The position numbers and the translations under genes were made by a program. Source: an uncultured bacterium (GTDB lineage: Bacteria; Patescibacteriota; Minisyncoccia; Phycocordibacterales; UBA9973). Taken from it: a stretch of DNA of 54,620 nucleotides. Within the stretch, counting starts at the first letter, position 1. Each line of letters opens with the position of its first letter. The DNA lies in NCBI GenBank assembly GCA_903869825.1, contig CAIQAL010000031.1, forward strand, positions 1 to 54,620, given 5' to 3'. The notes beneath the pieces are model-generated. The model saw only the letters and a program-made list of their open reading frames with translations, was not told the DNA's origin and did not search any database. Shown in pieces: positions 1 through 54,620 of the stretch.

Positions 1-244
1 ATATATCAAACGATTTACAAATACAATCACACCAGAATCCATTCCGCTTTAAAAATGTCGCCAGTACAATTTGCACTTTTGGCGCCTAAAAGATATGATT
101 TAGCTAACAAGGTTGACGTGCAATGAAAGGGGTACAGTACATACTATAAAAAGTATTATTCCAAACATATATTTAATTTTCTAAAAATTGTTATTATAAC
201 ATCACCAAAAAGGTTCAAATATATTTCAAGTGTATTACGCTAAA

Positions 245-580
245 CTATTTTTTTGTTGCTTCACTTGAGATAACTTTCCAATGTTTTTTAATGTCTTTGA
301 TTGCTTCTTTTAATTCATCTATATCAATATCTTTAGCCTTCTCATATCTAGCTGCTACTGCGTCCACGATTTCATTATAAATAGACTCGGTCACTTCTTC
401 CAAATTCTCGAGCTTTTCAATAATTTCTGCTTTCATTTTAAGGGTCCAGCCACTGACAATTTTCTGGTTTTTTTTGCATTTGGACCAAACATTAAATATG
501 CAATTGCGGAAGCAGCTGCCACCCCCCAACCCCACGGCCACTCCTTTATTAAATCCTTTGTTTTTGTGATATATATGCAT
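245..580 (-). CDS. Small CPR-type hypothetical protein; N-terminal membrane helix appears scrambled by two compensating homopolymer frameshifts
   Basis: C-terminal GWTLKMKAEIIEKLE... helical domain; the alternative frame between a G6 and an A8 run reads GVAAASAIAYLMFGPNAKK. Confidence 0.6.
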   Translation of the reverse strand: MHIYHKNKGFNKGVAVGLGGGSCFRNCIFNVWSKCKKNQKIVSGWTLKMKAEIIEKLENLEEVTESIYNEIVDAVAARYEKAKDIDIDELKEAIKDIKKHWKVISSEATKK

Positions 581-606
581 AAATTTTTATATTAACACTA
601 TTAATA

Positions 607-852
607 CTACCTTCTACCAAAAATCTTTCTTACAATAAAATTTAAAAAAGTATTCCTCCTCACCGTCTGCAAAATTTCAGAAAAACTTTCCTCTGCATCC
701 AGAGCTGCTTCCTTTAAAATTATTGAAATATCGGAAAAGTTTCTCAGAATTTTGATCAAATAAAAACTAGCAATCATTAAGATTATTGTTAAAATAATGA
801 CAGCGATAGAACTGATAAAGAAAAAAACGTCGGATTTTAAAATCTCTGTCAT
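607..852 (-). CDS. Small membrane protein
   Basis: 81 aa with an N-terminal hydrophobic helix. Confidence 0.65.
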   Translation of the reverse strand: MTEILKSDVFFFISSIAVIILTIILMIASFYLIKILRNFSDISIILKEAALDAEESFSEILQTVRRNTFLNFIVRKIFGRR

Positions 853-918
853 ATAAGTGTTAATATTTACTATTAAATGTCATAATTATTTATCTAAAGG
901 CAAAACCGTTTTACGATT

Positions 919-1203
919 TTAAGCAAATTCCATTCCGTCAAAATTTTCCATTGCTAAAGATTCTTCAATGCACATACTACATCTCGTGAATTTGACCGGT
1001 ACTTGCTCCTCGCGGTTTTCGTATTCCAAATACGACGGCTTTTCAAAGTGCCACGCGTTGTCATATTTAAAGGAATAACATTTTACACAGATCTCAAGGA
1101 GTTCTCCATCTTTTTTTTCTTTTTTTCCTCCTTGCTCTTTCTCCCACGAGAACCTTTTATTCAATTTGACATTTTTAATTGATTTTATTGTTTTATTAAG
1201 CAT
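919..1203 (-). CDS. Small putative Zn-binding protein
   Basis: Two CxxC motifs (CVKC, CSMC). Confidence 0.55.
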   Translation of the reverse strand: MLNKTIKSIKNVKLNKRFSWEKEQGGKKEKKDGELLEICVKCYSFKYDNAWHFEKPSYLEYENREEQVPVKFTRCSMCIEESLAMENFDGMEFA

Positions 1204-1342
1204 AGTTTTATTTTGGTTATTAATACCCGACCTTTATTTAACCTTAATTTAATAATACTTTTGTAAAAAATAAAGTCAACACTTAAAAATGGACTTTTTG
1301 TGGATAAAGTGTTAATAAAATTTAATATAAATTTAACTATTA

Positions 1343-2845
1343 TTAAATTTCTCCTAATGGTAGGGAAATCCTAAAAGTAGTCCCTTTGGGAGAAGACTCC
1401 AAAACTTTTATTTCTCCACCATGTGCTTCTGACACCCATTTTGAAATAGACAACCCTAGCCCGGAGCCTTTGTGTTTGTTTGATTTTGCTTCTTTTGTTC
1501 GGTAGAAGCGATCAAAAATAAACGTGATTTCTTCTTGTTTGATTCCGATTCCGTTATCAGCCACGTCAATATGAAAAAATCTATTTTCTAATATCGAAGA
1601 GATAGTTACCTTTCCTTTCTCTCTTCCATAGGTAATGGCATTTTTAATAATATTCAAAAAAAGTTTCTCCAAATATACTTTGTCGCCGCAAAAAGAAAAG
1701 TCCGGACTTTTTTTGAAATTAATAGAAATATTTTTTTTCGAAGCCAGGATCTCGCACCTTTTCACTATCTTTTCTAAGAAGAGATTCAAATTTATTTTTT
1801 CAAGATTTATCTTTCCGTATGCTTCATTCCCTTTTGAAGCAAGCAAGGTCAAGTCCGAAAGAAGCTCGGTTAAATGTTCAATTTCTCCATTTATTGCATT
1901 GATTTTCTCGTTTTGACCCGAGCTACTTAGACCAGACCTTGCCAGAAGGTCAATATTTCCCCGAATAATTGCAAGCGGGGTACGAAGCTCATGAGTGGCA
2001 TCGGCAATGAATTCGGTTTTCAGAGTTTCTTGTTCAGCTTTTTTTTGTTCAGTAATATCCTGCACAATCCCCAACATACTTTGCAGCGCCCCAGCTTTAT
2101 TAATATGATGACGTCCAGTTGCCCAAATCCAGCGAATCTCGCCGTCTACCCGTCTGATGCGACATTCAAAACTCCAATCACTTTTATTATTTATTGCATA
2201 ATTGAATCTTGAACTAACCTCTTCCCGATCTTCTTGCAGAACGTGGTCAAGAAACATTTCATAAGTCCACTCTGGTAAGAGTTTAGGATACCCAAAAATG
2301 CGATCATGTTCTAAAGATCTGAAAGCCGTATGGTCCAACAAATTTAAATCCCATACTCCGGTGTGGCTCGTATTCATTGCAAAATTCAAACGCTCTTCGC
2401 TTTCACGTAATTTTTCTTCAGCCAATCTTCGAGAAGTTATATCTTGTTTAATAGCAATAAAATGAGTTACCTTACCCTCATCCTCCACAACAGGAGAAAT
2501 GGTCATTTCTTCGATATACAATTTGCCATCTTTCCTCTTGTTTACTATTTCTCCATACCACACTTTTCCGGCAGAAATTGTGGACCATAAATTTTTATAG
2601 ACATCATCACTCTGCTCCCATGATTTTAAAATTTTTGGGTTCTTTCCTATAGCTTCCAGAAAAGTGTATCCGGTAAGTTCAGTAAATGCACCATTAACCC
2701 ATTCAATTTCGCCTTTCTTATTGGTTATTACTACACCATTGGCGGTTGCCTCAAGCGCAGCGTAAAAAATACTTTCAGGAATAATACTGCCAATATTTTT
2801 ACTTAAATTTTTTGTTTTTTTAACTATGCTACTTTCTTTTTTCAT
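1343..2845 (-). CDS. Cytoplasmic PAS-PAS sensor histidine kinase
   Basis: Two PAS/PAC domains, H-box ATHELRTPL, N box NAITY, DNGIGI and GSGLGL boxes; no TM helix. Confidence 0.95.
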   Translation of the reverse strand: MKKESSIVKKTKNLSKNIGSIIPESIFYAALEATANGVVITNKKGEIEWVNGAFTELTGYTFLEAIGKNPKILKSWEQSDDVYKNLWSTISAGKVWYGEIVNKRKDGKLYIEEMTISPVVEDEGKVTHFIAIKQDITSRRLAEEKLRESEERLNFAMNTSHTGVWDLNLLDHTAFRSLEHDRIFGYPKLLPEWTYEMFLDHVLQEDREEVSSRFNYAINNKSDWSFECRIRRVDGEIRWIWATGRHHINKAGALQSMLGIVQDITEQKKAEQETLKTEFIADATHELRTPLAIIRGNIDLLARSGLSSSGQNEKINAINGEIEHLTELLSDLTLLASKGNEAYGKINLEKINLNLFLEKIVKRCEILASKKNISINFKKSPDFSFCGDKVYLEKLFLNIIKNAITYGREKGKVTISSILENRFFHIDVADNGIGIKQEEITFIFDRFYRTKEAKSNKHKGSGLGLSISKWVSEAHGGEIKVLESSPKGTTFRISLPLGEI

Positions 2846-2857
2846 AGCATTAAAAGT

Positions 2858-3526
2858 TTATTCTTTCAATAGATATCCTACTCCCCGCACTGTGTGAATT
2901 AGTGGTTGAGCTCTCTCTCCGTCAATTTTTCGGCGCAAATACGCCACGTGGACATTTAGTTCATTATTTGATTCTTTAAATCCAGGACCCCAGACTTCAT
3001 CAATCAGTCTCCTTTTTGTTATTGCTTGCCCTTTATTCGTCATTAAAGTGTCCAGGATTCTGTATTCCTTTGGAGTAAGAGGAACCGATACTCCTGCTCT
3101 GGTAACCTCATGTTTATTTTTATCCATAATAATGTCAGCAATTTTCCAGATATCTGAATCCGCTGTCTTTCTGCGTCGTAACACTGCTCGGATTCGGGCA
3201 AACAATTCTTCCAATCCAAACGGCTTCATTATGTAATCGTCCGCTCCAGCATTTAATCCTGTTACTCGGTCTTCAACCCTTTCGCGGGCAGTAAGCATTA
3301 TGATAGGGGTCTGAATCTGATGATCTCTAAGTTCCTTGCAGACTGCAAAACCGTCTTTTTTTGGAAGCATAATATCAAGAATTATTAAAGAATATTCGTT
3401 ACTTAAGGCCTTTTTTAATCCTTGTTCGCCATCTAAAGCAGTATCTACAGCATATCTTTCCTCTTTTAGTCCAGCTTCCAATATTTTCACTAGTTTTTCT
3501 TCATCTTCAATAATTAATATTGTCAT
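2858..3526 (-). CDS. OmpR/PhoB-family response regulator
   Basis: MTILIIEDE..LDIMLP..KPF..HTVRGVGY; start moved to the ATG at 3526. Confidence 0.95.
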   Translation of the reverse strand: MTILIIEDEEKLVKILEAGLKEERYAVDTALDGEQGLKKALSNEYSLIILDIMLPKKDGFAVCKELRDHQIQTPIIMLTARERVEDRVTGLNAGADDYIMKPFGLEELFARIRAVLRRRKTADSDIWKIADIIMDKNKHEVTRAGVSVPLTPKEYRILDTLMTNKGQAITKRRLIDEVWGPGFKESNNELNVHVAYLRRKIDGERAQPLIHTVRGVGYLLKE

Positions 3527-3712
3527 ATAGACATTTATATCATATTCAAAAACACTATGCAATAGTCAAATGTTAAGTTTTAATTAAAGTTATCCACAGT
3601 ATTAACACATTTTTCCTCTTTTATACGTTGACTTTTGAAATATAAGAGAGCTATAATGTTAAAACTATATTAAATGATATGTGAAATATTATTAATTTAA
3701 CATTAATATTAT

Positions 3713-3859
3713 ATGAGAACAAATTCACAAACACAAAAAAAACTAGCGGAACATTTTTACAAATTTTTGGTTATCGGCCCTGAGATAAAATACAAGATTG
3801 AAAAACTTAAAAAAGAAAAAAGAATCACTTGGGCTTTGGGGAATCCTCCAGATCCCTGA
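3713..3859 (+). CDS. Small hypothetical protein (48 aa), not in the ORF track
   Basis: ATG 3713 to TGA 3859 (MRTNSQTQKKLAEHFYKF...GNPPDP); TTGACT-18-TATAAT at 3628-3657 upstream. Confidence 0.4.
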   Translation: MRTNSQTQKKLAEHFYKFLVIGPEIKYKIEKLKKEKRITWALGNPPDP

Positions 3860-3943
3860 GGGGTATATTAAATAAAAACAAAAAGATTCAACTGTTTTAG
3901 CTCCAAAAAAAACAAACACAAATATATAACCGATTTATGAACT

Positions 3944-3972
3944 AAAAATGACGAATGCTGTTCGTCATTTTT
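3944..3972. terminator. Hairpin terminator after the ABC ATPase
   Basis: aaaaatgacgaa-tgctg-ttcgtcattttt. Confidence 0.65.
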
Positions 3973-4645
3973 AGTTTTTATTGATTGAAATTATTTTTCC
4001 GTCATCGAGATGAATTGTCCTCTCGGCAATCTTACTGTATTCCGGTTCGTGGGTTACCATTATTATGGTTTGACCTTCTTTGTGTAATTGTTTAAAAATT
4101 TCCATTACAATCCGAGAAGATTCATTGTCCAAGTTCGCAGTAGGTTCGTCGGCAAATAATATTTTTGGGCGGTGTGCAATCGCTCGGGCGATACTAACTC
4201 TTTGTTGTTCCCCCCCTGAGAGTTTGCTTGGTAAATTATTCAATCTTTTTTCTAAACCAACCAAAGTTAATGCCTCTGTTGCCTTTTTTCTTGCAATTTG
4301 TTCTGGCACATCTTGCATTAAAAGTGGCAAGGAAACATTTTCAAGTGCAGTAAGTTCTGGCAATAATGCATAATCTTGAAAAACATATCCTAGCTCGAAA
4401 AGACGGAACAAAGTTTTTTCTTCCACACTAAGAGAAGAAGCATCCTTCCCATCAATAACCACATCGCCAGAAGTTGGTTCATCAAGCAAGCTCATCTGAT
4501 AAAGCAAGGTACTTTTTCCGGCGCCACTACGTCCCATTATCGCGATGAATTCCCCACTCTCCGCTCGAAAATCAATTCCTTTCAGAACTTTCGTTTCGCT
4601 ATCCCCATCTTTAAATGATTTAGTTAAATTTTTTATTTCAATCAT
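3971..4645 (-). CDS. ABC transporter ATP-binding protein (LolD/MacB type)
   Basis: GRSGAGKS, LSGGEQQRV, ADEPTANLD, VTHE. Confidence 0.95.
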   Translation of the reverse strand: MIEIKNLTKSFKDGDSETKVLKGIDFRAESGEFIAIMGRSGAGKSTLLYQMSLLDEPTSGDVVIDGKDASSLSVEEKTLFRLFELGYVFQDYALLPELTALENVSLPLLMQDVPEQIARKKATEALTLVGLEKRLNNLPSKLSGGEQQRVSIARAIAHRPKILFADEPTANLDNESSRIVMEIFKQLHKEGQTIIMVTHEPEYSKIAERTIHLDDGKIISINKN

Positions 4646-4649
4646 AAAT

Positions 4650-5906
4650 TTAATTTCTTCCTAAAATTGAATCCAAGGTATTTTTTCGAACGACCAAACG
4701 AGCTGGAATAAATCCCGCAACGATAGTAGTAATCATCAGAAGCCCAATACGCAACAAAGTACTCCCAAGTGGAGCAACCAAAATCCCATCACTAAAAGGA
4801 AAATCAATGGGATGAGCTGCCATTGCAGGCTGAAGTACTAGATATAGGACCAAAAGCCCGATGATCGAACCACACAATGCATAAAAGAAAGATTGCAGAA
4901 TATAAGATACTTCAATTGCTTGTTCACTTATCCCAATCCCTTTTAGGATACCTATGAACTTCCGCCGCGTAATGGCATTAATGAATATAACAATAAAAAT
5001 TGTAATTGAAGCAACTACCAATCCAATCGATGAAAGTAAATTCCCGAGTAAGGCAAATGTATCAATCATATCTTTAATAAACTTTGGTTCTGCGTCGGTG
5101 AATGTTTGAACTTTTGCAACCTTATCTACCCCATTCTTTTTTAAAATATCACGGACCAAATCGGGATTACTTCCCGGTTTTAATTTTATTGAAATTTCCG
5201 AAACATTATAATCACTCCGCCCAATCATACTCCGCAATTGTGAATCAACAAAGTATACTCGCATTGAAAGCTCGTCCACTTTTGCTTTAATAATTCCCTT
5301 GATGATTACCTCGTGAGTTATCCCATTTACATTTACCCTTATTTTTGTTCCAGGAGCAACATTGGTAAGAGTCGAAAATCCTGGAGAGTCAACCGCCAAA
5401 TATTTTTTATCCAAATAAGCTCCCAGTAAGACCTGATCGTAATCATCCGGTTTTAAATACGAACCCTCAACAATGAATTTAGAAAGGTTGGTAACCGAAT
5501 CTTCGGCTATTGGGTCAATGCCTGTTATGGTAGCGGCAGCGATATCGGACTTATCTGTTTCCTTAATTTTAGTTTTGTAATTTGCTTCGACCGTTCCACC
5601 TTTAAGATATCTAGCAGTAACAGCCTGAACTTCCGGCAATGATTTAATAAGAGAAACTACGCTTGGACTGTTTTCAATATATGTTTTATCACTCAAGTTT
5701 GAAATTATCACATCACTTGTATAATGAGCTCGAACCGCATCCACTGCCCCCTGAATTAGCCCAACCAATACCCCACTTACTACCACCAAATTCAAAAAGG
5801 TAAAAAACATCACAAAAATTATGAGGGTAGTTGTCCAAGGATTTGATCTCTTTATTTGACGTTTGGCTAGAAAAAAGCCAATCCGAATATTTAAGGATGA
5901 AAACAT
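4650..5906 (-). CDS. ABC transporter permease (FtsX/MacB/LolE family)
   Basis: One N-terminal TM, large extracellular domain, three C-terminal TMs with IGILKGIG. Confidence 0.9.
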   Translation of the reverse strand: MFSSLNIRIGFFLAKRQIKRSNPWTTTLIIFVMFFTFLNLVVVSGVLVGLIQGAVDAVRAHYTSDVIISNLSDKTYIENSPSVVSLIKSLPEVQAVTARYLKGGTVEANYKTKIKETDKSDIAAATITGIDPIAEDSVTNLSKFIVEGSYLKPDDYDQVLLGAYLDKKYLAVDSPGFSTLTNVAPGTKIRVNVNGITHEVIIKGIIKAKVDELSMRVYFVDSQLRSMIGRSDYNVSEISIKLKPGSNPDLVRDILKKNGVDKVAKVQTFTDAEPKFIKDMIDTFALLGNLLSSIGLVVASITIFIVIFINAITRRKFIGILKGIGISEQAIEVSYILQSFFYALCGSIIGLLVLYLVLQPAMAAHPIDFPFSDGILVAPLGSTLLRIGLLMITTIVAGFIPARLVVRKNTLDSILGRN

Positions 5907-5912
5907 ATTATT

Positions 5913-7418
5913 TTACACAGGATTAAGAACAACTATTTCTCCCCCCTTTAGTCCAGAAACAACTTCTACTTGCCCCAAAGAGGAGACACTCCCAGTAATT
6001 ATCTCAACATCTGTATTTTTTTCACCATTTTTAATTTTAACAAATTTTTTACCGTTTTTTTTAAAAATTACTCCTTCTGGAATTACTATCGCATTCGGCT
6101 TATTAAAGGTCGTAATCGATGCATTTGCAGTCATCCCGGATTTTACCCGAGGATCATTTTCATCAAACTGCAGTTTTGTTTTGTAGGTAGAAACTCCATC
6201 TCGAATTGTTTCGGCTGGATCAATTGAAACAACTTTCGCGAGAAATATTACGTCAGACCCATAAGCATCCAGGGTAACATTCGCTTGGTTTCCGATTGAA
6301 ACAGAAGCAATATTCACTTCCGGAACATAACTTTCGATTTGGAAAGAGCCAATAGACATCATTGCTATTTCCGAAACATTTGGGGTGGCTACTTCCCCGA
6401 CCTTCGCGTCCATTTTGGTAATTTGACCGTCAAAAGGAGCTACCACAAATCGATCGTCGTATGATCCCTGAGCCGACAAAAGCGAACCATTTGCTGCTGC
6501 GATATCTTCCGGACGAGCACTAGCCTGTTTCGAGACAAAAGCAGCTTTTGCTTGTTCTAACACCGCTTCAGAATTTGCAATCATCTGAGTTCTAGTAGAG
6601 AGAGCTGCTTGATAAGCATTCAAATTTTGAAGATATTGTGAGGACTGGGTATTGGGAATATTTACAATCCATTCGGTATCATTTAATGCCCCAGGATATT
6701 TAATATAAAGACCGGTCGTGCCAATTGCTTGCGGAGTGATTGTGCTAACCATCCCCGTCGCTACAATTAATCCACTCACCCGAAAAGACATTCCCCCCGA
6801 AGAAGGATACTCGGTGATTTTCATCTGTCCCTCTTTCTCTAAAAGATAAGTACCAGAAATTATTGGAGCTCCGTCTAAGCTTGTTTGGGTTCCACTGGTA
6901 ACTGCCAAGAAGCCAGAATTAAGAAGACTTTTTTTTGCATTTGCCACCGTTTGATCTTGTGCCAGTTTTGTTTGATCTAAAGAGACCTGTGCAGTTTCAA
7001 CAGCCGCCTTAGCCACGTTGATATCGGCACTGGTTTCCCCATTAACTATTTTTTCATAATTTGATTTTGCAATTAAAAGCGTGCCTCTCTGGTCAGCTGA
7101 ATCAAGAGCCGCGATTGTTTGTCCTTTTTTGACCAAATCTCCCACTTTAAAGTAAATATGATCAACTAGCCCACCACTTTTAAAACCCAAATCAACGCCT
7201 TCTGCCGGGACAACTTTCCCAGATATTGAAACCTGATTTTTAAAATCACCAACACTTACCATTATAGTTTCTTCTTTTTTATTATTGCTTTTGAATATTA
7301 ATACGAGAACAATCACCGCCAAAATAGCACCAAAAACTACGATAACTTTTTTCTTATTAGAAAAAGACATAAATTTCTTCATATTCTTAAATATTAACAT
7401 ATTAAAATGATTAAACAA
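5913..7418 (-). CDS. Efflux membrane-fusion/adaptor protein (HlyD/MacA-like)
   Basis: N-terminal TM, lipoyl halves (VGDLVKKGQ, APFDG), coiled coil, beta barrel; exact start uncertain. Confidence 0.9.
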   Translation of the reverse strand: MFNHFNMLIFKNMKKFMSFSNKKKVIVVFGAILAVIVLVLIFKSNNKKEETIMVSVGDFKNQVSISGKVVPAEGVDLGFKSGGLVDHIYFKVGDLVKKGQTIAALDSADQRGTLLIAKSNYEKIVNGETSADINVAKAAVETAQVSLDQTKLAQDQTVANAKKSLLNSGFLAVTSGTQTSLDGAPIISGTYLLEKEGQMKITEYPSSGGMSFRVSGLIVATGMVSTITPQAIGTTGLYIKYPGALNDTEWIVNIPNTQSSQYLQNLNAYQAALSTRTQMIANSEAVLEQAKAAFVSKQASARPEDIAAANGSLLSAQGSYDDRFVVAPFDGQITKMDAKVGEVATPNVSEIAMMSIGSFQIESYVPEVNIASVSIGNQANVTLDAYGSDVIFLAKVVSIDPAETIRDGVSTYKTKLQFDENDPRVKSGMTANASITTFNKPNAIVIPEGVIFKKNGKKFVKIKNGEKNTDVEIITGSVSSLGQVEVVSGLKGGEIVVLNPV

Positions 7419-7421
7419 AAA

Positions 7422-7637
7422 CTATATTAGTTTTTTGAGTTCAGCTTCATATTTTTGCATTACTTCCATCGAAGCGGCTTGTTGTTCCGTTCCACCCTTA
7501 ATTTTCGCTTGAATTTCTTCCGCAATTTTTTTAAAAAGTTCCGGATTTTTCTCCATCATCGTAATAACCATATCTATCTGTGACTCAGGTATCCCTTGGG
7601 TACGCAGCATTTTCTTTAATAAAAAATTTTTAAACAT
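7422..7637 (-). CDS. Small Met-rich helical hypothetical protein
   Basis: 71 aa, first gene of the exporter operon. Confidence 0.7.
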   Translation of the reverse strand: MFKNFLLKKMLRTQGIPESQIDMVITMMEKNPELFKKIAEEIQAKIKGGTEQQAASMEVMQKYEAELKKLI

Positions 7638-7880
7638 ATTTATTCGTCGATAATATTAAAGTCGTCATAAACTTTACTAATAATTTTTCTGTGACGGATA
7701 TAATATACCATAATGAGTGAAGTAAGCAATAAACCTATGAAGCGATTTGTATTTCATTTATTACTACACTGGCTCTGACAAAATATACTCCGAAAAAAAA
7801 AGCTAAAAATCACTAAAACCAAAATTATTTTTTATTCATAACTTTGTTTTTAATATTTTATATTATGCTACAATAATATC

Positions 7881-8900
7881 ATGGAAAATATTGGGAAGAA
7901 AATAGATTTCTTAGCAATTGGGGATATCGTGACAGATGCATTTATCAAGTTAAAAGACGCCCACGTCCACTGTAATATTGACAAAGAGGGCTGTGAATTA
8001 TGCCTTCGTTTTGGAGATAAAGTTCCTTATGAATCAGTAACAGTCATTCCAGCTTCTGGGAATAGTGGCAACGTTTCAATATGTGCTTCCCGCTTGGGAC
8101 TTTCTACTGCCCTTATGACCAATATCGGTGACGATCAATATGGAAAAGATTGTTTGGAGGTATTTAAAAAAGAAAAGATTGATCAAACTTTTGTAAAAAT
8201 TGAAACTGGCAAACCTTCCAGTTACAATTATGTCCTTTGGTACGATATTGACCGCACCATCTTGGTGAATCATCAAAATTACGAACGCTCTTGGACCAAG
8301 ACCAAAGAATCGGAAGAATATAAGGCTCCTGCTTGGATTTATTTAACTTCCTTGGGCGAAAATTCAACTCGATTTCATGATGAAATTGTTGATTACTTAA
8401 AGAGACATATAAATGTAAAACTCGCTTTCCAGCCAGGTACTTTTCAAATTAAATTGGGAAGTGATATCCTAAAAGAAATTTATGCCCGGACAGAAATATT
8501 TTTTTCGAATTTAGAAGAAGCCAAAAAAATTCTCAATACGGAAAAAAAAGATATTTTGAAACTATGCCAAGGTATTCATACATTAGGACCTAAGATAGTT
8601 TCCCTGAGTGACGGAGAAAATGGTGCCTATCTTTATTTAAACAATGAACTTTGGCATATCTCCGCATACAAAGATAATACCCCAGTACTAGAAAGCACCG
8701 GAGCCGGAGATGCCTTTTCCTCCACTATTGTTTGTGCCCTTGCATTGGGTAAAACTCCGCTTGAAGCTTTTGCCCTGGGACCCATCAACGCGAAATCGGT
8801 AGTGGGACAAATCGGTGCTCACTCCGGACTTTTATCACTCGAAAAATTGGAAGAGGGACTCAAAAATGCTCCGACAGACTACAAGCCGACAAAAATTTAG
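7881..8900 (+). CDS. PfkB-family carbohydrate kinase
   Basis: GNSGNVSICASRLG, ESTGAGDAF. Confidence 0.92.
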   Translation: MENIGKKIDFLAIGDIVTDAFIKLKDAHVHCNIDKEGCELCLRFGDKVPYESVTVIPASGNSGNVSICASRLGLSTALMTNIGDDQYGKDCLEVFKKEKIDQTFVKIETGKPSSYNYVLWYDIDRTILVNHQNYERSWTKTKESEEYKAPAWIYLTSLGENSTRFHDEIVDYLKRHINVKLAFQPGTFQIKLGSDILKEIYARTEIFFSNLEEAKKILNTEKKDILKLCQGIHTLGPKIVSLSDGENGAYLYLNNELWHISAYKDNTPVLESTGAGDAFSSTIVCALALGKTPLEAFALGPINAKSVVGQIGAHSGLLSLEKLEEGLKNAPTDYKPTKI

Positions 8901-9895
8901 TTTTTCCTTTTTAAAGCCTTTCGAACCGCTTCTTTAATAGAATTTTTTCCCATTCTATAATGTTCGATGAGTTCGTCCGGAGTACCTGATTGTCCGAATA
9001 AGTCTCTTACTCCGACAAATTCAATCGGCACCGGATAATTTTGCGCTAAAACCTCTGCTATTGCACCACCAAGCCCTCCGGCAATTTGGTGTTCTTCTAT
9101 AGTTACTATCGTTCTCGTTTCTTTGGCGAGTGTAATGATTGCTTCGGTATCAAGCGGCTTGATGGAAGCCAGGTTCATAACTTTTGTTTTTATTCCTTCT
9201 GCTTCAAGTTCTTTGGCTGCAACCAACGCTCGATGAGTTAATCCACCGGTAACGATAATCCCGACTTGCGCAAGTCCCACCTCCGGTATCCAGAAAATTT
9301 GTGCCGTACCAATAGAAAAAGGAGTTTCTTCGGTCGTAATAATCGGAGTTTTTTCTCGAGCTAAACGTAAATAAGCTGGCTCTTTTGTCTTTGCTATTTT
9401 GATAGTAGCTTTTTTCGCTTCGATTGCATCACATGGAGAAATAACATCCATATTAGGAATCATTCGCATCAGTCCGATATCCTCCAACGCTTGGTGAGTT
9501 CCTCCGTCCGGTCCAACCGAGATTCCAGCATGTGATCCAACCACCACAACCTTACGGTCGTTATACGAAATGGTAGTTCTGATTTGTTCCCAACTTCGTC
9601 CAGGTGAAAACATCGCATACGATGAACAAAAAGCAATCTTTCCCATAGCTGCCATTCCGCTTGCCACAGTAACCAGATTCTGTTCGGCTATTCCCATTTC
9701 GATAAACCTGTCTTTAAATTTTTCGGCGAACAAATGCATCTGAGTACTTTCAGTCAAGTCCGCACACAATGCCACAATGTTTTTATCTTCTTCCCCCGCT
9801 TTCAAAAGTCCTTGCCCGAAACCTTTTCTAATTGGCACTTGTTCCACATCAGGATTAAATATTTTCGGATTTAATTTTAAATTTGGATTTAACAT
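8897..9895 (-). CDS. Transketolase, C-terminal subunit
   Basis: MGIAEQN, GPDGGTHQALED, EEHQIAGGLG. Confidence 0.95.
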   Translation of the reverse strand: MLNPNLKLNPKIFNPDVEQVPIRKGFGQGLLKAGEEDKNIVALCADLTESTQMHLFAEKFKDRFIEMGIAEQNLVTVASGMAAMGKIAFCSSYAMFSPGRSWEQIRTTISYNDRKVVVVGSHAGISVGPDGGTHQALEDIGLMRMIPNMDVISPCDAIEAKKATIKIAKTKEPAYLRLAREKTPIITTEETPFSIGTAQIFWIPEVGLAQVGIIVTGGLTHRALVAAKELEAEGIKTKVMNLASIKPLDTEAIITLAKETRTIVTIEEHQIAGGLGGAIAEVLAQNYPVPIEFVGVRDLFGQSGTPDELIEHYRMGKNSIKEAVRKALKRKN

Positions 9896-9897
9896 AA

Positions 9898-10734
9898 TTA
9901 TATTTTATTTGCTCGTAGTTCTTTTAAAGCCAGTTCTCCTTCTTCTTTGGTTGGGGGTTTTCCATGCCAGTGATAATCCCCCTCCCACTCTTTTACTCCC
10001 TTTGAAGCAATTGTCTCAGCTAAAATTACAACGGGTTTGTCCAATACTTTCTTTGCTTCTTCAAATGCACTACCTAGTGCTACAAAATCGTGGCCCGAGA
10101 CCTGAATCACGTGCCAATTAAATGATTCCCATTTTTTTGCAAGTGGCTCAAGCGGCATGATGTTTTCAGTATTACCATCTATTTGAATATTATTTCTATC
10201 AATAATACCAATCAAATTGTTTAATTTGTTTTTCCCAGCCAACATCATCGCTTCCCAGATATTCCCTTCATCGAGTTCACCGTCACCCATAAAACAGTAA
10301 ATTTTTCTTTCTGAGCCATCGATTCGATCAGCCAAGGCCATCCCAACTCCTTGTGAAAGTCCTTCACCAAGCGGTCCGGAAGATGTTTCAAGAGATGGTA
10401 AAAACTCTCGATGAGGATGACCTTGAAGTCTTGAACCAAACTTGCGCAAAGTTTTTAATTCTTCTACCGGAAAATATCCTGCGTGAGCCATTGCCGAATA
10501 TAAAACCGGACAAATATGTCCGTTTGAAAGGATTACTCTATCTCGTTTTTCCCAAGTTGGATTTTTAGGATCGTGTTGTAAAACGTGAAAATACAAAAGA
10601 GTAAAAATATCCGCCATTCCAAGTGGTCCGGCAGTATGCCCACTCTTCGCTTCTACCAACATTTCAATTATAGATTGTCGAATTTCGTTTGCTTTTTGTT
10701 CTAACTCCTTGATTTTCTGTTGAGATAAATTCAT
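9898..10734 (-). CDS. Transketolase, N-terminal subunit
   Basis: SGHTAG, LSNGH, LQGHP, TPP motif GDGELDEG. Confidence 0.95.
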   Translation of the reverse strand: MNLSQQKIKELEQKANEIRQSIIEMLVEAKSGHTAGPLGMADIFTLLYFHVLQHDPKNPTWEKRDRVILSNGHICPVLYSAMAHAGYFPVEELKTLRKFGSRLQGHPHREFLPSLETSSGPLGEGLSQGVGMALADRIDGSERKIYCFMGDGELDEGNIWEAMMLAGKNKLNNLIGIIDRNNIQIDGNTENIMPLEPLAKKWESFNWHVIQVSGHDFVALGSAFEEAKKVLDKPVVILAETIASKGVKEWEGDYHWHGKPPTKEEGELALKELRANKI

Positions 10735-10741
10735 TTTTTTA

Positions 10742-11440
10742 TTATATCGTATTTTCTAAGTCATTAATAGTCGATCTGATATCTTCGGATTTAAAAATTA
10801 CCGAACCAGCAGCCAGTCGGTCTGCACCTACCTCAGCAAGCTTCCCGGCTGTTTCAAAACTTACTGCTCCGTCCACAGTCACTATCAAATCAGGATATTT
10901 TTCTTTTAGTATCTTTATGTTGTCTAAAACTTTTTCATCAAATGGTTGCCCTTGATAACCAATTTTGGCAATTCCCATACATTGCACAAAATCAAGATAG
11001 TTTACAAGAGGAAAAATACTTTCAAGCGGAGTTCCGGTATTTATCGCCACCCCGATTTCTATCACATCCCGAACGTAAACATCTATCCCTTCAATAAAGT
11101 GTCGAAATTCTTCCAAATCACCGACCGCTTCAAGATGAAAAATAATTCTCTTGGGTCCAAGCTTGCAATAAATATCAAAATTCTTAACGGCATCTACCAC
11201 CATCATATCAAGCTCCAAATCTATCTCTTCCCAAAATGGCATCCCTTCTTCTTCATTTAATATTTTTTGGAAATTATAATCTTCAAAACCACCAGTAGAA
11301 AATGGCCAAGTCTGGGAAGGGACAAAAATCCCGTCGCATAAGTCCAATTGGGCAACTGGAACAATCCCTTTCACTAGAGAAATTTGATTTTTCATCTCTT
11401 CGTAATCTTTTGCCAAAATTGCCGGAATTATTTCAATCAT
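10742..11440 (-). CDS. rpe: Ribulose-phosphate 3-epimerase
   Basis: IIPAIL, DLCDGIFVP, GYQGQPF, VDGAV; start at MIEIIP. Confidence 0.88.
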   Translation of the reverse strand: MIEIIPAILAKDYEEMKNQISLVKGIVPVAQLDLCDGIFVPSQTWPFSTGGFEDYNFQKILNEEEGMPFWEEIDLELDMMVVDAVKNFDIYCKLGPKRIIFHLEAVGDLEEFRHFIEGIDVYVRDVIEIGVAINTGTPLESIFPLVNYLDFVQCMGIAKIGYQGQPFDEKVLDNIKILKEKYPDLIVTVDGAVSFETAGKLAEVGADRLAAGSVIFKSEDIRSTINDLENTI

Positions 11441-11441
11441 T

Positions 11442-11930
11442 TTATATTTTATTAATTCTTCTAATGTGCCTTTCATCTTCGGAAAACTTCGTATTTAAGA
11501 AAAGTTCCACTGCAAACTTTGCTTCGTCTTCGCTCATAAAGCGTACTCCGAGTGATAAGATGTTCGCATTGTTGTGTTCCCGCGCGAGCTTAACTATTTC
11601 AAAAGTTTCGGCACTTTTCTTTCCACTTATATCAATCTCCGCTTGCGCTTCTTTTGGACCATAAAAAATAGCTGCTCGAATTCCTTTCGTTTTATTGGCG
11701 CAAATCGCTTCTCCTTGTCCAGAACCGCCTAAAATAATTCCTTTACTTCCAACATCATTTGCTACGGCTTCAGCTACTGGCCGAATAAAATCAGGATAAT
11801 CATCATCCTTGTCGTACTTTACATTTCCCTTATCTTCAACTTCATATCCCTCTTCGAGTTCTGTTATGTATGTTTTTAGTTTTTCCTTCAATCCGTATCC
11901 TACGTGGTCACTACCAATGTATATTTTCAT
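11442..11930 (-). CDS. rpiB: Ribose-5-phosphate isomerase B
   Basis: GSDHVG, DDYPD, GSGQGE, REHNNAN, RHIRRI. Confidence 0.93.
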   Translation of the reverse strand: MKIYIGSDHVGYGLKEKLKTYITELEEGYEVEDKGNVKYDKDDDYPDFIRPVAEAVANDVGSKGIILGGSGQGEAICANKTKGIRAAIFYGPKEAQAEIDISGKKSAETFEIVKLAREHNNANILSLGVRFMSEDEAKFAVELFLNTKFSEDERHIRRINKI

Positions 11931-11935
11931 AATTT

Positions 11936-12961
11936 TTATTTAATTGTATTTCCAGTCTTTATTACGTGATCTACTAATGTATATGTGTACCCCATCTCGT
12001 TATCATACCAACCGAGTACTTTTACTAAATTTCCCCCGACTACTCGGGTCATTGCTAGGTCGGCGATGGAAGCGTGTGGATTCCCGAGAATGTCAGACGA
12101 CACAAGAGGTTCGTTGGTAACAGTGAAAATATTTTTCCAACGTGGACCAAGCGACGCTTTGGTTAAAATTTCGTTTACTTCTTCTTTCGTGGTCACTCGC
12201 TTCGCGATGAAGGTTACGTCCACTATTGAACCAGCTGGAACCGGCACTCGAATGGATATTCCATCAAATAATCCTACAAGTTCAGGGAAAGCCAAAGTCA
12301 CAGCGATAGCAGCACCAGTAGAAGAAGGAACAATATTTTGCGCTGCTGCTCTACCCTCTCGTAAATCTTTTTTACTTGGACCATCAACCAATGCTTGGGT
12401 CCCGGTATATCCGTGGACAGTATTTAAAATCGCTTTATCAATTCCAATGGCTTCGTGTAAAATGGCGATCAAGGGACTCGTGGCATTAGTTGTGCAAGAT
12501 GCATTGGAAGTTATATCAGCAGTTCCAAATTTTTCTTCGTTAATTCCAAGTAATATTGTTTCACCGTGGACTGTACCTTCCACTCCTTTGGAGGGGGCAC
12601 TGATTACTACTTTCTTTGCTCCTTGGTCAAGGTGAAATTTTGCTTTGTCAAAAGATGTAAACAATCCAGTTGACTCCACTACTACATCTATCTCGAATTC
12701 TTTCCAAGGAAGTTTTGTAGTGTCTTTTTCTGAAAGAAACTTTACTTTTCTACCATCAATGATTAAATCGGTTCCGGATACTTCTACTTTGTGATCCCAA
12801 TTTCGGTAAACAGTGTCATGACGTAAAAGGTAAGCTAGGCTTTCAATCGAACCCAAATCATTAACCGCAACAATTTCTATCTCAGGCTTATCCCATGCAA
12901 CCTTTAAGAATGCCCTCCCGATTCGTCCAAAACCATTAATCCCCACCTTCAGTGTTTTCAT
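11936..12961 (-). CDS. gap: Glyceraldehyde-3-phosphate dehydrogenase (type I)
   Basis: GINGFGRIGR, SNASCTTN, WYDNE. Confidence 0.97.
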   Translation of the reverse strand: MKTLKVGINGFGRIGRAFLKVAWDKPEIEIVAVNDLGSIESLAYLLRHDTVYRNWDHKVEVSGTDLIIDGRKVKFLSEKDTTKLPWKEFEIDVVVESTGLFTSFDKAKFHLDQGAKKVVISAPSKGVEGTVHGETILLGINEEKFGTADITSNASCTTNATSPLIAILHEAIGIDKAILNTVHGYTGTQALVDGPSKKDLREGRAAAQNIVPSSTGAAIAVTLAFPELVGLFDGISIRVPVPAGSIVDVTFIAKRVTTKEEVNEILTKASLGPRWKNIFTVTNEPLVSSDILGNPHASIADLAMTRVVGGNLVKVLGWYDNEMGYTYTLVDHVIKTGNTIK

Positions 12962-13041
12962 AATTTTTATTAAATTAAATTTTAATATCCCTATTATATC
13001 AGAATACCTAGAGAAAATAAAAATGTGCTAAAATGGAGCCA

Positions 13042-13740
13042 ATGAAGATACATAGATTCATCGGCGCTTTTGACCTTAGTAAAAAAAGCTTCCAAATTAG
13101 AGACAAAGAAGTAGTAAACCAAATTAAAAACGTCCTCAGAATTAAAGAGGGCGAAATAGTGGAACTTTGTGATGGAAAAAGTATTTCAGTGATGGCGGAA
13201 ATTGTAAAAATTGATGGAAATGGTATTGGCGTCTTGATTAAGAGCATTGAGGAGAATAAAAATAAAACGGAAAACAGTATTTCACTTTTCTGTGCTATTT
13301 TGAAAAAAGAAAATTTCGAATTGGTAGTCCAAAAAGCAACCGAATGTGGGGTGACAAAAATAATTCCTATAATCACTGCCCGCACAATTAAAACCGGGCT
13401 CAATGTTGAACGTTTGCAAAAAATCGCGAAAGAAGCGAGTGAGCAATGTGGACGAATTACAATTCCTGAAATCTTGGAACCAATTGATTTTGAAAAAGCC
13501 TTGGAACTGGCAAAGGGAAATTTTAATATTCTGTTTGATGCATCTGGAGACTTGCTTAGTGTCACAAAAAATGAATCAAAAAACATAGATATTTTCATCG
13601 GACCTGAAGGCGGCTGGAGGGAAGAAGAAATCGCTAAAGTTAAATCCTTGGGTTTCATAATTACATCACTTGGCCCCCTAGTCCTACGTGGCGAAACCGC
13701 CGCTATTGTAGCAACTTACCTCGTTTCTAATTTGTGTTAA
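13042..13740 (+). CDS. rsmE: 16S rRNA m3U1498 methyltransferase
   Basis: NVLRIK, QKATECG, EASEQCGR, IGPEGG, LRGETA; start probably 13042 (track gives 13033). Confidence 0.93.
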   Translation: MKIHRFIGAFDLSKKSFQIRDKEVVNQIKNVLRIKEGEIVELCDGKSISVMAEIVKIDGNGIGVLIKSIEENKNKTENSISLFCAILKKENFELVVQKATECGVTKIIPIITARTIKTGLNVERLQKIAKEASEQCGRITIPEILEPIDFEKALELAKGNFNILFDASGDLLSVTKNESKNIDIFIGPEGGWREEEIAKVKSLGFIITSLGPLVLRGETAAIVATYLVSNLC

Positions 13741-13749
13741 GATAAATAA

Positions 13750-16700
13750 ATGGAAAAAGAAACTGCCAAATTTGTCCACCTGCATACCCACTCGCATTAT
13801 TCCCTCTTGGATGGACTTTCTAAGGTTGAAGATTTGGTCTCTCTCGCTAAAAAATATAAGATGCCAGCTCTCGCTATCACTGACCACGGCAACATGTATG
13901 GCACAATTGAATTTTATAAACTAGCAAAAAAAGCCGGAATAAAACCAATCATCGGAGTAGAAGCCTACATCGCTGAACGTTCAAGACTCGACAAAGAGTC
14001 AGGGATTGATAATAAGCGTTATCATTTAACGTTGCTTGCAAAAAATAATGAAGGCTACAAAAATTTGATCAGACTTGTCACTTTGGCAAACCTGGAAGGC
14101 TACTATTACAAACCAAGGATGGACAAAGAAATCTTAAGAAAACATTCCGAAGGAATCATTTGCCTTTCAGGTTGTATGGGAGGCGAACTTTCCCAAGCAT
14201 TAACAAAAAATGACCCGAACAAAGCGGAAAAAATAATAAAAGAGTATCAGGAAATTTTCGGGAAAGAAAATTATTTTTTAGAAATAATGAACCATCACAC
14301 AGTCTCGAACGACAAAGTAGTAAGAGAAAATATTATCTCTCTTGGAAAGAAATTTAACATTCCGATTGTCGCAACTTTTGATTCCCACTATCCACACACC
14401 GAGGACGCAAAAGCACATGAAACATTGCTCGCAATTCAGACGAATACCGACGTAAATGACGAAAATAAATTTTCCTTCGGAGACGATGATTATTCATTTG
14501 TAAATCCGGGAAAGGCGTATGAAATGTTCGAAGACATTCCAGAAGCGGTAGAAAACACTGTAATGGTGGCCGACCTATGTAATGTGGAAATTGACCTAGG
14601 AAAATGGGTCTTTCCAAATTTCATCGTTTCCGATGGAAAGACCTACGATGAAAAATTACGTGAGCTTACATATTTAGGTATTAAAAAAAGAAAAATAGAA
14701 GAAACCCCCGAACTCCTTAAGCGAGTTGAATATGAGCTAGATATAATTATAAAAAAAGGATATTCGCCATACTTTTTAGTGGTGGGTGATCTCTTACACC
14801 ACGCTAAAGAAAACGGAATTTTAACTATGGTCCGAGGATCGGTGGCAGGATCAATGGTGAACTACCTTATTGGTATCACAAACGTGAATCCAATAGAATA
14901 CAAACTTCCATTCGAGCGATTTTTAAACCCGTTTCGGCCTTCCCCTCCCGATATCGACATGGATTACGCCGACAATCGCCGAGATGAAATGATTGAATAT
15001 GCCAAACAAAAATATGGTGAAGACAAAGTTGCCCAGATAGGAACTTTCGGAACAATGATGGCCCGAGGTGCTGTTCGAGATGTTGCACGAGCTCTTGCTT
15101 ATCCATATACCATTGGTGACCGCATTTCAAAAATGATTCCCATGGGTTCTCAAGGAATGCCAATGACTATTGATAACGCAATCAAGATGATACCGGAATT
15201 AAAAGAAGCTTACGAAAAAGAAATTGACACAAAAGAAATAATAAATTTGGCAAAAAAGTTGGAAGGTTGTGTCCGACATATCTCGGTTCATGCCGCCGGA
15301 GTAGTTATCTCTCCGAAACAAATTTATGAATATACTCCCACTCAGCTTGACCCAAAAGGCGGAAAAATAATTACTCAATACGATATGTACAGCATCGAAG
15401 AAGCCGGACTCCTAAAATTCGACTTTCTCGGAATTCGAAATTTATCAATTTTGTCAGACAGTATTAGTTTAGTTAAAAAATTCTACGATGTGACGGTGGA
15501 CCTTGATAATATTCCACTCGATGATAAGAAAACTTTTACTCTTCTCGCCAAAGGTCAAACGGAAGGGCTCTTTCAATTAAACGGCTCAGGAATGACACGA
15601 TATTTAAAAGAATTAAAACCAACTTCCATCCACGATATCAATGCGATGGTTGCTCTTTATCGTCCGGGCCCGATGGATTCGATTCCCGAATACATTAAGC
15701 GAAAACACAATCCTCAATATGTCACCTACTTAGACCCCAGAATGAAAAAATTCTTGGGTGAATCTTATGGGTTAATTGTTTACCAAGACGACCTTCTTTT
15801 CTGCGCCCTTGAAATGGCAGGCTACAACTGGGAAGAAGCGGACAAGTTCCGAAAAGCGGTCGGTAAAAAGATTCCAGCTGAAATGGCGGCTCAATATAAA
15901 AAATTTACCAAAGGAATAGTCGACAACGGACAGACGTCGGCATTTGCCGAAAAACTCTGGAAGCTTTTCGAACCTTTCCAGGCGTACGGATTTAACAAAG
16001 CGCACGCCGCCAGTTATGGCCGGGTTGCATATCAGACAGCTTATATGAAAGCGCATTACCCGGTAGAATATATGACCGCCATTTTGACTGCTGAGTCCGG
16101 CGACGTTGAAAAAATTTCAGAAATAATTACCGAATGTAAAAAAATGGATATCGCGGTTCTCCCCCCGAACATCAATGAAAGTTTCGGTGGGTTTACTTGT
16201 TTAGCGGAAGACCCGAATTCAAAAATAAGTGCCAAAAACAAAAGCGTCAAAATCCGTTTCGGACTTTATACCATAAAAAATCTGGGCACCGATATTTCTG
16301 ATGCTATTATTGCCGAAAAAAAGGAGAACGGAAAATATCAATCAATCACTGACTTCTTGGATCGAATCAAACATAAAAATTTGAATAAAAAATCGCTAGA
16401 GGCACTCATCAAATCAGGATCGATGGACGACTTGGGTGAACGTGGAATGTTACTTGCAAACTCAGAAGATATGCTTTCTTACAGCCGGGAGGCTGGAAAG
16501 CAAGACAAAAATCAAGTTTCTCTTTTTGGTGAAATGAAAGAAGCAAAACCCGAATTTAAAATGAACAATATCTCTTCTTCCACTCAAGGTGAAAAACTCC
16601 TTTGGGAAAAAGAATTGCTCGGACTTTATATTTCGGGACATCCTCTAGACCGGCTCAGAGATAAACTTGAAAAAAGAGACGTAAATATTAAAAAAATTAA

Positions 16701-16962
16701 ATCGGATATCGGAAATGGAATGCCGATAACCATTGCCGGGATTATTGAAACCGTTCGACCGGTCATCACGAAAAAAAATGAACGGATGGCCTTTTTAAAA
16801 ATTGCCGACCTCACTGACTCTATAGAGGCCGTCGTTTTTCCGAGTATTTATTCAAACTCAATAGAAATTCTCGTCCCAGAAAAATGCATCGCTTTTTCCG
16901 GAAAAGTTTCTCTTCGAAATGGTGAAAAAAGTATCATCATCGAAGCATTAAAAGAAGTATAA
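13750..16962 (+). CDS. dnaE: DNA polymerase III alpha subunit
   Basis: PHP domain HLHTHSHYS, PDIDMD, KFDFLG, FNKAHA, OB fold. Confidence 0.98.
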   Translation: MEKETAKFVHLHTHSHYSLLDGLSKVEDLVSLAKKYKMPALAITDHGNMYGTIEFYKLAKKAGIKPIIGVEAYIAERSRLDKESGIDNKRYHLTLLAKNNEGYKNLIRLVTLANLEGYYYKPRMDKEILRKHSEGIICLSGCMGGELSQALTKNDPNKAEKIIKEYQEIFGKENYFLEIMNHHTVSNDKVVRENIISLGKKFNIPIVATFDSHYPHTEDAKAHETLLAIQTNTDVNDENKFSFGDDDYSFVNPGKAYEMFEDIPEAVENTVMVADLCNVEIDLGKWVFPNFIVSDGKTYDEKLRELTYLGIKKRKIEETPELLKRVEYELDIIIKKGYSPYFLVVGDLLHHAKENGILTMVRGSVAGSMVNYLIGITNVNPIEYKLPFERFLNPFRPSPPDIDMDYADNRRDEMIEYAKQKYGEDKVAQIGTFGTMMARGAVRDVARALAYPYTIGDRISKMIPMGSQGMPMTIDNAIKMIPELKEAYEKEIDTKEIINLAKKLEGCVRHISVHAAGVVISPKQIYEYTPTQLDPKGGKIITQYDMYSIEEAGLLKFDFLGIRNLSILSDSISLVKKFYDVTVDLDNIPLDDKKTFTLLAKGQTEGLFQLNGSGMTRYLKELKPTSIHDINAMVALYRPGPMDSIPEYIKRKHNPQYVTYLDPRMKKFLGESYGLIVYQDDLLFCALEMAGYNWEEADKFRKAVGKKIPAEMAAQYKKFTKGIVDNGQTSAFAEKLWKLFEPFQAYGFNKAHAASYGRVAYQTAYMKAHYPVEYMTAILTAESGDVEKISEIITECKKMDIAVLPPNINESFGGFTCLAEDPNSKISAKNKSVKIRFGLYTIKNLGTDISDAIIAEKKENGKYQSITDFLDRIKHKNLNKKSLEALIKSGSMDDLGERGMLLANSEDMLSYSREAGKQDKNQVSLFGEMKEAKPEFKMNNISSSTQGEKLLWEKELLGLYISGHPLDRLRDKLEKRDVNIKKIKSDIGNGMPITIAGIIETVRPVITKKNERMAFLKIADLTDSIEAVVFPSIYSNSIEILVPEKCIAFSGKVSLRNGEKSIIIEALKEV

Positions 16963-16967
16963 AAAGA

Positions 16968-17004
16968 AAAACCCCACGAATGAGATTTTTCTCAATCCGT
17001 GGGG
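16968..17004. terminator. Hairpin between convergent dnaE and an orphan gene
   Basis: ccccacg-aatgag...ctcaatc-cgtgggg inverted repeat. Confidence 0.55.
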
Positions 17005-17009
17005 AAAGA

Positions 17010-17453
17010 TTATGCTTCTGATTTTTTTGGTTTGAAAATTGCAATAGTAATCATTGCACTTTCAATTATGCATAATATTCCCCAAAAAAATACTGAGCCA
17101 AGAATATCAAGAAAGTAGTAAGCTATCTCTTCATATTCTGGAGTTGCGTAATGCGGGTCCCCCAGGTCTAGGAATGACAATAAGACCAAAAATACAAGTA
17201 CAGCGAACGCCAGGTTAAATACAAAATATTTATAAACAATATTTATATACTTACCTAAGTCAACTTTAGTAAGAAGTGCGGCTGCTATGGCTATCCCGCA
17301 AAAAAGAAATATAAATCCTGCTGAAGAAAACCCATTAGTTAACCTAACCGGACCATCTTCACTTTCAAAGGATAATGCAGCTGAATGCGCAAAACTTGCG
17401 CAAACAACCATGACAAATCCGACCAAGACCAAAAATAAAGAAATTTTTTTCAT
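17010..17453 (-). CDS. Orphan membrane protein
   Basis: Signal-like N-terminus plus three hydrophobic helices. Confidence 0.7.
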   Translation of the reverse strand: MKKISLFLVLVGFVMVVCASFAHSAALSFESEDGPVRLTNGFSSAGFIFLFCGIAIAAALLTKVDLGKYINIVYKYFVFNLAFAVLVFLVLLSFLDLGDPHYATPEYEEIAYYFLDILGSVFFWGILCIIESAMITIAIFKPKKSEA

Positions 17454-17623
17454 ACTTTAATGATTTTGTATATACAAATGCTTGGTCCATTTCGCGGCAA
17501 CCAAACGATCTTTTTGACTTATATACAATATAAGTATAGAAAGCACCCTAGAAAGAAATTTTCCGTCGAGAGTGCTATCTACACTTAATAATCAAATATT
17601 ATTAAAGTACTCTATACTACTGT

Positions 17624-17652
17624 AGTATAGCATAAAGAAATGTAAAAGTCAA
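17624..17652 (-). promoter_or_regulatory. Sigma70 promoter for the 17010-17453 gene
   Basis: TTGACT-17-TATACT with extended TG. Confidence 0.65.
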
Positions 17653-17688
17653 TAGATACAGCAGACAGAACCTTGCTTTCGTCTAGCA

Positions 17689-18279
17689 TTAATTATATAA
17701 GCTCATTGCCTTATCTTTGCCTTCCGTGAGAATAGTCTCAACTGCAAGTGCAACTTTTTTGGAAAGTTTTTTGAGTTCTGTTAGTTCACTATCTTTATAT
17801 TTCCCAAGCAAGAATTTTAACATTGCTTCCTCCCCTTTTGGTTTTCTGATTTTTCCGGATGGTGTAGCTGGAGCAATCCCAACCCTGATGCGAATAAATT
17901 CACGAGACTTTAATTTTTTGATTATTGACTCAAGGCCATTATGCCCACCGGAACTTCGGTCATAAGAAATTTTCATCGTGCCGATCGGCAAATCCACATC
18001 ATCGTAAACAATTACAATATCTTGCAACTTTAATTTATTTTTTTCTTTTTGAAATGCTACCGCCACCCCAGAATTATTCATGAATGTTGTTGGCTTTAAA
18101 AACTCGGTTGCTTTCCCTCCTAGTAAATCTTTGTAAAAAAGTGCTTTCGTTCCTGGGCTTTGTTTCCATTCTATTTTTTTACCCAAAAGAAAATCAAGCA
18201 TTATAAAACCAGTATTGTGCCTGGTATTTTCATATTCCTCCCCCGGGTTCCCGAGCCCTACCACTAATTTCATACTCAT
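17689..18279 (-). CDS. pth: Peptidyl-tRNA hydrolase
   Basis: VGLGNPG, TRHNTG, FMNNSG, GGHNGL. Confidence 0.96.
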   Translation of the reverse strand: MSMKLVVGLGNPGEEYENTRHNTGFIMLDFLLGKKIEWKQSPGTKALFYKDLLGGKATEFLKPTTFMNNSGVAVAFQKEKNKLKLQDIVIVYDDVDLPIGTMKISYDRSSGGHNGLESIIKKLKSREFIRIRVGIAPATPSGKIRKPKGEEAMLKFLLGKYKDSELTELKKLSKKVALAVETILTEGKDKAMSLYN

Positions 18280-18374
18280 ATGATAGCAAAATTTCTTCTT
18301 TATTTATTTTTAATTTTTAATTAAGATACAGATCTACTTGTTGTGTCAAGAAATATTTGTGATAAAATAGAGCA

Positions 18375-18950
18375 ATGGAAAATCAAAAAAATAAAACACG
18401 AGTGCAGTCTTTCTGGGAACTTGTCCGGTTTGCACTAGTAGCTATTATTATCGTCATCCCTATTCGAATCTTTGTCGCTCAGCCGTTTATCGTCTCAGGT
18501 TCTTCAATGGTCCCGACATTTTCTGATGGACAATATCTGATTGTCGATGAGATATCTTACCTACTCGGAACACCAAAAAGAGATGATGTGATTGTATTTC
18601 GTAATCCCCAAAATACAAGCATCTTTTTCATAAAAAGAATTATCGGTCTCCCGGGAGAAACAGTTGATGTAAATAGTGAAAAAAATGAGGTCCTCATTAC
18701 TAACAAAGATCATCCAAATGGCTTCGAACTTGATCAATCATTCATTGTAAACAAGGGCGGGATAGACGGTCATTTGGAATTAGGAAAAGGCGAATATTTT
18801 GTAATGGGCGACAACCGTCCCGCCAGCTCCGACTCGAGATACTGGGGAGTCGTGCCAAGAAACCTAATCATAGGAAAAGTTTTCTTACGATTGTTTCCAA
18901 TTAATAAAATAGGTCTCTTGCCTGGTGGTTATACCCAAGCAGAAAAATAA
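18375..18950 (+). CDS. lepB: Signal peptidase I
   Basis: SGSSMVPT, IKRIIGLPGE, GDNRPASSDSR. Confidence 0.96.
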   Translation: MENQKNKTRVQSFWELVRFALVAIIIVIPIRIFVAQPFIVSGSSMVPTFSDGQYLIVDEISYLLGTPKRDDVIVFRNPQNTSIFFIKRIIGLPGETVDVNSEKNEVLITNKDHPNGFELDQSFIVNKGGIDGHLELGKGEYFVMGDNRPASSDSRYWGVVPRNLIIGKVFLRLFPINKIGLLPGGYTQAEK

Positions 18951-18955
18951 AAAAA

Positions 18956-20251
18956 ATGAAACCACAAAAACATGTTTCAAAAGAATTGCTGACCCCGAAA
19001 GGAATGCGTGACATAATGAACGAGGAATATTACAACTTCCAAGGTTTTTTTGAAAAAGCCCAGGAAATAGCTATCTATTATGGATTCAAACCAATTGAGA
19101 CTCCAATGCTCGAATATGAAAGAGTCTTCACTTCCGGAATCGGTTCCGGTACAGATATTATCGATAAAGAAATGTATACTTTAAAAACAAAGGGCGAAGA
19201 CGAACTCGCTCTTAGACCCGAACATACTGCATCTCTAATGCGAGCTTACGTTGAACACGGAATGCAAACAATGCCTCAGCCGGTTATGTACTATCAATAC
19301 GGGCCAACTTTCCGCCACGATAACCCCCAACGAGGACGTTACCGACAATTTTATCAATTTGATTTGGATTGTTTAGGCTCCGGAAAAAGCATAATGGATG
19401 CAATGGTCATAAAAGTCGGAATGAATATTCTTGAAGAAGCAGGAGCTCAAAATCTTTCAGTCAACATTAATTCTATTGGTGACAAAGAATGCCGCAACGG
19501 ATACTTACGAGAACTTACTAGCTACTACCGAAAACATATCAATAATCTTCCAGCAATTGACAGAGAGCGACTAAAGACTAATCCCCTTCGAATATTGGAT
19601 TCAAAAGATCTAAAAACAAAAGAGATAAATGAGCAAGCTCCCGATTCGGTCAGCTTCCTGTGTCCATCTTGCAAAAAACACTTTAAAGAAGTGTTGGAAT
19701 ATTTGGAAGAAATGAATATTCCATATACTTTAAACAAAAACTTGGTCCGAGGGCTTTCTTACTATACGCGAACTGTGTTTGAAATAATAGAAGAAGCGGG
19801 CGGAGAGGAAGGCACTCCTATTACTATTGCTGGTGGCGGACGTTATGATTATCTTGCCCGTCAAATTGGCAGCAAAAAAGATGTCCCGGCTGTTGGATTT
19901 TCAATTGGAGTGGATCGAATAATTGCTGCTCCGTGGTATAAAAAACTTACTCCAAGAATATTAAAAAAACCAAAAATCTATTTCGTTCAACTTGGCGCCG
20001 AAGCAAAACTGAAAAGCTTGAATGTTATTGAGATTCTTCGCAAGGCTCATATTCCGATCGCTCAATCACTTTCAAAAGATAGTTTGGGTTCTCAGCTTGC
20101 CAGTGCCGAAAAGTCTGGTATTCCTTATGTTCTCATTTTCGGGTTAAAAGAAGCCTTAAGCGATTCGGTCATTGTCCGAGATATGTCCAATCGTTCTCAA
20201 GACACAGTCAAATTGGGGAAACTGCTTGATTACTTAAAAGATTTAAAATAG
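18956..20251 (+). CDS. hisS: Histidine--tRNA ligase
   Basis: PKGMRD, LRPEHTA, PQRGRYRQF, LVRGLSYY, GGGRYD. Confidence 0.97.
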   Translation: MKPQKHVSKELLTPKGMRDIMNEEYYNFQGFFEKAQEIAIYYGFKPIETPMLEYERVFTSGIGSGTDIIDKEMYTLKTKGEDELALRPEHTASLMRAYVEHGMQTMPQPVMYYQYGPTFRHDNPQRGRYRQFYQFDLDCLGSGKSIMDAMVIKVGMNILEEAGAQNLSVNINSIGDKECRNGYLRELTSYYRKHINNLPAIDRERLKTNPLRILDSKDLKTKEINEQAPDSVSFLCPSCKKHFKEVLEYLEEMNIPYTLNKNLVRGLSYYTRTVFEIIEEAGGEEGTPITIAGGGRYDYLARQIGSKKDVPAVGFSIGVDRIIAAPWYKKLTPRILKKPKIYFVQLGAEAKLKSLNVIEILRKAHIPIAQSLSKDSLGSQLASAEKSGIPYVLIFGLKEALSDSVIVRDMSNRSQDTVKLGKLLDYLKDLK

Positions 20252-20254
20252 AGT

Positions 20255-20794
20255 ATGGTAGTAAAAAAAATAGTTCAAAAAGAAAACAAGGTACTCCGAC
20301 AAATTGCTAAGGAAATTCCTGTTCGAGAGATTGCAACTCTTAAAACACAAAAAATTGTTAAAGAAATGTCTGCGGCCTTAAAAAGTCAGAGCGATGGAGT
20401 AGCAATTGCCGCTCCGCAGATAGGCTATCCCCTTTCTATTTTTGTCGTGTCTGGAAAAATTTTCCACGAAAAGTTTTTAAGAGGCGAAGACATGAGAAAA
20501 GTCCCAGAAAATGAAATTCTAAATGATTTGGTTTTTATTAATCCAAAAATTTCAAAGCTTTCACGTGAAAAGGATTGGGTTCCGGAAGGCTGTCTTTCTG
20601 TTCGATGGCTTTATGGCCAAACTCACCGGTCAAAAAAAGCTACAATCACAGCATACAATGAAACTGGCAAAAAATTTGTCAGAGGAGCAAGTGGTCTCCT
20701 AGCTCAAGTTTTCCAACATGAAACCGACCACCTAAAAGGCATTCTCTTTATTGATCACGCTAAAGAAATCAAGGAAGAAAAACTTAAGCAATAA
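20255..20794 (+). CDS. def: Peptide deformylase
   Basis: GVAIAAPQIG, EGCLS, QHETDHL. Confidence 0.96.
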   Translation: MVVKKIVQKENKVLRQIAKEIPVREIATLKTQKIVKEMSAALKSQSDGVAIAAPQIGYPLSIFVVSGKIFHEKFLRGEDMRKVPENEILNDLVFINPKISKLSREKDWVPEGCLSVRWLYGQTHRSKKATITAYNETGKKFVRGASGLLAQVFQHETDHLKGILFIDHAKEIKEEKLKQ

Positions 20795-20804
20795 TTTTTT
20801 CAAC

Positions 20805-21695
20805 ATGAAAAAAAAGGATCTAAAATTTGTATTTTGGGGCACGCCGGATGTTGCAAGCGAGACTTTGGAAATATTGAAAGAAAACAAATATCTTCCGTCG
20901 CTTATTGTCACTTCACCGGACAGACCTCAAGGACGCAAAATGCTTGTCACTCCCTCGCCTGTAAAAATTTGGGCGGAGAAAAATAAAATTCTATACATCC
21001 AACCAGAAATTTTAAATAAAGAGGTATGGGATGTTTTGAGAACCCTTGGTGGGAGTGGAGACAACGGAAAGAGAAAATCTAGAGCACTAGATTTTTGTGG
21101 TGAACAAAATATTCCAGACCTATTTATTGTAGTTGCCTACGGGAAAATTTTGCCGGAAGAAATTCTAAATTTCCCCAAACTTGGTTCCGTTAATCTCCAC
21201 TATTCACTTCTTCCAAAATATCGTGGCGCTTCCCCAGTAGAATCGGCTATTTTGCACGGTGATGAAGAAACAGGTATAACTATTCAAAAAATGGAATTTA
21301 AAATGGATTCCGGTCCGATTATTGCCCAAGAAAAAGTAAAAATATTACCCAACGAAAAAGCTTCCGAATTACGAGCTCGTCTGATAAAAATTGGTGGAGA
21401 TTTGTTGGTAAAAGTTTTACCGGAATATATTGAAAAAAAAATTACTCCTATTGAACAGAATGAAACTTTTGCCACTCATTGCAAAAAAATAAAAAAAGAA
21501 GATGGGCTCCTTGATTTAAACGCTGATGGGATTATCAATTACAACAAATTCCGTGCATATTCCACATGGCCACGCACTTTTTTCTTCAAAGAAGGGAAAA
21601 GAATCATTATCACTGACGCAAAACTTGAAAATGGAGAATTTAAAATCCTTAAAATCATCCCCGAAGGAGGAAAAGATATTGATTACAAAGTCTAA
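20805..21695 (+). CDS. fmt: Methionyl-tRNA formyltransferase with a ~30-aa insertion
   Basis: FWGTP, PDRPQGR, HYSLLPKYRGASP, MDSG; start at ATG 20805. Confidence 0.93.
   Translation: MKKKDLKFVFWGTPDVASETLEILKENKYLPSLIVTSPDRPQGRKMLVTPSPVKIWAEKNKILYIQPEILNKEVWDVLRTLGGSGDNGKRKSRALDFCGEQNIPDLFIVVAYGKILPEEILNFPKLGSVNLHYSLLPKYRGASPVESAILHGDEETGITIQKMEFKMDSGPIIAQEKVKILPNEKASELRARLIKIGGDLLVKVLPEYIEKKITPIEQNETFATHCKKIKKEDGLLDLNADGIINYNKFRAYSTWPRTFFFKEGKRIIITDAKLENGEFKILKIIPEGGKDIDYKV
21022..21121. repeat. Palindromic in-frame insertion in fmt
   Basis: Imperfect terminal inverted repeats aggtatgggatgttttg / caaaatattccagacct; internal hairpin aaaatctag-agca-ctagatttt. Confidence 0.6.
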
Positions 21696-22090
21696 TACTT
21701 CGAAGTAAAAGGATTCCTGTCGGTAAGCCCTTTCATCATTTTTTTTACACTCAAGGCACCCCGTTTGAATAGAGTTTGTCTGCGATCCTTGTTCTTATCA
21801 ATCTCTCTATAAATATTCTCTTTTACATCATCAATCGCTTCATATAAATCTTCTTTATCAACGCTTGAATAAAACTTCTTTCCTTTAATATTTACCGAGC
21901 AATCGGCCCTAAAAACTTCCCCCGCCTTATGGTGATTAGTTGTTTTCGCAATATTAAAGAGTACTTGTGCTTCTTCTCCACTCTCTTCTATTTGAAATAA
22001 TATTTTCCCTAAATTTGTAACCCTTTTTTCTATATATTCTTCTATCGCTCCTGTAATTTCTATATTCTTCGCTTGGATATTTATTTTCAT
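21692..22090 (-). CDS. raiA: Ribosome hibernation promoting factor (HPF/RaiA)
   Basis: MKINIQAKNIEITGAIEEYIEKR, DLYEAID. Confidence 0.9.
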   Translation of the reverse strand: MKINIQAKNIEITGAIEEYIEKRVTNLGKILFQIEESGEEAQVLFNIAKTTNHHKAGEVFRADCSVNIKGKKFYSSVDKEDLYEAIDDVKENIYREIDKNKDRRQTLFKRGALSVKKMMKGLTDRNPFTSKY

Positions 22091-22117
22091 AACAAATATT
22101 GATACAACTAATTATTA

Positions 22118-24052
22118 TTAATATTTCATACCATGAACCAAAGCTTTTAAAATTATATCGAGCTCCATCGTAGCCACCCCGATCACGGTATCTGCTCCAC
22201 CATAATAAATATACAAAAGTTTGTCTTTTACAATCATACCGCATGGAAAGACCACGTTTTTCACAATTCCTTTTTTTTCATAATCATCACGTGGCTCAAA
22301 AATTGCATCAGTCGAGCGCGCAAGTACTATCGCTGGATCTTTCAAGTCCAAAAGTAACGCTCCTACTCGATAAGACGAATGACTGAGTGACACCCCGTGA
22401 TACAAAAGAAGCCACCCATATTTCGTTTTGATAGGCGGGGCGGTTATCCCCACTTTCGAGCTATCCCAAGAATTTGCCCGAGGTCCGATAATTCGAATAC
22501 ATTTTTTTACCGACTCGTTTTTAAAATTAAGAGTCTTAAAATAATCTCCGCAGATTTCATTTCCGACTCGATGCAAAATGAAATATCCATCTTTCAACTT
22601 CTCTGGGAAAAGACACGTGTCTTTGTCGTCAAACCCAGCCGGAGTAATCAAAAACGGTTTTTCCCAATTAAACTTATGAGCCAAAAAATCTTTTTCTCTG
22701 ATTGAAGAAATAGCAACCCGAGGTGGTCCAATACCGTCAAAAGCCGTATAACATACATAAATATTTTTTCCGATTTTTGTCAGTCTCGGGTCTTCGCACC
22801 CAGAATTTGCATTATCTATTTTTTTCTTTTCAAACTCTTCCCTCGGATTATACACTTGATCAGCCAAACGCTCTAAAATATCAGTCCCGTTTTTTGTCAT
22901 TGCATACCCAAAAGAAGAAGTATTATGTTCCGATAGAGCTCGATACAAAATGTGGATTTTCCCATTCAGAGAAATAGCTGCTGGATTAAAAACAGCTTTA
23001 GACTCCCAATTATGTTCCGGATTTGGAAGAAGAATCGGATTTTTGGAATTTCTTTTAAAAGACCATTTTTCTTTTAGACCGGGGTAAATAGTAGAAATCA
23101 GGTCCGTTAAATTAATGAAGGCTAAGCAAACAGTAGTGTCGGCTGCTCCGTAATATATTATCAGTCGGTCTTTTTCTAAAATTGCCCCACTTGGGAAGAC
23201 AACATTTGAAACATGCCCGGAAAGTTCATATGGTTCTTCGGGGGCAATAAGAGGGCCTTCCGTTCGGCCAATTATTTTTCTAGGATCATTTAGATCAAGT
23301 AATAATGCTTCAATCCCAAAAACTTTTTCTTCGTTATTGCCATTGGAAAAATAATTTTGAATATGGGAATAAATCAAGAGCCAACCATATTTTGTTTTGA
23401 TAGGATTAGCTCCGATTTCAATATGATCAAACTCGGAACGCCTTGGATCATCGATGATATGATCATCAATATTTTTACTCCACTTTTCCCAAAATGTTGG
23501 ACTCCACAATTCCTCAATTTTATCCACTTGCGCAATAACGGTTTTTGCCGGTGGTGAATCAGTGTGAGCCGAAAAAATAACAGTGATTTTACCATTTATT
23601 CGTTCCGGAAATAATGTCATTGCCTTTGCGTTAAAAGGAGTAATCAGGTGTTTTTCCTCAACTTTTTCCAAATTTTTTGAAAGAGCCACCGCAACTTTAA
23701 TTCCACCAGAACCGATTGGATTAGTTGAAATACCGGTATAAAAGATATAAAAAGTCCCTTCAAAAAAAGTAGCTCGAGGATCTTCACAGCCAAATTTGTC
23801 CCATTCAACACTAGGTACAATAAATTGAGCTCTACTTTTAAAATTCATTCCGTCAGTACTTTTTCCTATCCCGATAATAGAAATCTGATGAGGATCACGC
23901 AATGCGTCGTGTGCAGAAATCGCACGATATAAACCGTAAATTATTTTTCCTTTTCTTATTGGGCACAAATTAAAAGTTGCAAATTCTTCCCAATAATGAT
24001 CTCTGTTTGGAATTAAAAATGGATTATGTTCTGATCTTTTTACTACGTACAT
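22118..24052 (-). CDS. Tandem two-domain GH130-like glycoside hydrolase/phosphorylase
   Basis: Two beta-propeller units, each with GCEDPR, PIKTKYGW, NVVFP, YYG.AD. Confidence 0.88.
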   Translation of the reverse strand: MYVVKRSEHNPFLIPNRDHYWEEFATFNLCPIRKGKIIYGLYRAISAHDALRDPHQISIIGIGKSTDGMNFKSRAQFIVPSVEWDKFGCEDPRATFFEGTFYIFYTGISTNPIGSGGIKVAVALSKNLEKVEEKHLITPFNAKAMTLFPERINGKITVIFSAHTDSPPAKTVIAQVDKIEELWSPTFWEKWSKNIDDHIIDDPRRSEFDHIEIGANPIKTKYGWLLIYSHIQNYFSNGNNEEKVFGIEALLLDLNDPRKIIGRTEGPLIAPEEPYELSGHVSNVVFPSGAILEKDRLIIYYGAADTTVCLAFINLTDLISTIYPGLKEKWSFKRNSKNPILLPNPEHNWESKAVFNPAAISLNGKIHILYRALSEHNTSSFGYAMTKNGTDILERLADQVYNPREEFEKKKIDNANSGCEDPRLTKIGKNIYVCYTAFDGIGPPRVAISSIREKDFLAHKFNWEKPFLITPAGFDDKDTCLFPEKLKDGYFILHRVGNEICGDYFKTLNFKNESVKKCIRIIGPRANSWDSSKVGITAPPIKTKYGWLLLYHGVSLSHSSYRVGALLLDLKDPAIVLARSTDAIFEPRDDYEKKGIVKNVVFPCGMIVKDKLLYIYYGGADTVIGVATMELDIILKALVHGMKY

Positions 24053-24053
24053 A

Positions 24054-25229
24054 TTAATTTTTCTTTGTTCTTTTCTTTAACTTGGTAATACCACTCGACA
24101 TAAGTTCTTTTAGAAATAATTTTAAGTTTGCAGTAGCAACACAAGAAACCATGTCCGCTCCACCATAATAAATAAACAAATCTTCTCCTTTTACCACGGC
24201 TCCACAAGAATATACTATCCCAGATTTTAACCCTTCATTTTCATAAAATACCTCCGGTTCTAAAATTGGTTTTTTTGAACGATATAAAACCTTGGTAGGA
24301 TTTTTTAAATCAAGAATCATCGCCCAAAGTTTATAACGATACATCTCGTGTGGTTCCATGGCGTGATAAAACAGAAGCCAACCATATTTTGTTTTTATTG
24401 GAGCTCCCCCTACTCCCCGCATTCCTTTTTCGCGAACTTGCCACAAAGGATGATTTTGATGAATACTTTGTATGAATCTTGTTCCATCGAAATAATTCAT
24501 ATCGCTCACGTATTCAATCATTATTTCCGGAGAAAGATTATGCAAGATAGCATATTTACCATTAATTTTTTCAGGAAAGATTACCCAGTTTTTATGAACT
24601 TCTCCGGGTGGAGAAATCAATACCGGTTTCTTCCAATTCCACTTTTTATCAATAAAATCTTTTAAACTTATAGAAGTAAGTCCAATTCTCACTGAACCCC
24701 AGCCATCAAAAGCTGTATAGGTAACATAAAGCATATCATCAATCTTTGTTACTCGTGGATCTTCCGCTCCGCCATTCCCTCCTCCCCCCGAATTATAAAA
24801 AATTGGTTCAGTTCCTTTTGTGGGATAATTCTTGTGAATAAAAACAGGTTGAAAGGTTCGTCCGGAAATATTATAGCCATCCTTACTTCCACCATAACAT
24901 AAGGTAGACAAGTCGCTTGCGCTCACTGCCCGGTAAATTACGTGCACTTTTCCATTATGCTCAAAAGCGGTAGGATTAAAAGTTGCTTTTGCTTCCCAGT
25001 ATTTTCCACTTGCCGGATGAATAATTGGATTGCCGACAAAGCGTTTCAAAACTTTAATAGATTTTTTTGTAACTATCTTTCTTTTTTTTCTTGAAATAAT
25101 TTTCTTTTTGGAAAAAATCTTTTTTACTTTGGAAACTTTTTTAGAAATTACTTTGGTTTTTTTTACTGGTACTTTTTTGACCTTCACAACTTTCTTTTTT
25201 ATTTTTTTTGTTTTTTTAGACCCGGCCAT
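24054..25229 (-). CDS. GH130-like glycosidase with a Lys-rich N-terminal tail
   Basis: FNP, GAEDPR, KNW, YYGGAD; start at MAGSKK. Confidence 0.85.
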   Translation of the reverse strand: MAGSKKTKKIKKKVVKVKKVPVKKTKVISKKVSKVKKIFSKKKIISRKKRKIVTKKSIKVLKRFVGNPIIHPASGKYWEAKATFNPTAFEHNGKVHVIYRAVSASDLSTLCYGGSKDGYNISGRTFQPVFIHKNYPTKGTEPIFYNSGGGGNGGAEDPRVTKIDDMLYVTYTAFDGWGSVRIGLTSISLKDFIDKKWNWKKPVLISPPGEVHKNWVIFPEKINGKYAILHNLSPEIMIEYVSDMNYFDGTRFIQSIHQNHPLWQVREKGMRGVGGAPIKTKYGWLLFYHAMEPHEMYRYKLWAMILDLKNPTKVLYRSKKPILEPEVFYENEGLKSGIVYSCGAVVKGEDLFIYYGGADMVSCVATANLKLFLKELMSSGITKLKKRTKKN

Positions 25230-25566
25230 ATTTATCTTCGTAGTGAATAATATCCTCTTCGTCAAAATCTCCAGTAGCAATCTCCAAAACTTGAATTCCG
25301 TCGGGTCCTGCTTTTAAACGATGTTTTTCTTCCACTGCTATCTCGTGCTCATCTCCTACTACTGTTTCTTTTTTTATGTCTCCAATTTCTACCATCCCAC
25401 TTCCAGAGATAACATGCCAAAACTCGGAACGGTGATCATGGCTTTGTAAGCTAAGAATCTCGTTCGGTTTTACGGTAATAATCTTAATAGTAGAAGATTC
25501 ATTTAAAGTAAACTGCCTGAAATTTCCCCAAGGACGCTCTATTTGAAAGACTTTAGATTTAAGCAT
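25216..25566 (-). CDS. Type II phosphomannose isomerase C-terminal cupin
   Basis: ERPWG, LSLQSHDHRSEFW, EDKYGR. Confidence 0.9.
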   Translation of the reverse strand: MLKSKVFQIERPWGNFRQFTLNESSTIKIITVKPNEILSLQSHDHRSEFWHVISGSGMVEIGDIKKETVVGDEHEIAVEEKHRLKAGPDGIQVLEIATGDFDEEDIIHYEDKYGRV

Positions 25567-25608
25567 ATACTAAAATAATTATACCTTAAAAAGGAGCACA
25601 CAACTAAT

Positions 25609-26118
25609 CTACTTTTTGTTTTTTTGGGCCTGTTTTACAAGCTCGGAAGAACTTCTGATTTTTCCACCTCGACCAACATTGAAAACTACTTCAATGCCGA
25701 GGCTCCTACACAATTCCTGTTCAGGATTCAAAGAAGAGGCTATTTTATTGGCATCTTTCTGATCACGATCTCCTCCTTTGGCAAAAATATCTGGTTTGAT
25801 TCTTTTTATTTCTTTTACGACACTCATCGCTTTAGGACCCTTCATATTTTTTTTATGCCCTGAAATTATAACCTCATCTACGCACCCAAGTGCTTCTATA
25901 ATCTCCTTACGTTCTTCTTCAGGCATAAAAAAATATCCTTTCTTTGAATATAGCCAATTATCATTATTTATTACCACTACCAACTTGCTCCCTAATTTCT
26001 TTGCTTCTTGCATATAGCGAATATGTCCGATATGAATAGGGTCAAATCCCCCGCTTATCATAACAATTTTTTCTTTTGTTTTCTTTTTTGTCTTTAGTGC
26101 CTGGTTGTTTTTTGGCAT
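25609..26118 (-). CDS. Cytidylyltransferase-family protein (RfaE/TagD-like)
   Basis: SGGFDPIHIGH, KPDIFAKGGDR, SSS. Confidence 0.9.
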   Translation of the reverse strand: MPKNNQALKTKKKTKEKIVMISGGFDPIHIGHIRYMQEAKKLGSKLVVVINNDNWLYSKKGYFFMPEEERKEIIEALGCVDEVIISGHKKNMKGPKAMSVVKEIKRIKPDIFAKGGDRDQKDANKIASSLNPEQELCRSLGIEVVFNVGRGGKIRSSSELVKQAQKNKK

Positions 26119-26144
26119 ATATTGATATAATATCAACTATAATA

Positions 26145-27518
26145 ATGCAAAGCAATAATAAAAAAATAAAAGTGGCACAAAACTCTGTATTTTGGAGTTT
26201 GTTTTTGACTCTAATGAAAGGGGTGGTCGGAATAATAACAGGCAGCTTGGGGATTTTATCCGAAGCTGTACACTCTGCTCTTGATTTAGGAGCCGCTCTT
26301 TTAACTTTTTTTTCAGTCCGAATCTCTGACAAACCTGCCGACAAAAAACATCCTTATGGACATTCAAAGATAGAAAGCATTTCAGCTTTAGTGGAAACTG
26401 CCCTACTTTTTGCTACTTCAGGGTGGATTATCTTTGAAGCCATCAAAAGACTCTTTTTTGAAAAAGTAATAATAGAAATTACTTGGTATTCATTTGCGAT
26501 AATCATTATTGCAATCTTGGTAGACATTTCCCGTTCCAGAGCTTTGATGAAGGTCGCCAAAGAAACAAATAGTCAAGCACTTGAAGCGGACGCTCTGCAT
26601 TTTAGTTCAGATATTTGGAGTTCCGGAGCAGTTTTAATTGGTCTTATTTGTGCTTATATAAAAATTCCATTTGCCGACACTGTTGCTGCACTAGTAGTTG
26701 CTACTATTGTGCTCCGGGCAGGATATAAATTAAGTAAAAGAACATTCGATGTTTTGATTGACGCCGCTCCAGAAGGTCTTACTGAGATTGCAACGGAAGA
26801 AGCCAAAAAAGTTCCCGGGGTGCTCGGAATTGAAAAAATCCGAGTCCGTCCAGGGGGGACCACTTCCTTTATTGAAATCAGCGTAGAAATCAGCAGATTG
26901 ATATCTCTCCAAAAAGCAAAAGAGATAGGAAAAAATGTTGAGAAACAAATAAAAACAAAAATAAATGGATCCGATGTCACTGTCCATGTAGTCCCAGTAG
27001 CGCTTGATAATGAAACAGTGATTGAGCACATTCAAAACCTTGCCCATACCTATGGTACTTCAGTCCATGACATAGAAGTTCATTTAGTCGAAAACAAAAA
27101 ATATATAAACTTTGATTTGGAAGTAAAAGCGGACTCAACAATGACAGAGGCTCACGAAATTACGACCAATTTAGAAGAATTGATCAAAAGAGAATTTGGT
27201 AGTGAAATTGAAATAAATACTCATATTGAACCGCTAAGATCCGATGTTTTAAAAGGAGAAAAGGTAGACAAGAAAGAAGAGGAGAAAACAATTAGTGAGA
27301 TCATTGATATTTCCAGCAATTTTAAAAATATTTCTAACCCACACAATATTGAGATAAGGAAAGTGAAGGAAAAAATATTTATATCCCTCCACTCATATAT
27401 CGACGAAAATATGTTACTAGAGAGTGCACACGAAGAGGCCAGCGATTTGGAATATAAAATCAAGGAAAAAATCGCCAATGTGGCAAGAGTTGTTGTCCAT
27501 CTTGAGCCACGTGAATAA
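26145..27518 (+). CDS. Cation diffusion facilitator with three C-terminal dimerisation domains
   Basis: SEAVHSALD, HPYGHSK, ALHFSSD; repeated VH.EP/VHVVP motifs; start at MQSN. Confidence 0.92.
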   Translation: MQSNNKKIKVAQNSVFWSLFLTLMKGVVGIITGSLGILSEAVHSALDLGAALLTFFSVRISDKPADKKHPYGHSKIESISALVETALLFATSGWIIFEAIKRLFFEKVIIEITWYSFAIIIIAILVDISRSRALMKVAKETNSQALEADALHFSSDIWSSGAVLIGLICAYIKIPFADTVAALVVATIVLRAGYKLSKRTFDVLIDAAPEGLTEIATEEAKKVPGVLGIEKIRVRPGGTTSFIEISVEISRLISLQKAKEIGKNVEKQIKTKINGSDVTVHVVPVALDNETVIEHIQNLAHTYGTSVHDIEVHLVENKKYINFDLEVKADSTMTEAHEITTNLEELIKREFGSEIEINTHIEPLRSDVLKGEKVDKKEEEKTISEIIDISSNFKNISNPHNIEIRKVKEKIFISLHSYIDENMLLESAHEEASDLEYKIKEKIANVARVVVHLEPRE

Positions 27519-27520
27519 AA

Positions 27521-27550
27521 TAAAAACCCGCAAGTTATTGCGGGTTTTTA
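27521..27550. terminator. Bidirectional terminator
   Basis: taaaaacccgcaa-gtta-ttgcgggttttta between convergent genes. Confidence 0.85.
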
Positions 27551-27567
27551 TTTTTAATTTTAAATTT

Positions 27568-30267
27568 TTAAACCACCCGTCTTTCGTAGTATCTTCTAGA
27601 GAGTAAAATTATCAAGAGAATGATAATTATTAACATCATCCAACCAAGAATCCCAAGATTGAAAAACCAACCCAAGAAAGCCAAGCCTGCCAAATTGTTA
27701 TTGTTCTGATAAAAAGGATTGTTTAATACATAAGCTATAGCATTTTCTTGAGCTCCTTTCGGATTGGTGTAAACCAAAAGTGCAGTTGTTACAACTTGGG
27801 CATTTCCAGGATCAAGCGAATCAACCCGACCGGTAACGAACAATTGTCCGCCATCTCCGGGATTCAAGTCCTGCAATGGCACAGAAACGGTATACGTGTC
27901 ACTGGAAAATGTCCCTTGACTTGAATTAACATAGGCTATTCCCTTTGGTAATATTACTTGAAGCAAGATATGACCTAATTTTTTATTGCCTATATTTTTA
28001 TAGGTCACAACATAATCAATTTCATCTCCCAACCGGATTGACTGGTAACGGTCTTCAATCGTAAGCATTATCGGAGATTCAGTTCCGACAACCGTCGTAC
28101 CTTGCCTGATGATGGTTCTGTAATTTACTTGATTACCAAGTGTCTGAAAAATATTAATTGACCCGTTGGAGATACCATTGCCACAATTTGAATCAAAGCG
28201 GAAATAATAAATAGTGCTTGGAGAAAGACCGGTTAAAGTATCACTGAAAATAGTACTGCCATTGCTTGATCTCGAAGAAGTCTGGGACCCAAGATAAACA
28301 CTTCTGCCGTATTCAAAATAACTGTTGGTATTTGAATAGAGATTTGTCCCGGAAATTATTCCATTAAGAGTAACACTATTTGAAGTGACATTTGTTGCAA
28401 CAGAAGTTACCGCGCAAGCATTGTTGACTGGAGTTGGTGTCGGAACATAATTGTTCACGTTCACTTGAACACTCTGGGTTACCGGGTAACCACCGCTTCC
28501 GTAAGCTGAAAGAGTGTATGTGGTAGTATTTACCGGATAGACCGACTGACTGCCATATGCATTTACTGTTCCGATGTTCGAGATACTTACTGAAGTACAA
28601 TTGTTCGTACTCCAATTCAAAATTGAAACACCACCATAGTTAATTGAAGTTGGACTTGCAGTGAAAGATGAAATAGTACAATTGTTGTATTGATTGTTGG
28701 TAACGTTTACATAGACACTTTGGGTTTGGTTTCCTGAACCGGAACCGTAAACAGTTAAAGTGTAAGTGCCTGAGTAATTTGGATATATAGTTTGACTACC
28801 ATTTAATCCACTACCGGTAAAATTTGGTCCGGTGATTGATACGGTACAGTTGCTGTTGTAATTATTCCCAGAAACTGACCAAGCAAGAGTCGCAAGGGCT
28901 CCAGATTGAATCGTAACGCTCTGTTGATTGTTAACTGTGAAATATGAGATGTAGCAATTACTGTATTGATTCCCTACGGTCACTGTTTGCTGTTGAGTGA
29001 CTTGCTGGCCCTGAGAACCGACAGCGGTCAAGACATAAGTAGTGGTGTAAGTTGGATAAACAACCTGGGAACCGGAAACCGAAACACTATAATTCAAGTT
29101 TGAAATTGTAGCGGAAGTACAGTTTGAAGTACCCCAGTTTAACATGGAAGATTGACCAGAGGTGATACTATTTGGACTTGCGGTAAAATTGTTGATAACA
29201 CAATTATTTACTTGCTGATTCACGGTCACTGTTTGCTGTTGAGTGACTTGCTGGCCCTGAGAACCGAGTGCCGTCAAAATATAAGTAGTGGTATAAGTTG
29301 GATAAACAATTTGAGAACCAGAAGTATTTACACTCCCTACAGTAGAAATATTGGCGGAGGTGCAGTTTGAAGTACTCCAGTTTAACGTGGAAGATTGACC
29401 GGAGGTGATACTATTAGGGCTTGCAGTAAAATTGTTGATGACACAATTATTAACTTGCTGATTCACTGTCACTGTTTGCTGTTGGGTTACTTGCTGACCT
29501 TGAGAACCATATGCGGTTAAAATGTAAGTAGTGGTATAGGTTGGGTAAACCATTTGAGAACCAGAAGTATTTACATTACCGAGAGTAGAAATACTTGCTG
29601 AAGTACAGTTGCTAGTGCTCCAATTTAAATTCGAAGATTGACCAGAGGTGATACTATTTGGACTTGCGGTAAAGCTGTTGATGATACAGTTTTGAGGTGG
29701 AGGAGGTGTAGTGCTACCCACTAAAAAACTTACTACAACAGAACCCTGAGAACCCCATCCTGGGGCTATGCTTCCTATACTAAGACCGCCATTTAAAATT
29801 TCAGGAGTATAACTTTTGATTGCAGTAGTAGTTTGATTTGGATACCAATAAGTAGAAGAAAAAGTTAAGGTCTGAGAACTTGGAAGATTAACGGTAACAC
29901 TTTGGGCCGAAGTACTTGCTTGGTCGGAAACAATTTGACCGGTAAAAGAGTGTGAAGTGGAAGATCCAGTAGGAGCAGTCATGACCAACTTAGTATTAGT
30001 AGCAGTAGTTGAACCAGAAGTGTTGTGATAATAAATTTGAACATTGATATAGTCTCCCGGACTTGCGTTCACGGAAGAAAGTGTCCAGCAACCTTGCTGT
30101 CCATTTTGAATTCCAGTGCCAGTTGTATAATTTCCGACCGCTACTGTTTGGCAATCAGTTGGGAATGGAAGTCCATTCCAAAAAGAAGTAGCCAAAGCAC
30201 CTTGTGCTCCAAAGAGCAAAACTAAACTAAAAAATGCTATTAATATTTTTTTCATTTTTTTTATCAT
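27568..30267 (-). CDS. Large membrane-anchored surface protein with Ig/PKD-like repeats and FN3-like and DUF11-like domains
   Basis: Signal peptide, ~81-aa repeats CxInxFTASP..LNW.T.NC..TTTY.LTA, S/T/N-rich, C-terminal TM with basic tail. Confidence 0.88.
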   Translation of the reverse strand: MIKKMKKILIAFFSLVLLFGAQGALATSFWNGLPFPTDCQTVAVGNYTTGTGIQNGQQGCWTLSSVNASPGDYINVQIYYHNTSGSTTATNTKLVMTAPTGSSTSHSFTGQIVSDQASTSAQSVTVNLPSSQTLTFSSTYWYPNQTTTAIKSYTPEILNGGLSIGSIAPGWGSQGSVVVSFLVGSTTPPPPQNCIINSFTASPNSITSGQSSNLNWSTSNCTSASISTLGNVNTSGSQMVYPTYTTTYILTAYGSQGQQVTQQQTVTVNQQVNNCVINNFTASPNSITSGQSSTLNWSTSNCTSANISTVGSVNTSGSQIVYPTYTTTYILTALGSQGQQVTQQQTVTVNQQVNNCVINNFTASPNSITSGQSSMLNWGTSNCTSATISNLNYSVSVSGSQVVYPTYTTTYVLTAVGSQGQQVTQQQTVTVGNQYSNCYISYFTVNNQQSVTIQSGALATLAWSVSGNNYNSNCTVSITGPNFTGSGLNGSQTIYPNYSGTYTLTVYGSGSGNQTQSVYVNVTNNQYNNCTISSFTASPTSINYGGVSILNWSTNNCTSVSISNIGTVNAYGSQSVYPVNTTTYTLSAYGSGGYPVTQSVQVNVNNYVPTPTPVNNACAVTSVATNVTSNSVTLNGIISGTNLYSNTNSYFEYGRSVYLGSQTSSRSSNGSTIFSDTLTGLSPSTIYYFRFDSNCGNGISNGSINIFQTLGNQVNYRTIIRQGTTVVGTESPIMLTIEDRYQSIRLGDEIDYVVTYKNIGNKKLGHILLQVILPKGIAYVNSSQGTFSSDTYTVSVPLQDLNPGDGGQLFVTGRVDSLDPGNAQVVTTALLVYTNPKGAQENAIAYVLNNPFYQNNNNLAGLAFLGWFFNLGILGWMMLIIIILLIILLSRRYYERRVV
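28975..29695 (-). repeat. Three near-identical 243-bp domain repeats (two more diverged copies follow)
   Basis: gaagattgacc.gaggtgatacta recurs at ~29147, ~29390 and ~29633. Confidence 0.85.
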
Positions 30268-30429
30268 ATTATTTAATAATGAATTTTTAATAAAACTTAC
30301 AATTTTAAACCTTTAACGCATTCATCTGTTCAAGGCTTAAAAAAGTATAGAAGTAATGTTATGAGGTTATCATTAACATTACTTCTATATAGAATTCCCC
30401 GAAGGGATAATAAGTTGATACGAAAAAAA

Positions 30430-31872
30430 TTATCTTCTGTGTCCACCCCCACCACTTGAGCGACTTGGTCCAGAGCTGTGCACAGACGCACTGTAACTTT
30501 GGTTGCCGGAACGACTACCTCCATTTGATGATCGAGAACTAGGATTACTCCTAGGTGCTTGATGGCTTGAGCGAGAGGGTGCTTGGTTTTGTTGCACTCT
30601 TGGCGACTCGCTGCTAACATTCCTCTGATCATTTTGAGGTCGCTGTTGGCTAGGAGGAATATACCTTGCGGCATTTGCTCTAGAATTTGGTTGCTGATAG
30701 CTTGCGCGACCAACATTTCTCTGATCATCCTGAGGTTGATGAGGGCTATTGTTAGCCTCTTTTAGAAAAGTGATGTTGCCTTTCGTTTGAGTGACGACAT
30801 ACTCTTTCCCGTTCACCCGAACAGTAGAAGCTGTAGAAGCTTGAGAACTGCCAGAGTTTCTAGGATTATTGTCCCCTCTGGCACTTTTTAAAGCATTTCC
30901 AACATTGCTTCCTTCACCATCGTGACCGTCTCTGGTGACATGATTTCCACTACTTCCTGCACCATCGTGACCGTCTCTGGTGACATGATTTCCACTACTT
31001 CCTGCACCATCGTGACCGCCGTTCGTAACGTGACCGCCCTGGCCGCCGTTCGTAACGTGACCGCCCTGGCCACCGTTCGTAACGTGAGTGTTCACAGTAG
31101 TAGTATTGGTATATGTGTAATTATAATAATTATACGTACTTGACGATTCGCAATGTGCCGTATAATTGGGACAGCAATACTGCATCGAAAACACTGGGCA
31201 ATAAGTCGGAGCCTGGTAATAGTAATCGTTATTATTTGCTGGCCAATAGTTACTTCTCTGATATTTAGGAACATCATTTGGTTCCATCCAAATAGTATCA
31301 TGAGTCATAATTATCAAAGTGTCTCTATCCTTAAATGACACTTTCGCAAATGATACGGGTTTGATATTAACCCTTTGATCATAGATAGAGTTAACGCAAA
31401 CCATACACATTACATCCCTTACTGGGAATGGATTTCCCCTATTGTCTTCCCAGCCAGTGATGGCTGTGATATCCAATTGAGCTACTTGTTCTAGCCCCTT
31501 GGTTTTTTTCCCCCGGTCTGAATAACTTGGGCGGGTGAAATGCTTTGTCGTTTTCCCATTTCTCGATGAGATTACGACATCTCCAATATCCCAATTGTCA
31601 TTGGTAACTTTCAAGTTACCAATTAAGAAAATGGTATTTTCCCGAGAAATTTCTTTCCCAGAAACATACCCTATCCACCCGTCCTTCTCAGCAATTTGCT
31701 GAAAAAGATTCCGGTAATCATTAACCAGGACTGAGTCCTTGCTAATAATTTTTGCCGCTTCACCGAGGGTGTACCCCTCGTCTTTATAGTCTGCGAAGGG
31801 TTTTCCTTGTCCTTTGCATTCAAGCCCGATTAAGGCGATTGCAAAAAACAATAAGCTGATAATTTTTTTCAT
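30430..31872 (-). CDS. Orphan secreted protein with Cys/Tyr-rich middle, His/Gly repeats and disordered Ser/Gly/Arg tail
   Basis: Signal peptide MKKIISLLFFAIALIG; low-complexity C-terminus. Confidence 0.75.
   Translation of the reverse strand: MKKIISLLFFAIALIGLECKGQGKPFADYKDEGYTLGEAAKIISKDSVLVNDYRNLFQQIAEKDGWIGYVSGKEISRENTIFLIGNLKVTNDNWDIGDVVISSRNGKTTKHFTRPSYSDRGKKTKGLEQVAQLDITAITGWEDNRGNPFPVRDVMCMVCVNSIYDQRVNIKPVSFAKVSFKDRDTLIIMTHDTIWMEPNDVPKYQRSNYWPANNNDYYYQAPTYCPVFSMQYCCPNYTAHCESSSTYNYYNYTYTNTTTVNTHVTNGGQGGHVTNGGQGGHVTNGGHDGAGSSGNHVTRDGHDGAGSSGNHVTRDGHDGEGSNVGNALKSARGDNNPRNSGSSQASTASTVRVNGKEYVVTQTKGNITFLKEANNSPHQPQDDQRNVGRASYQQPNSRANAARYIPPSQQRPQNDQRNVSSESPRVQQNQAPSRSSHQAPRSNPSSRSSNGGSRSGNQSYSASVHSSGPSRSSGGGGHRR
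30915..31088 (-). repeat. Tandem coding repeats (27 bp and 45 bp units)
   Basis: HVTNGGQGG x2 plus HVTNGG; HDGAGSSGNHVTRDG x2 plus HDG. Confidence 0.9.
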
Positions 31873-32005
31873 ATTTTTTATTTTTAGATTTTTTTTGAAT
31901 CTGAGTTAATTCGCTCCGCTTTCCAAATAGACTAGAAAAGCAAAGTGAATTAACCCAAATTAGCATCTAAAAACAAAAGATTTTAAAGTACAAGAATCAC
32001 CTAAC

Positions 32006-32034
32006 AGTGTAGCATATCTTACTTTAGAAGTCAA
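32006..32034 (-). promoter_or_regulatory. Sigma70 promoter for the 30430-31872 gene
   Basis: TTGACT-17-TACACT with extended TG. Confidence 0.6.
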
Positions 32035-32070
32035 GGGGAGAAAGGTCCTCTTCTCTCCCCTCTCCCAAAT

Positions 32071-32099
32071 AAAAAAACCCTAAATTTAGGGCTTTTTTT
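32071..32099. terminator. Terminator
   Basis: aaaaaaaccctaaatttagggctttttt. Confidence 0.6.
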
Positions 32100-32128
32100 G
32101 AAAAAATTAGTATAAATTTTTTGGATAA

Positions 32129-32254
32129 TTATCCTCGCTTTTTTCCAGTCGACTTATTCGCAAGCATTGTCTTTTTGATTGCGAGTCTCTTCTTTGTCTT
32201 GTGAGCGTGTCTAGATTTCTTCTTTGGACTAAGGGTTGTTCCTCTTTTTGCCAT
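32129..32254 (-). CDS. Very basic 41-aa protein, not in the ORF track
   Basis: MAKRGTTLSPKKKSRHAHKTKKRLAIKKTMLANKSTGKKRG; terminator-like hairpin downstream. Confidence 0.7.
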   Translation of the reverse strand: MAKRGTTLSPKKKSRHAHKTKKRLAIKKTMLANKSTGKKRG

Positions 32255-32336
32255 AAAAATATTGAAAATTAATTAATAAACTGATTTTAGAAGTATACCG
32301 CGAAGTGATTATTTTTGCAAAAAAAATATCCAAAAC

Positions 32337-32361
32337 AAAAACCACCCTCTCGGGTGGTTTT
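32337..32361 (-). terminator. Terminator of the cold-shock gene
   Basis: aaaaccaccc-tctc-gggtggtttt. Confidence 0.75.
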
Positions 32362-32373
32362 CTAAAAAAAGGT

Positions 32374-32571
32374 TTAGACTCTTTCTACGTTCTTTGCACT
32401 TGGTCCTTTTTCTCCATCGACGACATCAAAGTTGACGGTATCGCCAACTGCAATCTCATCCCAGGTAATTCCTTTCAAATCATTTGAATGAAAGAAAAGA
32501 TCTTTGGTTTCGCCCTCTCGGGTAATGAATCCAAAACCTTTTTCTGTCTTTGTTTTAATTGTTCCAGTCAT
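32374..32571 (-). CDS. Cold-shock domain protein
   Basis: KGFGFI (RNP1), DLFFH (RNP2), GEKGPSAKNV. Confidence 0.95.
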   Translation of the reverse strand: MTGTIKTKTEKGFGFITREGETKDLFFHSNDLKGITWDEIAVGDTVNFDVVDGEKGPSAKNVERV

Positions 32572-32656
32572 TTTATGTTCTTTAAATTATATAATCTAGA
32601 AACTCGACTACATCTCTTATCCTTAAGTATACCACACCATCCACAATAATAGCGAA

Positions 32657-33124
32657 TTATTGGTTGATAATATATCCGTTCACATCGACCAAGACGACTT
32701 GATCGTCTCCAAGATTGGAATCAGTATCTACCACATCATCCCCAGGCTGCCGCTCTATGAAGTATAACTTTTCTCCGGGTTGGACAATATACGTTTCTGG
32801 TTGAAAGTCAGATGCTTTTGGCTTCTTGACTACTATCTGGATTGATCCATCGGTCAGAGTAGTTCTGGTAAAGGTATACCCGATGGTGGCTTTCTTTGCA
32901 TTTGCATCCATGGTTGGGTCCGAAATCAGATAAGAATACTGCGCAAGTGGGGAGTTGGTAAATAATTCCTGAGTAGCCGGTGGAGGAGTGGTCTGGTTTT
33001 GATCAACTGGAATATCAGAGGTAACTGGTGGATTGCTTTTTCTCATTGCAAAATATATTCCGACGATAATAACTAAAATAACAACAATAATAATAACTAA
33101 TGCTGAGGTATTTGATTTTTTCAT
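32657..33124 (-). CDS. Membrane-anchored hypothetical protein
   Basis: N-terminal TM, Pro/Thr linker, small extracellular domain. Confidence 0.8.
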   Translation of the reverse strand: MKKSNTSALVIIIVVILVIIVGIYFAMRKSNPPVTSDIPVDQNQTTPPPATQELFTNSPLAQYSYLISDPTMDANAKKATIGYTFTRTTLTDGSIQIVVKKPKASDFQPETYIVQPGEKLYFIERQPGDDVVDTDSNLGDDQVVLVDVNGYIINQ

Positions 33125-33317
33125 AAAAATAAATAAAAAACACCTTGATTATTGATAAAAATCGATCCCTATTAATATCACAATATTAAATTAAACTTGA
33201 TTAAGATACTGTGAAGAAAAAAACTTCTTCATTGAATATTAATGCCTTTTAAATATACTTTTACGAAAGGTCGAATAGGCTTTAATATTTTACAAAAAAA
33301 ATTAATAGAAAAATCAT

Positions 33318-33476
33318 ATGCTTATAACAATTGCAATTATCTTACTCGTTTTATGGCTTTTAGGTCTCGTTACCAGTTATACCTTGGGAGGATTTATCCA
33401 CATTCTCTTAATCGCGGCGATTGTTCTTTTTGTGATTAAGCTTTTTGGAGGAGAAGGAAAAAATCCAGCAACGTAG
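33318..33476 (+). CDS. lmo0937-family small membrane protein (52 aa), not in the ORF track
   Basis: MLITIAIILLVLWLLGLVTSYTLGGFIHILLIAAIVLFVIKL matches the family pattern. Confidence 0.88.
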   Translation: MLITIAIILLVLWLLGLVTSYTLGGFIHILLIAAIVLFVIKLFGGEGKNPAT

Positions 33477-33497
33477 AACTAAAAAATTTCCAAAAAA

Positions 33498-33529
33498 AAT
33501 AACCCGCTTTTGAAAAAAGGCGGGTTATT
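33498..33529. terminator. Bidirectional terminator
   Basis: aataacccgctttt-gaa-aaaaggcgggttatt. Confidence 0.75.
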
Positions 33530-33561
33530 GGTTGTTGGAGATCAGCAAAAAATAATAAAGA

Positions 33562-33825
33562 CTACCAAACTCCCGGACCATCTCCATCCAAGAACCACTT
33601 ATTGTCGATTTTTACTAGCTTGATGATTCCACCGGATTTAGTTTCACAGAATCCAAAATCATCAGTCTTTGCTAGTAACCTACTACAATTTCGGAAAGTA
33701 TAATAATTTTCAAAGGTGCTATGTGCTTTTCGTAAAGAAAAAAACTCAAATACCCCAAAAACAAAAACCACAATAATTAAAATCACCACGAAAATAATAA
33801 TCTTTTTTTTGTGTATCCTAAACAT
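33562..33825 (-). CDS. Small membrane-anchored hypothetical protein
   Basis: N-terminal TM; two Cys residues. Confidence 0.7.
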   Translation of the reverse strand: MFRIHKKKIIIFVVILIIVVFVFGVFEFFSLRKAHSTFENYYTFRNCSRLLAKTDDFGFCETKSGGIIKLVKIDNKWFLDGDGPGVW

Positions 33826-33856
33826 ATTTTTATTATATCAAATCAGTAAAATTTTA

Positions 33857-35335
33857 CTATTTTTCTAAATCAAGTGTCTCGTCAATCCGAATTTTCTGGA
33901 TAAATTCTGGGACGTGGGAAACAAGCACCAAGGCTCCTTTGTAATTGCTTACTGCTTCCGCGATAACGGGAATGTGTCGAAAGTTGATATGGTTAGTTGG
34001 TTCATCCAAGATTAGTAACCCAGGACGCAACAATACCAATCCCGCAAAAGCGACTAATCCTTTTTGCCCTTCCGAAAGGCTACCGATTTTTGTATGAATT
34101 AATTCTCCGGTAATTAAAAAACTTGCCGCAATTGCCCGCATTTTTTCTTCGTTTAAGGACACTCCCCCTTCCACCATCGCATTTGCTAGGGACTGATAAA
34201 CAGTGTGCTCAAAATTCAAAGTTGAAAAATCTTGTCGATAATAACCAACCCGAATACCTGCTTGGATTTTGGCGCCTGGGGAGGTATCATTTGCCAAATG
34301 CTCAAGTAAAGTACTTTTCCCTATGCCATTCGGGCCCCGAAGCAATAGATGCTGATTCTTCCTAAGCTTTAGATTGGCACTTCGCTTTACTATTTTTCCA
34401 TTTTTCTCATTCATTATTGTAAAAGAAGTAATCGTAATGATCTCTCCATTGATTTCTTCTTGGCAAGGAATAACGAAAGTTTTTATCGTTTTGTCTTCTT
34501 TCCGAACATCAACTATATCTTCTTCCAGTTCTTCGGCTTTTTCCCGCATCCGTTTTGCAACTAATCGTAATTGTCCTCCTTTGTGAGCAAAAACATTCGC
34601 TTGGTCTTTTTTTGCTTGAATTTCTTTTGCCAATTGAGCGTTTTTCATATTTTCTTTTTCCACTCGAGCAGTTATTTCTTTCAATACGTTTTTATAGTTA
34701 CCAGTGTATTGCTCAACTTTCCTAGTATAAATATCAAGATACAAAACCCCATCAGAAAAAGCATTCAAAAATTCCGCATCGTGAGAAATGACCGCTACGG
34801 TTTTCTTGTATTTGATTAAAAAATCAGTCAGGTGAAGAATTCCCGCTCGATCGAGATTGTTGGTTGGTTCGTCCAGTAAAAGTAAATCCGGATCTTGAAT
34901 CAACGCTCCGGCTAAAAGCACTCGCGCCAATTGTCCGCCCGAAAAAGTTTTTAAAATTCTATCATGTAATTTAGTATGCCCTTTTAGGTTTACTACTTCC
35001 AATACTTCATCTATTCTTGGGTCCAAATCGTAAACTTTATTAATAAAACATTTTGTAAAGAATTCTCGGATAGTTAAACAAAGTTCATCTCTTCCGATCA
35101 CCTGCTTGGCGGTGGCAATACTTAGCTTCGGTCTTTTATTTATTTCACCAGATTCAGGAGAAAGCGCTCCGGTGATTAATCCAAAAATAGTACTTTTCCC
35201 TGCCCCATTTTGTCCCATGATGGTTGTTTTTGTCCCCAGTCGCACTGAAAAAGAAGCCTCGTTTAATATTGGCTTATTAACTCCATATTCAAAAGATACT
35301 TTGTTGAATCTTAAGATTACTTCGTCTTTGGACAT
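33857..35335 (-). CDS. ABC-F family ATPase
   Basis: Two ABC domains (GQNGAGKST, GPNGIGKST, LDEPTN twice), no TM; start at MSKDEV. Confidence 0.93.
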   Translation of the reverse strand: MSKDEVILRFNKVSFEYGVNKPILNEASFSVRLGTKTTIMGQNGAGKSTIFGLITGALSPESGEINKRPKLSIATAKQVIGRDELCLTIREFFTKCFINKVYDLDPRIDEVLEVVNLKGHTKLHDRILKTFSGGQLARVLLAGALIQDPDLLLLDEPTNNLDRAGILHLTDFLIKYKKTVAVISHDAEFLNAFSDGVLYLDIYTRKVEQYTGNYKNVLKEITARVEKENMKNAQLAKEIQAKKDQANVFAHKGGQLRLVAKRMREKAEELEEDIVDVRKEDKTIKTFVIPCQEEINGEIITITSFTIMNEKNGKIVKRSANLKLRKNQHLLLRGPNGIGKSTLLEHLANDTSPGAKIQAGIRVGYYRQDFSTLNFEHTVYQSLANAMVEGGVSLNEEKMRAIAASFLITGELIHTKIGSLSEGQKGLVAFAGLVLLRPGLLILDEPTNHINFRHIPVIAEAVSNYKGALVLVSHVPEFIQKIRIDETLDLEK

Positions 35336-35447
35336 AATTTTTTGATTGAAAACAAACTTCAAAGAAAGCGGATCCGAAGCCAGCTTACTTTAGAAGACTT
35401 ACGCAAGAAAAGCATACCACAGATTTCCTATATTCACTATTTGTGGT

Positions 35448-35849
35448 TTAAACAATTACTTGAGAACAATGAGCGCAACGTTTTGCTTCAATCGGAATTT
35501 CACTCAGACATTCCGAACATTTTTTTGTTGTGGGATCAGCTGGAGGTTCTTTTCTTGAGCGCTTGATAAGAAGATTCATTGGTTTAACCACAAAGAAAAA
35601 TATTGAAGCGGCAACTAAAACGAAAGAAATGAGAGTATTAATAAAGTGACCCACCATAAATTTACTACCATTAATGGTAAAGTAAAGCCCTGAAAAATCT
35701 GGTCCACGGACAATAGCAGAAATCAACGGAGTAATCAAATCTGACACTACCGCTGTAACGATAGTCCCAAAAGCAGCACCAATAACCACCCCGACCGCCA
35801 AGTCAACGACATTCCCGCGAAGCAAAAACTGTTTGAATTCTTTTAGCAT
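35448..35849 (-). CDS. mscL: Large-conductance mechanosensitive channel
   Basis: MLKEFKQFLLRGNVVDLAVGVVIGAAF; C-terminal Zn ribbon CSEC..CAHC. Confidence 0.95.
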   Translation of the reverse strand: MLKEFKQFLLRGNVVDLAVGVVIGAAFGTIVTAVVSDLITPLISAIVRGPDFSGLYFTINGSKFMVGHFINTLISFVLVAASIFFFVVKPMNLLIKRSRKEPPADPTTKKCSECLSEIPIEAKRCAHCSQVIV

Positions 35850-35915
35850 AAAATTTGTTTAATCTTTTAATAATTTATTATCTCATAAAAATTAGATAAA
35901 TCAAAAAAAGCCATC

Positions 35916-36155
35916 CTAAGTAGGTGGCTTGTCTTCAAAAAATAATTTAATGTCTTCCCCCATATAAACTCTTTTGAGAATCTGTAGGGGGGTAAAGAAT
36001 TTTGTCACACTATTAAATGACTGATGTACCCCCTGTTCATCACAGGGTAAAAAAAGAAACGGACCTAGATCGGTTAAACATCCCTCACCCCGAGTCCATT
36101 CTTTTGCCAGGTCCCTGGTTTTTACCTGTACAAAAAATTTTTTTTCTTTGGTCAT
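35916..36155 (-). CDS. Small hypothetical protein
   Basis: 79-aa ORF, ATG start, TTGACA-like element upstream. Confidence 0.5.
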   Translation of the reverse strand: MTKEKKFFVQVKTRDLAKEWTRGEGCLTDLGPFLFLPCDEQGVHQSFNSVTKFFTPLQILKRVYMGEDIKLFFEDKPPT

Positions 36156-36210
36156 TTTTATAAAATTTATATTTTTCTTAGGCTAAACCATTTTTATTTG
36201 TTTGTCAATT

Positions 36211-36240
36211 ACAAAAAATCTCCACCAGGAGATTTTTTGT
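36211..36240 (-). terminator. Terminator, probably the displaced native tRNA-Ala terminator
   Basis: acaaaaaatctcc-acca-ggagattttttgt, 6 bp outside the att copy. Confidence 0.7.
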
Positions 36241-36246
36241 ATACTA

Positions 36247-36354
36247 GTGGACTCACTACATAATACCTTAAACCGCTTAAAAAGCTATCTTTCTCGGTTC
36301 TGGGACTTTTATAAATCAAGCCCGCGTCTACAAGAAATCCTTTTAAATGCTTAA
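36247..36354 (+). pseudogene. Probable displaced C-terminal tail of the recombinase
   Basis: 35 open codons VDSLHNTLNRLKSYLSRFWDFYKSSPRLQEILLNA*, in the same VD frame as the recombinase at the att. Confidence 0.55.
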
Positions 36355-36572
36355 TAAAGTGTCCGTAAGTAGTACACAATGCATGTATTTAAAATACCCA
36401 TCATCTTCCTTAAGAAGATGATGGGCAAGGGGGTGGTGGGGTCTGGGGAGGAGGGGGTAAAAAAGGTGGATATTTTTGTCATGGTAGAAAACTGCAAGAT
36501 CTCAAAAAACTCTCAACCAAAGCGAACCCAGGGGGAACCAAGGGGTACCCAAGGGTAATTTAAGGGTCAAAG

Positions 36573-36593
36573 TTACTGCACTGGGTGCAGTAA
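36573..36593. repeat. Palindrome TTACTGCAC-tgg-GTGCAGTAA (left DGR flank)
   Basis: Perfect 9-bp arms, 15 bp beyond the RT stop; second copy at 39307. Confidence 0.85.
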
Positions 36594-36608
36594 AAGTATT
36601 ATTTTAAA

Positions 36609-37598
36609 CTATATCTCAACTCCATTCTTGTTTTTAATATATTTCCTTAATTTGTAAGTATCTCCATGCCCAAGTAATCCCCGATATGAATTTACCGTTT
36701 CTGGCTTCGGATAACCCTTTAATTTCCTGATTATTTTTCTTTTGGTAGAAGTCCTGATTTGCCGATGATATGGAAAATGCACCCAACCCAAAAAATCTAC
36801 CCCTGAAGCATAGGTCTTGATATATACTTTGTTTTCGTGCAGTTTTAACTTCAGTTTTTCGTTTAAAAACTTTTCCATTTTAAGAAGCAGTTCTTCTAAG
36901 TAATTCTCGTTGTCAGATAAGATCGCAAAATCGTCAGCATAGCGAATGTAGTATTTCACTCTAAGTTCCTGTTTTACAAACATATCAAATTCATGCATAT
37001 AAATATTCACAAAAAGTTGTGATGTTAAATTGCCTAAAGGTAAACCCACTCCGATTTTTGTCGTATGAAAACTTGAGATTACTTGTTTAATCAACCAATG
37101 CATTTCTTCGTCTTCAATATGTCGCCTAAGAATTTTGTATAAAACATCATGGTCAATACTGGCAAAAAACTTTTTAATATCGCCCTTCAGCACGTAGCAG
37201 GTTCTGGTATTATTTTTGGATACTTTCCTGGCAAAATATTGAAATCTGTCCAATGCTCTATGCGTTCCTTTTTTCTTACGACAAGAATATGAATCGTAAA
37301 TAAAGCGTTGGTCGAAATATGGATATAATTCTTTGTAGATTAAATGGTGTAGAAGTCTGTCTCGAACTGTTGCTTTATGAATATTTCTTGGCTTCGGGTC
37401 AGAAACATTAAAAGCAGAATATTCTCCATGCTTGTACGTTCTTGTTTGTAGAAGATAATATAAATCATTTATGTTATCTCCGAGTTTTGCTTGAAAAATT
37501 ATCACGCCTTTCTTTTTTCGTTTGCCACGAAGAAAACGCTCCCAAGTCACAAGGAGATTTTCGATTGATATGATATTGTTGTATTTATGAATAAACAT
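36609..37598 (-). CDS. DGR reverse transcriptase (329 aa)
   Basis: KPRNIH, RDRLLH, DSYSCRKKKGTH, DIKKFFASIDH, GLPLGNLTSQ (DGR-type SQ), YIRYADDF, DFLG; start at MFIHKY. Confidence 0.96.
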   Translation of the reverse strand: MFIHKYNNIISIENLLVTWERFLRGKRKKKGVIIFQAKLGDNINDLYYLLQTRTYKHGEYSAFNVSDPKPRNIHKATVRDRLLHHLIYKELYPYFDQRFIYDSYSCRKKKGTHRALDRFQYFARKVSKNNTRTCYVLKGDIKKFFASIDHDVLYKILRRHIEDEEMHWLIKQVISSFHTTKIGVGLPLGNLTSQLFVNIYMHEFDMFVKQELRVKYYIRYADDFAILSDNENYLEELLLKMEKFLNEKLKLKLHENKVYIKTYASGVDFLGWVHFPYHRQIRTSTKRKIIRKLKGYPKPETVNSYRGLLGHGDTYKLRKYIKNKNGVEI

Positions 37599-37615
37599 AC
37601 TAAGACTATAAATTA

Positions 37616-37652
37616 CCCCCCCCCCCGCACAAGCACCGCTTGTGCTTGTGCG
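37616..37652 (+). promoter_or_regulatory. C11 tract plus 11-bp hairpin at the avd 5' end (candidate slippage/phase switch)
   Basis: C11 at 37616-37626, then cgcacaagcac-cgctt-gtgcttgtgcg. Confidence 0.55.
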
Positions 37653-37989
37653 TACCAAAGATTCGTATAAAGTTTGGCACACACATTTAGTTAACATCTC
37701 TAAGGTAAACAGGCACACAATTGGTGTAAAAATTGATGGTATCTTTCTATCTTTGCTTGAAACAATATTTAGAGCAACTTTCGCCAGTGATAAATTTGAA
37801 AAGTTGTCTCTTGTATCTCAAGCCATTGGTAAGGCTGACCTGTTAAAATTCTTTCTACAAATTGGCTGGGAACAGAAAATGCTTGACCACACTGTTTACG
37901 GAAATATTATTCTTCAACTAGACGAAGTTGGTCGAATGTTGGGCGGATGGAAAAAGAGTTTACAAGAAAAAACTCCCGCCAATAAATAG
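37642..37989 (+). CDS. avd: Avd-like accessory variability determinant (four-helix bundle); likely true start at ATG 37587 across the C-tract
   Basis: Ends EVGRMLGGWKK; RHTIGVKID, DLLKFFLQIGWE; lies between RT and TR. Confidence 0.88.
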   Translation: MLVRTKDSYKVWHTHLVNISKVNRHTIGVKIDGIFLSLLETIFRATFASDKFEKLSLVSQAIGKADLLKFFLQIGWEQKMLDHTVYGNIILQLDEVGRMLGGWKKSLQEKTPANK

Positions 37990-38005
37990 TAGGAGAAAAC
38001 GGTAT

Positions 38006-38129
38006 AAGTTGCAGAAGACGAGAATCACGTTGTTGTCATCCCAGTCATTCTCGAAGTAACCAAGATTGAACTTGAAGTTACCGTCCGAGTTGGCATTCAC
38101 GTTAGGCACCCTGTGGTTGCCGTCAGCGT
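38006..38129 (-). ncRNA. DGR template repeat (TR), 124 bp
   Basis: Ungapped match to 38494-38617 with 16 mismatches, all at minus-strand A; 10 AAY codons. Confidence 0.96.
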
Positions 38130-38395
38130 ACGCAAAGCAACGTACAACACACTTTCTTTCCCACTAAAATCAGCACCAGCCAATTTTTGTATTTTATTTT
38201 GAGTCTTAATAACTCACTAATGTATTGCACCGACTTATTTTGTTTTTTCATGAAAGGACGCACTCATTCACAAGACGTATCCAATGAACCCCTCGCGTTT
38301 CCTTTGACGAGAAATTGACTATGTGAAGTCGTAACCGCGCATCAATCTTTTTCCTTTTTTGATTATATCTTAAAAATTAAATTTTACATAAAAAA

Positions 38396-38421
38396 AGTGC
38401 CTTTACAAAAGTAAAGGCACT
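38396..38421 (-). terminator. Terminator of the DGR target gene
   Basis: agtgcctttac-aaaa-gtaaaggcact followed by a T-run on the minus strand. Confidence 0.75.
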
Positions 38422-38465
38422 AGAATCAAGGGTCTAAGGACCCAATGTTTTTAGAATCAAAGCGA

Positions 38466-39206
38466 CTAAGTGCTAGCCTGCTCGCTAGCAGGCAAGTCGC
38501 AGAAGACGAGAATCACGTAGAAGTCATCCCAGTCACCCTCGAAGTAACCAAGAACGAACCCGAAGCCACCGTCCGAGTAGGCATCCACGTAAGGCACCCT
38601 GTGGTAGCCGTCAGCGTCTTCCCAGAGAGCATCCTTTTCATCAAAAGAAATCGTCCATTTGCCCTTTAAGAGTTTTTCTTTTGCAACGTCGTAAACCAAC
38701 GTTACACCCTGCCCGCCTGCTAATATGCCATTGTACCTGCGCGAGATATTCATACAATCTTCGCTCGTTACTGTTTCGAGTATCGGAATCATTTTCACTC
38801 TGTAGGTTTTGCCGGGTTCCAGCTTTCGGGTTGCTTTTGAAAAATTCTTGCTATTGAGGTCATTGTTGTAGTAATACGTAGTCTTTTCCTTTTTTGCTTT
38901 TTGGGCAGAGGCGTCAATCTGCGTATCGTGGTTGTAGTCAGCAGGAACAGTTAAGTTAAATTCAACAGGAATACCGAAGCGTTTGTCAATGATTGCAAAC
39001 TTTTTGAGTAATGCGGTCATAAACGTTTTGATTTCGTCCTGAATTAAATTCCCTTTTTTGAAAATTTCCTGTGCTTCTTCCTTAGTAAAACCAAGGTTGA
39101 CGAGGTCACCGGAATTAAATGAATTAATTCCATCTTCAAGCAACCTCTTGATTGCCTTAAGCTGACCTTCGGTCATAGGATCTGATGTAATCTTTTCAGT
39201 TATCAT
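38466..39206 (-). CDS. DGR target protein (246 aa) with C-terminal variable region, probably CLec-like fold
   Basis: Contains the VR at its C-terminus (DADGYHRVPYVDAYSDGGFGFVLGYFEGDWDDFYVILVFCDL); no signal peptide or TM. Confidence 0.92.
   Translation of the reverse strand: MITEKITSDPMTEGQLKAIKRLLEDGINSFNSGDLVNLGFTKEEAQEIFKKGNLIQDEIKTFMTALLKKFAIIDKRFGIPVEFNLTVPADYNHDTQIDASAQKAKKEKTTYYYNNDLNSKNFSKATRKLEPGKTYRVKMIPILETVTSEDCMNISRRYNGILAGGQGVTLVYDVAKEKLLKGKWTISFDEKDALWEDADGYHRVPYVDAYSDGGFGFVLGYFEGDWDDFYVILVFCDLPASEQAST
38476..38493 (-). other. Hairpin/cruciform immediately 3' of the VR (target-recognition element)
   Basis: gcctgct-N4-agcaggc; absent after the TR. Confidence 0.7.
38494..38617 (-). 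repeat. DGR variable repeat (VR)
   Basis: Copy of the TR with A-to-N substitutions in 11 codons. Confidence 0.96.
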
Positions 39207-39255
39207 CGTTATAAAGTTTTCAAAGGGCTAAATCATTTGTTCATTAGCCAAATAC

Positions 39256-39284
39256 ATTATATCACATATCATATAAAAATGCAA
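39256..39284 (-). promoter_or_regulatory. Promoter of the DGR target gene
   Basis: TTGCAT-17-TATAAT with extended TG. Confidence 0.7.
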
Positions 39285-39306
39285 ATTTTTGTTAGGTACA
39301 TTCACT

Positions 39307-39327
39307 TTACTGCACCTGGTGCAGTAA
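39307..39327. repeat. Palindrome TTACTGCAC-ctg-GTGCAGTAA (right DGR flank)
   Basis: Same arms as the 36573 copy; just upstream of the target promoter. Confidence 0.85.
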
Positions 39328-39480
39328 ATAATCAAAAAGCATAAAACTTTCCCATGATATCCTTAAATTATAAGGACACAAAAGAGTTTTATGCCTAAAA
39401 TGAACATTTTAAAAATTTACTCCATGGGGTGGGGTAAACTTGTGCATTTTTTTATTTTTTACATGTGCAATAATAAATTT

Positions 39481-39804
39481 ATGACAAAGAAAAGAAAAAA
39501 GGAAATTGAACGAGCTTTGGCTCAGATTGATAGCAAAAGAAGACTGGGCATATTAGATGGACCCTTTATTCAAAAACAAGCTGAGAAAAAAGAAGGTGTT
39601 GCTTTTATAATTAAGGATGTTTACAACGGCGATCTGGAAATTAAAGAAAGTGCAAATGCTTGGTGGATGGAAGGAAGGAAGTTGGTAAAATCATTGAAAT
39701 TGTTTTTGAAAAAGCGTGGAAAGAAGAAATGGGTACTCAAAACAAGCAAGAGTCAGTCATCATCCAAAAGTCAAAGGAATTGCGAAATACCATTGATGAG
39801 CTGA
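39481..39804 (+). pseudogene. 5' fragment of an element gene apparently fused by deletion to the recombinase remnant
   Basis: MTKKRKKEIE...SANAWWME then a low-information tail overlapping the recombinase frame. Confidence 0.45.
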
Positions 39805-40208
39805 CTGTGGTGGCACGCAAAGCAAAGAACGATCAAGTGCGTGAAGTATATGAACTTCAAATTGAAGACGCTGTGCGAGAATTGAAAGAGTTGCGAGGTA
39901 AAACGTTAAACGAAATGGACCCGTCAGTTCCTTATCGAACCGCTCTTCGTAAATCGAAGGGATTCCTGAAAAGCCCTTATGCTGTTTGGAAAAAATTAGA
40001 AATCGAAGAACAACATAAGCTCTATTTTTTCGTATTTGACGAAAAATTAGCGTTTGATCCAAAAAATGGTTATCAAACCGCAGAAATACCAACGGCCATA
40101 AAGCTTTTTGAGGAATTTGTGGTTACAAACTCTCAGAGTGTGGACCCTACAGGACTCGAACCTGCCACCTCCTCATTGCAAATGAGGCGCTCTAGCCAGA
40201 TGAGCTAA
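39660..40208 (+). pseudogene. C-terminal fragment of a large serine recombinase reading into tRNA-Ala
   Basis: Coiled coil, PYRTAL..FLKSPYAVW, ends VDPTGLEPATSSLQMRRSSQMS (tRNA antisense); no catalytic domain. Confidence 0.7.
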
Positions 40209-40214
40209 GGGCCC
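40141..40214 (-). tRNA. tRNA-Ala(UGC)
   Basis: GGGCCCT/AGGGTCC acceptor with G3:U70, cctca-tt-TGC-aa-tgagg, GTTCGAG T-loop; CCA not encoded. Confidence 0.96.
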
Positions 40215-40288
40215 AGATGAAAGTATTCTATCGTATTTTAATTAAAATGCAAATCCTTTTAGCTTTTATTTAGTGTATAATATCCAAA

Positions 40289-41326
40289 ATGAATTACCGA
40301 TTCTTCACCAATTCTCAAAAATCATGGCAGGCAATGTTTGAAGCCCTCTCTTTGGCCCAAAAATCAGTCTATTTTGAAATGTATATTTTCCAGGATGATA
40401 TGATTGATTTTGATTTTTTGACCCTTCTTAAGGAAAAAGCTAAGACTGGAATTAAAGTAAAAATGATTTTAGATTCTTTTGGAAGCAAAGACTTGAGTAA
40501 AAAAGCGATATCTGAACTTCGGGGGTCGGGAGTTGAATTATTTTTCATTAGTCATTTTTTTTACCATACTCATCGCAAGGTTCTTATTGTAGATGAAAAA
40601 ATAGCATTTATAGGAGGAGTAAATTTTCATCAAAGTGCAATGGAATGGAATGACTTGGTAGTAAAACTAAGAGGTAAAATTGTTCCTTTTGTTTTAAGCT
40701 CTTTTGCCAAGGCATATGCAAAATGTGGAGGAAAAGATATCTCAGTTTTACATTACAGAAAAAGTAAAAAAATATTTGCTCCATTGATACATTCTTGGCT
40801 CGTGGAACATTCTCCAATGTGGAGGAAAGGCAACTTCAAAAAGGTTTATCAGAAAAAAATTGGCCAAGCGGAAAAAAGTATTTTTCTGGTAACCCCATAT
40901 TTTATGCCTCGACGATGGCTGATAGCCTTACTCCATCAGGCAGTTCTGAGAGGGGTGAATGTCGAAGTTATCGTACCAGAATTTACTGATCATTATTTAA
41001 TCGATAAAATTAATTATGTTTTTATGAACAAACTTTCGAAATTGGGAATAAATATCTACCTCGAAAAAGAAATGAACCATGCAAAACTAATGATTATTGA
41101 CGAGCATGAAGGCATGGTCGGTTCGCAGAATTTAGATTATGTCTCTTTTGATTTGAATTCCGAATTAGGAGTTTTTTTTAATGATCCTAAGGATGTAAAA
41201 AGATTAATGAATATATTCATAAAATGGAAAAACAACACAGTTTTGTTTAATTCTAAGATAAAAAAGCCTAATTTTCTTTATTATATTCTATTTCCAGTAA
41301 TTAGTATTTTTAATAGAATTTTATAA
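40289..41326 (+). CDS. Cardiolipin synthase-like phospholipase D family protein
   Basis: Two HKD motifs (HRKVLIVD, HAKLMIID); TPYF. Confidence 0.92.
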   Translation: MNYRFFTNSQKSWQAMFEALSLAQKSVYFEMYIFQDDMIDFDFLTLLKEKAKTGIKVKMILDSFGSKDLSKKAISELRGSGVELFFISHFFYHTHRKVLIVDEKIAFIGGVNFHQSAMEWNDLVVKLRGKIVPFVLSSFAKAYAKCGGKDISVLHYRKSKKIFAPLIHSWLVEHSPMWRKGNFKKVYQKKIGQAEKSIFLVTPYFMPRRWLIALLHQAVLRGVNVEVIVPEFTDHYLIDKINYVFMNKLSKLGINIYLEKEMNHAKLMIIDEHEGMVGSQNLDYVSFDLNSELGVFFNDPKDVKRLMNIFIKWKNNTVLFNSKIKKPNFLYYILFPVISIFNRIL

Positions 41327-41376
41327 AACCCACTTTAGACTTGTTTTTTCAGTATTTTTTGATACTATAATACTAT

Positions 41377-41451
41377 TCCGGGGTAGCTCAGCGGTAGAGC
41401 GGTCGCCTGTTAAGCGATTGGTCGTAGGTTCGATCCCTACCCCCGGAGCCA
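41377..41451 (+). tRNA. tRNA-Asn(GUU)
   Basis: TCCGGGG/CCCCGGA acceptor, gtcgc-ct-GTT-aa-gcgat, GGTTCGATCCC, encoded CCA. Confidence 0.96.
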
Positions 41452-42579
41452 GTTAGGTTGATTTGCAAATGTGAGTATATGATTATACGGAGAACGTATT
41501 GAAAACTCTAGCTTATTTTCATTTGCAACGCAGTTCTGAAGTAAGTAATTCAGGATTGCTCTTTTTTCAGGGACTTCAGAACTTTTGAATAATTCAAAAG
41601 CATTTTTTGCTAGATTTAACACAGTAGAAGCCGTAATATAATAGTTTTCATCTGCTCTAGTATGGTCCTCAATTTGGATGTTGATATCATACTGTTTTTC
41701 TTTCATCTCTTTCAACTTTTTATCATACTCATCCTTAGTAATACTCTGGTCAAGAAGTAGGTCAGTAAGACGGCTAAGTCTTACTTGAATAGTGTTGTAT
41801 TCTTGCTGTAAAGCCCTTATAGCTTCTTTGTGATATAAGTCCTTGCCCTCATTTGATTTTTTAAGTCCTTCAACTATTTCGTCTATCTTTGCTTGTGGTA
41901 TGCTCTCAAATGCCTCTAGGAGCTTGTATATGGGCTTTAAAAAGTCTTTTTCTGGTATGTATATCTTCTTATCACATAGGTCTTTTTTGGCATTTGTGCA
42001 ACTATAATAAATAAACTTTCCTTTGGCAGTTTCAGGACTCATAGCACAACCGCATTTTTTACATCGAACCAATCCTCTAAAAATATAAGGTTTTGAAGCG
42101 TATTGAAATGGTTTTTTGCCCCAGCCTTTTCTTATCTGTTGGCATTTTTCAAAAAGCTGTTTGCTTATTATTGGCTGATATTTGTGCGGATATGTTTTGC
42201 CTTTTGATAACATTTCTCCGTAATAGAATGGATTATTTAATATATGGCTAACCATACTTAAAGCCAACGGCTTACCGACATTACTATCTAATCCAGCTTT
42301 TGACATTTCGGTCCTTAGAGTTAGTGTTGAATAATTTCCAGTTGCATATAGCTCAAACATTTTTCTGATTAAGTGGGCAGTGTTTGAATCTAGGATTATA
42401 TCTTTGTTTCCTTTTATATCGCCAATATTTTTATAACCAATAGGAGCTTTACCAGTCCATTCGCCATTTCTTCGTTTTTGTTCAAACTTTCTTTTTACAT
42501 TATCGCTTAATTGAAGCACATAACTTCTTGCAAACATTACTGCCATATCCCAACGAAGAAGGTCTGCACTATTTGAATC
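41437..42579 (-). pseudogene. 5'-truncated large serine recombinase at tRNA-Asn
   Basis: LSDNVKR, APIGY, ILNNPFYYG, PIIS, Zn ribbon CKKCG..YYSC, coiled coil; frame closed by a stop just upstream of DSNSADLLRWD, so the catalytic domain is missing; stop codon lies inside the tRNA. Confidence 0.85.
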
Positions 42580-42728
42580 TCATGTCTAGACTTTATTATT
42601 TTACTTCCTTTAAAGGAGTTCCCGCTTCGTCCCAAGTTCGGATCCATTTTTAAGCCATATTTTGTAGTGGTTATTTCCCCTACTCTATCACAAGTTCGAA
42701 CCTAGAGAAGTAATTCAGAACAATTTCT

Positions 42729-43100
42729 TTAAGGTCTATCATAGTAAGTGCGTTTACCTTCTTCAAAAACTTCCGAAAATAAATCCTTTAAATAAGGGGA
42801 ACATTTAGCTAAAAGTTTTTCTCCTTTGTCAGAAAATTGTTTATATGGAACCCCATATTCTTTATAAGGGCGCCAGTTATCTATTGAACCTAAAATAGGA
42901 GCTTGCATTTTATCTACACTCCAAACAAATAATGACTCTTCATCACTGAACTCCTCATAATTTTTTAGAATATCTACAAAATCATTAAAATATGAAACGT
43001 TTCAAGCGTATAAGTTACTATTCTCTGGATCAGAAAAGAATTGATACCACTGATAAATAAAGGATTTAACGGAGTTCAGTAGATTTCGGTCAATCTCCAC
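42729..43100 (-). pseudogene. Degraded cargo ORF with one internal TGA
   Basis: 124 codons from GTG 43100 to TAA 42729, single in-frame TGA at 43002-43004. Confidence 0.4.
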
Positions 43101-43116
43101 AATTTTTTGTTTACCC

Positions 43117-43145
43117 TTGATTTATTCGGAGAAATATTATATAAT
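43117..43145 (+). promoter_or_regulatory. Sigma70 promoter for the 43274 gene
   Basis: TTGATT-17-TATAAT. Confidence 0.6.
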
Positions 43146-43273
43146 AATTTTCATAAAATTTGTTCTTTAAAATCATTTAAGGAGACTTTTTGAGATTATA
43201 AAATTTTCACAACAACTCGATGGTTTGTGTGAAAATTTTATAATTTTCTTATTGTTCAATTAAATAAAAAAAA

Positions 43274-44161
43274 ATGAAAACATCTAAAAAAAGAACATTG
43301 GCTAGGCTAGCAATAGTTATTTTTTGGCAGGCTTGGATTTTCCTTCTCCCAGTGGGAGTAATAGTGTTGATTTGGTACTTAAATATTTACAAACTGCCGG
43401 GTTGGGCAATCTTGTGTCTTCAAATTATCTTATCCATCGGGGCATTTATTATAGCGGGGTATCAAATAAGAACAGGAAAAGATGGAGAACTTGTAAAAAA
43501 ATGGGGGGAAAAACAAAAGGAAAAAATCAACAAAGCTAAATCAACTTTTTATGAAAGTGTCGCCGAAGTACAAAAGGAATATTATCTAATAGAGTGCATT
43601 ATTCCTCATCCAAGCCGTGCAGCGATATTTCAAATCAAATTTTTCAATCAAATAATCGGGTTGATCATGCCGATAATCTATTTGAATGAAAAAAAACTTT
43701 CCTTGAAATTAGTTGATGATTTCAATGTACTATGCTTTGCTTGGGGGGCGATTGATTCTCAGGTTGAGAAACTTGTTTTCAAATGTGGGAGTTCTGAGAA
43801 AATACTGAGTAATCCATATTTCATTCAAGACATTCCACCTGAAGGAATAGTTTGGCAATGCGAAGGACATTCAGATGAGAGAAAAATTCATCTTGATTCC
43901 AGGTATTTCCCGTATGTCACTGATACTCCTTACCCATTTATCATGTTGATAGGTGGAAAATCTTTTGGAGAATACACTGGATTATATGCGCCTGATAAAG
44001 GTGCATTAGTGGTTAATATCAGCAACCTTTCAAAAAAACAATGCGAAAAAAAGTGTTGTTGTCTGAAGCCCTCATTCGGAGGAAAGAAAATTTTCCTACC
44101 AACTTCAACAGTACAATCAGTAAATCACGAACTGTTGAATGAAATTTCATTTCATTCTTAA
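43274..44161 (+). CDS. Orphan protein with two N-terminal TM helices
   Basis: 295-aa ORF with its own promoter and terminator. Confidence 0.7.
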   Translation: MKTSKKRTLARLAIVIFWQAWIFLLPVGVIVLIWYLNIYKLPGWAILCLQIILSIGAFIIAGYQIRTGKDGELVKKWGEKQKEKINKAKSTFYESVAEVQKEYYLIECIIPHPSRAAIFQIKFFNQIIGLIMPIIYLNEKKLSLKLVDDFNVLCFAWGAIDSQVEKLVFKCGSSEKILSNPYFIQDIPPEGIVWQCEGHSDERKIHLDSRYFPYVTDTPYPFIMLIGGKSFGEYTGLYAPDKGALVVNISNLSKKQCEKKCCCLKPSFGGKKIFLPTSTVQSVNHELLNEISFHS

Positions 44162-44168
44162 ATTATTT

Positions 44169-44200
44169 GAGTCCTATCACAAGATAGGACTCTTTTTTTT
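44169..44200 (+). terminator. Intrinsic terminator
   Basis: gagtcctatc-acaa-gataggactc followed by a T-run. Confidence 0.85.
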
Positions 44201-44258
44201 ATTTAATGGTATTGTTTGTGCTATAATTAAGTTATTATTCAATTAACAAAATAATTTT

Positions 44259-44324
44259 ATGGCAAAAGGAAACAGTCACCCAAAAAAAGAAGCAAAGAAA
44301 CCAAAAAAGGCAAAGAAGAAATAG
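44259..44324 (+). CDS. 21-aa Lys-rich peptide, not in the ORF track
   Basis: MAKGNSHPKKEAKKPKKAKKK*; TGcTATAAT at 44219-44227. Confidence 0.55.
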   Translation: MAKGNSHPKKEAKKPKKAKKK

Positions 44325-44350
44325 TCTTTGATTTGGTAACTAAATATTTT

Positions 44351-45214
44351 TTATTTTATTAGCGAATTCCAATCGGAAACGAATTTTTTTAGCCCTTGCT
44401 CTGTAAGCTTATGCGAGATATCAAAATCTTTCCAATTTTTCTTTAAATCAATTTCTTCAAATGGAATATTCTTTAAAGAAGAAAAATTATAGTCACTGAA
44501 TTTTTCCGGTATCGGCGTCCCCATGTTCCCCCATTCTTTCAAAATAGAAATCGGCGCCGTAATAATATCTACCCCAAGGGCCAAAGAAGCCAGAAAGTGA
44601 TTCATGTTTCGGACGCTAGCTGCGAGTACTTCCGTATGACCGTCTCCTTTTTTGTAAGTGTTAATAATATTTTCAATCAAAGACATCCCGTTTTCTCCAA
44701 TATCATCAAGCCTACCGAGAAAAGGAGAAACAAAAACATCTCCTTTTTTTGCTCCAGCTGTTGCTGCGTACACTGCGGCCGCTTGCTCAGCACTAAAACA
44801 AAGAGTCATATTCACTCGCATTCCTTCTTGGATGCTTCTCTTGGCTGACTCGAGACCGGCCGGAATAATCGGGTATTTGATTTGAGCATTCGGAATCCAG
44901 GTAAACATTTCCTTCCCAGCCGCGAACATTTCTTCAGTTGTTGTTTCTTCATCTGCGTATACTTCAATCGAGACAGAGCCTTTTGGAATCAATCCCGCAA
45001 TTTCTTTTATCATCTTTTTGTAAAAAATAAAAATTTCTTCTTTACTAAACTTTTCCCCTTGTATAAATCGTTCCTTGGCATAAGGATTTTTGGCTACTAA
45101 AGTCGGGTTCGTCGTTTGCCCGTCAAGAAAACCTAAAATAGAAATTACCTCTTTTGTTTCGGCTGGATCACAGCTATCTAAAAATATTTTTGTTTTTAAA
45201 TTTTTTGGTCTCAT
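44351..45214 (-). CDS. tal: Transaldolase family protein
   Basis: IFLDS, GQTTNPTL, VSIEV, IKYP, NMTLCFS, SPFLGRLDD, ASVR. Confidence 0.93.
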   Translation of the reverse strand: MRPKNLKTKIFLDSCDPAETKEVISILGFLDGQTTNPTLVAKNPYAKERFIQGEKFSKEEIFIFYKKMIKEIAGLIPKGSVSIEVYADEETTTEEMFAAGKEMFTWIPNAQIKYPIIPAGLESAKRSIQEGMRVNMTLCFSAEQAAAVYAATAGAKKGDVFVSPFLGRLDDIGENGMSLIENIINTYKKGDGHTEVLAASVRNMNHFLASLALGVDIITAPISILKEWGNMGTPIPEKFSDYNFSSLKNIPFEEIDLKKNWKDFDISHKLTEQGLKKFVSDWNSLIK

Positions 45215-46533
45215 TTTTGTTCTAAAATTTTCTTAGTTTCTAATTTATAACTTTCAACATTTGGTTGATCAAAAGCATTAATATTAAAAAGTTCTGCCAG
45301 ATACATTGTCTCAATCATTTTTAACTGAAGAAGCGCCCCTAAAGAATAAGCTGAAATATCCTTAATTTCTAAGTCCAAGTAGGCTAATTTTTGTTTCTGG
45401 TATGTGATTTGGACTCCACTCAAAATCGCTCGCATTACTTCATTTACTTCTTTCCCGGCAATGATTGGAAGAATATCTTTGAAGATAATATCTTTGGGAA
45501 CGGAAACACCTGAATTTGAGAGAGAGTGTACGAAAACAGTAAATTTATCATTCGGCCCGCCCAAAAATAATTGCAGCATGGAATGTAAATCAGTGGAACC
45601 GATCGAAGTAATCGGGGTAATCCCTATGCGCACCTCTTCCCCCTCTCGGTTAAGTTCTTTCCCGAGACTTTCCCCCAAAAGTTGTCGGTACCATTTTCCA
45701 AATGATTCGAGTTCCGGATTAAATATAAAAGTATTTACTATATTTTTTCCGCTCAGTGAATGTAAGTACAAGATTACTGCTCCGACTAAAGCCGGATTGT
45801 TCTCATTGTTTAAAATCCCTTCCTCGATCATTTCTTTCGCTCCTCTTTGTAATTCCTTAATGTCTATTCCAGCCAGGCAAAGTGGGAAAAGACCTACCGC
45901 AGAAAAAACTGAAAACCTACCTCCCACTTTTTTCGGCATCATAAGCATCCTAAAGCCAAGGCTACTAGCTATTTCGGACAATTTCGAACCATCGTCGGTA
46001 GTCACCACAATTTGTCTAAACAAGGCATTTTTATTACCTGAAAATTTTGCAAGCAATGCATCATAAATTATCTCAAAATTTACCAATGGTTCAGTAGTTC
46101 CACCTGATTTACTGATAATGTTTACCACTATTTCTTCTGAAAGATTAATTTCATTTTTTATTAGAGATATAGTTTGGGAAAGAGCCTCAGCATTGTTAGT
46201 ATCCAAAAAAATAAGTCTTGGCTTTTTTTCTCCTGAAGGTAGTTTCTTTAACAACGCATCGTAGACTGCCATTGTGCCTAAATTTGACCCACCAATCCCT
46301 ATCACCACCACATATTTTAATTTATCGGGTCTTAAATCTTTGATCGTTTTAAAAATATTGTTTAACAAGATTTCATCTTTCGGTAAATTAAGTGATGCTT
46401 CCTTTTCGGAATAGCCCTCACCCGAAACAAATTTCTGTAAATGAAGGAAATATGGATTTAATTTTTCCATTTCTCGAAGAAAATCTTTTTTCTGAATTAA
46501 GCTTGTTTCTGATGATAGTTTTAGAACATTCAT
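45211..46533 (-). CDS. pgi: Glucose-6-phosphate isomerase
   Basis: GIGGSNLG, SKSGGTTE, VGGRFSV, ESLGK, DLHS, FDQPNVE. Confidence 0.95.
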   Translation of the reverse strand: MNVLKLSSETSLIQKKDFLREMEKLNPYFLHLQKFVSGEGYSEKEASLNLPKDEILLNNIFKTIKDLRPDKLKYVVVIGIGGSNLGTMAVYDALLKKLPSGEKKPRLIFLDTNNAEALSQTISLIKNEINLSEEIVVNIISKSGGTTEPLVNFEIIYDALLAKFSGNKNALFRQIVVTTDDGSKLSEIASSLGFRMLMMPKKVGGRFSVFSAVGLFPLCLAGIDIKELQRGAKEMIEEGILNNENNPALVGAVILYLHSLSGKNIVNTFIFNPELESFGKWYRQLLGESLGKELNREGEEVRIGITPITSIGSTDLHSMLQLFLGGPNDKFTVFVHSLSNSGVSVPKDIIFKDILPIIAGKEVNEVMRAILSGVQITYQKQKLAYLDLEIKDISAYSLGALLQLKMIETMYLAELFNINAFDQPNVESYKLETKKILEQK

Positions 46534-46539
46534 AGGCGT

Positions 46540-47799
46540 TTATTTTAGCATATTTTTTCGGCTTTTTGAACGATAGAATTTGATGGCGAAACGATGAGAT
46601 TCACTGTTGGCAAGTAGAATCTCCCTTTTGTACTGCCTGATTATTTTTTCCTCTCCAGTGATTGAACTTGCCTTATGTCGATCATCTTTAGTCACCGCTA
46701 CAACTGGAATTTTTAATTGATATTTGTTTAAAACCCTACTAGCCACATTTAATTGGGCCATACTACCATCCACCACCACGAGCGAAGGTAATCCCCATTC
46801 CAGGTGCCGAAATCTACGCGACATCACTTCTTCGAGCGCCCCCGTGTCGTTACTGCCACTTTGGGTTCTGATAATGAATTTCTTGTACTCTCTTTTCGCC
46901 ATTTCTCCGTCTTCAAGCACTGTCATCACTCCAACCATATTTTTGCCTGACATATGAGCTATATCATAAGCTTCTATTCGAATTAAGCCCCTTTTATTTT
47001 TTTGCTCCCGAGGGTTCCACCCCGTACTCGGGGAAGGGTGCAGATACGAAAAATTGGAAGAAGTGTAACTATTTTCATTTTTTATTAAAGCAATATCGTT
47101 AATATGTTCCAAGGCAAAAATTTTGTTTTTTATTTCGTGCGCTTTTTCAAATTCCTTTTTTTTTGCACATACCATCATCTCTTTTTTAAAGTTTTGAATT
47201 ATCTTTTTCTTTTTGCCTTGAAAAAATAATTTTAAATTTCTGATATTTTCTTTATACTCCAAAATCCCATCCGGGGTTAACCCAAGTTGGTGATAAAAGG
47301 TAATATTATTTTTCTTTGAAGACTGCGCATCAATATAAGGAAAAATACGTCGAATTATTTTCATCGCTTCTTTTAGCTGTCCCCCGTTTGTATAAGGACC
47401 GTAATTTGCTTGAAAATTTTCTTTTTTTAAATTCCTACCACGAACAATCATTATTTTAGGAATCTTATCTTTTGTAATGCAAACGTAATTCCAAGACTTA
47501 TCGTCTTTCTCTCGTACATTGTATTTCGGTAGATGTTTTTTTATCAGCTCTGCTTCAAGGATAAGTGCTTCCAAAACACTGTCCGTTTCTTGCCAGTCTA
47601 CCTTGTCTGCTTGGACGACCATATCCAAAATCATCGGCCCCCGAGTAACGATCAAATCTTTACTGAAGTAACTCCGAGTCCTGTCGCGCAAGGAAGTGGC
47701 TTTCCCAATGTAAAGAATAGTTTTCCCTTTTTTGAAGAAATACACTCCAGGCTTATCAGCCAACTTAAATTTTTTCAAGTCATATACTTGCATAACCAC
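46540..47799 (-). CDS. uvrC: Excinuclease ABC subunit C (compact, no C-terminal HhH)
   Basis: GIY-YIG (PGVY..YIGKA), UVR-like segment, RNase H-like EAYDIAH, VDG. Confidence 0.9.
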   Translation of the reverse strand: MVMQVYDLKKFKLADKPGVYFFKKGKTILYIGKATSLRDRTRSYFSKDLIVTRGPMILDMVVQADKVDWQETDSVLEALILEAELIKKHLPKYNVREKDDKSWNYVCITKDKIPKIMIVRGRNLKKENFQANYGPYTNGGQLKEAMKIIRRIFPYIDAQSSKKNNITFYHQLGLTPDGILEYKENIRNLKLFFQGKKKKIIQNFKKEMMVCAKKKEFEKAHEIKNKIFALEHINDIALIKNENSYTSSNFSYLHPSPSTGWNPREQKNKRGLIRIEAYDIAHMSGKNMVGVMTVLEDGEMAKREYKKFIIRTQSGSNDTGALEEVMSRRFRHLEWGLPSLVVVDGSMAQLNVASRVLNKYQLKIPVVAVTKDDRHKASSITGEEKIIRQYKREILLANSESHRFAIKFYRSKSRKNMLK

Positions 47800-47808
47800 A
47801 TTATAACT

Positions 47809-50403
47809 CTATTTACGTAGTTCTTTTTTTAAGTATTTTCCAGTATAACTTTTCGGATTATTTGCTACTTCTTCCGGAGTACCTTTTGCCACCAAACGCC
47901 CTCCGCTTTCTCCTCCTTCAGGCCCGATATCAATAATGTAATCAGAATTTTTTATGATATCCATATTGTGCTCAATCAAAACGACAGTATTTCCTTTGTC
48001 TACTAATTTATTCAAAACCTCCAAAAGTTTTGCTACATCATCATAATGCAGTCCAACTGTCGGTTCGTCGAGTAAATAAATAGTCTTTTCCAAATGAGGG
48101 CGGTAAAGTTCTGAAGAAATTTTTACTCGCTGGGCTTCTCCACCCGAAAGCGTCGTGGCAGATTGTCCAAGTTTGATATACCCCAAACCAACATCCATCA
48201 AAGTTCGGAGTCGGTCGTAAACTTCCGGAATATCTTCAAAGAATTTGATTGCTTCTTCCACCGTCATCTGGAGAACTTCAAAAACGTTCTTCTTTTTGTA
48301 TTTGATCGTCAAGGTTTCTTTATCAAATCTTTTTCCATTACAAACATCACAGGTAACATACACGGTAGGTAAAAAATGCATTTCAACCGCTATTTCCCCA
48401 TGGCCTTCACATGCTTCGCAGCGTCCACCTTTCACGTTAAAAGAAAAACGATTTGCTTTCCAACCTCGCAGTTTCGCTTCACTTGATGCAGCAAATAATT
48501 CCCGAATATGAGTAAACGAACCGGTGTAAGTAGCAATGTTTGAGCGAGGAGTGCGACCAATCGGAGATTGGTCAATCAAAATCGCCCGTGATAAATATTC
48601 TGTCCCAGTGAATGAGGCACAATTATAAATCTTGGCCGTTCGATATTTCCGGTCATAACGTCCTTGCAAATTTTTATACAAAATCTCATACATGAGAGAC
48701 GACTTTCCACTTCCAGACACTCCGGTAATGGTCACCATTTTACCAAGTGGAATTTCAACATCCATATTCTTTATATTAAAAACTTTCCCTCCGATAATTT
48801 TCAGTGCCCCTTTATTTTTATCCCGTCGATTATCGGGTACAGGAATTTTTGCTTCCCCTCGAAGATACGCCAAGGTGCGAGATTTGGAAGGATTCGTTTT
48901 GGCTGAAATCAAGTCATCCAAATAACCTGAAACAACTACTTCTCCGCCGTGAATCCCTGCTTTTGGACCAATGTCCACAATGTAATCCGAAGCAAAAATC
49001 GTGTCTTCGTCGTGTTCGACCACTAAAATAGTATTTCCTAAATCACGAAGATTGTGCAATGTTTTGATAAGTCGTTCATTATCCCGCTGGTGGAGCCCAA
49101 TTGTAGGCTCATCAAGCACATAAAGCGCCCCAACAAGCCTGGAACCCAATTGGCTGGCCAAACGGATACGTTGAGCTTCTCCACCCGAAAGAGTGCTCGC
49201 CTTTCGATCGAGCGAAAGATAATTGAGCCCAACATTTAACAAAAATTGAATCCGGGCCTCGATTTCTTTTATTACTACTTTTGAAATTTCTTTTTCCTGC
49301 TCCGTTAGTTTAAGTTCGATAAAAAAGTCTGCAACTTTTTCAATTGAAAGCCCGGTAATATTTACAATATTTATTTTGTCGCCCAAAAAAACATTTAAGG
49401 CTTCGGGTCGCAAGCGTGCACCGTGACAAACTTCACAAGTTTCATCTCCAAAAAAATCTTTCAGCCCAAGACCATTACAAGCAGGACAGGCACCGTATGG
49501 AGAATTAAAAGAAAAAAGTCTCGGCTCAATTTCCGGGAATGAAAAACCGTCGTTCGGGCAAGAAAATTTTGTCGACATTAAAAATTCTTCCTTCTCATTG
49601 AAGGATACTGTCACAAGTCCATCAGACTCGGCAATGGCAAGCTCTACTGCTTCGGAAAGTCGCATTCGGGCATCGTCTAAACTATCCTTGAATTCATGCA
49701 TTGAAAATGTATCGACTAGTAGATCAATATTGTGCTTTTTATTTTTAGAAAGCTCAATTCGGTCGCGTAAATTTTTCATTTCTCCATCCAGCCTTATTTT
49801 TTGAAAACCTTTATTGAGTGAATCATAAAGCAATTGATAGTATTCCCCTTTTCTGCCTCGGACCATCGGCGAAAAAATAGTCACCGGAGTTTCGTCAAAT
49901 TCGATTCCTAAAACTTTTCTTTTTCCTTTTGCTGAACCCTTGAGTGAAAAATGATCATTTATCTTATCAAAAATAAAATTCAAGATTTGTTCGTTGGAAA
50001 GTTTTTTTATTTCATCACCACACACCGGACAATGAGGTCGGCCGATACGGGCATAGAGCACCCGCAAGTAATCGTATATTTCAGTGATAGTCGCCACAGT
50101 CGAGCGAGGATTATTTGAACGAGATTTTTGGTCAATCGAAATCGCGGGAGAAAGTCCGGTGATTTCATCCACATCGGGCTTAGCCATTTGATTTAAAAAT
50201 TGACGAGCATAAGCGGACAAGCTTTCCACGTAACGCCTCTGACCCTCGGCAAAGATTGTATCAAAAGCAAGGGACGATTTCCCGGACCCTGATACTCCTG
50301 AAATTACCACCATTTTATTGCGAGGCATTTCCACATTGATATTCTTTAAGTTGTGGGTTCGGGCTCCTTTTACTATTAATTTGTCTACGTTTTTCTCTTT
50401 CAT
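47809..50403 (-). CDS. uvrA: Excinuclease ABC subunit A
   Basis: GARTHNLKN, two [17 protein letters not shown] twice, Zn fingers. Confidence 0.97.
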
Positions 50404-50511
50404 CCTTATATTACATATTACAACGAAATTTGCACCCCACTTCCTTATAGGGGGTGTAGCTCAATATTCAACTAACTATAGTATAGCACAAAAATCTTAA
50501 TTTGACAAAAA

Positions 50512-52605
50512 CTATTTATTTTCTCTTTCTGTTTTTTCTTTTAAGACGATAATTTCATCTCGTAGGATAGCGGCAGTTTCAAAATCAAGTTCTTTCACCG
50601 CACGAGACATTTCTTTTTCTTTCATTTTGATTATTTTTTCGTAAATCAGGTCATTCCATTCTTGGTCGGAAAGTTTACTTTTTGTCTTGCCATACTTTTT
50701 TTCTCTCGACATTGTCTTTCTAAAAAGTTCCACGTCGAGCCCAATCTCTGCCCGGACAGTTTTTTCATGCTTGTCTTCCAATTCTTCCGTGATGTCTTTT
50801 ATTTTTTTGATAATCGTTTTCGGAGTAATCCTATTCTTTTTATTGTAAGCCATCTGTATGGCACGGCGACGGTTAGTTTCGCTTATGGCATATTCCATTG
50901 AGCCGGTCATGTGGTCGGCATACAAAATAACTTTTCCCTCCACGTTTCGGGCCGCTCGCCCAATAGTCTGGACCAAAGAAGTATTACTACGCAAAAATCC
51001 TTCCTTGTCGGCATCTAGAATTCCAATCAAAGCAACTTCCGGCAAGTCTAATCCTTCTCTGAGTAAATTTACTCCCACTAAAATATCAATCTCCCCTTTT
51101 CGGAGTTGAGTCAAAATTTGAATTCTTTCAATTGTTTTTACTTCACTGTGCAAATATTCCGCTTTGATTCCTTTATCTTTCAAATACACCGATAAATCTT
51201 CTGCCATTCTTTTGGTTAGAGTAGTGGTCAACACCCGAAAACCTTTTTTAATTGTTCGTTCTGCTTCGGCTATAAAATCCTGAACTTGGCCAGGATAAGG
51301 ATTCCCGCTGTTCACTTCAGCGCTTACCGGCCGCACAATTACCTCCGGATCAATCAAACCAGTAGGTCGAATTATCTGCTCTACGATTCGACCGCTTTCT
51401 TTTCTTTCTTCATCGGCCGGAGTGGCCGAGGTATAAATTACTTGCCCAATTCGTTCTTCAAACTCAGGGTATTTTAGAGGTCGATTGTCTTTCGCGCTTG
51501 GTAATCTAAAACCAAACTCCACCAAAGTTTTCTTTCGAGAGGCATCACCCGCATACATTCCACGAAGTTGAGGCAGGGTCACATGCGATTCATCAATAAT
51601 AGTTAGAAAATCTTTTTTAAAATAGGACAATAATGTTTCAGGTGGTTCACCTTCCGCTTTCCCGGATAAATGTCTCGAGTAGTTTTCAATACCACTACAA
51701 TAACCCACTTCTCGAATCATCGCCAAATCATAATTTGTTCTTCTTTTAATTCTCTCTGCTTCTAATAATTTTCCTTCTTTCTCAAACTTTTTCAATTGTT
51801 GATTCAGTTCGGCCCGAATTAATTTTAACGCACGATTCTTTTGACCCTCTTCGGTGATGAAATGTTTTGCCGGGAAAAGATAAATATTTTCCTCTTCTTT
51901 TAGTACCAGTGAAGAAACCGGATCTACTTTCGCAATTCTTGAAACCTTATTCCCAAGAAATTCTATTTGGTATACAAATGTTTCGGAAATAGGCATCACC
52001 TCAATCTTTTGTCCAATTGAACGAAAAGTACCCGGATTAATATCAGCATTGGTTCTTTCAAAATGAATTTCAATTAATTTTTTCATCAAAGGAACTCGAC
52101 CTATCTCCATTCCAATCGCCATTTTCAAATTTACTTTTTCGTATTCTTCCGGAGACCCGAGCCCATATATACAAGAAACTGAAGCAACAATAATCACATC
52201 TCGCCTCATAAGTAAGGCTTGAGTTGAGGCATGGCGTAAGCGGTCTATTTCTTTATTAATTTGAGAATCTTTTTCAATATAAGTGTCGGTTATTGGTAAA
52301 TATGCCTCTGGCTGATAATAATCATAATAGGAAACAAAGTAATGCACAGCTGCATCAGGAAAAAATTCCCGAAACTCTTGAGCCAATTGCGCTGCCAGAG
52401 TTTTATTGTGGGCAATGACTAGGGTTGGCTTGTTATATGAGGCAATTACATTTGCCATGGTAAAAGTCTTCCCAGTTCCGGTAGCTCCAAGTAGAGTTTG
52501 TTTCCTTATCCCTTTTTCTAGACCTTGAAGGAGCTCCGAAATAGCCTTCGGCTGGTCTCCTTCCGGTTTAAAGTCACTTTTAATTTTGAAAATTTTTCTA
52601 TCCAT
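50512..52605 (-). CDS. uvrB: Excinuclease ABC subunit B
   Basis: GDQPKAI, GATGTGKT, YYDYYQPEAY, DESH, GRAARN, UVR domain. Confidence 0.97.
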   Translation of the reverse strand: MDRKIFKIKSDFKPEGDQPKAISELLQGLEKGIRKQTLLGATGTGKTFTMANVIASYNKPTLVIAHNKTLAAQLAQEFREFFPDAAVHYFVSYYDYYQPEAYLPITDTYIEKDSQINKEIDRLRHASTQALLMRRDVIIVASVSCIYGLGSPEEYEKVNLKMAIGMEIGRVPLMKKLIEIHFERTNADINPGTFRSIGQKIEVMPISETFVYQIEFLGNKVSRIAKVDPVSSLVLKEEENIYLFPAKHFITEEGQKNRALKLIRAELNQQLKKFEKEGKLLEAERIKRRTNYDLAMIREVGYCSGIENYSRHLSGKAEGEPPETLLSYFKKDFLTIIDESHVTLPQLRGMYAGDASRKKTLVEFGFRLPSAKDNRPLKYPEFEERIGQVIYTSATPADEERKESGRIVEQIIRPTGLIDPEVIVRPVSAEVNSGNPYPGQVQDFIAEAERTIKKGFRVLTTTLTKRMAEDLSVYLKDKGIKAEYLHSEVKTIERIQILTQLRKGEIDILVGVNLLREGLDLPEVALIGILDADKEGFLRSNTSLVQTIGRAARNVEGKVILYADHMTGSMEYAISETNRRRAIQMAYNKKNRITPKTIIKKIKDITEELEDKHEKTVRAEIGLDVELFRKTMSREKKYGKTKSKLSDQEWNDLIYEKIIKMKEKEMSRAVKELDFETAAILRDEIIVLKEKTERENK

Positions 52606-52695
52606 AGGTTGTACTAATTAAGAGTACTACATTTTTAAAAAATACAAAATTTCCAACATATTGTTGTAAAGGATGGACACGCCATTCGGGACAAA

Positions 52696-52770
52696 CAAAA
52701 AACGCCCGAAGGCGTTTCTTGCGGCACTTATGTTGTTCACGATTAATGCGAGTCTTACCTCACACTCACA
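52696..52770 (-). ncRNA. Candidate ~75-nt small RNA or attenuator upstream of uvrB
   Basis: TTGCTT-17-TATACT (52776-52804), internal hairpin, C(UUCG)G terminator with U-tract. Confidence 0.4.
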
Positions 52771-52823
52771 AGTAGAGTATAGCATACTTAAAATAAAAAA
52801 GCAAGCTTTTCTTCTAAATACAG

Positions 52824-52852
52824 AAAAATCCTCTCTTTAGGAGAGGATTTTT
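52824..52852 (-). terminator. rnpB terminator
   Basis: aaaaatcctctc-tttag-gagaggattttt. Confidence 0.75.
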
Positions 52853-52858
52853 CATTTT

Positions 52859-53218
52859 TTATCTTGTGTCTATAAGCCGAATTCTGTTTCTCACAAAGTG
52901 AGAGATAACCATTTATCTAGGCCCTCAATTACTTGTGGGCTCAAGCGATTCTTCCCTCGATTGCTCTTGGGACACGATCTTGCACAGAGGTAAGGATTTA
53001 GCCGTTTCATATCCTATATTACTATAAGACTCACTCAAAGATTTCTCTTTGAGTGGCCTAAACTTTTCAATTTAAGCCGTCTCTGTTCGCACCTCAAGGA
53101 TTGCTCCCGACGGGCGTTACCCGCTACCATTCCCATCCCGATATAAATCAGGACTCGCTGTGTTCGGACTTTCCTCCCCATAACGAAAATTATAGGGTAG
53201 TTACCCAACACAAGACAA
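52859..53218 (-). ncRNA. rnpB: RNase P RNA
   Basis: Minus strand has GAGGAAAGTCCGAAC and ACAGAATTCGGCTTATA; P1 pairing ttgtcttgtgtt / gacacaagataa. Confidence 0.93.
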
Positions 53219-53310
53219 TATAGTTATAAAATAAAAACATAAAAATAGCAAATAAAAAAAAGCCGGATCTTTTTAGATCGCGGCTTAAAATTCTTTATCA
53301 TCAAGAAAAT

Positions 53311-54189
53311 CTATCTTACAATAAATTTTCTTGCTAAGTTTCTGCTCTTCCAAATGTATACGCCAGGGCGTATGTTTTTAAACAACGTGGAAATTTCGTA
53401 GACCTCATTTCTGGTCAAGTTTCTGGTTGCTATCCCATTTGAAATCAAAACTCCTGTGAGAGAGTATGCCTTAATCGGTTCTCCCGATATAATAACTGCC
53501 GATTCTGATTTTTGTTGAATGTTGTCTATAATAAGTTCAGTGGTAAAAGTTACCACGGGACTTGTCAACACAACGGGATAATAGAACAACACATCTAACT
53601 GATAGGTTGTCCCCGGTAACAATCCAGTTATTAACAGACTTGTAGTGTCAGTTCCGGCAGTTACATGACGAGGACCGGTGTTGTTATCGTTCACGTTCAC
53701 TCCGTAGTTATATCTGTAGTAAAACAGTGAGTCTCCAACAGCATTGTAGTAATGCATGTGTATTCTCACTGAGCTAATTTCCACAATTGACACGGAGTCA
53801 ATCCGGACCGAATCAATTGTTGGGAAGAGAGGAACTGATAAGGTCGCAAACGTTGCTGTTTCACTTTCAAGCGAAGAACCCAAAAAGTGAGTTTTTAAAA
53901 AATAAGTTGTATTGGCTTCAAGTGCCAACAAATGTATATTTATTGTATCAAGACCCTGAGGGGCCAGATGTTGGGTGGATACGTTGGTAAAACCAACCGT
54001 TGCTTTGCCGTACTCGACAAAGAAGGAAGCCGTGTCAGTAATCGAATTCCGCGTGTACACAACAGCAGAATTGGTAGTTGTGGTAACGGAATCAACAAGA
54101 GAAACTCCAACCAAAGAGTCGCAATTCTGGGCGCTTAATCCAGACAACATAGCCAAGAAGGCTATTGTAAGCACGTAAAACTTTTTCAT
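53311..54189 (-). CDS. Secreted protein with two FN3-like domains and a T9SS-CTD-like tail
   Basis: Signal peptide; LEANTTY and LLPGTTY; ends YSLTG...PGVYIWK...RKFIVR. Confidence 0.8.
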   Translation of the reverse strand: MKKFYVLTIAFLAMLSGLSAQNCDSLVGVSLVDSVTTTTNSAVVYTRNSITDTASFFVEYGKATVGFTNVSTQHLAPQGLDTINIHLLALEANTTYFLKTHFLGSSLESETATFATLSVPLFPTIDSVRIDSVSIVEISSVRIHMHYYNAVGDSLFYYRYNYGVNVNDNNTGPRHVTAGTDTTSLLITGLLPGTTYQLDVLFYYPVVLTSPVVTFTTELIIDNIQQKSESAVIISGEPIKAYSLTGVLISNGIATRNLTRNEVYEISTLFKNIRPGVYIWKSRNLARKFIVR

Positions 54190-54361
54190 GTTTTATTTGA
54201 TTTGGTGGTTATTTTTTTTTCAGAGAATATTACTATGGTAGAGTATCATATTAACCCTTATTTGTCAACCTAATACTTGACTTTTAGATATTGATATGAT
54301 AAAATACCCTATATAACTAAATACGAGTAGAATGACCTTATAAAATAAGCTAAAAACACAA

Positions 54362-54620
54362 ATGAAAACAAATATCAAAAAATTAATATTGCGAGCAACA
54401 ATTTTAGGATTTTTTATAATTCCAACCGCTTTTGCAATGGCAACTGTAAATCCAAAACCGCTACCAATTGCTATTTCCACCTCCCCTTTGATCGTCACTG
54501 CCTCCGCAACCCAGATAACTCAAACTGGAGCTACATTGACCGGATCTGTAAATCCAAAAGGAGCACAGACTCAAGCTTGGTTTGAAACACCAACTAGTGG
54601 TGTCTTAGGTTTACAAACTA
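54362..54620 (+). CDS. Secreted FN3-like surface protein, truncated by the window end
   Basis: MKTNIKKLILRATILGFFIIPTAFA...ATQITQTGATLTGSVNPKG..AWFE. Confidence 0.75.
   Translation, partial: MKTNIKKLILRATILGFFIIPTAFAMATVNPKPLPIAISTSPLIVTASATQITQTGATLTGSVNPKGAQTQAWFETPTSGVLGLQT

Follow-up and report, generated by a model that had tools for sequence, protein, structure and literature searches.

Two copies of a 21-bp palindrome frame a complete DGR within the window (the whole stretch of 54,620 nucleotides that was analysed), and we judge it highly probable – at roughly 85% – that this palindrome is a boundary site of a cargo slot in the host element and not a part of the DGR. The host is a member of a family of small integrative, phage-satellite-like elements of Patescibacteria, and in the window it carries one cargo unit, the DGR, in the order pal2, 21 bp, promoter, target gene with its variable repeat (VR), template repeat (TR), avd, reverse transcriptase (RT), 15 bp and pal1.

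The distal copy, pal1 (TTACTGCAC-TGG-GTGCAGTAA; 36573..36593), and the backbone-proximal copy, pal2 (TTACTGCAC-CTG-GTGCAGTAA; 39307..39327), which lies where the DGR target gene and the remnant of the backbone gene palX diverge, have identical arms and differ only in the 3-bp spacer, as an earlier sequence-only reading of this DNA had described; neither is assigned a strand. That reading placed pal1 15 bp past the RT stop and pal2 about 22 bp upstream of the -35 box of the target gene: the first distance is exact, the minus-strand RT frame ending at 36609, and the second measures 21 bp. Pal2 has one extra complementary pair per side (T/A), and the hairpin predicted for the palindrome has 9–10 pairs on either strand (-11.1 to -12.1 kcal/mol). 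At up to two mismatches pal1 and pal2 are the sole copies in the window, again as previously noted, and in the whole 774,086-base, 38-contig genome (G000); none of 100 dinucleotide-preserving shuffles of the window contained any match. To these we add a degenerate third copy (TTACTCCATGGGGTGGGGTAA; 39417..39437, no strand), mismatched at 4 of 18 arm positions, which sits close to the palX promoter, 110 bp to the right of pal2 and 46 bp upstream of the ATG at 39484.

The DGR between the palindromes is real and complete, and it appears to be active. Its RT gene (36609..37601, minus strand; RVT_1, PF00078, E 2.9e-26), whose ATG at 37601-37599 was taken from the sequence, lies beside the TR (38006..38129, minus strand), while the VR (38494..38617, minus strand) forms the 3′ end of the target gene (38466..39206, minus strand), which encodes 246 aa without a Pfam match. 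TR and VR are an adenine-only pair: all 16 mismatches fall at TR adenines, and a population variant, on a contig of run X3, shows 15 further VR differences, every one of them at a TR adenine. The bAvd accessory gene (37642..37989, plus strand; PF22296, 43.6 bits against a cut-off of 40) is opposite in strand to RT, TR and target, an arrangement identical in all related DGRs examined. A sigma-70-like promoter serves the target gene (39256..39285, minus strand; TTTGCA at 39285-39280, an 18-nt spacer and a TG-extended TATAAT ending at 39256), and this region is conserved upstream of the targets of the related DGRs G215 and G208. On the far side of pal1 stands a terminator-like hairpin (36395..36427, minus strand; 15 pairs, then TTTTAAAT), with a counterpart at equal distance from the palindrome in the sister element G638. 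The intervening spacer of about 145 nt (36428..36572, no strand), G-rich on the plus strand, has blocks GGGGTCTGGGG and GGGTAATTT in common with the region left of the distal palindrome of G638; it is a candidate for the left end of the element, or for a small transcript.

In its RT, bAvd, adenine-specific TR/VR differences and C-terminal VR this DGR resembles those of CPR bacteria, in which DGRs are very common. It differs in the palindromes, which lie outside the DGR unit, are not the known VR-adjacent hairpin and are missing from most homologous DGRs. The sequence-only reading had proposed that they might be recombination or transposition ends, making the DGR a mobile cassette nested in a host element, or else paired operators of a dimeric regulator. 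The nesting stands – the DGR does sit within a larger integrated element – but the palindrome is tied to that element and not to the DGR: the suggested comparison of related DGRs for the same flanks is negative for five of the six homologous DGRs examined, whose flanks lack the palindrome even at four mismatches, two of them with RT identities of 86–87%. The palindrome does bound two further DGRs in related Patescibacteria elements. In G127/G639, from another genus, it brackets a homologous DGR (RT 60% identical) at the same two positions.

Homology at the nucleotide level with G215 and G208, the closest DGRs, stops 15–50 bp inside both palindromes, so that the unit from promoter to RT stop behaves as a transplantable cassette. 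In G215 the cassette lies at the 3′ end of murB between the copies of another direct repeat, 28 nt long and unique, and this indicates that DGR cassettes move as units in this genus. Neither an empty site, a circular junction, a pal1-pal2 joint nor an excision junction was seen in contigs at a read depth of 2–5.

The site is rare and restricted to the Patescibacteria phylum. Of 200 other genomes in the family two have true sites, of 400 in the phylum sample none, and the sole one-mismatch match in these samples (G061) falls within a 630-aa ORF. Among 596 Gb of genomes there are 16 exact stretches: nine carry a Patescibacteria label, one is in an unlabelled MAG of about 0.6 Mb, and four of the remaining six lie within long ORFs. 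The search of genomes and MAGs that the sequence-only reading had suggested shows the motif to be specific, with two copies here and one to three at a single locus in nine other genomes, and a dispersed repeat of the REP/MITE kind is rejected.

What the site-bearing loci have in common is the backbone of the element: a large serine recombinase (LSR), a RepO/DnaD-like replication initiator (matches to phrog_9773, E 1e-24 to 9e-27) and the LOOT small RNA (RF03000, above gathering score in six elements), to which many members add PalX, as we name a rare terminase-small-subunit-like HTH protein. Across 11 locus sets the LSR is near the site in seven and PalX in five. The 3′ end of the LSR gene overlaps the 3′ end of a convergent RNA gene, which may be tmRNA, tRNA-Lys, tRNA-Ser or tRNA-Ala. 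In the window it is tRNA-Ala (40140..40214, minus strand) that forms the right border of the element, its 3′ end overlapped by a C-terminal LSR remnant (39657..40178, plus strand; 32% identity to residues 368-540 of the G638 LSR, E 5e-30) from which the catalytic N-terminus is absent; homology to relatives begins exactly at 40139-40140. The PalX remnant (39442..39687, plus strand) has 82 alignable N-terminal residues, 38% identical to the G637 protein, and its HTH part is missing. The backbone in the window is decayed, most of it having been lost through deletion.

Sister elements have what characterises a phage satellite – an integrase at a tRNA or tmRNA gene, a replication initiator and a TerS-like gene – where the window has only remnants. 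The family is like phage satellites and PICI-like islands in its small size, site of integration, integrase, replication initiator, TerS-like gene and variable defence cargo; it is unlike them in using an LSR as integrase, in its Patescibacteria host and in the LOOT RNA, and no helper phage or capsid-remodelling genes are known for it. For its palindromic slot borders the searches found no described counterpart.

PalX has an HTH core and matches phrog_4102, a terminase small subunit (E 9e-11); in the phage database its one relative, a hypothetical protein, is encoded close to the end of a Streptococcus satellite phage. It lies 43–320 bp from a palindrome in the four elements where the two adjoin (the window, G637, G638 and G639), and in G634 it is on another contig. 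Four of five further palindrome-bearing genomes (G631, G632, G633 and G635) yielded no PalX at E up to 0.01, G636 has an unrelated 215-aa gene in its place, and the palindrome is present at none of 12 loci with more distant PalX homologues. The terminase match, the satellite relative, the proximity of gene and site and the satellite-like backbone would all suit a packaging (pac-like) site recognised by the TerS-like PalX of a satellite-type element. We nonetheless hold this to be very improbable: a pac site is not expected at the far side of the cargo or between cargo units, several site-bearing elements lack PalX, no large terminase, capsid gene or helper is known, and a fold search of PalX found no significant terminase match (best E 0.95).

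In sister elements the palindrome delimits other cargo. In G638 the order is palindrome, 81 bp, genes for an AAA ATPase and an S8 subtilase, 3 bp, palindrome and palX; in G636 an HNH gene with genes for 327 and 80 aa stands between two palindromes, one with a single mismatch. G639 carries palX, a palindrome, an Eco57I-like gene with a HATPase and a 448-aa gene, a palindrome with one mismatch, a DGR and a third palindrome. A KAP NTPase gene is followed by palindrome and palX in G637 and preceded by a palindrome in G634; a palindrome precedes genes for an S24/LexA-like repressor and a SAVED-HNH protein in G633, and in L066 it lies 4 bp beyond an RT gene and a 145-aa ORF. The number of sites is one more than the number of cargo units, three for two in G639 and two for one in the window, G638 and G636. 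Cargo orientation relative to palX varies: the Eco57I-like gene of G639 runs opposite to that of G637, and the end that faces the backbone is the 5′ end of the DGR in the window and the 3′ end of the AAA ATPase and S8 genes in G638.

Stop codons precede many of the sites by 0–26 bp (those of RT, S8, KAP, the 448-aa gene and the 145-aa ORF), with the next promoter a short way downstream of the site. This position, together with the predicted hairpin and the appearance of pal1, on the plus strand, in a loose terminator scan, invites a reading at the level of RNA, in which the palindrome would be a bidirectional terminator or insulator isolating cargo transcription units, in the manner of phage-moron terminators. 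Such a role seems very improbable. Most copies lack a U-tract, their stem ending in TAA, and pal2 was not listed by the scan; separate canonical terminators stand nearby (38396-38421 and 36395-36427); and it is the sequence itself that is invariant, with no covariation and with a pair lost in both one-mismatch variants. An intrinsic terminator is a GC-rich stem with a U-tract behind it, conserved in structure and not in sequence; the missing U-tracts and this invariance make a plain terminator unlikely.

All 18 arm positions are conserved across sites, whereas the 3-bp spacer is free. Among five secondary sites, which were not chosen for exactness, three are exact, two have one mismatch and none has two; both variants break pairing with no compensatory change. 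Spacers vary even within one element (TGG and CTG in the window, CTG and TAG in G638, ACG, ACG and ATA in G639). Across site-bearing elements PalX proteins are only 23–39% identical and LSRs 21–32%. The site lies 20–28 bp upstream of the -35 box of a cargo promoter in the window, G633 and G639, and in G638b, in G639 at 14096 and in G635 it adjoins or partly covers the -35 region belonging to other -10-like boxes, although promoter calls are weak evidence in DNA this AT-rich: the scan listed 10 promoter-like sites where 10.3 are expected.

Conserved arms, a free spacer and proximity to promoters make recognition by a dimeric DNA-binding protein likely. We take (t)TTACTGCAC-N3-GTGCAGTAA(a) to be a probable 21-bp protein-recognition site that marks the edges of the cargo slot, and tentatively propose, at somewhat less than even odds, that it acts as an operator or insulator. 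A sequence-specific HTH protein would bind each site in duplex form as a dimer, and in elements that have PalX this protein is the best candidate; once occupied, the site, beside the promoters at the slot edge, would control or shield together the self-promoted cargo units and the first transcription unit of the backbone. The 9-bp arms, odd centre and nearby promoters fit an HTH dimer, and near-invariance of the sites while PalX and LSR diverge resembles recognition by a protein. A parallel is the lambda-type OL/OR arrangement, in which operator pairs flank the immunity or cargo region of temperate phages: there too, short dyad sites with an odd centre lie at divergent promoters a few kb apart and enclose genes, defence cargo included, that are expressed from the integrated element. 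Here, however, there is one perfect site per border in place of triplets of variable sites, sites recur between cargo units, and most elements have no repressor gene between the sites.

Several observations sit poorly with an operator. PalX is missing from several site-bearing genomes, its distant homologues have no site at any of their 12 loci, and in the window both sites are perfect beside a PalX without its HTH. Operators are usually less strictly conserved than these sites, in which 18 of 18 arm positions are kept; the palindromy that extends beyond the site by 10 bp in L051 and by 4 bp in G638b is not predicted by duplex binding; and an operator alone leaves unexplained both the n+1 sites for n units and cargo that lies either way round.

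Of known operators the LexA (SOS) box deserves mention, since with it the DGR would be inducible by DNA damage. In its dyad form the site is similar to the LexA box of E. coli, CTGT-N8-ACAG (PMC8565304), and in G633 it lies 59 bp upstream of the only strong S24/LexA-like gene of that genome. We give this possibility almost no weight. Another dyad, GTGAACGAGCGTTCAC, is found between the -35- and -10-like boxes of the host lexA operons of G000 and G639; in G637 and G638, which do have the palindrome, no LexA exceeds the Pfam cut-off (the LexA box is contradicted for all four); and the site occurs one to three times per genome, never at repair genes.

A strong rival, rated a little below the operator, is an integron-like cassette recombination site. 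Each cargo unit would be a mobile cassette carrying one palindrome, giving n+1 sites for n cassettes, and a recombinase acting on the symmetric site, perhaps as a folded single strand, would insert, excise or invert cassettes at the backbone-proximal site. Every border of a cargo unit has its site (two for a single unit, three for the two of G639), cargo is found in both orientations and is as diverse as is typical of defence islands, the window DGR loses homology to G215 and G208 just inside the palindromes, and the repeat-framed G215 unit shows that DGR cassettes move in this genus. With its conserved stem and free loop the palindrome is similar to folded attC-type sites, and the long extra palindromy of L051 and G638b suggests hairpin-related events. 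Set against this, ORF clustering of the 11 locus sets revealed no dedicated recombinase: the LSR is the sole shared one, and it sits at the tRNA end and is 21–32% identical between elements with different tRNA targets. Cassettes bring their own promoters, five of six other related DGRs lack the site, and the data, which are thin, show no empty site, no circle junction and no joint of pal1 with pal2. The 9-3-9, odd-centred geometry fits neither serine nor tyrosine recombinase core sites, and the differing spacers within the window, G638 and G639 argue against exchange that depends on spacer homology. The att sites of serine recombinases are hybrid and imperfect, lie at both element ends and surround a 2-bp crossover; we reject this identity for perfect odd-centred palindromes at cargo borders inside the element, away from the LSR/tRNA junction.

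A close analogy is with integrons, in which unrelated adaptive or defence genes are likewise separated by a recurring palindrome beside a fixed platform, with one site per cassette border in the array, n+1 sites for n cassettes, and a conserved stem with a variable centre. The differences are substantial. No IntI-type tyrosine recombinase was found near the sites by ORF clustering of the 11 locus sets or by Pfam searches of neighbours; every copy has 9-bp arms and a 3-nt centre without bulges, where attC forms an imperfect R/L-box hairpin, and the symmetric 21 bp have neither extrahelical bases nor R and L boxes; and the cassettes are self-promoted and lie in either orientation. It is conceivable, though less likely than not, that these LOOT-RNA/LSR satellite-type elements of Patescibacteria constitute an undescribed integron-like platform, whose perfectly symmetric 21-bp site would let self-promoted cassettes, among them defence systems, restriction enzymes and whole DGRs, be captured, inverted and exchanged at one fixed slot; were this so, the entire DGR would here be a mobile gene cassette.

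Whichever role the slot-boundary site has, a complete and apparently active DGR is carried as cargo by a satellite-like integrative element, and in sister elements, which come from several classes of CPR bacteria, defence cargo of very different kinds is bordered by this 21-bp site. The DGRs most closely related to this one are found in other surroundings; one of them, at murB, has a 28-nt repeat of its own as its frame. Taken together, these results allow a direct test of whether DGRs and defence genes move as cassettes among CPR bacteria. The orphan LOOT RNA motif can now be assigned to a defined mobile element, and as a candidate binding pair we name a rare HTH protein and a short DNA site. 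If the palindrome is a recombination site, cassettes would be captured here by a new system; as an operator, it would define how a new family of mobile elements in CPR bacteria is controlled.

The pairing of palindromes around the DGR that the sequence-only reading had noticed is confirmed: two copies of a 21-bp palindrome, TTACTGCAC-N3-GTGCAGTAA, lie at 36573-36593 (pal1, spacer TGG) and 39307-39327 (pal2, spacer CTG). At up to two mismatches they are the sole matches in the window, where none of 100 shuffles gave a match, and the only two copies in the whole of genome G000 (774,086 bases in 38 contigs, completeness rating 98.7%), of which the window is contig C31. Because the RT reading frame, on the minus strand, ends at 36609, pal1 lies 15 bp past the RT stop; and since the -35 box of the target gene occupies 39285-39280 (TTTGCA, with an 18-nt spacer and a TG-extended TATAAT in the best promoter-like site), pal2 lies 21 bp upstream of that box. 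A degenerate third copy, with mismatches at 4 of its 18 arm positions, is found at 39417-39437.

The DGR itself is ordinary for its phylum. All of its parts are on the minus strand, avd excepted: the target gene (39206-38466), with VR inside it (38494-38617), a terminator-like hairpin (38421-38396), TR (38006-38129) and RT (37601-36609), while bAvd occupies 37642-37989 on the plus strand. Throughout this DGR clade (the window and loci L039-L043 and L017) the avd gene, placed between TR and RT, invariably runs counter to both of them and to the target. The 16 differences between TR and VR all fall at TR adenines. A contig from X3 – one public lake-water sequencing run – matches the window in its flanks and differs at 15 VR positions, 15/15 at TR adenines, which indicates that the DGR has diversified within the sampled population: it is, or recently was, active there.

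A dispersed repeat was ruled out by searching the genome and its relatives: the site is present twice in G000 and is rare elsewhere, occurring in 3 of the 200 other family genomes and in one of the 400 from the phylum sample, with one match (genome G061; one mismatch, inside a 630-aa ORF) common to both samples. In each genome that bears the site its copies are confined to one locus. Species-representative genomes totalling 596 Gb, scanned for exact matches, returned 16 stretches, nine of which are labelled as Patescibacteria lineages (two Nomurabacteria, on one contig, two Kaiserbacteria, two Saccharibacteria, one Paceibacterota and two Patescibacteria group) and one of which is an unlabelled MAG of ~0.6 Mb. 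The remaining six are from unrelated organisms; four of these lie inside ORFs of at least 271 aa and behave as chance matches would. Metagenome and viral contigs supplied 27 further stretches, 17 inside ORFs of at least 100 aa and 10 not.

A central issue is whether the palindromes belong to the DGR or to its surroundings. The sequence-only reading had proposed that they might be the ends of a mobile DGR cassette nested in a host element, or else paired operators, and had suggested testing related DGRs for the same flanks. One such DGR exists, in a genome from a different genus of the window's family (labelled both G127 and G639; its contig bears the title Candidatus Nomurabacteria): a palindrome with one mismatch at 11491 is followed, after 86 bp, by the target and TR, then by avd on the other strand, by an RT sharing 60.6% identity with that of the window over 317 aa, and by a palindrome at 14096 into which the RT ORF extends. 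On the short metagenome contig L066 an RT (50% identity over 92 aa) is followed by a 145-aa ORF and, 4 bp after its stop, by the palindrome. The expectation failed for five DGRs from the window's own genus: the flanks of those in G215, G208, G210, G226 and G121, whose RTs are respectively 86.9%, 85.6%, 62.2%, 60.4% and 59.2% identical to that of the window, have no copy at up to four mismatches, apart from a single four-mismatch match in G208 which, judged by eye, falls in the start region of a neighboring gene. These five rule out the palindrome as an obligatory part of the DGR. Nucleotide homology between the window and G215/G208 extends from 36643-36647 to 38648-38649 and again from 39181 to 39268-39284 (target start and promoter), and thus stops 15-50 bp inside both palindromes. 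The conserved cassette is the unit from promoter to RT stop, and the palindromes belong to its surroundings. The notion of a nested cassette was right in outline; its error was to assign to the DGR a palindrome that is a feature of the host element.

Among the five palindrome-free DGRs, flank repeats were detected around that of G215 only: none was found at G210 or G226, and the single 11-mer shared between the DGR flanks in each of G208 and G121 was taken as chance. The G215 DGR, the closest relative of the window's (locus L041, contig C9; RT 87% identical; two target genes), has murB on one side and an FKBP isomerase gene on the other. Its two ends are marked by a 28-nt direct repeat (L041 4959-4986 and 8468-8495; 27/28 identical; unique in G215) that encodes the last 8 codons and stop of both murB and RT. 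This arrangement looks like an insertion into the 3′ end of murB with duplication.

The nature of the surroundings came from comparing the ORFs of 20-kb regions that contain the site, taken from ten genomes and the window, together with family searches. Judged by their gene content, the palindrome neighborhoods show a single kind of element. Its backbone comprises PalX (a rare terminase-small-subunit-like HTH protein), LOOT RNA (RF03000), a RepO-like initiator and a large serine recombinase (LSR). With PalX pointing right, a terminator-like hairpin is followed by ~130-150 nt that are rich in G in both the window and genome G638, a palindrome, and at least one cargo unit, every unit having a palindrome at its border; next come PalX and, on the opposite strand, a small zinc-ribbon or other gene; then LOOT RNA, a 245-328-aa gene, a RepO/DnaD-like initiator (phrog_9773) and the LSR. 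An unrelated 215-aa gene takes the place of PalX in G636 and at locus L048. The 3′ end of the LSR gene overlaps that of a convergent tmRNA in G638, tRNA-Lys in G636 and tRNA-Ser in G631. No two of the elements compared have the same cargo: an AAA ATPase and S8 subtilase (G638); HNH and two unknown genes (G636); an Eco57I-like enzyme, HATPase protein and 448-aa gene, then the DGR (G639); an Eco57I-like enzyme and KAP NTPase (G637); a KAP NTPase (G634); an ABC/SMC-like ATPase (G635); an S24 repressor and SAVED-HNH (G633); and an APH-like kinase (G631). The flanks of the KAP cassettes of G634 and G637 are unalignable, and a 12/18 look-alike site in G637 is within coding sequence.

LOOT RNA scores 48.9-79 bits (gathering score 46.4) in G636, G637, G638, G639 and loci L048 and L051. 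This orphan motif lies between PalX (or its substitute) and the replication and recombinase genes in all six elements (L105 13853-13975; L107 13687-13811; L108 2361-2484; L106 11417-11532; L048 4926-5043; L051 7664-7781), and in L051 it begins 76 bp from the palindrome. A role as guide for the site was rejected, the longest common words being 5-mers, in two of the six LOOT copies. In the G637 element a group I intron (RF00028, 62.6 bits; L106 15289-15576) closely follows the LSR gene at its 3′ end, where ARAGORN detected no tRNA; the intron occupies the place of the tRNA or tmRNA in other elements.

The element in the window is a wreck. Rightwards from pal2, PalX can be recognized only in its first 82 residues (39442-39687), the HTH part being gone, and this remnant runs directly into the last ~173 residues of an LSR (39657-40178; 32% identity to residues 368-540 of the G638 LSR, E 5e-30), which overlaps tRNA-Ala at 40140-40214. 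No LOOT RNA is present in this element. A single deletion from mid-PalX to mid-LSR would explain these remnants. To the left of pal1, a 15-pair hairpin (36395-36427) and the G-rich stretch are matched in G638 by features equally far from its distal palindrome, the word GGGGTCTGGGG among them. The G-rich region has no Rfam match, and a three-way alignment yields short common blocks only. No convincing match to a displaced 3′ end of tRNA-Ala or of the G638 tmRNA was found at the left border (best local scores 14-18).

Further right, a second LSR gene (41377-42546; 369 aa) converges on and overlaps tRNA-Asn; Recombinase and zinc-ribbon domains were found in it, and no catalytic domain. Genome G147 has a 96% identical copy of this tRNA-Asn and the first 370 bp. 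The stretch with the tRNA-Ala and tRNA-Asn LSRs is a hotspot for tRNA-targeting serine-recombinase elements; G000 contains at least six more LSR-like loci (contigs C13, C14, C18 twice, C22, C27 and C38). The part of the window with uvrA, uvrB and uvrC-like genes (46540-52605) and a bacterial RNase P class A RNA (52857-53216, minus strand) is ordinary chromosome.

Direct signs of mobility, for which the sequence-only reading had suggested looking at empty sites and junction reads, did not appear. The relatives G226, G147, G121 and G151 provided no empty site because synteny left of tRNA-Ala is lost in all four, their homology to the window starting at the tRNA-Ala 3′ end. Four lake-water runs from one study, examined as contigs at a depth of ~2-5, contained no joint between pal1 and pal2, the region around pal1 (36488-36634) being without coverage; three contigs span the pal2 junction as assembled in the window. 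An apparent 528-bp skip in X3 (38057-38586) was rejected as an excision: it is a cross-alignment of TR and VR with 40 other letters between. At a loose end in X3 (39380), a variant contig (7 differences in 224 nt) agrees with the PalX remnant to the right of ~39393 and, leftwards, continues for at least 255 nt unlike the window; hence a related strain may have a neighbor other than pal2 and the DGR to the left of its PalX remnant.

The palindrome keeps a regular position. It precedes the first start codon of each cargo unit by 35-100 bp, and in the cases with a good visible promoter (the window, G633, and the 11491 site of G639, where TTGACA is matched 6/6) it ends 20-28 bp before the -35. At the other end of the unit a palindrome follows the last stop by 0-102 bp, and the copy nearest the backbone is 43-320 bp before PalX. 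Site number equals units plus one in 4/4 elements seen whole, and the cargo may point either way with respect to PalX. Of five secondary sites, outside the selection made by the exact search, three are exact copies and two have one mismatch, and backbone proteins are merely 21-39% identical despite near-invariant palindrome arms. The three central bases vary freely and compensatory changes are lacking, both single mismatches breaking a pair. The hairpin is predicted to be stable (-11 to -12 kcal/mol). Conserved arms, a free center and the lack of compensation favor a site recognized by a protein dimer over a simple RNA hairpin. At L051 7847-7887 a further 10 pairs, all perfectly complementary, lengthen the palindrome on either side (AAGGCAAAAG / CTTTTGCCTT), far more than chance would give, and the proximal copy in G638 has 4 extra pairs. 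Function as a canonical terminator is improbable: the U-tract is missing from most copies, and other terminators are close by.

Our leading interpretation, to which we give roughly two chances in five, is that the palindrome is an operator or insulator for an HTH dimer encoded by the element. PalX would be the natural candidate for its binder: the structure model (mean pLDDT 63) has an HTH core, the terminase-small-subunit-like profile matches at E 9e-11, and the gene adjoins a site in four elements. A fold search gave no PDB match at E <= 0.001, its weak rows being HTH regulators and, at rank 42, one small terminase. The protein is very rare (5 of 5.8 billion proteins match at E <= 0.001; even distant relatives are in only 11 of 400 phylum genomes), and its absence from several site-bearing elements, together with its breakage in the window, counts against an operator. 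Recombination between cassettes at the palindrome would explain the n+1 rule, the two cargo orientations, the diversity of cargo and the long extra palindromy at two sites; we consider it a strong rival, somewhat less likely than the operator, though it comes with no recombinase and must tolerate unlike spacers within one element. Core sites of serine and tyrosine recombinases have even spacers, of 2 or 6-8 bp, and by such spacer rules the palindrome is unlike one; nor does it lie at the LSR/tRNA junction.

The dyad form, and the S24/LexA-like gene beside the site in G633, also prompted consideration of a LexA box. This was ruled out in G000 and G639, where the host lexA carries another dyad, and in G637 and G638, which have no LexA above the Pfam cut-off. 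The host lexA (G000 contig C16, ~70976-71300, minus strand; locus L112, contig C38 of G639) is preceded by a conserved small ORF of ~65 aa, and the dyad found with this pair, GTGAACGAGCGTTCAC, lies between -35- and -10-like boxes; it resembles a LexA box of the Gram-positive type, here in a family of Patescibacteria.

Literature listings showed nothing relevant on LexA in Patescibacteria, and no paper was found that joins DGRs, Patescibacteria and a serine recombinase. The half-site sequences matched nothing relevant in print, their matches being primers or unrelated by title. In the main texts searched we found no link between LOOT RNA and such elements; that of PMC5737381 names LOOT solely in a reference, its description presumably being in supplements. 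The same literature offered no counterpart to a perfect palindrome recurring at the borders of cargo slots. The element that carries it joins the broad class of tRNA-integrating islands and satellites.

What the first reader, a model, noticed from the sequence alone, without database searches (positions are those of the whole stretch)
37587..37652. C11 tract plus hairpin puts avd out of frame: possible ON/OFF switch for hypermutation
Seen: ATG 37587 reads MNKHTKTINY into a run of 11 C (37616-37626) and then stops after 27 codons. With 10 or 13 C it runs into the Avd frame (YPPPAQAPLVLVRTKDSY). The Avd frame has a TAA at 37609 and no ATG before the body of the protein. The only nearby start (GTG 37642) is buried in a perfect 11-bp stem (cgcacaagcac-cgctt-gtgcttgtgcg) that begins at the end of the C-run. 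On the other strand the same hairpin plus G11 lies 17 nt before the RT ATG. Inference: slipped-strand phase variation, transcriptional slippage or a programmed frameshift could ration Avd and so DGR activity.
Basis: partly seen in the sequence, partly recalled or inferred. Interest (0 to 1): 0.85.

Follow-up and report, generated by a model that had tools for sequence, protein, structure and literature searches.

The report
Slippery C-run gates DGR accessory gene
A run of eleven C's sits inside the start of the helper gene (avd) of a targeted-hypermutation system and knocks it out of frame; the same unstable run is kept in most relatives, so it probably acts as a stochastic switch or throttle on hypermutation.

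Summary
The window holds a CPR-type diversity-generating retroelement (DGR): target gene with VR, TR, avd on the opposite strand, then RT. The avd and RT start codons overlap head to head. C11 is the longest G/C homopolymer in the 774-kb, 36% GC genome.

The test was comparative. 147 relatives were usable.
- Loci with runs of 6 C or fewer have an in-frame upstream ATG in 31 of 35.
- Loci with runs of 9 C or more have one in 18 of 90.
- 35 of 92 out-of-frame loci have no ATG, GTG or TTG in the Avd frame.
- The ATG frame between the RT start and the run has 0 stops in 232 codons; the other frames have 24/218 and 25/203.
- The Avd body stays intact (dN/dS about 0.05).
- Presence of the run follows the tree. 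Its length and phase do not.
- MutS and MutL were not found.

Best reading: a selected slippery tract that gates Avd. DNA slippage is the most likely level, and RNA or ribosomal slippage is not excluded. The hairpin is real here but not generally kept. No raw reads were available, so switching within a population is not shown. No prior description was found.

The parts
37587..37589 (+). Real avd start codon (ATG). It overlaps the RT start head to head.
   Evidence: 42 of 78 long-run relatives with an RT start found have ATG exactly 9 nt before the RT's CAT, and that frame is open to the run in 42 of 42. Relatives with short runs use this ATG in frame.
37587..37598 (.). 12-nt head-to-head overlap of the avd and RT start codons (ATGAATAAACAT, read as MNKH on one strand and MFIH on the other).
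   Evidence: The same ATGnnnnnnCAT arrangement is seen in relatives.
37587..37670 (+). Leader ORF as it stands in this genome: 27 codons through the run, ending at TAA.
37609..37611 (+). TAA that closes the Avd frame just upstream of the run. Any frame change must therefore happen between 37612 and the Avd body.
37616..37626 (+). C11 slippery run (G11 on the RT strand), one C longer than the in-frame length.
   Evidence: Runs of C7-C15 occur in 105 of 138 non-redundant relatives.
37626..37652 (+). Perfect 11-bp hairpin with a 5-nt loop. It encodes AQAPLVLVR in the Avd frame and contains GTG 37642 and GTG 37648.
   Evidence: It is kept in the nearest relatives but not generally.
37642..37989 (+). 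Avd body (four-helix bundle), annotated from GTG as 115 aa.
   Evidence: Pfam bAvd 4.5e-11. NCBIfam DivGenRetAVD matches residues 3-105 to profile positions 5-104, at 53.1 bits, under the 80-bit cut-off. 351 homologues found.
36609..37598 (-). DGR reverse transcriptase, 329 aa from ATG 37598.
   Evidence: Pfam RVT_1 2.3e-26. Translation. In relatives the RT frame is closed upstream of its ATG in 35 of 42.
38006..38129 (-). Template repeat (TR).
   Evidence: 124 nt and 16 mismatches to VR, all 16 at TR adenines.
38494..38617 (-). Variable repeat (VR) at the 3' end of the target gene.
38466..39206 (-). DGR target gene (246 aa, no Pfam or NCBIfam match).

Best explanation
Translation of avd starts at ATG 37587, which overlaps the RT start codon head to head, and runs through a short leader into the C-run. 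The run is a selected, unstable homopolymer. In this genome it is one C too long, so the ribosome ends after 27 codons and the Avd body (37642-37989) is not made from the sequence as written. Avd appears only after the run changes length.

The most likely route is replication slippage, in a genome where no MutS or MutL was found. That gives a heritable, reversible ON/OFF (phase-variable) state. A low leak by RNA-polymerase slippage, or by a +1 ribosomal slip on CCC-C, may add to it.

Avd is required together with the RT for mutagenic retrohoming in the Bordetella phage model, so the run would gate or ration hypermutation of the target gene.

Shown: the anatomy, the conservation and selection of the run, the use of the ATG, the scrambling of phase, and an intact Avd body. 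Inferred: the level at which slippage acts, and the effect on DGR activity.
For: 1. The ATG is the start.
- Relatives with runs of 6 or fewer have an upstream in-frame ATG in 31 of 35.
- In 42 long-run loci with the ATGnnnnnnCAT arrangement, the ATG frame between the RT start codon and the run has 0 stops in 232 codons. The other two frames have 24 in 218 and 25 in 203.

2. The run breaks the frame in most relatives.
- An in-frame ATG is present in 6 of 22 loci with C7-8 and in 18 of 90 with C9 or more.
- By the RT-overlapping or unique ATG, the phases are 18 in frame, 52 +1, 34 +2 and 8 ambiguous. For C10 or more, only 5 of 63 are in frame.

3. GTG is not a general rescue.
- 35 of 92 out-of-frame loci have no ATG, GTG or TTG in the Avd frame.
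- GTG or TTG near residue 1 is no commoner in out-of-frame loci (56 of 92) than in in-frame loci (31 of 55).

4. Avd is still under selection.
- 91 of 92 out-of-frame loci keep a full-length body.
- dN/dS has a median of 0.051 in 47 pairs of out-of-frame loci.
- The window's own VR differs from TR at 16 of 16 adenine sites, so the DGR has been active.

5. The run itself is selected. CCC is 9.9% of Pro codons, and 0 of 25 PPP triplets are all-CCC. C11 is the longest G/C run in the genome.

6. The run's length changes fast at the DNA level.
- 4 of 11 pairs with at least 90% identical flanks differ in run length, including C15 against C11 with 90 of 90 identical flank bases.
- On a tree of the Avd body, presence of a long run follows the tree: 18 changes against 29.0 in shuffles, with 0 of 500 shuffles as low.
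- Phase does not follow the tree: 39 changes against 39.0, with 284 of 500 as low.
- Run length hardly follows it: 56 against 59.9, with 45 of 500 as low.

7. No MutS1 and no MutL match was found in a 98.7% complete genome.

8. Avd is required with the RT in the model DGR (passages of PMC5758913).
Against: - No reads were available, so length heterogeneity inside one population is not shown. Only low-depth contigs, which read C11, could be laid.
- 7 of 11 near-identical pairs have the same run length. The majority genotype is therefore fairly stable, and some of those pairs may be one data set filed twice.
- Out-of-frame states are commoner than the one third expected for neutral switching (binomial p 3.6e-4). 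This needs an extra assumption, selection for OFF, and it fits obligatory recoding equally well.
- This window does have GTG at 37642 and 37648, so internal initiation cannot be excluded here.
- Most assemblies are short-read MAGs, and homopolymer lengths in them carry some error.
- My choice of ATG and the tblastn anchor of Avd residue 1 enter every phase call.
- The tree is a FastTree of about 327 nt.
Confidence: 0.55

Rival explanations
1. Obligatory recoding. The out-of-frame genotype is the normal state. A fixed small share of Avd is made in every cell, either because RNA polymerase slips on the run or because the ribosome slips (+1 on CCC-C, or -1) while stalled on poly-proline and the downstream hairpin. 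In this reading DNA length changes are drift, not the switch.
For: - In-frame genotypes are under-represented among long runs: 18 of 104 assigned, and 5 of 63 for C10 or more.
- The +1 phase, which one CCC-C slip would repair, is the commonest (52 of 104).
- The genome has tRNA-Pro with anticodons UGG and CGG only, and none with GGG. CCC is therefore a rare codon (9.9%) read by wobble.
- Listeria phages of low G+C use +1 shifts on rare CCC codons (passages of PMC5009743).
- In this window a strong hairpin starts at the last C of the run.
- That runs of this length make RNA polymerases slip is my recollection, not a call.
Against: - There is no fixed geometry. Both out-of-frame phases occur (52 and 34). 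The register in which the ATG frame enters the run varies, and so does the codon after the run.
- Phase has no phylogenetic signal, unlike known programmed shift sites, which keep one direction. That comparison is recalled.
- In-frame long runs do exist (18).
- The hairpin is absent from most relatives (85 of 105 not significant), and covariation was not detected.
- No tRNA with a four-base anticodon was found.
- EF-P is present.
Confidence: 0.25
2. Internal initiation. In this genome Avd is made as the annotated 115-aa protein from GTG 37642 (or 37648). The upstream ATG leader is only a short upstream ORF, and the run has no effect on Avd supply.
For: - GTG is present at 37642 and 37648.
- The 115-aa form covers positions 5-104 of the 104-position NCBIfam Avd profile, so the leader lies outside the fold.
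- Gene callers give 115-aa forms for many relatives.
Against: - 35 of 92 out-of-frame relatives have no canonical start in the Avd frame.
- GTG or TTG at that place is not enriched in out-of-frame loci.
- All relatives without a long run use the upstream ATG (31 of 35).
- The ATG frame is kept open.
- No purine-rich ribosome-binding motif precedes GTG 37642; the preceding bases are the C-run and the 5' arm of the stem.
- The GTG lies in an 11-bp stem of -19 kcal/mol.
Confidence: 0.1
3. The tract works on the other strand. As G11 with the hairpin, 17 nt before the RT start, it tunes RT transcription or translation (promoter spacing or 5' leader). Its effect on the avd frame would be secondary. 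This could hold together with the best explanation.
For: - The G-run lies a median of 17 nt (interquartile range 13-24) upstream of the RT ATG in 78 relatives.
- The RT frame is closed upstream of its ATG in 35 of 42, so the run is non-coding for RT.
- The hairpin folds at least as well on the minus strand (-20 to -22 kcal/mol).
Against: - The distance to the RT start is variable (range -11 to 107 nt), which does not suit a promoter spacer.
- The promoter scan found no site spanning the run, and its total count was not above shuffles (3 found against 2.4).
- This reading does not explain why the ATG frame is open to the run, or why short-run loci are always in frame.
Confidence: 0.07
4. Artefact. 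The true run is C10 and the extra C is an assembly or sequencing error.
For: Homopolymers are error-prone, and depth in the runs that could be laid is only 2-4.
Against: - Two contigs from two runs read C11 without gaps.
- The nearest relative, from another study (L001), also has C11 in the same phase.
- The same out-of-frame pattern is seen in 88 of 112 long-run loci from many assemblies.
- Independent assemblies of near-identical loci agree in 7 of 11 pairs.
Confidence: 0.03

Closest known systems
Simple-sequence contingency loci: poly-C/G tracts in the 5' coding part of phase-variable genes of Neisseria, Haemophilus, Campylobacter, Bordetella and Mycobacterium. Titles and abstracts were seen; the details are recalled.
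   Same: - A G/C homopolymer of 8-15 lies just after the start codon.
- Its length differs between near-identical loci.
- Both in-frame and out-of-frame states occur among relatives.
- The tract stands out against codon usage and against the rest of the genome.
   Different: - The gated gene is not a surface or restriction-modification gene but the accessory protein of a targeted mutator, so one mutable device controls another.
- The hosts are CPR/Patescibacteria.
- Out-of-frame states dominate: 88 of 112 loci lack an in-frame ATG.
- Switching within a population is not shown.
DGR architecture B3, TR-(avd)-RT, of candidate phyla radiation bacteria (Wu et al. 2018, PMC5758913; passages read).
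   Same: - Order and orientation match: target with VR, TR, avd on the reverse strand, then RT.
- That paper states that B3 makes up 90% of its CPR set.
   Different: The passages I read do not mention a homopolymer, a frameshift in avd, or overlapping start codons. Its supplements were not seen.
+1 ribosomal frameshifting on rare CCC proline codons in low-G+C Listeria phages (review PMC5009743; passages read).
   Same: A low-G+C genome, rare CCC codons, and a structure just downstream in one of the phage cases.
   Different: The phage sites have one fixed shift site and one direction. Here the register, direction and run length vary between relatives.
Transcriptional slippage on long homopolymers that rescues out-of-frame genes (endosymbiont poly-A tracts, IS elements, dnaX of Thermus). 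Recalled; the review PMC5009743 covers the topic.
   Same: A run long enough for polymerase slippage, out-of-frame genomic states with an intact downstream ORF, and any phase tolerated.
   Different: The known bacterial cases use A/T runs. No RNA data exist here. In-frame states are depleted rather than neutral.

Membership tests
Diversity-generating retroelement (DGR) | A TR/VR repeat pair whose differences fall at template adenines | tested here: met
   124-nt repeats, with 16 of 16 mismatches at TR adenines on the minus strand.
Diversity-generating retroelement (DGR) | Reverse transcriptase gene next to TR | tested here: met
   RVT_1 2.3e-26. The best NCBIfam matches are group II and defence RT models, all below their cut-offs. 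That library scan returned no DGR-specific RT model.
Diversity-generating retroelement (DGR) | Avd accessory protein | tested here: met
   Pfam bAvd scores 43.6 bits against a cut-off of 40. NCBIfam DivGenRetAVD scores 53.1 bits, below its 80-bit cut-off, but covers profile positions 5-104.
DGR architecture B3, TR-(avd)-RT | avd lies between TR and RT on the opposite strand | tested here: met
   Coordinates. Definition from PMC5758913.
Phase-variable contingency locus (slipped-strand mispairing) | A long homopolymer inside the 5' coding region, between the start codon and the functional body | tested here: met
   C11 lies 29 nt after the ATG. Use of the ATG frame is shown by 0 stops in 232 codons.
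Phase-variable contingency locus (slipped-strand mispairing) | Tract length differs between otherwise near-identical sequences, and both ON and OFF phases occur | tested here: met
   4 of 11 near-identical pairs differ in length. Phases are 18, 52 and 34. Phase shows no phylogenetic signal.
Phase-variable contingency locus (slipped-strand mispairing) | Length heterogeneity within one population, and reversible switching | not testable with these tools
   Only Logan contigs at depth 2-4 were on offer, with no raw reads.
Programmed ribosomal frameshift site | Shift site with a conserved register and a single direction | tested here: not met
   Both directions are needed (52 and 34). The entry register and the following codon vary. 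Phase is random on the tree.
Programmed ribosomal frameshift site | Conserved downstream stimulatory structure | tested here: inconclusive
   A hairpin is significant in 20 of 105 loci, where about 5 are expected. Covariation was not above shuffles: 73.4% of cells paired against 72.2%, with 126 of 500 shuffles as high.
Transcriptional slippage site | RNA carries a different run-length distribution from the DNA | not testable with these tools
   No RNA holder was listed.

The most novel reading that the evidence does not exclude
Across a large part of the candidate phyla radiation, the DGR mutator is itself under a conserved contingency switch. A selected poly-C tract in the first codons of avd keeps the accessory protein out of frame in the majority genotype of most populations. 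It flips by slippage, so that only a minority of cells, or rare moments, carry out targeted hypermutation. This would be a hypermutable switch on a hypermutator, inherited as a tract while its state is randomised.
Probability: 0.45. Interest if true: 0.88.

Novelty: new variant of a known kind. Interest (0 to 1): 0.8.

Why it matters
- How DGR activity is controlled is largely unknown (my recollection). A built-in stochastic gate on Avd would explain how small-genome CPR bacteria carry an active mutator without paying its cost in every cell.
- It makes a direct prediction that metagenome time series can test: populations whose run is in frame should show more VR diversity.
- It has a practical side. 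Database Avd proteins of this clade are mostly annotated from an internal GTG as 113-115 aa, which is probably wrong. DGR surveys that demand intact ORFs may misjudge these elements.
- In a genome without detected MutS or MutL, a run kept at C8-C15 across relatives down to about 40% protein identity is a clear case of selection for mutability itself.

Tried and rejected
- **Expression data.** No RNA holder was listed for the stretch, so nothing can be said about expression.
- **Read-level run lengths.** Only Logan contigs could be laid. In X2 and X3 the contigs stop at or before the run. At depth 2-4 this is not evidence of heterogeneity.
- **Hairpin as a conserved element.** Rejected as a general feature. 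It remains possible as a clade-specific modulator. A few distant loci have unrelated perfect stems at the same place, for example L117, L148, L152 and L159.
- **A fixed hungry or stop codon after the run**, as at classical +1 sites. None was found.
- **A tRNA with a four-base anticodon.** None among the tRNAs found.
- **An RT that starts upstream of the G-run**, which would make the run a switch for RT as well. Rejected: the RT frame is closed upstream of its ATG in 35 of 42.
- **Promoter or terminator role of the hairpin.** The scan gave 3 promoter-like sites against 2.4 in shuffles, none spanning the run. The one terminator-like site lies elsewhere.
- **Pseudogene.** Rejected by the intact body and the dN/dS value.
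- **Prior description.** Literature searches listed no paper linking avd or DGRs to a homopolymer, to a frameshift in avd, or to phase variation of the element. The hits for DGR with 'phase-variable' concern gut phages and their hosts, judged from titles and abstracts. Paul et al. 2017 (Nat Microbiol), the main CPR DGR paper, is not held (its id was confirmed). Supplements are closed. A mention there cannot be excluded.
- **Rows dropped.** 14 of 161 sequences were left out for having under 130 nt upstream. One search reduced the 147 usable loci to 138 non-redundant ones. For the tree, 136 of those 138 passed the filters, and 96 had an unambiguous phase.

Full report
**What is there**

The region is a complete diversity-generating retroelement (DGR).
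- A 246-aa target gene (39206-38466, minus strand) ends in a variable repeat (VR, 38494-38617).
- The template repeat (TR, 38006-38129) differs from VR at 16 positions, and all 16 are adenines of the TR on the minus strand.
- A reverse transcriptase runs from ATG 37598 to 36609 on the minus strand (RVT_1, 2.3e-26).
- avd lies between TR and RT, on the plus strand. Pfam bAvd scores 4.5e-11. The NCBIfam DGR Avd profile matches positions 5-104 of 104, though below its cut-off.

This TR-(avd)-RT order is the B3 architecture, which Wu et al. report for 90% of their candidate-phyla-radiation DGRs (passages of PMC5758913). The titles of the related genome records name Patescibacteria/CPR lineages.

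**The observation**

- ATG 37587 reads 27 codons through C11 (37616-37626) and then stops.
- The Avd frame is closed by TAA 37609 and has no ATG before the body.
- A perfect 11-bp stem (37626-37636 with 37642-37652) starts with the last C of the run and contains GTG 37642.
- On the other strand, the hairpin and G11 lie 17 nt before the RT ATG.

The run is exceptional. It is the longest G/C homopolymer in a 774-kb genome of 36.4% G+C, where the next longest are three G8 runs. CCC is the rarest proline codon (9.9%), and none of 25 Pro-Pro-Pro triplets in long ORFs is written CCC CCC CCC.

**Relatives at the protein level**

The 120 best Avd homologues (65-100% identity) fall into two groups. One group is 112-116 aa long and starts at the place of GTG 37642. 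The other group is about 120-137 aa long, apart from a few longer calls. Many of the longer forms begin like the window's leader (M-N/S-E/K-H ...) and run through PPP-x-Q-x-PLVLVR into the body. With one C fewer, the window would read exactly like these.

**Relatives at the DNA level**

I fetched 160 loci, placed Avd residue 1 by tblastn and read the upstream DNA. Of 161 sequences, window included, 147 had enough upstream sequence.

A run of 7 to 15 C lies 4 to 42 nt before the body in 112 of the 147 (105 of 138 non-redundant), down to about 40% protein identity.

| Run length | Loci with an upstream in-frame ATG |
|---|---|
| C6 or fewer | 31 of 35 |
| C7-8 | 6 of 22 |
| C9 or more | 18 of 90 |

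Taking the ATG that overlaps the RT start, or else the only ATG phase available, the long-run loci are 18 in frame, 52 with one base too many, 34 with two too many, and 8 ambiguous. For C10 or more, 5 of 63 are in frame.

**The ATG is used, and the GTG is not a general answer**

- In the stretch between the RT start codon and the run, which is non-coding for RT, the ATG frame has no stop in 232 codons across 42 loci. The other two frames have 24 in 218 and 25 in 203.
- 35 of 92 out-of-frame loci have no ATG, GTG or TTG anywhere in the open part of the Avd frame.
- A GTG or TTG near residue 1 is equally common in in-frame loci (31 of 55) and out-of-frame loci (56 of 92). This is what valine and leucine codons of the PLVLVR motif would give by themselves.

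**The gene is alive**

91 of 92 out-of-frame loci keep a full-length body. The one exception is a partial match. dN/dS in 47 pairs of out-of-frame loci has a median of 0.051. The window's own VR shows past retrohoming. Avd must therefore be made in lineages whose assembled sequence is out of frame.

**At which level does the frame change?**

*For the DNA level*
- 4 of 11 pairs of loci with at least 90% identical flanks differ in run length. One pair has 90 of 90 identical flank bases and C15 against C11. Another pair flips between in frame (C9) and out of frame (C10).
- On a tree of the Avd body, presence of a long run is inherited: 18 changes against 29.0 ± 1.7 in shuffles, with 0 of 500 as low.
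- Phase is as scattered as shuffled labels: 39 changes against 39.0 ± 2.2.
- Run length is nearly as scattered: 56 against 59.9.
- The 98.7% complete genome has no MutS1 or MutL match.

*Against a classical programmed ribosomal shift*
- Both directions are needed.
- The register of entry into the run and the next codon vary.
- The hairpin is not general (below).

*For an RNA or ribosome contribution*
- In-frame states are rarer than one third (binomial p 3.6e-4; independence is reasonable because phase shows no tree signal).
- The +1 phase is the commonest.
- The genome has only tRNA-Pro UGG and CGG, so CCC is read by wobble.
- Rare CCC codons are known +1 shift sites in low-G+C phages (PMC5009743 passages).

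I cannot separate these levels without reads or RNA. They may act together.

**The hairpin**

It is strong in the window: -19 kcal/mol, z -6.5. It is kept in the closest relatives. Among 105 non-redundant long-run loci, only 20 have a stem-loop better than 95% of shuffles. That is more than the 5 or so expected by chance, but still a minority. On 15 loci with the window's geometry, pairing and covariation do not exceed shuffles: 73.4% of cells paired against 72.2%, with 126 of 500 as high. In the window's clade the stem may simply follow from the conserved coding sequence. I treat it as a possible local modulator, not as part of the general device.

**Reads**

Six runs hold parts of the stretch, all as Logan contigs and none as RNA. 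Two contigs, from runs X1 and X4, cross the run without gaps, so they read C11. Depth is 2-4, all from one study, possibly the window's source. This speaks against a simple assembly slip but says nothing about minority lengths.

**Comparison with what is known**

The device works like a simple-sequence contingency locus. It meets the features I could test: place, length, polymorphism, and both phases. The defining test, heterogeneity and reversible switching within a population, was out of reach. It fails the test of a fixed programmed frameshift site.

What seems new is the gated gene, the accessory protein of a targeted mutator, and the breadth of conservation in CPR bacteria. Seven searches of the held library listed nothing on it.

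**Verdict**

It is not supported for the hairpin as a general element, and the level of slippage remains open. Confidence in the gate with DNA slippage as the main route is 0.55. Adding obligatory recoding brings confidence that a frame change at the run is needed for Avd to about 0.8. Interest is 0.8.

Noticed in passing
window 36573-36594, 39306-39328, 39417-39438: A 22-nt palindrome (9-10-bp stem, 3-nt loop; -11 to -12 kcal/mol) brackets the DGR cassette. One copy lies 15 nt after the RT stop and one about 100 nt before the target gene start. A third, weaker copy lies 110 nt further on. These could be terminators or the ends of a cassette.
   Followed up: partly
window 37587-37598: The avd and RT start codons overlap head to head in a 12-nt near-palindrome (ATGnnnnnnCAT). 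The same arrangement is seen in 42 of 78 long-run relatives with an RT start found. Each gene's upstream region therefore lies inside the other gene, and no ribosome-binding motif precedes either ATG. Both mRNAs may be leaderless or nearly so. A -10-like TATGAT with an upstream TG ends 13 nt before the avd ATG.
   Followed up: partly
whole genome G000: No MutS1 or MutL match in a 98.7% complete 774-kb genome. EF-P is present. Only two tRNA-Pro genes (UGG and CGG) were found.
   Followed up: yes
G000 contig C10: 686-705 and 1359-1373: Two very long A runs (A20 and A15) lie close together near a contig end. They are far longer than any other A/T run in the genome.
   Followed up: no
window 37611-37646 (run X4, record 8): A 151-nt contig from the same study shares the run and the 5' half of the hairpin (36 nt, 1 mismatch, no gap) but has different sequence on both sides. 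A second, related DGR or strain with the same tract probably lives in the same water.
   Followed up: no
locus L002, about 45 nt before the Avd body: In one close relative the run is broken by A's into short C blocks and is still out of frame with the ATG. It looks like a tract frozen in the OFF phase.
   Followed up: no
window 40140-40214 and 41377-41451, with 41437-42546: tRNA-Ala and tRNA-Asn genes flank a phospholipase-D-like ORF. A large serine-recombinase-like ORF begins at the tRNA-Asn, about 2 kb from the DGR. The DGR may sit beside or on an integrated element.
   Followed up: no
proteins P0001-P0120: About half of the database Avd proteins of this clade are annotated from the internal GTG or TTG (some still printed with V or L as first residue), or from arbitrary in-frame starts just before the run. 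Their N-termini are probably mis-called because of the tract.
   Followed up: partly
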